Positions 1 through 13,197 of a stretch of DNA of 13,197 nt are shown piece after piece (the first letter of the stretch is position 1; each line of letters opens with the position of its first letter). Location: positions 1 to 13,197 of the forward strand of contig CAZDTP010000021.1 in NCBI GenBank assembly GCA_964508365.1, written 5' to 3'. The notes beneath the pieces were generated by a model, which had not been told where the DNA came from, made no database searches, and worked only from the letters and a program-made list of their open reading frames with translations. Position numbers and translations under genes: made by a program. This stretch comes from an uncultured archaeon (lineage in GTDB: Archaea > Asgardarchaeota > Lokiarchaeia > Sigyniarchaeales > SOKP01).

Positions 1-1827
1 TTCGATTTCAGGAATGGAACTTGACGCATTATGAATATCACTTAATTTGTTTTCATTTTTTTCTGCAATTTCTGTAGCATCGTCAATTGAGTTCATAAAT
101 TGAAGCGTAAAATCCGCTATTGCATCTTTAATGTTTTGTGTTGTGTCTTTTGTTGTAGCGGTTAAACTCCCTTGGAGTGTTTTTGCATTGTCTTCGTATT
201 TTGATTTATGATCTATTAACATTTCACCCAAATTTCGATCCAAGTCAGCTGACTCATCACCCCACAGATTTATCTCTTCAGTTATTTTATCGGATATATC
301 TCTTTTCCCACCAATAAATTTATCGTCAAGATCTCTAATCCAGTCTTCTTTAATTTTTTTGATATCCGTATCATACTCACTATAATGTTTTAAGGAATAT
401 TCTTTGTGATTATTAATTGCCTCATCGTATTGGCGGTTATGAGTTTTTAGCGAATTCTCTAACGAGTCTTTCAGCTTTATCGTGGTATCAGAGCAATCTT
501 TTACTCCATTTTGTAAAGTACTATCTATTTCACCTGACATGTCGGTTGCTAGCGTTTCTAATTGCACATTTATTGTTTCTTGAGCTTTATGGTCAAGTTC
601 TGTGGTTTCTGTTACGACATTATCGTTCTCTTTTGTCATTAAATCATTTACTTCTGTTTTCAACAAATCTCTGGTCTCTCTTGTATTTTTTATGTAATCT
701 TCACTTGTTTTTGTAAAATCCGCTTTCATTGGTTCAGTATAGGTTAAAATGTTTTGAATTGTAGTTTCGTGTCGCGCTTTGTACTTTTTCTTCTTTCCCA
801 TCCAGAAAAACCCCTTTTTGCCCATTTCCTCTGTAAAATCTGTAAACCTATTGGCATGCTCAAGTAAGTTATCAATAAGCGTTAAATTCATGCTTTTAAA
901 ATCGTTGGTTTGATCTGTTAATATTCTGTATCTTTCATCGACTGTAGCTTTTAAGTTAGTTTGAAGCGTATCAGTCGTATTTTTAAGATGGTTTAAATGC
1001 TCTTTTAACAAGTTAGAAATCCTTTCTTTAAGATCAACTACAATTTTATCCATCCGTTCTAAATACTTTTCGAGTATTTGTTCCATTCTTGGTTTAAGAT
1101 CGTTTGCAATAGTCTGATGTCTATCGACATGATCATCTAAGTTACTTTTTAATTCTTTTTCTAAATCCTCAACTCTTTTGGTAAAATCAGATAAAAGTTC
1201 TGCAATCAAGCTAGTTAAATCATTTTTTGCTTTATTAACGGTAGATTCGTTTTCATTTACTCTAGTATCGCAAATATTTTTGTTATTAGAGTTTAGAGTT
1301 TCCATAATGGAATGTAGATTTTCTTCTAAAGTCTTTGAAGTGTCAGTAAAACGATTTCTCGAGCTATTTATCCTCTCTCTTTTATTGTTATTCTTAGTAT
1401 CCGAATCTCCAAAAAATTGACTAATTTGATCTTCTACCGCAGTTGCCACTTCGTTAATGCTTTTATCTTGAATCGCTTCTAATTTCTCAAATCGATTTGA
1501 TTGATCAGTTAATATAGAATCTTTAATCTTCCCAATCTCGTCCCGGAATATTTTTGACTCTCCTATGTAAAGTTCAAAGAAAGGTTCTAATGGAATGAAT
1601 CTGTCTACTATTCCTGTTACTTTTTTAAGAAAGCCTTTCTCTACTAACCAATTAGTAATATCCAAAACACCCTCGTATGTTATTTCCGGGTGTGCTTCTG
1701 CTAAGGACAAATATACTTCAGATGAAGTTGCTCTTGGAACTCTTAGATATACGATGTATACATTAATCTGTTCTTCAGTGAAACCATATCGAGTGAAAAT
1801 TTCTTTCGTGAATTCTTTTAAGCTCAT
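1..1827 (-). CDS. TrmB-like winged-helix protein with a very long coiled-coil region (partial; 3' end runs off the window start)
   Basis: Manual translation of the minus strand from ATG at 1827 gives 609 codons with no stop down to base 1 (MSLKEFTKEIFTRYGFTEEQINVYIVYLRVPRATSSEVYLSL...ASSSIPEIE). A GGAG lies 8 nt upstream of the ATG. Residues ~14-82 (GFTEEQINVY...WLVEKGFLKKVTGIVDRFIPLEP) follow the TrmB wHTH pattern. Residues ~90-600 are E/K/D/T/L-rich, nearly Pro-free and helical-looking. Confidence 0.9.
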   Translation of the reverse strand, partial: MSLKEFTKEIFTRYGFTEEQINVYIVYLRVPRATSSEVYLSLAEAHPEITYEGVLDITNWLVEKGFLKKVTGIVDRFIPLEPFFELYIGESKIFRDEIGKIKDSILTDQSNRFEKLEAIQDKSINEVATAVEDQISQFFGDSDTKNNNKRERINSSRNRFTDTSKTLEENLHSIMETLNSNNKNICDTRVNENESTVNKAKNDLTSLIAELLSDFTKRVEDLEKELKSNLDDHVDRHQTIANDLKPRMEQILEKYLERMDKIVVDLKERISNLLKEHLNHLKNTTDTLQTNLKATVDERYRILTDQTNDFKSMNLTLIDNLLEHANRFTDFTEEMGKKGFFWMGKKKKYKARHETTIQNILTYTEPMKADFTKTSEDYIKNTRETRDLLKTEVNDLMTKENDNVVTETTELDHKAQETINVQLETLATDMSGEIDSTLQNGVKDCSDTTIKLKDSLENSLKTHNRQYDEAINNHKEYSLKHYSEYDTDIKKIKEDWIRDLDDKFIGGKRDISDKITEEINLWGDESADLDRNLGEMLIDHKSKYEDNAKTLQGSLTATTKDTTQNIKDAIADFTLQFMNSIDDATEIAEKNENKLSDIHNASSSIPEIE

Positions 1828-1835
1828 AAGATTTT

Positions 1836-1839
1836 CTCC
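1836..1839 (-). promoter_or_regulatory. Ribosome-binding site for the 1827 ORF
   Basis: Minus strand reads TGGAGAAAATCTT-ATG. Confidence 0.6.
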
Positions 1840-2063
1840 ATTTTTAAATTTATAAAATTCAGATTCAAATATAATTAATTTGAATTCCTTTTCAATTTTT
1901 TTATAATTTTTTAAATATGTATAATAATATTTTCAAAATGATTATATTAAAACTTAAGGTTTAAGAAGCTTCATTTTTTGAGACTTTAATCTTATTCGTA
2001 AATAGAGATCAAATACTAATCATACATCCTTTATGAAAATTCATTGATTACTTCTAATAAAAT

Positions 2064-2210
2064 TTATATCACTTTCCTACCCCGAAAGATAATCCTTATT
2101 GATACTATTCCAATTAAAGCGATTATTGTTATCCCAAATATGACTACTATTTCAAAATTATTGGTTCCATTCTTGAATTCCACAATATATATTTCACCCA
2201 AATCTGTCAA
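2064..2210 (-). CDS. Possible 48-aa single-pass membrane microprotein, or remnant of a larger gene
   Basis: TTG-started frame (L/M)TDLGEIYIVEFKNGTNNFEIVVIFGITIIALIGIVSIRIIFRGRKVI* has a hydrophobic stretch followed by a basic tail. It is below the ORF track length cut-off and has no clear RBS. Confidence 0.35.
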   Translation of the reverse strand: MTDLGEIYIVEFKNGTNNFEIVVIFGITIIALIGIVSIRIIFRGRKVI

Positions 2211-2313
2211 TTATCAATCTTAATTTCTTCATTCAATGGGAGATTATTATTCCTCAATCCTTTTTATATCGCTTTTGTTTGTATTAATTAAAACAATTTA
2301 GTGATAAAAAAAA

Positions 2314-3006
2314 ATGAAAAAATTAAGTAAAATTCTCTTAGGAACATTTTTCCTAATGATAGTATTTTCAACCTTCATGTCATTCAATGTTGTCGCCGTT
2401 GGTAATCCTGATGTAACATTTGAAATTCCAGGTGACACATACCACAAACATATTAACGCTAGTGTTGCCACAATGTTTAGATTTAGACAAAGAACACAAT
2501 TGAGACTTAATGCAAGCGTAAATTTAGATGTAAACTTTGATTGTGATGCGTTAAGGATTGGTGATAAAGATTTTGCTCTTGAGGTTGAAGGCACTGGGGA
2601 TCTCACAATGAATATGACTTGTAGGGAAGAACAGGCAGAGTTAGGGTTAATGAAAGGAAATACTTATCAAATAAGAAATCGTAATCGCAATAATTACCAA
2701 TACCAAGAAGGATTTGTTCTCACATTAGAATGTAATGGAACCTTTACACGAGCAAGATTAAGTATAAGGGCTACTAACGAAAATCGAATAGGGCAATGGG
2801 CTTACTTTGATAACGCAACACAAGAATGGGTTAGCGTCGGTACAACTGAAAAAGATGGTTATTTAACTGCAGAGACAGCTCACTTTTCGACGTGGACAAT
2901 ACTTTTACCGGATTATACACTACTTATCATCGGGTTCAGCATTGGTGGTGGAATTGCTGCGTTAATAATAATCGGTTTAGTGTTCTACATAAAAAAGAGA
3001 AAATAA
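2314..3006 (+). CDS. Secreted, C-terminally membrane-anchored beta-rich surface protein with a GPS/ZU5-like HFS motif
   Basis: N-terminal signal-like segment (MKKLSKILLGTFFLMIVFSTFMSFNVVA). Five N-x-S/T sequons. W162...W172...H190-F191-S192, then a Gly-rich TM helix (~203-226) and a KKRK tail. Confidence 0.85.
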   Translation: MKKLSKILLGTFFLMIVFSTFMSFNVVAVGNPDVTFEIPGDTYHKHINASVATMFRFRQRTQLRLNASVNLDVNFDCDALRIGDKDFALEVEGTGDLTMNMTCREEQAELGLMKGNTYQIRNRNRNNYQYQEGFVLTLECNGTFTRARLSIRATNENRIGQWAYFDNATQEWVSVGTTEKDGYLTAETAHFSTWTILLPDYTLLIIGFSIGGGIAALIIIGLVFYIKKRK

Positions 3007-3024
3007 TCGATAAAGTTATTATAT

Positions 3025-3043
3025 AAAAAATAATTTTTTTTTT
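3025..3043 (+). terminator. Putative T-tract terminator after the 2314 gene
   Basis: AAAAAA-TAA-TTTTTTTTTT (A6, 3-nt spacer, T10) about 20 nt after the stop codon. Archaeal intrinsic terminators are oligo-T tracts. Confidence 0.45.
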
Positions 3044-3089
3044 AATTTTAAGTAAAAATTTTCTAACTATCAATAATTGGATTATCTAT

Positions 3090-4343
3090 ATGATTACAAT
3101 AAAATTGAAGAAGAGATCAAAATTATTCAGTATTTTTGTTCTATTATTAGTATTCATTAATTTTAATATTCTAATTTCTCAAGTTTTATCATACAGGACT
3201 GAAAATATTTCAGGATTTTATACTCATGATAACATCTACCCTAACGAGTCTGTGAAATATATCTTTTTTAACAACATAATTTTCGATATCTCCACCGATT
3301 CTTTTATCGATCTTAATATCCAATACGAAAATAATATTGAAAATCGTCAAGTATCTTTTCTTATCAACAATAGCAACCCTATTTCCCTCAATATAAGTTC
3401 TAAACTGTCAATGCAGAATTTCGGAATGCCTAAAACGCCTCAAGAACCGAAAAAAGGCGAAACTCAATTTCAGTATCGATATAATTGCATTCTACGAATT
3501 CAAACTAATACCACAATAGAATATCTGACAATATCCAGTATTAAAAAGTCGTCATATGGCTTAAATCCTAATTTAGAATATTCTTTAATGTTGTATGAAT
3601 CTTCACAAGACTCTTGGGAGCTTATTGATACTACCGAAATATTGAATGAATCTAATTCAGAATATACTTTAGCTGGTTCAGTCTCTAACCTACAAGCAGA
3701 TACAGAATATTTTATTACTTTCTACGAGGTCACCAAAATCTTTGACAATTGGTTTTTAGTGATTTTTTTAATTGTTGGTGCTTTAGGAATTGCTTCAATC
3801 GCGATTTTAATTTCAAAAAAAGATTATTTCCAATACCTAAAAACTAGAACCATTCCAATTGAAAAGGGTGCGCATCGTTTAAGCTTAGAAGACGTCTTAG
3901 AGAACGAGAATAGGAATAGAATTATTGACCTAATTCTTAAAGAACCTGGAATTCATTTTAATGAGTTACTAAGAAAAACTGAAATAGCTGCGGGTAATCT
4001 TGTCTGGCACCTCGATATTTTAGAAACTTACAAGGTAGTGGGTAAAAAAAGGATCGGAAATTTCATAGCATACTTTCCGTATTATCAAAAGAATCCTATT
4101 TCGAACCTCGATCTTCAATTGAGTAAGAGTAAGGTAACATTAGATATTCTCGAAATGATCGAGAAAGAGCCAGGTCTTTGGAACAGTGTAATTACAAAAC
4201 ATTTTAAGGTTGACCATAAAACAATTCAATATCATATTAATAAGTTAAAGGACCTAAATCTCATTCTATTCAGAAGCGAAGGTAGAAAGAAAAAAATCTT
4301 TCCCAATTTGGAATCAGATTATTTTAATAACAAGGATAAGTAG
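3090..4343 (+). CDS. Membrane-tethered transcription regulator: ectodomain + TM + tandem winged-helix (ArsR/COG3398-like)
   Basis: N-terminal hydrophobic segment (~12-34). Ectodomain with six N-x-S/T sequons. TM WFLVIFLIVGALGIASIAILIS (221-242). Two mutually similar wHTH repeats follow: NRNRIIDLILKEPGIHFNELLRKTEIAAGNLVWHLDILE and VTLDILEMIEKEPGLWNSVITKHFKVDHKTIQYHINKLK. Confidence 0.85.
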   Translation: MITIKLKKRSKLFSIFVLLLVFINFNILISQVLSYRTENISGFYTHDNIYPNESVKYIFFNNIIFDISTDSFIDLNIQYENNIENRQVSFLINNSNPISLNISSKLSMQNFGMPKTPQEPKKGETQFQYRYNCILRIQTNTTIEYLTISSIKKSSYGLNPNLEYSLMLYESSQDSWELIDTTEILNESNSEYTLAGSVSNLQADTEYFITFYEVTKIFDNWFLVIFLIVGALGIASIAILISKKDYFQYLKTRTIPIEKGAHRLSLEDVLENENRNRIIDLILKEPGIHFNELLRKTEIAAGNLVWHLDILETYKVVGKKRIGNFIAYFPYYQKNPISNLDLQLSKSKVTLDILEMIEKEPGLWNSVITKHFKVDHKTIQYHINKLKDLNLILFRSEGRKKKIFPNLESDYFNNKDK

Positions 4344-4450
4344 AGATTCTTGTAAGGGATAAGACAAATAGGGGTATGATTTTTTTAGTAATATAGTTAA
4401 ACATTGTGAGATTTGATTTTATATTATATCAAAGTTTGTGATGTGGTGTT

Positions 4451-5569
4451 TTGAGCTCAATATCTAACAAAGAATTTTATCTTCGGATTGAAAAAACTCA
4501 AAAATTATTACAGGATCGATCGATCCAAGCACTTTTTTGCACATTAGGAACAAATTTTCAGTATTTACTTAACGCAAAAATCGATTCATTTGAAAGGTTA
4601 GTTTTAGCGATTATTAATTCAACCGGATCTCCGCATCTTATATGTCCTGCTTTCGAATTACACAATTATATCGAGAATACACCATTATCTCAAGACGATA
4701 TTAGCATTTGGGAAGAAATTGAAGATCCATTCTTACTAGTTAAAAAAATATGCGTAGATTTTGGAATTCAGGATACCAATATTGCGATTTCTCCTCAAAC
4801 ACCCTTCACTGTTTTTTCGAAGATTAAATCTGTTCTTCCTCTTGCTACATTTGTAGATGCTCTCCCGATAATGGAAGTAGCGCGTATCGTAAAAACTGAT
4901 CAAGAAATCGAATTTATAAAAAAAGCTAGTCATTTTTCTGCAAGAGGTATTGAAGCAACGATTGATCAGCTCACAATTGGTATTACTGAAAAAGAAGCTT
5001 CAGCTCTAGTTGAAAAGGAGATGAGATCTTTATCAGGAGAGTCATCATTATTTGCCTTAGTTCAGTTTGGAGCGAATTCTTCAAACCCTCATGGTTCTCC
5101 ATCAGAAAAGAAATTAAAAAGAGATGAGGTAGTCTTGATTGATGCTGGTACCTCATACGAGGGATATATCGGTGATATCACCAACACTACGGTATTTGGA
5201 CAACCAAGTGAAAAATTTTTGGAAATATACAATATAGTAGAGGAAGCTAATCATCGAGCGGTTGATGCTGGAAAGGTTGGAAATTTGCCTTCTGATGTTG
5301 ATGGTGTAGCCCGTAATTATATAAAAGAAAAAGGATTTGGGCAATTCTTTACCCACCGAACAGGTCACGGCATCGGCTTAGACGTTCATGAAGCCCCTTA
5401 CATAATACAAACAAATACGATTCCTTTAGAATTAAATAACACATACACGATTGAACCTGGCATTTATTTACCCGGCAAATTTGGAGTTCGTATTGAGGAT
5501 GATGTCGTCGCTAAAAATGAACGGGGACAAAGACTATCTTCTCCGATTCGGCATTACTGGGAGAAATAA
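4451..5569 (+). CDS. pepQ: Xaa-Pro dipeptidase/aminopeptidase P family (M24B, creatinase-like N-terminal domain)
   Basis: All five M24 metal-ligand motifs are intact: LIDAG (D), GDITNT (D), HRTGHGIGLDVHEAP (H), TIEPGIY (E), GVRIEDD (E). TTG start preceded by GTGGTG. Confidence 0.9.
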   Translation: MSSISNKEFYLRIEKTQKLLQDRSIQALFCTLGTNFQYLLNAKIDSFERLVLAIINSTGSPHLICPAFELHNYIENTPLSQDDISIWEEIEDPFLLVKKICVDFGIQDTNIAISPQTPFTVFSKIKSVLPLATFVDALPIMEVARIVKTDQEIEFIKKASHFSARGIEATIDQLTIGITEKEASALVEKEMRSLSGESSLFALVQFGANSSNPHGSPSEKKLKRDEVVLIDAGTSYEGYIGDITNTTVFGQPSEKFLEIYNIVEEANHRAVDAGKVGNLPSDVDGVARNYIKEKGFGQFFTHRTGHGIGLDVHEAPYIIQTNTIPLELNNTYTIEPGIYLPGKFGVRIEDDVVAKNERGQRLSSPIRHYWEK

Positions 5570-5580
5570 AGAACTCCTTA

Positions 5581-6978
5581 CTACAGATTACTTAACCATA
5601 GATTGATCTGTGGAGCAAATATTATTAGCATCAAGAAGAGTATAAATACAATAATGCAATAAAAATCTTTTAATTTAAATTTAGATCTGATTGTAATACT
5701 CTGGCTTCGTCCATGAAATTCTTTCGCTTTTGCACGATAGAATGCTTTCAACCCTTTTTTTGTTAAAAACAACTTATTGTTAATAATTTCGATATAATCC
5801 CCATTTATTAGTTCAGTAATATATTTTACAGCAGTTTTTCCTCCTAAATTAGTATAGAAAAAATCAGCAAATCCCTCGTAATAATGACGCCCAAGAGCTA
5901 ACCCCGTTTCAAAATTATCTACCAATTCTTTAATCGTTAAGCTTTCTCTTCTTATGCTACCTAAAATATATGCAGTTAATCTATTATCATAAATCGTATC
6001 TGCGAATACTCTTATTGAAGTAATATCGAAATTTTCATCTTTCACCAAGATTTCTCTTAAAACTTCTATTCCTTCCTTAAAAACGAAAAAAGCAATAATA
6101 ATTCCAATAACAGAGTCTACAAAATATATATTAAATAACGCAAAAGTAAATCCTATAAGAACTCCAACAGAGATTCTCACATTTAATAGCGAATCCTTAG
6201 AATCGCTTAAGAGAGAAAGATTTCCCGAGGCTCTTCCAACCATACTTTTAAGCATCGCTAAACCTGCATTTAAAGCAACTGACACAAAACCTATAATATA
6301 TGCTTCTACAGTTGGAACAATAGGGGAAAGATTTAATAAAGCCTCAATGCCCGACCAAACAAGGGTTACCCCCGTGAACATCATCAAGCCTATAATTATT
6401 ACACTCGCTAACTTGTCTTTTTTAAGTTTTAGTCCTATTAAACCAACTATTCCTATTTTGAATAAATCTGTAAAGTTCTCGAATCCTTCTGTAAGCATTG
6501 CTTGAGAACCTAATTGTAACCCAGTGAAAATTTTCAATAAAGAAATGACGATTAAAAATATTGCTGTTCCTAACATAACTGTTTTTTCAGATAAAAAAAT
6601 ACGCATATAATGGGAAGTATATAGATTGTGGTGGTAGCTAATTTCAACTAATTTCCTGCCTTCTTCTGTAAGTTTTATTTCACCGTTATTATCTTCAATC
6701 AAACTCTTGCGTATCGCAATTAGATAATATTCTTTTACGTCTTCCTCTCCAACTATTACTTGTGATGTTGATGAAATAAAAAGGTTACACATTTTTTTTT
6801 TGATTTCTTCAATTTTGTTTACCCCATCGTACAAAAAACATAAAAAAGCGTAAAGAAAATTATTATGAGGTTCATAATTTGCAGGATAATACTTAACCAT
6901 TAATTTATAATTGTCATCCCGATGTGATACTCCATGCTTTTTCTGCGTATAATTAGCTTTTAATTCAGCAATTGTCAT
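5581..6978 (-). CDS. Cation diffusion facilitator (CDF) transmembrane domain flanked by two winged-helix-like domains and a final TM helix
   Basis: The core has CDF hallmarks: LKIFTGLQLGSQAMLTEGFENFTD (TM1-2) and GRASGNLSLLSDSKDSLLN...YFVDSVIGIIIAFFVFKEG (TM5-6). Both flanking soluble regions end in a wing-type LTxxG motif (IKLTEEG, LFLTKKG). ATG at 6978 is preferred; the ORF track extends to a TTG at 7017. Confidence 0.8.
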   Translation of the reverse strand: MTIAELKANYTQKKHGVSHRDDNYKLMVKYYPANYEPHNNFLYAFLCFLYDGVNKIEEIKKKMCNLFISSTSQVIVGEEDVKEYYLIAIRKSLIEDNNGEIKLTEEGRKLVEISYHHNLYTSHYMRIFLSEKTVMLGTAIFLIVISLLKIFTGLQLGSQAMLTEGFENFTDLFKIGIVGLIGLKLKKDKLASVIIIGLMMFTGVTLVWSGIEALLNLSPIVPTVEAYIIGFVSVALNAGLAMLKSMVGRASGNLSLLSDSKDSLLNVRISVGVLIGFTFALFNIYFVDSVIGIIIAFFVFKEGIEVLREILVKDENFDITSIRVFADTIYDNRLTAYILGSIRRESLTIKELVDNFETGLALGRHYYEGFADFFYTNLGGKTAVKYITELINGDYIEIINNKLFLTKKGLKAFYRAKAKEFHGRSQSITIRSKFKLKDFYCIIVFILFLMLIIFAPQINLWLSNL

Positions 6979-7117
6979 CAATTTTAAAATTCTCACAAGA
7001 TATTTATATATTTTCAATTAACTGATTCAATTTTATAATAAACCATTATAATCAGATTTAAATTATCGCTTAATTTAGTTATTTTAAACTGGAATACTAA
7101 ATTAAGAGTATAGAACA

Positions 7118-7621
7118 ATGATAGAACCAGAAGAATTCTTAAAATTTTTGAAAGAAAGAAGGAGCATTAGAGCATATCTCGATAAAATGATATCTGATGA
7201 TGAAATTGAAATGATCTTAGAAGCAGGAAGATGGAGTCCAAGTGCTTCAAACAAACAACCCTGGGAATTCATAGTAATTAAAGATCGAGAATTCATTATA
7301 AAAGTTGCCAAAGCCGCTTCATATGGTAGGTTTATAAAAGAGGCACCAGTTTTAATAGCAATTATTGGAAAAACCCGAATTAGCCCAAAATGGTATATCA
7401 TTGATACATCCTTAGTAACAATGAATATGATGTTAATGGCATGGTCATTGGGGATTGGAACATGCTGGATTGGTGCTATGAATAGAGAGAAGGCGAGACA
7501 AATTCTCGAATTGAAAGATTCTGATTATGTAGCAACAATACTACCCTTCGGATATATTAAAGGAAATATCCCTTTACCTACATCAAGAAAAAGCAAAGAA
7601 GAAATTTTTAAAGAGATATAA
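7118..7621 (+). CDS. Nitroreductase family flavoprotein
   Basis: RRSIRAY FMN-binding motif, PSASNKQPWEF, and MLMAWSLGIGTCWIG. Confidence 0.92.
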   Translation: MIEPEEFLKFLKERRSIRAYLDKMISDDEIEMILEAGRWSPSASNKQPWEFIVIKDREFIIKVAKAASYGRFIKEAPVLIAIIGKTRISPKWYIIDTSLVTMNMMLMAWSLGIGTCWIGAMNREKARQILELKDSDYVATILPFGYIKGNIPLPTSRKSKEEIFKEI

Positions 7622-7625
7622 ATTA

Positions 7626-8798
7626 CTAACTTGATAAATTAATTGTAAGTTCCTCCAAATTCTCAGGTGCGCGAGTTAATTTTTGGTAACCATCTTCGGT
7701 TATCAGAAGTGTGTCTGAATGTCGAAATCCTCCCAACCCTGGAATATAAATTCCCGGTTCAACACTGATTAACATATTTGGTTCGAGAGGTCTATCGTAC
7801 CCTTCAGCTAAATAAGGTGCTTCATGACCCGTAATTCCAAGCCCATGTCCAGTGCGATGAATTATATAATCACCGTAGCCTTTCTCCGTTATAAACTTTC
7901 TTACTTTTTTATCTATCTCGCTCATAATTGTTCCTGGTTTTAACATGCTATAAGCCAATTCTCTGGCTTGGAACATAACCTCAAAGGGTTTCTTAGCTTT
8001 TTCAGGGACATATCCTAAGAAGAAGGTTCTTTCTATTTCAACCCCATACCCATCTACTTGAGCAGTTACTATGGAAACATGCGGTCCACCCTCTTCCATC
8101 TCAGCAAAAATTTTAGGTATTATATGAGGGTCGTGAGAAAAAGACGGAGGCCACACAGCAGCAACAGTCTTACAAACTATGAAATTGGCCTCTGGGATAT
8201 CTGTAATTATTTTTGAAGTCATGGATCCTGTGATTTTTTGATACAAAGCAAACTCGTGTAATCCCGGTTTACACATTTTAAGTAATTCTTTATGCCCTCT
8301 ATTTATAATCTTGCAGGCATGTACAGATCTCCCTACTTCATAGTCTGTTTTAATTATACGGATTTCATCTATTATATCAGTGATAACTTTATTTCCAGGT
8401 GTTTTATCAGCAATCCCTGAGGGTAATGCAGCTTCGATTCCAACTTTTTTGTCATTGTCAATTAGAGGTTGGTATATATCGTACCAATTCTCTCCATGTG
8501 GAGCGGGAAATTCGTAATAGCTATAAAAATCCAGTTCACAAAGCGTTCTCGATTCAACGTGACTTTTTTCTAAGAGAGGGACTACCATTTTTGGGATACC
8601 TTCTCTTTCTATAATAAGAATAAATGGGCGTTCGTGTACATTATTAGCAAAGTTAGTTAAATAATAGATGTTGACTGGATCAAACGATACATAGTAATCC
8701 AAATTCTCTTCTTTCATCATGTTCCTTACTTTATCTAATCGATTAGAAAGTTCATCTCGGTTTGGAGGTGCTGTTATACCTTTTATCTTACTATTCAT
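7626..8798 (-). CDS. M24-fold (pita-bread) hydrolase, creatinase/ectoine-hydrolase-like, with an incomplete metal site
   Basis: Creatinase_N-like region followed by GYGVEIERT, HRTGHGLG..GHEAP, SVEPGIY and GFRHSDT. ATG at 8798 (MNSKIKG) is preferred; the ORF track extends to 8867. Confidence 0.85.
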   Translation of the reverse strand: MNSKIKGITAPPNRDELSNRLDKVRNMMKEENLDYYVSFDPVNIYYLTNFANNVHERPFILIIEREGIPKMVVPLLEKSHVESRTLCELDFYSYYEFPAPHGENWYDIYQPLIDNDKKVGIEAALPSGIADKTPGNKVITDIIDEIRIIKTDYEVGRSVHACKIINRGHKELLKMCKPGLHEFALYQKITGSMTSKIITDIPEANFIVCKTVAAVWPPSFSHDPHIIPKIFAEMEEGGPHVSIVTAQVDGYGVEIERTFFLGYVPEKAKKPFEVMFQARELAYSMLKPGTIMSEIDKKVRKFITEKGYGDYIIHRTGHGLGITGHEAPYLAEGYDRPLEPNMLISVEPGIYIPGLGGFRHSDTLLITEDGYQKLTRAPENLEELTINLSS

Positions 8799-8948
8799 GA
8801 GTTTTATCTCAATAGTTTTTCGTAATTTTAAATTTGAATAAGAAATTTCGTTTAAAAAACTTACCAAATCTTAAAACTTCATAGATTTTAGGAAAGAACT
8901 ATAGCAATAATCTTTAAAATATGCGAAAAATCTTAATTATTAATTGTA

Positions 8949-8973
8949 AAAAATGCAAATTTAAAAATGCAAA
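8949..8973 (+). repeat. Tandem 11-bp direct repeat AAAAATGCAAA upstream of the AbfD-like gene
   Basis: Exact copies at 8949-8959 and 8963-8973. A degenerate copy (AATATGCGAAA) lies at 8918-8928. Confidence 0.5.
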
Positions 8974-8975
8974 GT

Positions 8976-8982
8976 AAGGAGG
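8976..8982 (+). promoter_or_regulatory. Ribosome-binding site supporting the TTG start at 8992
   Basis: AAGGAGG 9 nt upstream of TTG. Confidence 0.75.
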
Positions 8983-8991
8983 ATAAAGAAA

Positions 8992-10524
8992 TTGAAAACA
9001 TTCGAAGATTATTATAATAGACTTGTAAAAATGAAACCAAATATTTATATTGGTGACGAAGTAGTAGGTCGAGACGACCCCAGATTACGAGGTGGAATGA
9101 ACATAATTAAAGTTACATATGATTGCGCACATGATGAAGAATTCGAGGATTTATGTGTAGTAAACTCTCATATAACTGGAAAGAAGATAAACCGGTTTTG
9201 CCACATCCATCAGAGCGAAGATGATCTTTTAAAGAAGCAGTTAATGACGCGATTATTATGTCATCGAGTAGGGGGGTGCATTCAAAGGTGTATGGGTATT
9301 GATGCTTTAAACGCACTTTCTGTAATTACATACGAGTTAGACCAAGCGCTTGGAACCGATCACTACGAAAGGTTTAAGAAGTATTTAGAATATTTTCAAG
9401 AAAACGATTTAGTAGCGAGCTGTGCACAAACGGATGCTAAAGGAGATCGTTTGAAGAGACCTCACGAACAAGAAGATCCAGATCAATATTTAAGAGTTAT
9501 TGAAACGAGAGAGGATGGAATCGTTGTTAGAGGGTGTAAAATTAGCATTACAAACACACCATACGCAGATGAGATGGTTGTAGTCCCTTGTAGGTATATG
9601 GGCCCAGAAGATAAAGATTACGCCGTAGCATTTGCATTACCTACAGATTGGGATGGAGTTAAACTATTAACAAGACCTGCTAAATTTAGAAAAAGTGAAC
9701 ACATGGAATTTCCTGCTGGGAATTTTGGAGACGCTGAGACTTTTATTATCTTTGACGATGTTTTTGTTCCCAACGATAGGGTTTTTTTAAATGGCAATGG
9801 AGATCCTAGGCAAACTGCATATGCTGGCTTTTTAGCACTTATGTTTGCTCACTATCACCGCCATAGTTATACTGGCTGTAAGCCTGCCATAACAGAAGTC
9901 ATAGCGAGTGCTGCAGCATTAGTTGCAGAATATAACGGCATTGAAAAAACATCCCATGTTCAAGACAAACTTTCTCACCTAATAGGTACTGCGGAACTCG
10001 TTTTTGCTGCCGGTGAATCTAGTGCAAAACACTCTGAAAAAGCTCCTTCTGGAACACAAGTTCCTGACGAGATCTTAACCAATGCAGGAAGGAGACTTGC
10101 TGGAGAAATGATTTATGATGAGTATAAAGTATTAGCAGACATTTCTGGTGGTCTTATAGCAACACTACCATACGAAGGATCGTTCTTCTCTGAAGATGTT
10201 GGCGAACTTGCTATGAAATATATGAAGAGAAATCCAAGAGTTAAACCAGAAAATGTTTTACGTTGTTTTAGAGGCATTGAAGCTTTTGCGGTTTCAGAAA
10301 TAGCAGGTCTATTACAAGTAGCTGGCTTACATGGTGGAGGATCGCCTTCAATGGAAACTATAACTATGATGATGCGCTATGATCTTGAGAAATTGAAAAA
10401 TATTTCTAAGTACCTTTTTGGAATTAAACCCAATTTGAAAAGATACGAAAGACCAACTGTTACTCCTAGAAAACAACTTGAGAAATTTCGAAAAGCTATG
10501 AAAGGGAAAAAATTAGATAAGTAA
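8992..10524 (+). CDS. 4-hydroxybutyryl-CoA dehydratase (AbfD)-like FAD/[4Fe-4S] enzyme of the HpaB/acyl-CoA dehydrogenase fold
   Basis: C96-IQR-C100 and H289-RHSYTG-C296-K297 match the AbfD cluster ligands C99/C103/H292/C299 with a constant offset of 3. Also AQTDAKGDR, E-TFIIFDDVFVP and LHGGGSP. Confidence 0.85.
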   Translation: MKTFEDYYNRLVKMKPNIYIGDEVVGRDDPRLRGGMNIIKVTYDCAHDEEFEDLCVVNSHITGKKINRFCHIHQSEDDLLKKQLMTRLLCHRVGGCIQRCMGIDALNALSVITYELDQALGTDHYERFKKYLEYFQENDLVASCAQTDAKGDRLKRPHEQEDPDQYLRVIETREDGIVVRGCKISITNTPYADEMVVVPCRYMGPEDKDYAVAFALPTDWDGVKLLTRPAKFRKSEHMEFPAGNFGDAETFIIFDDVFVPNDRVFLNGNGDPRQTAYAGFLALMFAHYHRHSYTGCKPAITEVIASAAALVAEYNGIEKTSHVQDKLSHLIGTAELVFAAGESSAKHSEKAPSGTQVPDEILTNAGRRLAGEMIYDEYKVLADISGGLIATLPYEGSFFSEDVGELAMKYMKRNPRVKPENVLRCFRGIEAFAVSEIAGLLQVAGLHGGGSPSMETITMMMRYDLEKLKNISKYLFGIKPNLKRYERPTVTPRKQLEKFRKAMKGKKLDK

Positions 10525-10547
10525 ATCATTGATTTCATTACAATTTT

Positions 10548-11315
10548 TTACTCTTTCTTAACAAATTTTTCCATTCTTTTTTTAAGTTCTTCAGATTGCC
10601 CAGTTGTAATCATTGCTATTGATTCGCGTGCTAAAACGGATTCAATACTTAAATCTTGATTTTCATTTATAAACTTCTTTATATACTGAAGAGCAAGGTG
10701 GTCTCTTGACACAATTATATTAGCAGTTTTTTTTAAGATTCTTGATAGGCTTGGTGTTGGACATACTTGATTAACCAGCCCTATTCTATGTGCTTCTTCA
10801 GCAGAGAGTTCTTTACCCATTATCATCAATTCTTTGGCTCTTGCTTCCCCTATTATTCTAGGTAAAAGTTTAGTCGAAGCATTAGAAAAGAAAAGCCCTA
10901 CTCCGACTTCAGGAAGCATAATTCGTGTATCTTCTGCTGCGATTTTATAATCACAGATGAGAGTATGTTCAAATCCACCCCCTATCACCCACCCATGGTA
11001 GCCAACTATTATTATCCCTGGATGGGCAATCATTTTTCGCGTTAGAATTTGCCAAGATTCAAGAAACTCTATTGCTTCTGCAAGTCGTTCTTTATTTGTA
11101 AGCAATTCATAACCATACTTCAGATCAGCTCCTACTGTAAAATGCTTCCCATTAGCTGCATAAATAACACAAACATCTCTATTCTCTGCACTTAATTCGA
11201 AATAATCCCCTAGACGTTTAAGGAGTGGAAGATCAATTGTGTTTCTTTGATCTGGTTTGTTGAGTGTGATCTTTCCTATATTTCCCTCTTTTTCATATAA
11301 AACAACATCATCCAC
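10548..11315 (-). CDS. Enoyl-CoA hydratase/isomerase (crotonase) family
   Basis: ITLNKPDQRN, HFTVGADL, GWVIGGGFE and LPEVGVG; both crotonase catalytic Glu positions are present. GTG start with GAGG 8 nt upstream. Confidence 0.92.
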   Translation of the reverse strand: MDDVVLYEKEGNIGKITLNKPDQRNTIDLPLLKRLGDYFELSAENRDVCVIYAANGKHFTVGADLKYGYELLTNKERLAEAIEFLESWQILTRKMIAHPGIIIVGYHGWVIGGGFEHTLICDYKIAAEDTRIMLPEVGVGLFFSNASTKLLPRIIGEARAKELMIMGKELSAEEAHRIGLVNQVCPTPSLSRILKKTANIIVSRDHLALQYIKKFINENQDLSIESVLARESIAMITTGQSEELKKRMEKFVKKE

Positions 11316-11382
11316 TATGAGAACCTCTTATAATTTTGTTTATTAAAAAGCAGAATTTTATAGAAAATTAAAATATTCTCAA

Positions 11383-11432
11383 TTAATTAGAGGAAATTGA
11401 AATTTTCACCACTTAATTTCCTTCTAAATTAA
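11383..11432. repeat. Imperfect inverted repeat in the divergent crotonase/GH57 intergenic region
   Basis: TTAATTAGAGGAAATT (11383-11398) pairs with AATTTCCTTCTAAATTAA (11415-11432): 16 bp with two single-base bulges and a 16-nt spacer. Confidence 0.5.
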
Positions 11433-11592
11433 TATTTTGCTTAAATTAGTTGCTATTTTAGAAATAATTTTTTAAATAATATTTATATCTTCTCACAAAA
11501 CTACATTGAAAGGTAGATCATTTTAACATAAAAATAAGTATAACAAAACCCTAGTTAATGTATTAGGAATAATACTAATTTTGAAAATATAA

Positions 11593-13185
11593 ATGACTAA
11601 AGGATATTTTGGATTATTATTGCATGGTCATATACCTTGGTGTAAGAAGAGCGGGGTGTGGCCTGCAGGAGAACAGTGGTATACTGAAGCAGCTCTGGAA
11701 ACTTATATCCCTCTATTGAATGTTCTAAGGGAGCTTAAAGAAAAAAGAATTAAGACTGCATTAACAATTAATATCACCCCAATATTGGCAGAAACGATGG
11801 CCGATAACTACATGAAAGAACGCTTTATTCAATATGTTGAAGACTTAATAAAAAGAGCTAAATCTGACATTCAAAAATATACTAATCATCCTTCAAGAAA
11901 GAAAATTGCCGAATTTTATTTGCATAATTTTGAAAATAACCTTTCTACTTTTTATCATAATTATTACACCGACCTTTTAGGTACCTTTAAATGGTTTCAA
12001 GATGAGAAGATGATAGAATTAATAACATGTGCCGCAACTCATGGTTTTTTACCACTTTTTGAGCGAGATTCTAGCATTTTTTCTCAGATACAACTTGCTG
12101 TTGAGACCCACAAAAAATACTTTAAGAAAGAACCAAAAGGTATATGGCTTCCCGAATGTGCGTATCGTCCTAAAAAGAAACTTGGAAATACACTACGAGA
12201 AAGCATTGATTACTGGCTACACAACTCTGGGATAGAATATTTTTTTGTTGATTCTCATGGAATTTTAACTGCTGAGATTATTGAGAGTAAAAACCAATTA
12301 GGTTTAAACACTAACTTTGGATATAATTTAGAAACCGGAGTTTCAGTTTTTGGTAGGAATATAAACACGAGCAGACAAGTATGGGATGCACAAATAGGGT
12401 ATCCTGGTAATGGATATTATAGAGAATTTCATAAAAAAGATTATGATTCTGGATTACAATATTGGAGGATTACAGATAAATCCATTGGCAGCGAGCAGAA
12501 GGAACTATATGATATAGAAAGAGCCCAAGAGAATGTTAAGTTTGACGCAGATCATTTTGTTTCTTCTCTTCAAAAAGAAGTGGCATCATTTTCAAGTAAA
12601 TATAACGAGAAAGGCATTATTGTATCCCCCTATGATTTTGAACTGTTTGGTCATTGGTGGATGGAGGGAATAACATGGCTTAAAAGAGTCTTTGAATTAA
12701 TACATGGAGAAAAAGACATCAAGATGATATCATTTTCAGCATTTCTTTCTAAAAATAAAGATAAGTTTTCTATTATTAAGATGAAGGAAAGTAGTTGGGG
12801 TGAAGGCGGTCATTTTCAAGTTTGGAAAAATCCAGAACATGGCTGGATGTGGCCTTATATTAATAGTTCTATGACAGAGTTTGAAAATGTTCTAGCATTA
12901 TATCCGAATCCTAACCAATCACAACAAAGGACTTTAAAACAGATTGCTAGAGAACTATTATTAATGGAAGGAAGCGATTGGCCATTTCTCTTATATACTA
13001 AGCAAGCTAAAGATTATGCTAATCAACGTTTTCACCATCATCATCAAAGATTTAATAAATTAATTTGGGCGGCTAAAAATTTCAATGATAAAAGCCGGTT
13101 ATCCAAAAGCGAATTAGAAGAAATTGAGTCCATTGACTCTTGTTTCCAAGATATCAATTTAGACTATTTTCGTAAGATAGATTAA
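11593..13185 (+). CDS. GH57 1,4-alpha-glucan branching enzyme (DUF1957 C-terminal domain)
   Basis: GH57 conserved regions: HGHIPW, ETYIPLL, ATHGFLP, GIWLPECAY (nucleophile E188), PYDFELFGHWWMEG (acid/base D348), SSWGEGG, RELLLMEGSDWPF. Confidence 0.93.
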   Translation: MTKGYFGLLLHGHIPWCKKSGVWPAGEQWYTEAALETYIPLLNVLRELKEKRIKTALTINITPILAETMADNYMKERFIQYVEDLIKRAKSDIQKYTNHPSRKKIAEFYLHNFENNLSTFYHNYYTDLLGTFKWFQDEKMIELITCAATHGFLPLFERDSSIFSQIQLAVETHKKYFKKEPKGIWLPECAYRPKKKLGNTLRESIDYWLHNSGIEYFFVDSHGILTAEIIESKNQLGLNTNFGYNLETGVSVFGRNINTSRQVWDAQIGYPGNGYYREFHKKDYDSGLQYWRITDKSIGSEQKELYDIERAQENVKFDADHFVSSLQKEVASFSSKYNEKGIIVSPYDFELFGHWWMEGITWLKRVFELIHGEKDIKMISFSAFLSKNKDKFSIIKMKESSWGEGGHFQVWKNPEHGWMWPYINSSMTEFENVLALYPNPNQSQQRTLKQIARELLLMEGSDWPFLLYTKQAKDYANQRFHHHHQRFNKLIWAAKNFNDKSRLSKSELEEIESIDSCFQDINLDYFRKID

Positions 13186-13188
13186 CTA

Positions 13189-13195
13189 TTTTTTT
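13189..13195 (+). terminator. Putative T-tract terminator after the GH57 gene
   Basis: T7 begins 3 nt after the stop codon; the window ends right after it. Confidence 0.4.
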
Positions 13196-13197
13196 AA

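Follow-up and report, generated by a model that had tools for sequence, protein, structure and literature searches.

Among described systems, those closest to the protein considered here are TrmB, a sugar-responsive regulator of P. furiosus and Thermococcus litoralis (3qph, 2f5t), and TrmBL2, a chromatin protein of Thermococcales (TK0471/PF0496; PDB 5bpd, 5box, 5bpi, 5bqt). In TrmB, a wHTH is followed by a coiled-coil helix, and DNA is recognised in the P. furiosus protein by Y50 together with D51 (PMC4158304). TrmBL2 (264 aa) contains a wHTH, one amphipathic linker helix of ~40 residues and a PLD-like alpha/beta domain. The same three elements occur in the same order in a protein from an uncultured Asgard archaeon, and the sugar-binding C-subdomain is missing from both. 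However, in place of the short linker helix the Asgard protein has a fold-back rod of ~520 residues, Leu stands where TrmBL2 has Tyr50 (PMC4158304), a basic-aromatic apex has been added, and the two proteins share only 12-13% sequence identity. When compared with TrmB, it likewise lacks the sugar-binding C-subdomain, PF11495 and Y50, and its linker helix is ~13-fold longer and folded back. In overall shape, the rod resembles the coiled-coil arms found in SMC, Rad50 and MukB as well as the cytoplasmic hairpin of chemoreceptors such as 2ch7, in which the chain ends meet at a head, the arm is antiparallel, the apex is conserved and arm lengths have stayed balanced through evolution. Unlike these proteins, it has neither ATPase, hinge, zinc hook nor the chemoreceptor signalling tip motif, its seam is hendecad and not heptad, and no sequence relationship to them is detectable. 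The exchangeable apolipoproteins A-I, A-IV and E (PF01442) are also built of amphipathic helices with 11-residue repeats, but this similarity is one of periodicity and composition, whereas the Asgard rod is acidic, continuous and self-pairing.

The rod gene at the contig edge

The window, i.e., the whole stretch of 13,197 nucleotides that was analysed, starts at base 1 of contig CAZDTP010000021.1. A minus-strand open frame runs from an ATG (1825-1827) at 1827 down to base 1 without a stop codon and encodes 609 aa, being open at its 3' end. The original prediction had stated that the supplied ORF list misses this gene, which held, since ORFs running off the end of a sequence remain unlisted unless open ends are allowed. 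A full-length protein that is 100% identical to the windowed part (P0002, 751 aa) exists elsewhere, more than 100 orthologues are exactly 751 aa long, and the N-terminus reads M-S-L-K-E-F in all orthologues. Of the 751 codons of the gene, the first 609 thus lie in the window, with base 1 of the contig as the cut point; a search of its own assembly for the remaining 142 C-terminal codons found nothing. Because the window begins at contig base 1, we conclude that the gene was truncated by the assembly. A genuine truncation of the rod gene was considered and rejected.

Upstream of the start codon lies an AT-rich intergenic region of 486 bp (1828..2313, without strand; sequence reading and ORF list) that is common to the rod gene and a divergently transcribed gene (2314-3006). 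It may hold the promoter of the rod gene, although this is inferred from sequence alone, and an Rfam scan of the window gave zero matches. Comparison of gene neighbourhoods revealed no conserved operon partner, and the neighbouring genes for 230-aa and 417-aa proteins are retained in close relatives only.

Head domains and the question of DNA binding

Domain boundaries were taken from an AlphaFold2 model of full-length P0002 (mean pLDDT 79.3), which also supplied the residues of the C-terminal domain (612-751), as these lie outside the window. The pTM of the model was only 0.36, a low value of the kind a rod shape should give. The N-terminal domain (residues 1-82; 1582..1827, minus strand) is a TrmB-type wHTH, as indicated by DSSP analysis of the model, PF01978, profile matches and VIA. 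The fold spans residues 8-79, with helices at 18-29, 35-45 and 51-63 and a wing at 67-79, and residues 3-81 align to the wHTH domains of Fur, PerR and BlaI with a VIA Z of 11-12. With the windowed protein alone, the match to PF01978 was weak (E 0.016; 15.5 bits, under the 25.6 cut-off), and BLAST similarity to the short TrmB-like paralogues of the same genome was marginal. The assignment is nonetheless clear at the level of the family: PF01978 was matched by 41 of 49 members (best 4.7e-13), and the family profile matched both TrmBL2 (5bpd) and TrmB (3qph) at ~1e-12, the value for the N-terminus of TrmBL2 being 1.2e-12. In addition, a profile of the close clade aligned residues 11-91 with residues 11-87 of TrmB 3qph (E 1.7e-5). 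Single-sequence matches to Pfam, NCBIfam and PDB entries (apolipoprotein, ExoVII, ZorA) were all sub-threshold and were dismissed as noise from long helices or periodicity.

At the other end of the chain, the rod passes into a Ser/Pro linker (residues 604-612 in the model), the start of which (604-609; 1..18, minus strand) is the last part of the protein inside the window. The following residues (610-751), which are outside both the window and the assembly and were therefore read from P0002, form a PLD-like domain of the TrmB/TrmBL2 type, as judged from fold matches. By sequence, it yielded merely a weak match to FilR1_middle (E 0.05), so that fold comparison was needed. TrmB and TrmBL2 were the leading Foldseek and VIA matches for residues 612-751, and the best superposition among solved structures was on the PLD-like N-subdomain of the TrmB effector domain (2f5t; Z 17.7, 2.0 Å, 131 residues, 18% identity), followed by 3qph (Z 17.5), TrmBL2 (Z 15-16) and PLD nucleases (Z 12-15), the matched members of the PLD/HKD superfamily being Nuc, Zucchini and F13 (Z 12-15). 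TrmBL2 was the top Foldseek match (E 2e-7), and VIA aligned residues 553-751 of the model, i.e., the end of arm 2 and the C-terminal domain, with residues 70-264 of the TrmBL2 chain (Z 16). As in TrmBL2, the chain stops directly after the PLD-like domain, at residue 751, and PF11495 (Regulator_TrmB), which covers the sugar-binding C-subdomain, gave zero matches at E values up to 10. The catalytic motif H-x-K-(x)4-D is absent, as residues 610-751 hold no histidine. The domain does carry a conserved patch, the invariant R704-D705-x-E707-E708, which could be a ligand or protein site, though this is only an inference.

Whether the head binds DNA is doubtful, because the tyrosine with which TrmB reads DNA has been lost throughout the family; no binding data are available. 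In the alignment to 3qph, Y50 corresponds to L55 and D51 to D56, and none of the 49 family members has Tyr in the Y50-equivalent column, which is occupied by L, I or V in orthologues, whereas all five canonical short TrmB-like proteins of the same genome keep it. The recognition helix (47-64) has a net charge of -3, and the mean net charge of the wHTH in the family is -1.4, which is suggestive but not decisive; we therefore based the argument on the Tyr50 column and not on charge. In the wing, R76 (42 of 49 members) and K68 are conserved.

These data bear on the possibility that the protein is a conventional TrmB-type regulator, the head of which binds operators and a small-molecule effector, while the rod serves for dimerisation or sensing and might, for example, sequester the regulator at the membrane according to lipid state. 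Speaking for it are the TrmB-type wHTH with its effector-type domain, the conserved wing residues R76 (42/49) and K68, the invariant R-D-x-E-E patch, which could be a ligand site, and the names that some relatives bear at JGI ('sugar-specific transcriptional regulator TrmB'). Nevertheless, the sugar-binding C-subdomain is missing and PF11495 unmatched, all 49 members have lost the Y50 equivalent, and no target operon is conserved next to the gene. In addition, the strict rod length and the paired, whole-hendecad indels described below point to length itself as playing a structural part. We consider this explanation unlikely.

The model places every element where the original prediction had put it. 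Of its claims on the head, a TrmB-type wHTH at the N-terminus held at family level, with the single-protein match remaining sub-threshold, and a C-terminal TrmB/PLD-like effector domain held by fold superposition, with the correction that it has the shortened form seen in TrmBL2, which lacks the sugar-binding subdomain. Loss of the tyrosine weakens the DNA end of the DNA-to-membrane tether that had been suggested.

The fold-back rod and its tip

The helix that follows the wHTH in the TrmB family is present in the Asgard protein, where it is expanded into two arms, one (83-337) exiting the wHTH and the other (346-603) entering the C-terminal domain; the last ~50 residues of the latter align to the linker helix of TrmBL2. 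Arm 1 (817..1581, minus strand; model, periodicity and constant phase) is one continuous helix of 255 residues that comprises 22 consecutive hendecads in constant register, and arm 2 (19..792, minus strand; model, paired indels, covariation and VIA) is one continuous helix of 258 residues running back toward the head. At 0.15 nm per residue, ~255 residues correspond to a rod of ~38 nm. The seam has a periodicity of 3.67 with constant phase, that is, a hendecad (11-residue) and not a heptad repeat, and hydrophobic residues in arm 1 occupy hendecad positions 1, 4, 5, 8 and 9. Only ~30% of the rod residues are hydrophobic, the arms are strongly acidic (net charges of -12 and -26), and there are no proline punctuations.

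Such a repeat might also belong to an apolipoprotein-like protein, in which the 11-residue amphipathic repeats open onto a lipid surface, be it a membrane or a lipid particle, as in exchangeable apolipoproteins, and the closed hairpin is only the lipid-free state. PF01442 is indeed the sole Pfam family found along the rod (31-33 bits) and was matched in 46 of 49 members, with E values down to 1.5e-35 in distant relatives; ApoLp-III and phasin matches in some members, PDB profile matches to apoA-IV and apoA-I and the 11/3 periodicity point in the same direction. However, the scores of 31.5-33.2 bits are far from the 90-bit curated cut-off of PF01442, the arms, ~30% hydrophobic and acidic (-12, -26), lack proline punctuations, and the exact arm balance shown below is expected of helix-helix pairing and not of helices lying on lipid. 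We read the PF01442 matches as shared 11-residue periodicity and regard this explanation as very unlikely.

The pairing of the arms rests on structural alignments and evolution, from which the hairpin geometry was inferred. VIA aligned residues 181-499, tip included, with 2ch7, a chemoreceptor hairpin (Z 12.1, 306 residues), and in three VIA rows the aligned range extends from the wHTH through residues 603-607. In 19 homologues (40-66% identity), the net insertions in the two arms match (arm 1/arm 2: 0/0, 11/11, 40/40, 44/44, 51/51, 59/62, 84/84, 106/106 and 150/150), and the insertion sites are mirrored across the rod (reference positions 164-211 versus 481-536); one homologue has paired 11-residue deletions at 302 and 396. 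We describe these changes in arm length as equal, whole 11-residue steps on both arms. Very distant members (25-35% identity) were left out of the indel analysis, as their alignments were too noisy, but in the model of one distant member of 1089 aa the arms have ~428 and ~431 residues and mirrored kinks. MI/APC covariation in 114 ungapped orthologues peaks at i+j = 682-686 among all antidiagonals with enough pairs (i+j ~440-935), and 20% of the top 100 inter-arm pairs lie near the i+j ~684 line versus 8% expected. Mirror correlation of conservation peaked at the expected position (r 0.50 at i+j ~680) but was rejected as evidence, as it was matched by the parallel-shift control (r 0.58) and so has no discriminating power. 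The rod length itself is strictly selected, nearly all family members having 751 aa; that length is the selected property follows from this residue-exact conservation together with the equal whole-hendecad changes on both arms. A fold-back rod with a TrmB-type head, as predicted by the model and by evolution, is thus very likely as the structural part of the explanation.

An intramolecular hairpin and a domain-swapped antiparallel dimer are both compatible with the paired indels and the covariation, and the monomer model cannot tell them apart. In the swapped dimer, each chain would be open, forming one ~77 nm helix kinked at the Gly-rich centre, and arm 1 of chain A would pair with arm 2 of chain B. 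The basic patches would then lie in the middle of the rod, with a head at each end (the wHTH of A with the PLD-like domain of B), and such a rod could bridge two sites far apart, for example two DNA segments. Inter-chain pairing of this kind would account just as well for the paired indels and the covariation at i+j ~684. TrmB dimers are likewise described as domain-swapped, the coiled-coil helix acting as the hinge (PMC4158304), and the rod has sequence matches to apolipoproteins A-I and A-IV. The crystal structure of apolipoprotein A-IV is a helix-swapped dimer. Against it, the monomer model folds back, as seen in the 2ch7 hairpin alignment and in the three VIA rows from the wHTH to residues 603-607, and a Gly-flanked, low-confidence centre with +4 indels is easier to reconcile with a turn than with an unbroken helix. 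We hold the swapped dimer to be unlikely and retain the intramolecular hairpin.

The tip of this hairpin (residues 336-352; 772..822, minus strand; model pLDDT, composition and conservation) contains the AlphaFold2 helix break (338-345; 793-816, minus strand) and a Gly-flanked, basic-aromatic patch, G-K-K-G-F-F-W-M-G-K-K-K-K-Y-K, with a net charge of +8. It sits at the exact midpoint of the rod, as it does in homologues, and is the sole strong basic-hydrophobic peak of the protein (1.11 versus 0.54 for the next). The pLDDT is below 50 at residues 337-348. The tip is better conserved than the arms (column entropy of 0.22 over the 338-346 break versus 0.46), small indels (+4) are tolerated exactly at the rod centre, and every close homologue has a low-confidence Gly-flanked loop. 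The strong basic-aromatic tip is confined to the 751-aa clade and nearer relatives and fades in distant members, so that a membrane role may not extend to the whole family.

A conserved apex on an antiparallel arm also raises the possibility of SMC/Rad50-like bridging, in which two tips associate or bind a second DNA and heads ~76 nm apart join loci. The topology is that of SMC and Rad50 arms, in which an antiparallel coiled coil, conserved at its apex, connects two halves of a head. The rod gave loose alignments to the arms of cohesin and Smc5/6, the mirrored kinks of the distant member resemble an elbow, and a tip with a charge of +8 could be a binding site for nucleic acid and not only for lipid. 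On the other hand, an ATPase head (Pfam and NCBIfam scans revealed no ATPase families), a zinc hook and a hinge motif are all missing, the tip lacks a Cys pair and was modelled by AlphaFold2 with low confidence, and VIA rmsd values of 15-94 Å to SMC arms show only a long helical hairpin. Such bridging is therefore very unlikely.

As for the original prediction, its rod-length estimate (~35-40 nm at 0.15 nm per residue) agrees with the calculated ~38 nm, and antiparallel pairing with balanced arms held as well. It was to be refuted if homologues did not keep their arms balanced, and they do so in those examined. Its coiled-coil hairpin needs correction, as the seam is an 11-residue repeat and not a classical heptad coiled coil.

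Distribution and proposed role

Of the 134 genomes of the family, 123 carry an orthologue, in most cases one full-length copy only, and relatives occur in 271 of 399 Asgard genomes, spanning Lokiarchaeia, Helarchaeota, Jordarchaeales and Baldrarchaeia. A protein atlas returned nothing beyond Promethearchaeota clusters and ordinary TrmB families. Some JGI records label relatives 'sugar-specific transcriptional regulator TrmB'. We found no description of the rod architecture in the literature searched, the coverage of which was incomplete, so that its absence is unproven. Homologues are also carried by complete single-contig genomes of the sister family, which may open the way to work with cultured strains.

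On balance, we favour with moderate confidence a structural role in the cytoplasm for this protein, which would have arisen from a regulator like TrmBL2. The short linker helix of TrmB/TrmBL2 has become two ~255-residue helices, which pack against each other in opposite directions over a hendecad seam without interruption. At one end of the rod, the wHTH and the PLD-like domain together make up a head, and the conserved Gly-flanked basic-aromatic loop is the other end. Two hairpins probably form a four-helix rod, by analogy with the dimeric TrmB and because as many as 4-5 of 11 positions make up a wide hydrophobic stripe; there are no oligomer data. The tip would attach to a negatively charged surface, with the inside of the membrane as the likeliest candidate in the absence of membrane-binding data. 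The head is inferred to bind a partner: the conserved wing (K68, R76) might contact DNA, or R704-D705-x-E707-E708 might hold a ligand or protein. Of the functions considered, a spacer or tether of set length with a basic-aromatic tip is the likeliest, but this is a tentative inference, which we would at present rather doubt than rely on, as experimental data on function are lacking; the original prediction had offered a tether, a nucleoid spacer or a cytoskeleton-like element with similar caution, and tether and spacer remain inferred only.

No closer relatives of eukaryotes are known than the Asgard archaea, whose internal cell organisation is little understood. Here, the rod gene, a core gene of Lokiarchaeia, is near-universal and mostly single-copy in one Lokiarchaeial family, and its product has kept exactly the same number of residues across many genera. 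Selection on length is the mark of spacers, rulers and tethers, not of regulators. The family is a clean natural example of a short linker helix evolving into an SMC-like arm, and it poses the puzzle of how both arms lengthen in step. In a bolder reading, which is no more than possible, the protein would be a dimeric four-helix ruler, anchored in the membrane by its basic-aromatic tip, that holds the nucleoid or another head-bound partner at a set distance. Its length might be lineage-specific, from 38 nm to ~64 nm or more by whole-hendecad extension, and it might operate in Lokiarchaeia and, in varied form, in most Asgard archaea. If this were true, the ruler would be a prokaryotic device, made from a transcription factor, by which the closest relatives of eukaryotes order the space that separates their genome from the membrane.

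The rod gene and its full-length copy

The rod gene was found to be an open reading frame (ORF) on the minus strand, covering bases 1-1827 of the window (609 codons, ATG at 1827-1825) and free of stop codons up to base 1. Since the window corresponds to positions 1-13,197 of contig C21 (assembly of 4.07 Mb in 149 contigs), the gene is truncated by the contig end. The original prediction that the ORF track omits this gene held true; ORFs running off the source are unlisted by default. A database search retrieved P0002, a protein of 751 amino acids that is 100% identical to the rod protein across all 609 residues encoded by the window, and more than 100 further proteins with 70-95% identity, which derive from Lokiarchaeota/Promethearchaeota metagenome bins and nearly all count exactly 751 residues, the few shorter entries being partial records. 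The missing 142 C-terminal residues were not found elsewhere in the assembly (G000), and all statements on residues 610-751 are based on P0002, not on the window DNA.

The AlphaFold2 model of P0002 (85 aligned homologues, mean pLDDT of 79.3) consists of a winged helix (wHTH, residues 8-79), arm 1 as a single helix (residues 83-337), a low-confidence break (residues 338-345), arm 2 as a single helix (residues 346-603), a linker, and an alpha/beta domain (residues 613-749). The original placement of the wHTH, the two helical arms, the break, and the linker was thus upheld. Both arms are acidic (net charge of -12 and -26), and the tip (residues 336-352) carries a net charge of +8, the residues F-F-W-M-Y, and three glycines. 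Hydrophobic residues recur along the arms with a period of 3.67 rather than 3.5, in a phase that stays constant for about 250 residues in each arm, and arm 1 can be written as 22 consecutive 11-residue rows (hendecads) in which positions 1, 4, 5, 8, and 9 are hydrophobic. The rod is about 38 nm long (255 residues × 0.15 nm). Its only Pfam match is Apolipoprotein (PF01442), at 31-33 bits versus a cut-off of 90; this weak match arises because the arms are built on hendecad periodicity, and it most probably reflects no more than this shared repeat. The rod protein as an apolipoprotein was rejected on these scores.

Head domains of the TrmB family

With the whole P0002 model as a query, Foldseek ranked TrmBL2 and TrmB at the top (E ≈ 2e-7), followed by PLD-family nucleases. 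In VIA-align, residues 612-751 superimposed on the PLD-like subdomain of TrmB (2f5t, Z 17.7, rmsd 2.0 Å, 131 residues; 3qph, Z 17.5), while the alignment with TrmBL2 started at residue 553 and so included the end of arm 2 and the C-terminal domain (Z 16). The expectation of a TrmB/PLD-like effector domain at the C-terminus therefore held for the PLD-like subdomain. Neither a match to PF11495 in the Pfam scan nor a sugar-binding subdomain in the model was found, and the C-terminal domain of P0002 contains no histidine and no HKD motif. The head thus belongs to the truncated TrmBL2 type. A PLD enzyme was rejected, as there is no histidine or HKD motif in the C-terminal domain. An R704-D705-x-E707-E708 patch is invariant in the PLD-like domain and is a candidate for a second binding site.

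At the N-terminus, the rod protein alone matched PF01978 with an E value of only 0.016. In the wider family (173 cluster representatives at E ≤ 0.001 among 1.84 billion), 41 of the 49 full-length members matched PF01978, and the family profile matched TrmBL2 (5bpd, 1.2e-12, profile positions 1-94) and TrmB (3qph, 3.3e-12, profile positions 8-104); a profile restricted to the close clade matched 3qph at 1.7e-5. These wider-family matches settle that the N-terminus is a TrmB-type wHTH, as originally claimed, the evidence being weak for the single sequence and clear at the family level.

With the wHTH, linker helix, and PLD-like subdomain all present, the rod protein is a TrmB family member by descent, the closest known protein being TrmBL2 of Thermococcales, followed by TrmB. 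A review of TrmB describes its wHTH as being followed by one amphipathic coiled-coil helix, which mediates dimerisation (PMC4158304); in the rod protein the connection between wHTH and effector spans about 520 residues. No description of such an architecture was found in the literature searched. The rod protein also differs from TrmB in lacking both the sugar subdomain and the DNA-reading tyrosine. The latter (Y50 in TrmB of P. furiosus; Y49-Y61 in the other proteins) is listed in the same review as the DNA-binding residue of TrmB, TrmBL1, TrmBL2, VNG1451C, and MalR (PMC4158304). Y50 aligns with L55 of the rod protein, and none of the 49 family members has tyrosine in this column; the tyrosine is kept in all five ordinary, short TrmB-like proteins (267-287 amino acids) also encoded by G000. 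Furthermore, the recognition helix (residues 47-64) has a net charge of -3. From the lost tyrosine and this acidic helix we infer that DNA binding is doubtful, which weakens the DNA end of the DNA-to-membrane tether suggested in the original prediction; however, the wing retains K68 and R76 (42 of 49 members), so that non-specific DNA contact remains possible.

Pairing of the two arms

In its working principle the rod protein comes nearest to SMC/Rad50 arms and chemoreceptor hairpins; it is not itself an SMC. Residues 181-499, spanning the tip, aligned with the chemoreceptor hairpin 2ch7 (VIA-align, Z 12.1, 306 residues), and in three VIA-align rows the aligned range extended from the wHTH to residues 603-607, which suggests that the end of arm 2 adjoins the wHTH.

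We compared P0002 with 19 relatives (5 database homologues and 14 orthologues from other Asgard genomes). In every case the net length change of arm 1 equalled that of arm 2, within 1-3 residues where the scores differ: 0/0 (four cases), +11/+11 with about 4 further residues beside the tip (one), +40/+40 (five, one scored +40/+42), +44/+44 (two), +51/+51 (four, one scored +51/+52), +59/+62 (one), +84/+84 (one), +106/+106 (two), and +150/+150 (one). The paired insertion sites are mirrored around residue 342 (residues 164-211 versus 481-536), an 11-residue deletion at residue 302 in one genome is matched by one at residue 396, and small +4 indels lie exactly at the tip. Rod sizes fall into two series, 11n and 40+11n, always on both arms (e.g., homologues L025-L035), indicating steps of whole hendecads that keep the seam in phase. 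The balance of arm lengths across homologues, whose absence was to refute the original prediction, was thus clearly confirmed. It is puzzling how insertions at two distinct sites could be fixed together, with or without passage through unbalanced intermediates.

Covariation (mutual information with APC; 114 ungapped orthologues, effective number 26) was analyzed over every antidiagonal that offered a sufficient number of pairs (i+j about 440-935). The best inter-arm ones were i+j = 682-686, matching the model register (z about 3), and 20% of the top 100 inter-arm pairs fell inside 676-694 versus 8% expected. Since the pairs are not independent, this counts as supporting evidence only. P0203, a distant relative (1089 amino acids, about 16% identity; pLDDT 70, shallow alignment), was modeled with helices 76-254, 258-503, 509-753, and 757-902, a break at 504-508, and short helices up to 939, that is, with arms of about 428 and 431 residues and a predicted 64-nm rod. 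Its kinks are mirrored (255+756 = 1011 versus 503+509 = 1012). The short helix breaks at 255-257 and 754-756 would form an SMC-arm-like elbow, at only moderate model confidence.

Very likely the rod turns back on itself or, at a minimum, has arms that pair antiparallel in register. A domain-swapped antiparallel dimer remains possible, as the model, paired indels, covariation, and P0203 do not separate it from an intramolecular hairpin; it is less favored, since both the monomer model and the Gly-rich, indel-tolerating loop speak for the hairpin. Of the out-and-back antiparallel rod of 35-40 nm originally proposed, the pairing and the length are therefore supported, and the intramolecular hairpin is favored, not proven. 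Another relative, P0251 (1794 amino acids), has about 680 extra residues near the rod midpoint compared with P0211 (1122 amino acids); if the hairpin holds, each of its arms would gain about 340 residues (about 50 nm) and the rod would exceed 100 nm.

Distribution, gene context, and possible role

Matches at E ≤ 1e-5 occur in 271 of 399 Asgard genomes, 71 of 90 high-quality ones, 123 of 134 genomes of the window's own family, and 38 of 41 of its genus, there mostly as a single full-length (1-751) copy. Named relatives come from Lokiarchaeota/Promethearchaeota, Helarchaeota, Jordarchaeales, and Baldrarchaeia. Conservation among orthologues is highest at residues 317-331, which immediately precede the tip, at 568-582, where arm 2 has its base, in the last 15 residues of the chain, at 245-259, and in the tip itself; residues 176-200 and 476-525 are most variable and coincide with the paired insertions. 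In the single-contig genome G188, the orthologue lies in two pieces about 0.6 Mb apart (C1:2121572-2123140 and C1:1508917-1510305; residues 1-523 and 289-751, overlapping by about 235), possibly through rearrangement, partial duplication, or misassembly. G000 also has two paralogues built alike, in which a TrmB-type wHTH, 250-300 helical residues, and a related PLD-like domain are joined by extra domains and the rods are shorter. The one on contig C64 (L011 163-2397, minus strand; 744 amino acids) begins with a Cys-pair, zinc-ribbon-like segment and has a long tail at its C-terminus; the one on C75 (L010 1102-3126, plus strand; 674 amino acids) carries a linker rich in Pro/Thr and a helical domain at its C-terminus.

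No functional partner emerged from gene context when the loci of relatives were compared. Large-scale synteny is preserved (M24 peptidase, nitroreductase, GH57). Two genes divergent from the rod gene adjoin it in close relatives (L002, L003) and are lost in a 46%-identical one (L004). The first (2314-3006, plus strand) encodes 230 residues without a Pfam match, starting with a signal or TM segment and anchored by a further TM segment at the C-terminus. The product of the second (3090-4343, plus strand) has 417 residues, in which two TM segments, the first of them N-terminal, flank a non-cytoplasmic domain and are followed by an HVO_0163-type HTH (PF24266, 5.8e-15) and an ArsR-like wHTH; it resembles a membrane-anchored transcription factor. 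The intergenic region upstream of the rod gene holds a 48-codon ORF in the same orientation (2064-2210, minus strand), which ends in a clear hydrophobic helix followed by R-G-R-K; it may encode a small membrane protein or have arisen by chance, and at the equivalent position L003 has a 67-residue gene called on the opposite strand. An HpaB-family flavoprotein (8992-10524, plus strand; PF11794/PF03241), an enoyl-CoA hydratase (10548-11315, minus strand), and a GH57 branching-enzyme-like protein (11593-13185, plus strand) are separated from the rod gene by two M24 peptidases, a cation-efflux protein with a wHTH, and a nitroreductase, and are ordinary metabolic neighbors.

The tip is the only strong basic-hydrophobic peak of the rod protein (1.11 versus 0.54 for the next), by a score of our own construction on the Wimley-White interfacial scale, with Lys and Arg set to +2. 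Strong peaks of this kind are a signature of peripheral membrane-binding loops. The tip may thus be a membrane-binding end, an inference from sequence alone; as the peak is weaker in P0123 and in distant members, this reading may hold only for the 751-residue clade. Two hairpins might also dimerise into a four-helix rod, to judge from the width of the hydrophobic stripe and from TrmB being a dimer.

The rod protein combines a wHTH and PLD-like head with a rod of about 38 nm and a basic-aromatic apex that is conserved, and its rod length is under selection. The observation is confirmed and its structural interpretation supported, while the function is open: of the roles first suggested (tether, spacer, cytoskeleton-like element), a fixed-length spacer or tether is the one inferred. 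The finding is of high interest for Asgard cell biology.

Follow-up and report, generated by a model that had tools for sequence, protein, structure and literature searches.

Domains of the GAIN, ZU5 and MAIN types cleave their own chain but keep the two pieces together, which makes them possible force- or ligand-triggered breakpoints. The ZU5, GPS and Nup98 domains have been joined in one superfamily, and ZU5-like domains occur on bacterial surface proteins (Zhang et al. 2012, PMC3482391). Microbial Autoproteolysis INducing (MAIN) domains are GAIN-B-like domains of bacteria and archaea (Brogan & Rudner, bioRxiv 10.64898/2026.05.12.724683, 13 May 2026), and two MAIN proteins named in that work are the IgA-Fc receptor Bac of S. 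agalactiae and YfkN of B. subtilis. In YfkN, the HFS motif is cut between F and S, as established by Edman sequencing, and the S1346A substitution abolishes the cut (10.64898/2026.05.12.724683). The YfkN fragments remain associated, as do those of several other MAIN domains, and nearly all HFS-bearing MAIN domains tested were cleaved (10.64898/2026.05.12.724683). The usual MAIN protein consists of a signal peptide, a large passenger, the MAIN domain and a wall anchor, with an average mass of 158 kDa; the domains are commonest in Bacillota and present in many phyla (10.64898/2026.05.12.724683). So far, microbial domains of the GAIN/MAIN kind are known only to release large surface enzymes and adhesins; the authors know of no signalling role for MAIN and do not mention Asgard archaea (10.64898/2026.05.12.724683).

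The protein described here, P0001, is encoded on contig CAZDTP010000021.1 (GCA_964508365.1) of a Lokiarchaeia SOKP01 archaeon. The window, meaning the whole stretch of 13,197 nucleotides that was analysed (positions 1 to 13,197), is AT-rich, with a GC content of 28-39%. The features of the P0001 locus are as follows.

2238-2260, + strand: conserved promoter-proximal box (GGGAGA...TTATTCCTCAATCC), partly palindromic, abutting the TATA-like element
2261-2269, + strand: TATA-like element TTTTTATAT, about 45 nt before the P0001 start codon
2314..3006, + strand: P0001 gene, 230 aa, stop codon included (ORF list, translation)
2314..2400, + strand: N-terminal hydrophobic segment, putative signal peptide or signal anchor, aa 1-29
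2416..2910, + strand: beta-sandwich ectodomain, aa 35-199, GAIN-B/ZU5/MAIN-like
2797..2829, + strand: W162...W172 aromatic pair (WAYFD...EW), W162 codon at 2797-2799
2881..2889, + strand: H190-F191-S192 triad, in the turn between model strands 183-188 and 193-199
2884-2886 and 2887-2889, + strand: F191 and S192 codons, flanking the predicted scissile bond; cleaved GAIN and FIIND chains end at model residue 191
2887..2916, + strand: last beta-strand and linker (S192-TWTILLPDY-T202), model strand 193-199
2917..3003, + strand: C-terminal TM helix (about aa 202-224) and basic tail YIKKRK, model helix 202-229
3034..3043, + strand: run of 10 T, terminator-like in archaea, just behind the P0001 stop codon
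3090..4343, + strand: P0216 gene, 417 aa, with an HFS-less paralogous ectodomain (aa 34-216), a TM helix (about 221-243) and two cytoplasmic wHTH domains

Two genes on the minus strand of the window are recorded here as separate observations. Positions 1-1827 encode a long protein of coiled-coil type, which reaches 751 aa in relatives and gives weak signals of the ZorA and apolipoprotein kinds; this gene is divergent from P0001 and syntenic among close relatives. In the product of positions 5581-7017, winged-helix domains of the Sso10a/HTH_45-like kind are fused to the core of a cation-diffusion-facilitator transporter, an unusual joining of a transporter to a DNA-binding module.

An earlier note on this DNA had picked out W162, W172, the H190-F191-S192 triad, TWTILL, PDY and a TM helix. 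The translation confirms each of these residues and their coordinates, with 2797-2991 extending from W162 to I226. The triad is followed by T193-W-T-I-L-L198 and P199-D-Y201, and the protein ends in one TM helix and six cytoplasmic residues. The N-terminal segment (aa 1-29) reads MKK, a hydrophobic run and VVA-VG, forms a helix at residues 3-21 of the model, and is nearly unchanged among close orthologues, in which T193, W194, T195, L197, P199, D200 and T202 are all invariant. Five N-x-S/T sequons lie within the ectodomain. The motif had been called cysteine-free, which is correct for the motif region (no Cys in residues 160-200) and incorrect for the whole protein, which has C77, C103 and C140; these three residues, all outside the motif, are invariant among close P0001 orthologues.

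P0001 has 319 homologues of similar length, the best 120 of which are at least 70% identical to it. Their source names are those of Lokiarchaeota/Promethearchaeota and Thorarchaeota assemblies, and the Lokiarchaeota/Promethearchaeota names among the orthologues bear out an Asgard host. The family is small: when 1.84 billion representatives were scanned in full with HMMER, only 95 clusters matched. Among 201 sampled Asgard genomes, the family profile matches 36 of 40 from the window's own family and all three from a sister family; its matches across the rest of the sampled phylum are sporadic. Searches of P0001 against Pfam and NCBIfam profiles gave noise only, phmmer and family-profile searches of PDB sequences gave nothing relevant, and the ESM Atlas returned only the Asgard clusters of P0001 itself. 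No longer relatives were present among the candidates listed for the family profile.

Conservation was assessed in an alignment (A2) of 44 full-length relatives that are 21-74% identical to P0001, with a mean column identity of 27%. Only six columns reach 90%: W162 (100%), H190 (97.7%), F57 (97.7%), S192 (95.5%), and G182 and A163 (each 90.9%). H190 and S192 are thus among the four best conserved positions, and HFS is kept in orthologues; F191 is at 88.6% and W194, the P3' residue, at 81.8%. The proposed Trp pair survives only in its first member, since W172 falls below 75% and is Phe in other relatives. A pattern search of the 95 representative clusters yielded 72 domains, whose triad is HFS in 64, HLS in four, HYS in two, HFT in one and something else in one. 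A lone H-hydrophobic-S/T tripeptide is trivial by chance; its conservation in the P0001 family is not.

These data bear on a reading that we consider rather unlikely, in which the HFS strand is merely a structural signature and P0001 stays one chain, being simply a surface protein or co-receptor anchored in the membrane. His is absent from the triad in the natural variants P0156, P0213, P0166 and P0180, and the paralogue P0216 lacks the triad altogether, as this reading would predict; however, a turn His and a Ser in the top four positions at a mean identity of 27% are hard to account for by packing alone. The motif is also not specific to the juxtamembrane position, which the earlier note had listed among its matching features. 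In P0129, P0182, P0196, P0126, P0134 and P0220 the domain is present as a tandem array of two or three copies; every copy ends in HFS-x-W-T, and the last copy alone adjoins the TM helix, while in P0204 a further domain follows the HFS motif. Cutting repeatedly, in every tandem copy and ahead of non-TM domains, seems wasteful and favours a structural role, but PIDD, too, cuts itself at two tandem ZU5 sites. A separate paralogue subfamily (P0122 and frames of 294-323 aa in G192, G198, G117, G071, G147 and G057) has an insert of about 75 aa in a sandwich loop, composed of repeated C-x-C-x-C motifs (CECKCQDECQC...) that may bind metal.

The AlphaFold2 model of P0001 computed from alignment A2 (pLDDT 89.3, pTM 0.75) shows a beta-sandwich at aa 35-199, with no helix in the ectodomain except one short turn at 79-82, and a TM helix from residue 202. 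Foldseek returned no match below E 1e-3 for this model. The best weak matches are GAIN domains (BAI3, BAI2, CD97), the ankyrin ZU5 domain and the NLRP1 FIIND, which span the whole domain (116-142 residues), whereas the glycoside-hydrolase sandwiches interleaved with them cover only 79-97 residues; the top match is GAIN-B, over the whole domain. SEA/SEAL and Nup98 folds are not among the structure matches listed. The GAIN-B/ZU5-like fold that the earlier note had anticipated is therefore supported by structure prediction and Foldseek, with GAIN, ZU5 and FIIND as the best, though weak, matches.

The register of these alignments places the predicted cut. The cleaved chain of GPR56 (5kvm_A) aligns from 235..382 to model residues 42..191, and the cut site of GPR56 is H381-L382/T383 (PMC13123842). 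The cleaved NLRP1 chain (6x6c_E) aligns from 1080..1212 to model residues 31..191, with its cut site at F1212/S1213 (PMC9700037). The chains of GPR110, GPR97 and Gpr126 likewise end at model residue 191. A CD97 chain with uncleaved numbering aligns from 302..540 to model residues 41..201; provided that the last strand aligns without a gap, S192 corresponds to S531, and S531A is the uncleavable CD97 mutant (PMC10841603). Because the ends of cleaved GAIN and FIIND chains align with residue 191 of the predicted structure, F191 is structurally P1 and S192 P1' in both frames of the model. P0001 also has the ZU5/FIIND arrangement, a beta-sandwich whose cut site, in P0001 a predicted one, precedes the strand with which the following module begins. 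The structure matches, which are middling and include non-catalytic glycoside-hydrolase sandwiches, and the lack of matches to autoproteolysis profiles agree with HFS as a purely structural signature; that reading has to contend with the exact coincidence of HFS with the scissile bond of GAIN and FIIND, and with the cleavage of nearly all HFS-bearing MAIN domains tested (10.64898/2026.05.12.724683).

Weak profile matches of the relatives provide a tentative bridge to MAIN proteins. In P0157, aa 161-205, covering the W...HFS...strand region, match positions 993-1037 of the 1127-residue NCBIfam Bac model (E 6.2e-5). This match lies upstream of the Loki-CTERM match of P0157 itself and falls in the C-terminal tenth of the Bac model, beside the anchor, the place that Brogan & Rudner assign to the MAIN domain; four of the 44 relatives match the Bac model. 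In P0152, aa 96-202, across the sandwich, match positions 1228-1334 of the 1411-residue YfkN-type model, near the C-terminal end where YfkN has its MAIN domain, with an E of 0.0068 that is not significant after 44 tests. The YfkN-type and Bac profiles found no match in the genome, P0001 included.

P0001 shares with YfkN and Bac a beta-sandwich of the GAIN-B type, with HFS in the turn that leads into the last strand, an N-terminal segment of the signal-peptide type and a surface anchor directly behind the domain. In contrast to the MAIN proteins described so far, it has no passenger: the sandwich, beginning at aa 35, is the entire ectodomain of a 230-aa protein, as against the 158-kDa average. 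Its anchor is a TM helix rather than a wall anchor, its sequence is too diverged for a YfkN or Bac profile match, and it is coupled genetically, by fusion in some relatives, to a membrane-bound dual-wHTH regulator. The classical MAIN layout does occur in other Asgard genomes, for example in P0219 (L023, G012:C1:1868500-1872500), which has, in order, an FG-GAP/integrin-like beta-propeller, TSP3 repeats, a domain ending in NHFSYFAV, and a TM helix with a basic tail behind it. P0001 is MAIN-like by fold, by motif and, tentatively, by profile bridge, without Pfam GPS or ZU5 membership, and its domain is very probably homologous to MAIN/GAIN-B. The earlier note had warned that HFS strands of bacterial surface domains might go uncleaved. 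Since microbial HFS MAIN domains have been shown in the preprint to cleave between F and S, such strands now count toward cleavage. The note's remark on a kinship with archaeal PGF-pre-PGF domains is supported by two large Asgard proteins, found with the family profile, that match the C-terminal third of TIGR04213 (PGF-pre-PGF) over their HFS-type end (E 0.005); P0001 and the 44 relatives have no match to TIGR04213. This similarity suggests that PGF-pre-PGF and P0001-type domains form one broad archaeal group.

GAIN-B/GPS domains of adhesion GPCRs and polycystin-1 have, like P0001, an H-hydrophobic-S/T at the same turn, a P3' aromatic followed by a hydrophobic run, and a membrane-adjacent position, but they differ in possessing a helical GAIN-A subdomain, the GPS disulfide cysteines and a 7TM or 11TM body, where P0001 has one TM helix. 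Pfam GPS (PF01825), a profile with four Cys and two Trp, has no match in the genome at E <= 10, nor among the matches listed for the 44 relatives. Pfam ZU5 (PF00791) likewise has no match in the genome at E <= 10, and ZU5/FIIND profiles are absent among the 25 most frequent of the 72 families that the relatives match at the same threshold. Unlike P0001, the ZU5/FIIND proteins (PIDD, NLRP1, CARD8, ankyrin, UNC5) are cytosolic and continue into UPA and death-fold domains.

We regard it as highly improbable that the eukaryotic GAIN domain, and with it signalling by tethered agonists, descends directly from this Asgard protein. The Asgard host, GAIN-B as the top structural match, and a membrane-proximal position with a P3' aromatic resembling a Stachel are what such a descent would lead one to expect. 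However, P0001 has no GAIN-A helical subdomain, GPS cysteines, 7TM body or Pfam GPS match; MAIN domains, though spread over many phyla, have their greatest abundance in Bacillota (10.64898/2026.05.12.724683); and among the 201 sampled Asgard genomes the P0001 family clusters in a single family/order, with sporadic matches outside it. The Stachel analogy drawn in the earlier note fails because there is no 7TM body on which an agonist could act. Its suggestion of a bearing on the origin of adhesion-receptor autoproteolysis is unsupported, because MAIN domains are widespread in bacteria and a lone Asgard copy says little on this point.

By analogy with GAIN and MAIN, P0001 is probably a minimal MAIN-type domain that cuts itself between F191 and S192, with the pieces held together by strand 193-199. 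Equally probably, it is a type-I membrane-anchored surface protein whose whole ectodomain is one GAIN-B/ZU5-type sandwich of the MAIN kind. In the proposed mechanism, the domain would cleave its own chain after export, as in GAIN and MAIN. H190 would activate the S192 hydroxyl for an N-to-O acyl shift, and the resulting ester would be hydrolysed by water. The outer fragment, of about 160 aa, would stay bound non-covalently to the 39-aa membrane fragment, because strand 193-199 of the latter remains within the sandwich.

The C-terminus admits another reading, which we judge improbable. PDY, the TM helix and KKRK could be a sorting signal of the Loki-CTERM type that is removed by a dedicated enzyme, so that no TM stub beginning at S192 persists; any cut at HFS would then serve only to free a domain attached to the surface, which is the role proposed for MAIN proteins of the classical type. 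Weak Loki-CTERM matches in eight of the 44 relatives and LPXTG-anchor matches in 15, the many relatives with a linker and PGY/DGY ahead of a TM helix and basic tail, and the invariant P199-D-Y-T of the P0001 clade at the same place would fit such a signal. P0001 itself, however, has no Loki-CTERM match even at E 10, its sole anchor-type profile match being GG_III-CTERM (E 0.087). The genome has no exosortase/archaeosortase Pfam match, although a control shows this profile to be insensitive. Moreover, fused relatives run on past the TM helix into a regulator, and the helix there is therefore a true membrane span.

The gene next to P0001 encodes a membrane-bound transcription factor, P0216. The P0216 ectodomain is related to P0001 (BLASTP E 9e-6; A2 family profile E 2.4e-12), and its wHTH domains match Pfam HTH_HVO_0163_N (5.8e-15) and HTH_24 (1.6e-8). 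The model of P0216 (pLDDT 90) has the same sandwich, with ZU5 and GAIN matches over 126-133 residues. The GPR110 chain end falls on P0216 residue 201, where the turn reads S199-N-L-Q202, and the catalytic triad is therefore absent from P0216. A family profile search found P0001 and P0216 as the only copies of the domain in the genome. The two are adjacent in at least 33 of the 39 genomes with a full-length match, and the pair also occurs with other flanks in distant relatives, L007 (34% identity) and L010; in L010, HFS is kept in both genes. Two relatives, P0179 and P0133 (the latter at a contig end), have the HFS domain joined via the TM helix to the dual-wHTH module. Site-2 proteases are encoded in the genome, one of them on contig 25 (40056-41090). 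A literature search on HVO_0163-type regulators and Asgard membrane regulators found nothing. As a side observation, L010, which belongs to a GC-rich lineage, encodes a 470-aa polytopic membrane protein (P0218; 1560-2972) directly upstream of the HFS/regulator pair, and a metallophosphatase lies beside the pair in L007 and, next to P0218, in L010.

Tentatively, the cleavable P0001 and the uncleavable regulator P0216 may constitute a signalling pair. As a weaker part of the proposed mechanism, P0001 would work with P0216, which bears the uncleavable domain copy, a TM helix and two wHTH domains, and loss or rearrangement of the cleavable partner would change transcription via P0216. It is possible, and no more probable than the pairing itself, that the two form a transmembrane device in which P0001 is the sensor controlling P0216, and that in the fused relatives, much as in Notch or RsgI, shedding licenses intramembrane proteolysis and so frees the regulator. 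In the HFS-regulator fusions, shedding would leave a short stub suited to a site-2 protease, as in RsgI/SEAL. The SEA/SEAL domains of mucins and of the Clostridia RsgI anti-sigma factors work in a way similar to that proposed for P0001, in that they self-cleave in an inter-strand turn and keep the fragments together, and the RsgI SEAL site is likewise juxtamembrane, upstream of intramembrane proteolysis and transcription output. They differ from P0001 in having an unrelated fold, and the output of RsgI is an anti-sigma factor, not a wHTH regulator.

The promoter region of P0001 is conserved in a restricted part. Of 12 orthologous upstream regions, 11 retain the promoter-proximal box, whereas the remaining intergenic DNA does not align; in L012 the core of the box is a perfect 7+7 palindrome. 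The exact 14-mer of the box occurs once in the genome; its three one-mismatch genomic matches all lie inside genes, at the control rate, and this 14-mer search of the genome found neither a wider regulon nor a copy of the box before the P0216 gene. The box could be an operator and may serve the wHTH regulator encoded next door. In all 12 orthologous loci examined, the P0001 stop codon is followed by 9-11 T in a row; because this run is terminator-like, P0001 and P0216 may be separate transcripts rather than one. A conserved AATTGGATTA stands just before the regulator start codon at several loci.

The microbial MAIN kind is already known (2026). What is new in P0001 is a stand-alone domain paired with a membrane-bound regulator, a pairing that hints at signalling. 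Reduced to its core, the domain is encoded by a near-universal gene of one Lokiarchaeial family, and its tie to a membrane-bound transcription factor consists in conserved gene adjacency and, in some relatives, in fusion. Should cleavage and coupling be confirmed, animals would not have invented the link between autoproteolysis and transmembrane signalling, and Asgard archaea would offer a very small experimental model of it. If the signalling reading is true, no earlier case of cis-signalling by a GAIN-like domain of prokaryotes would precede this one, which lies in the archaeal lineage nearest to eukaryotes.
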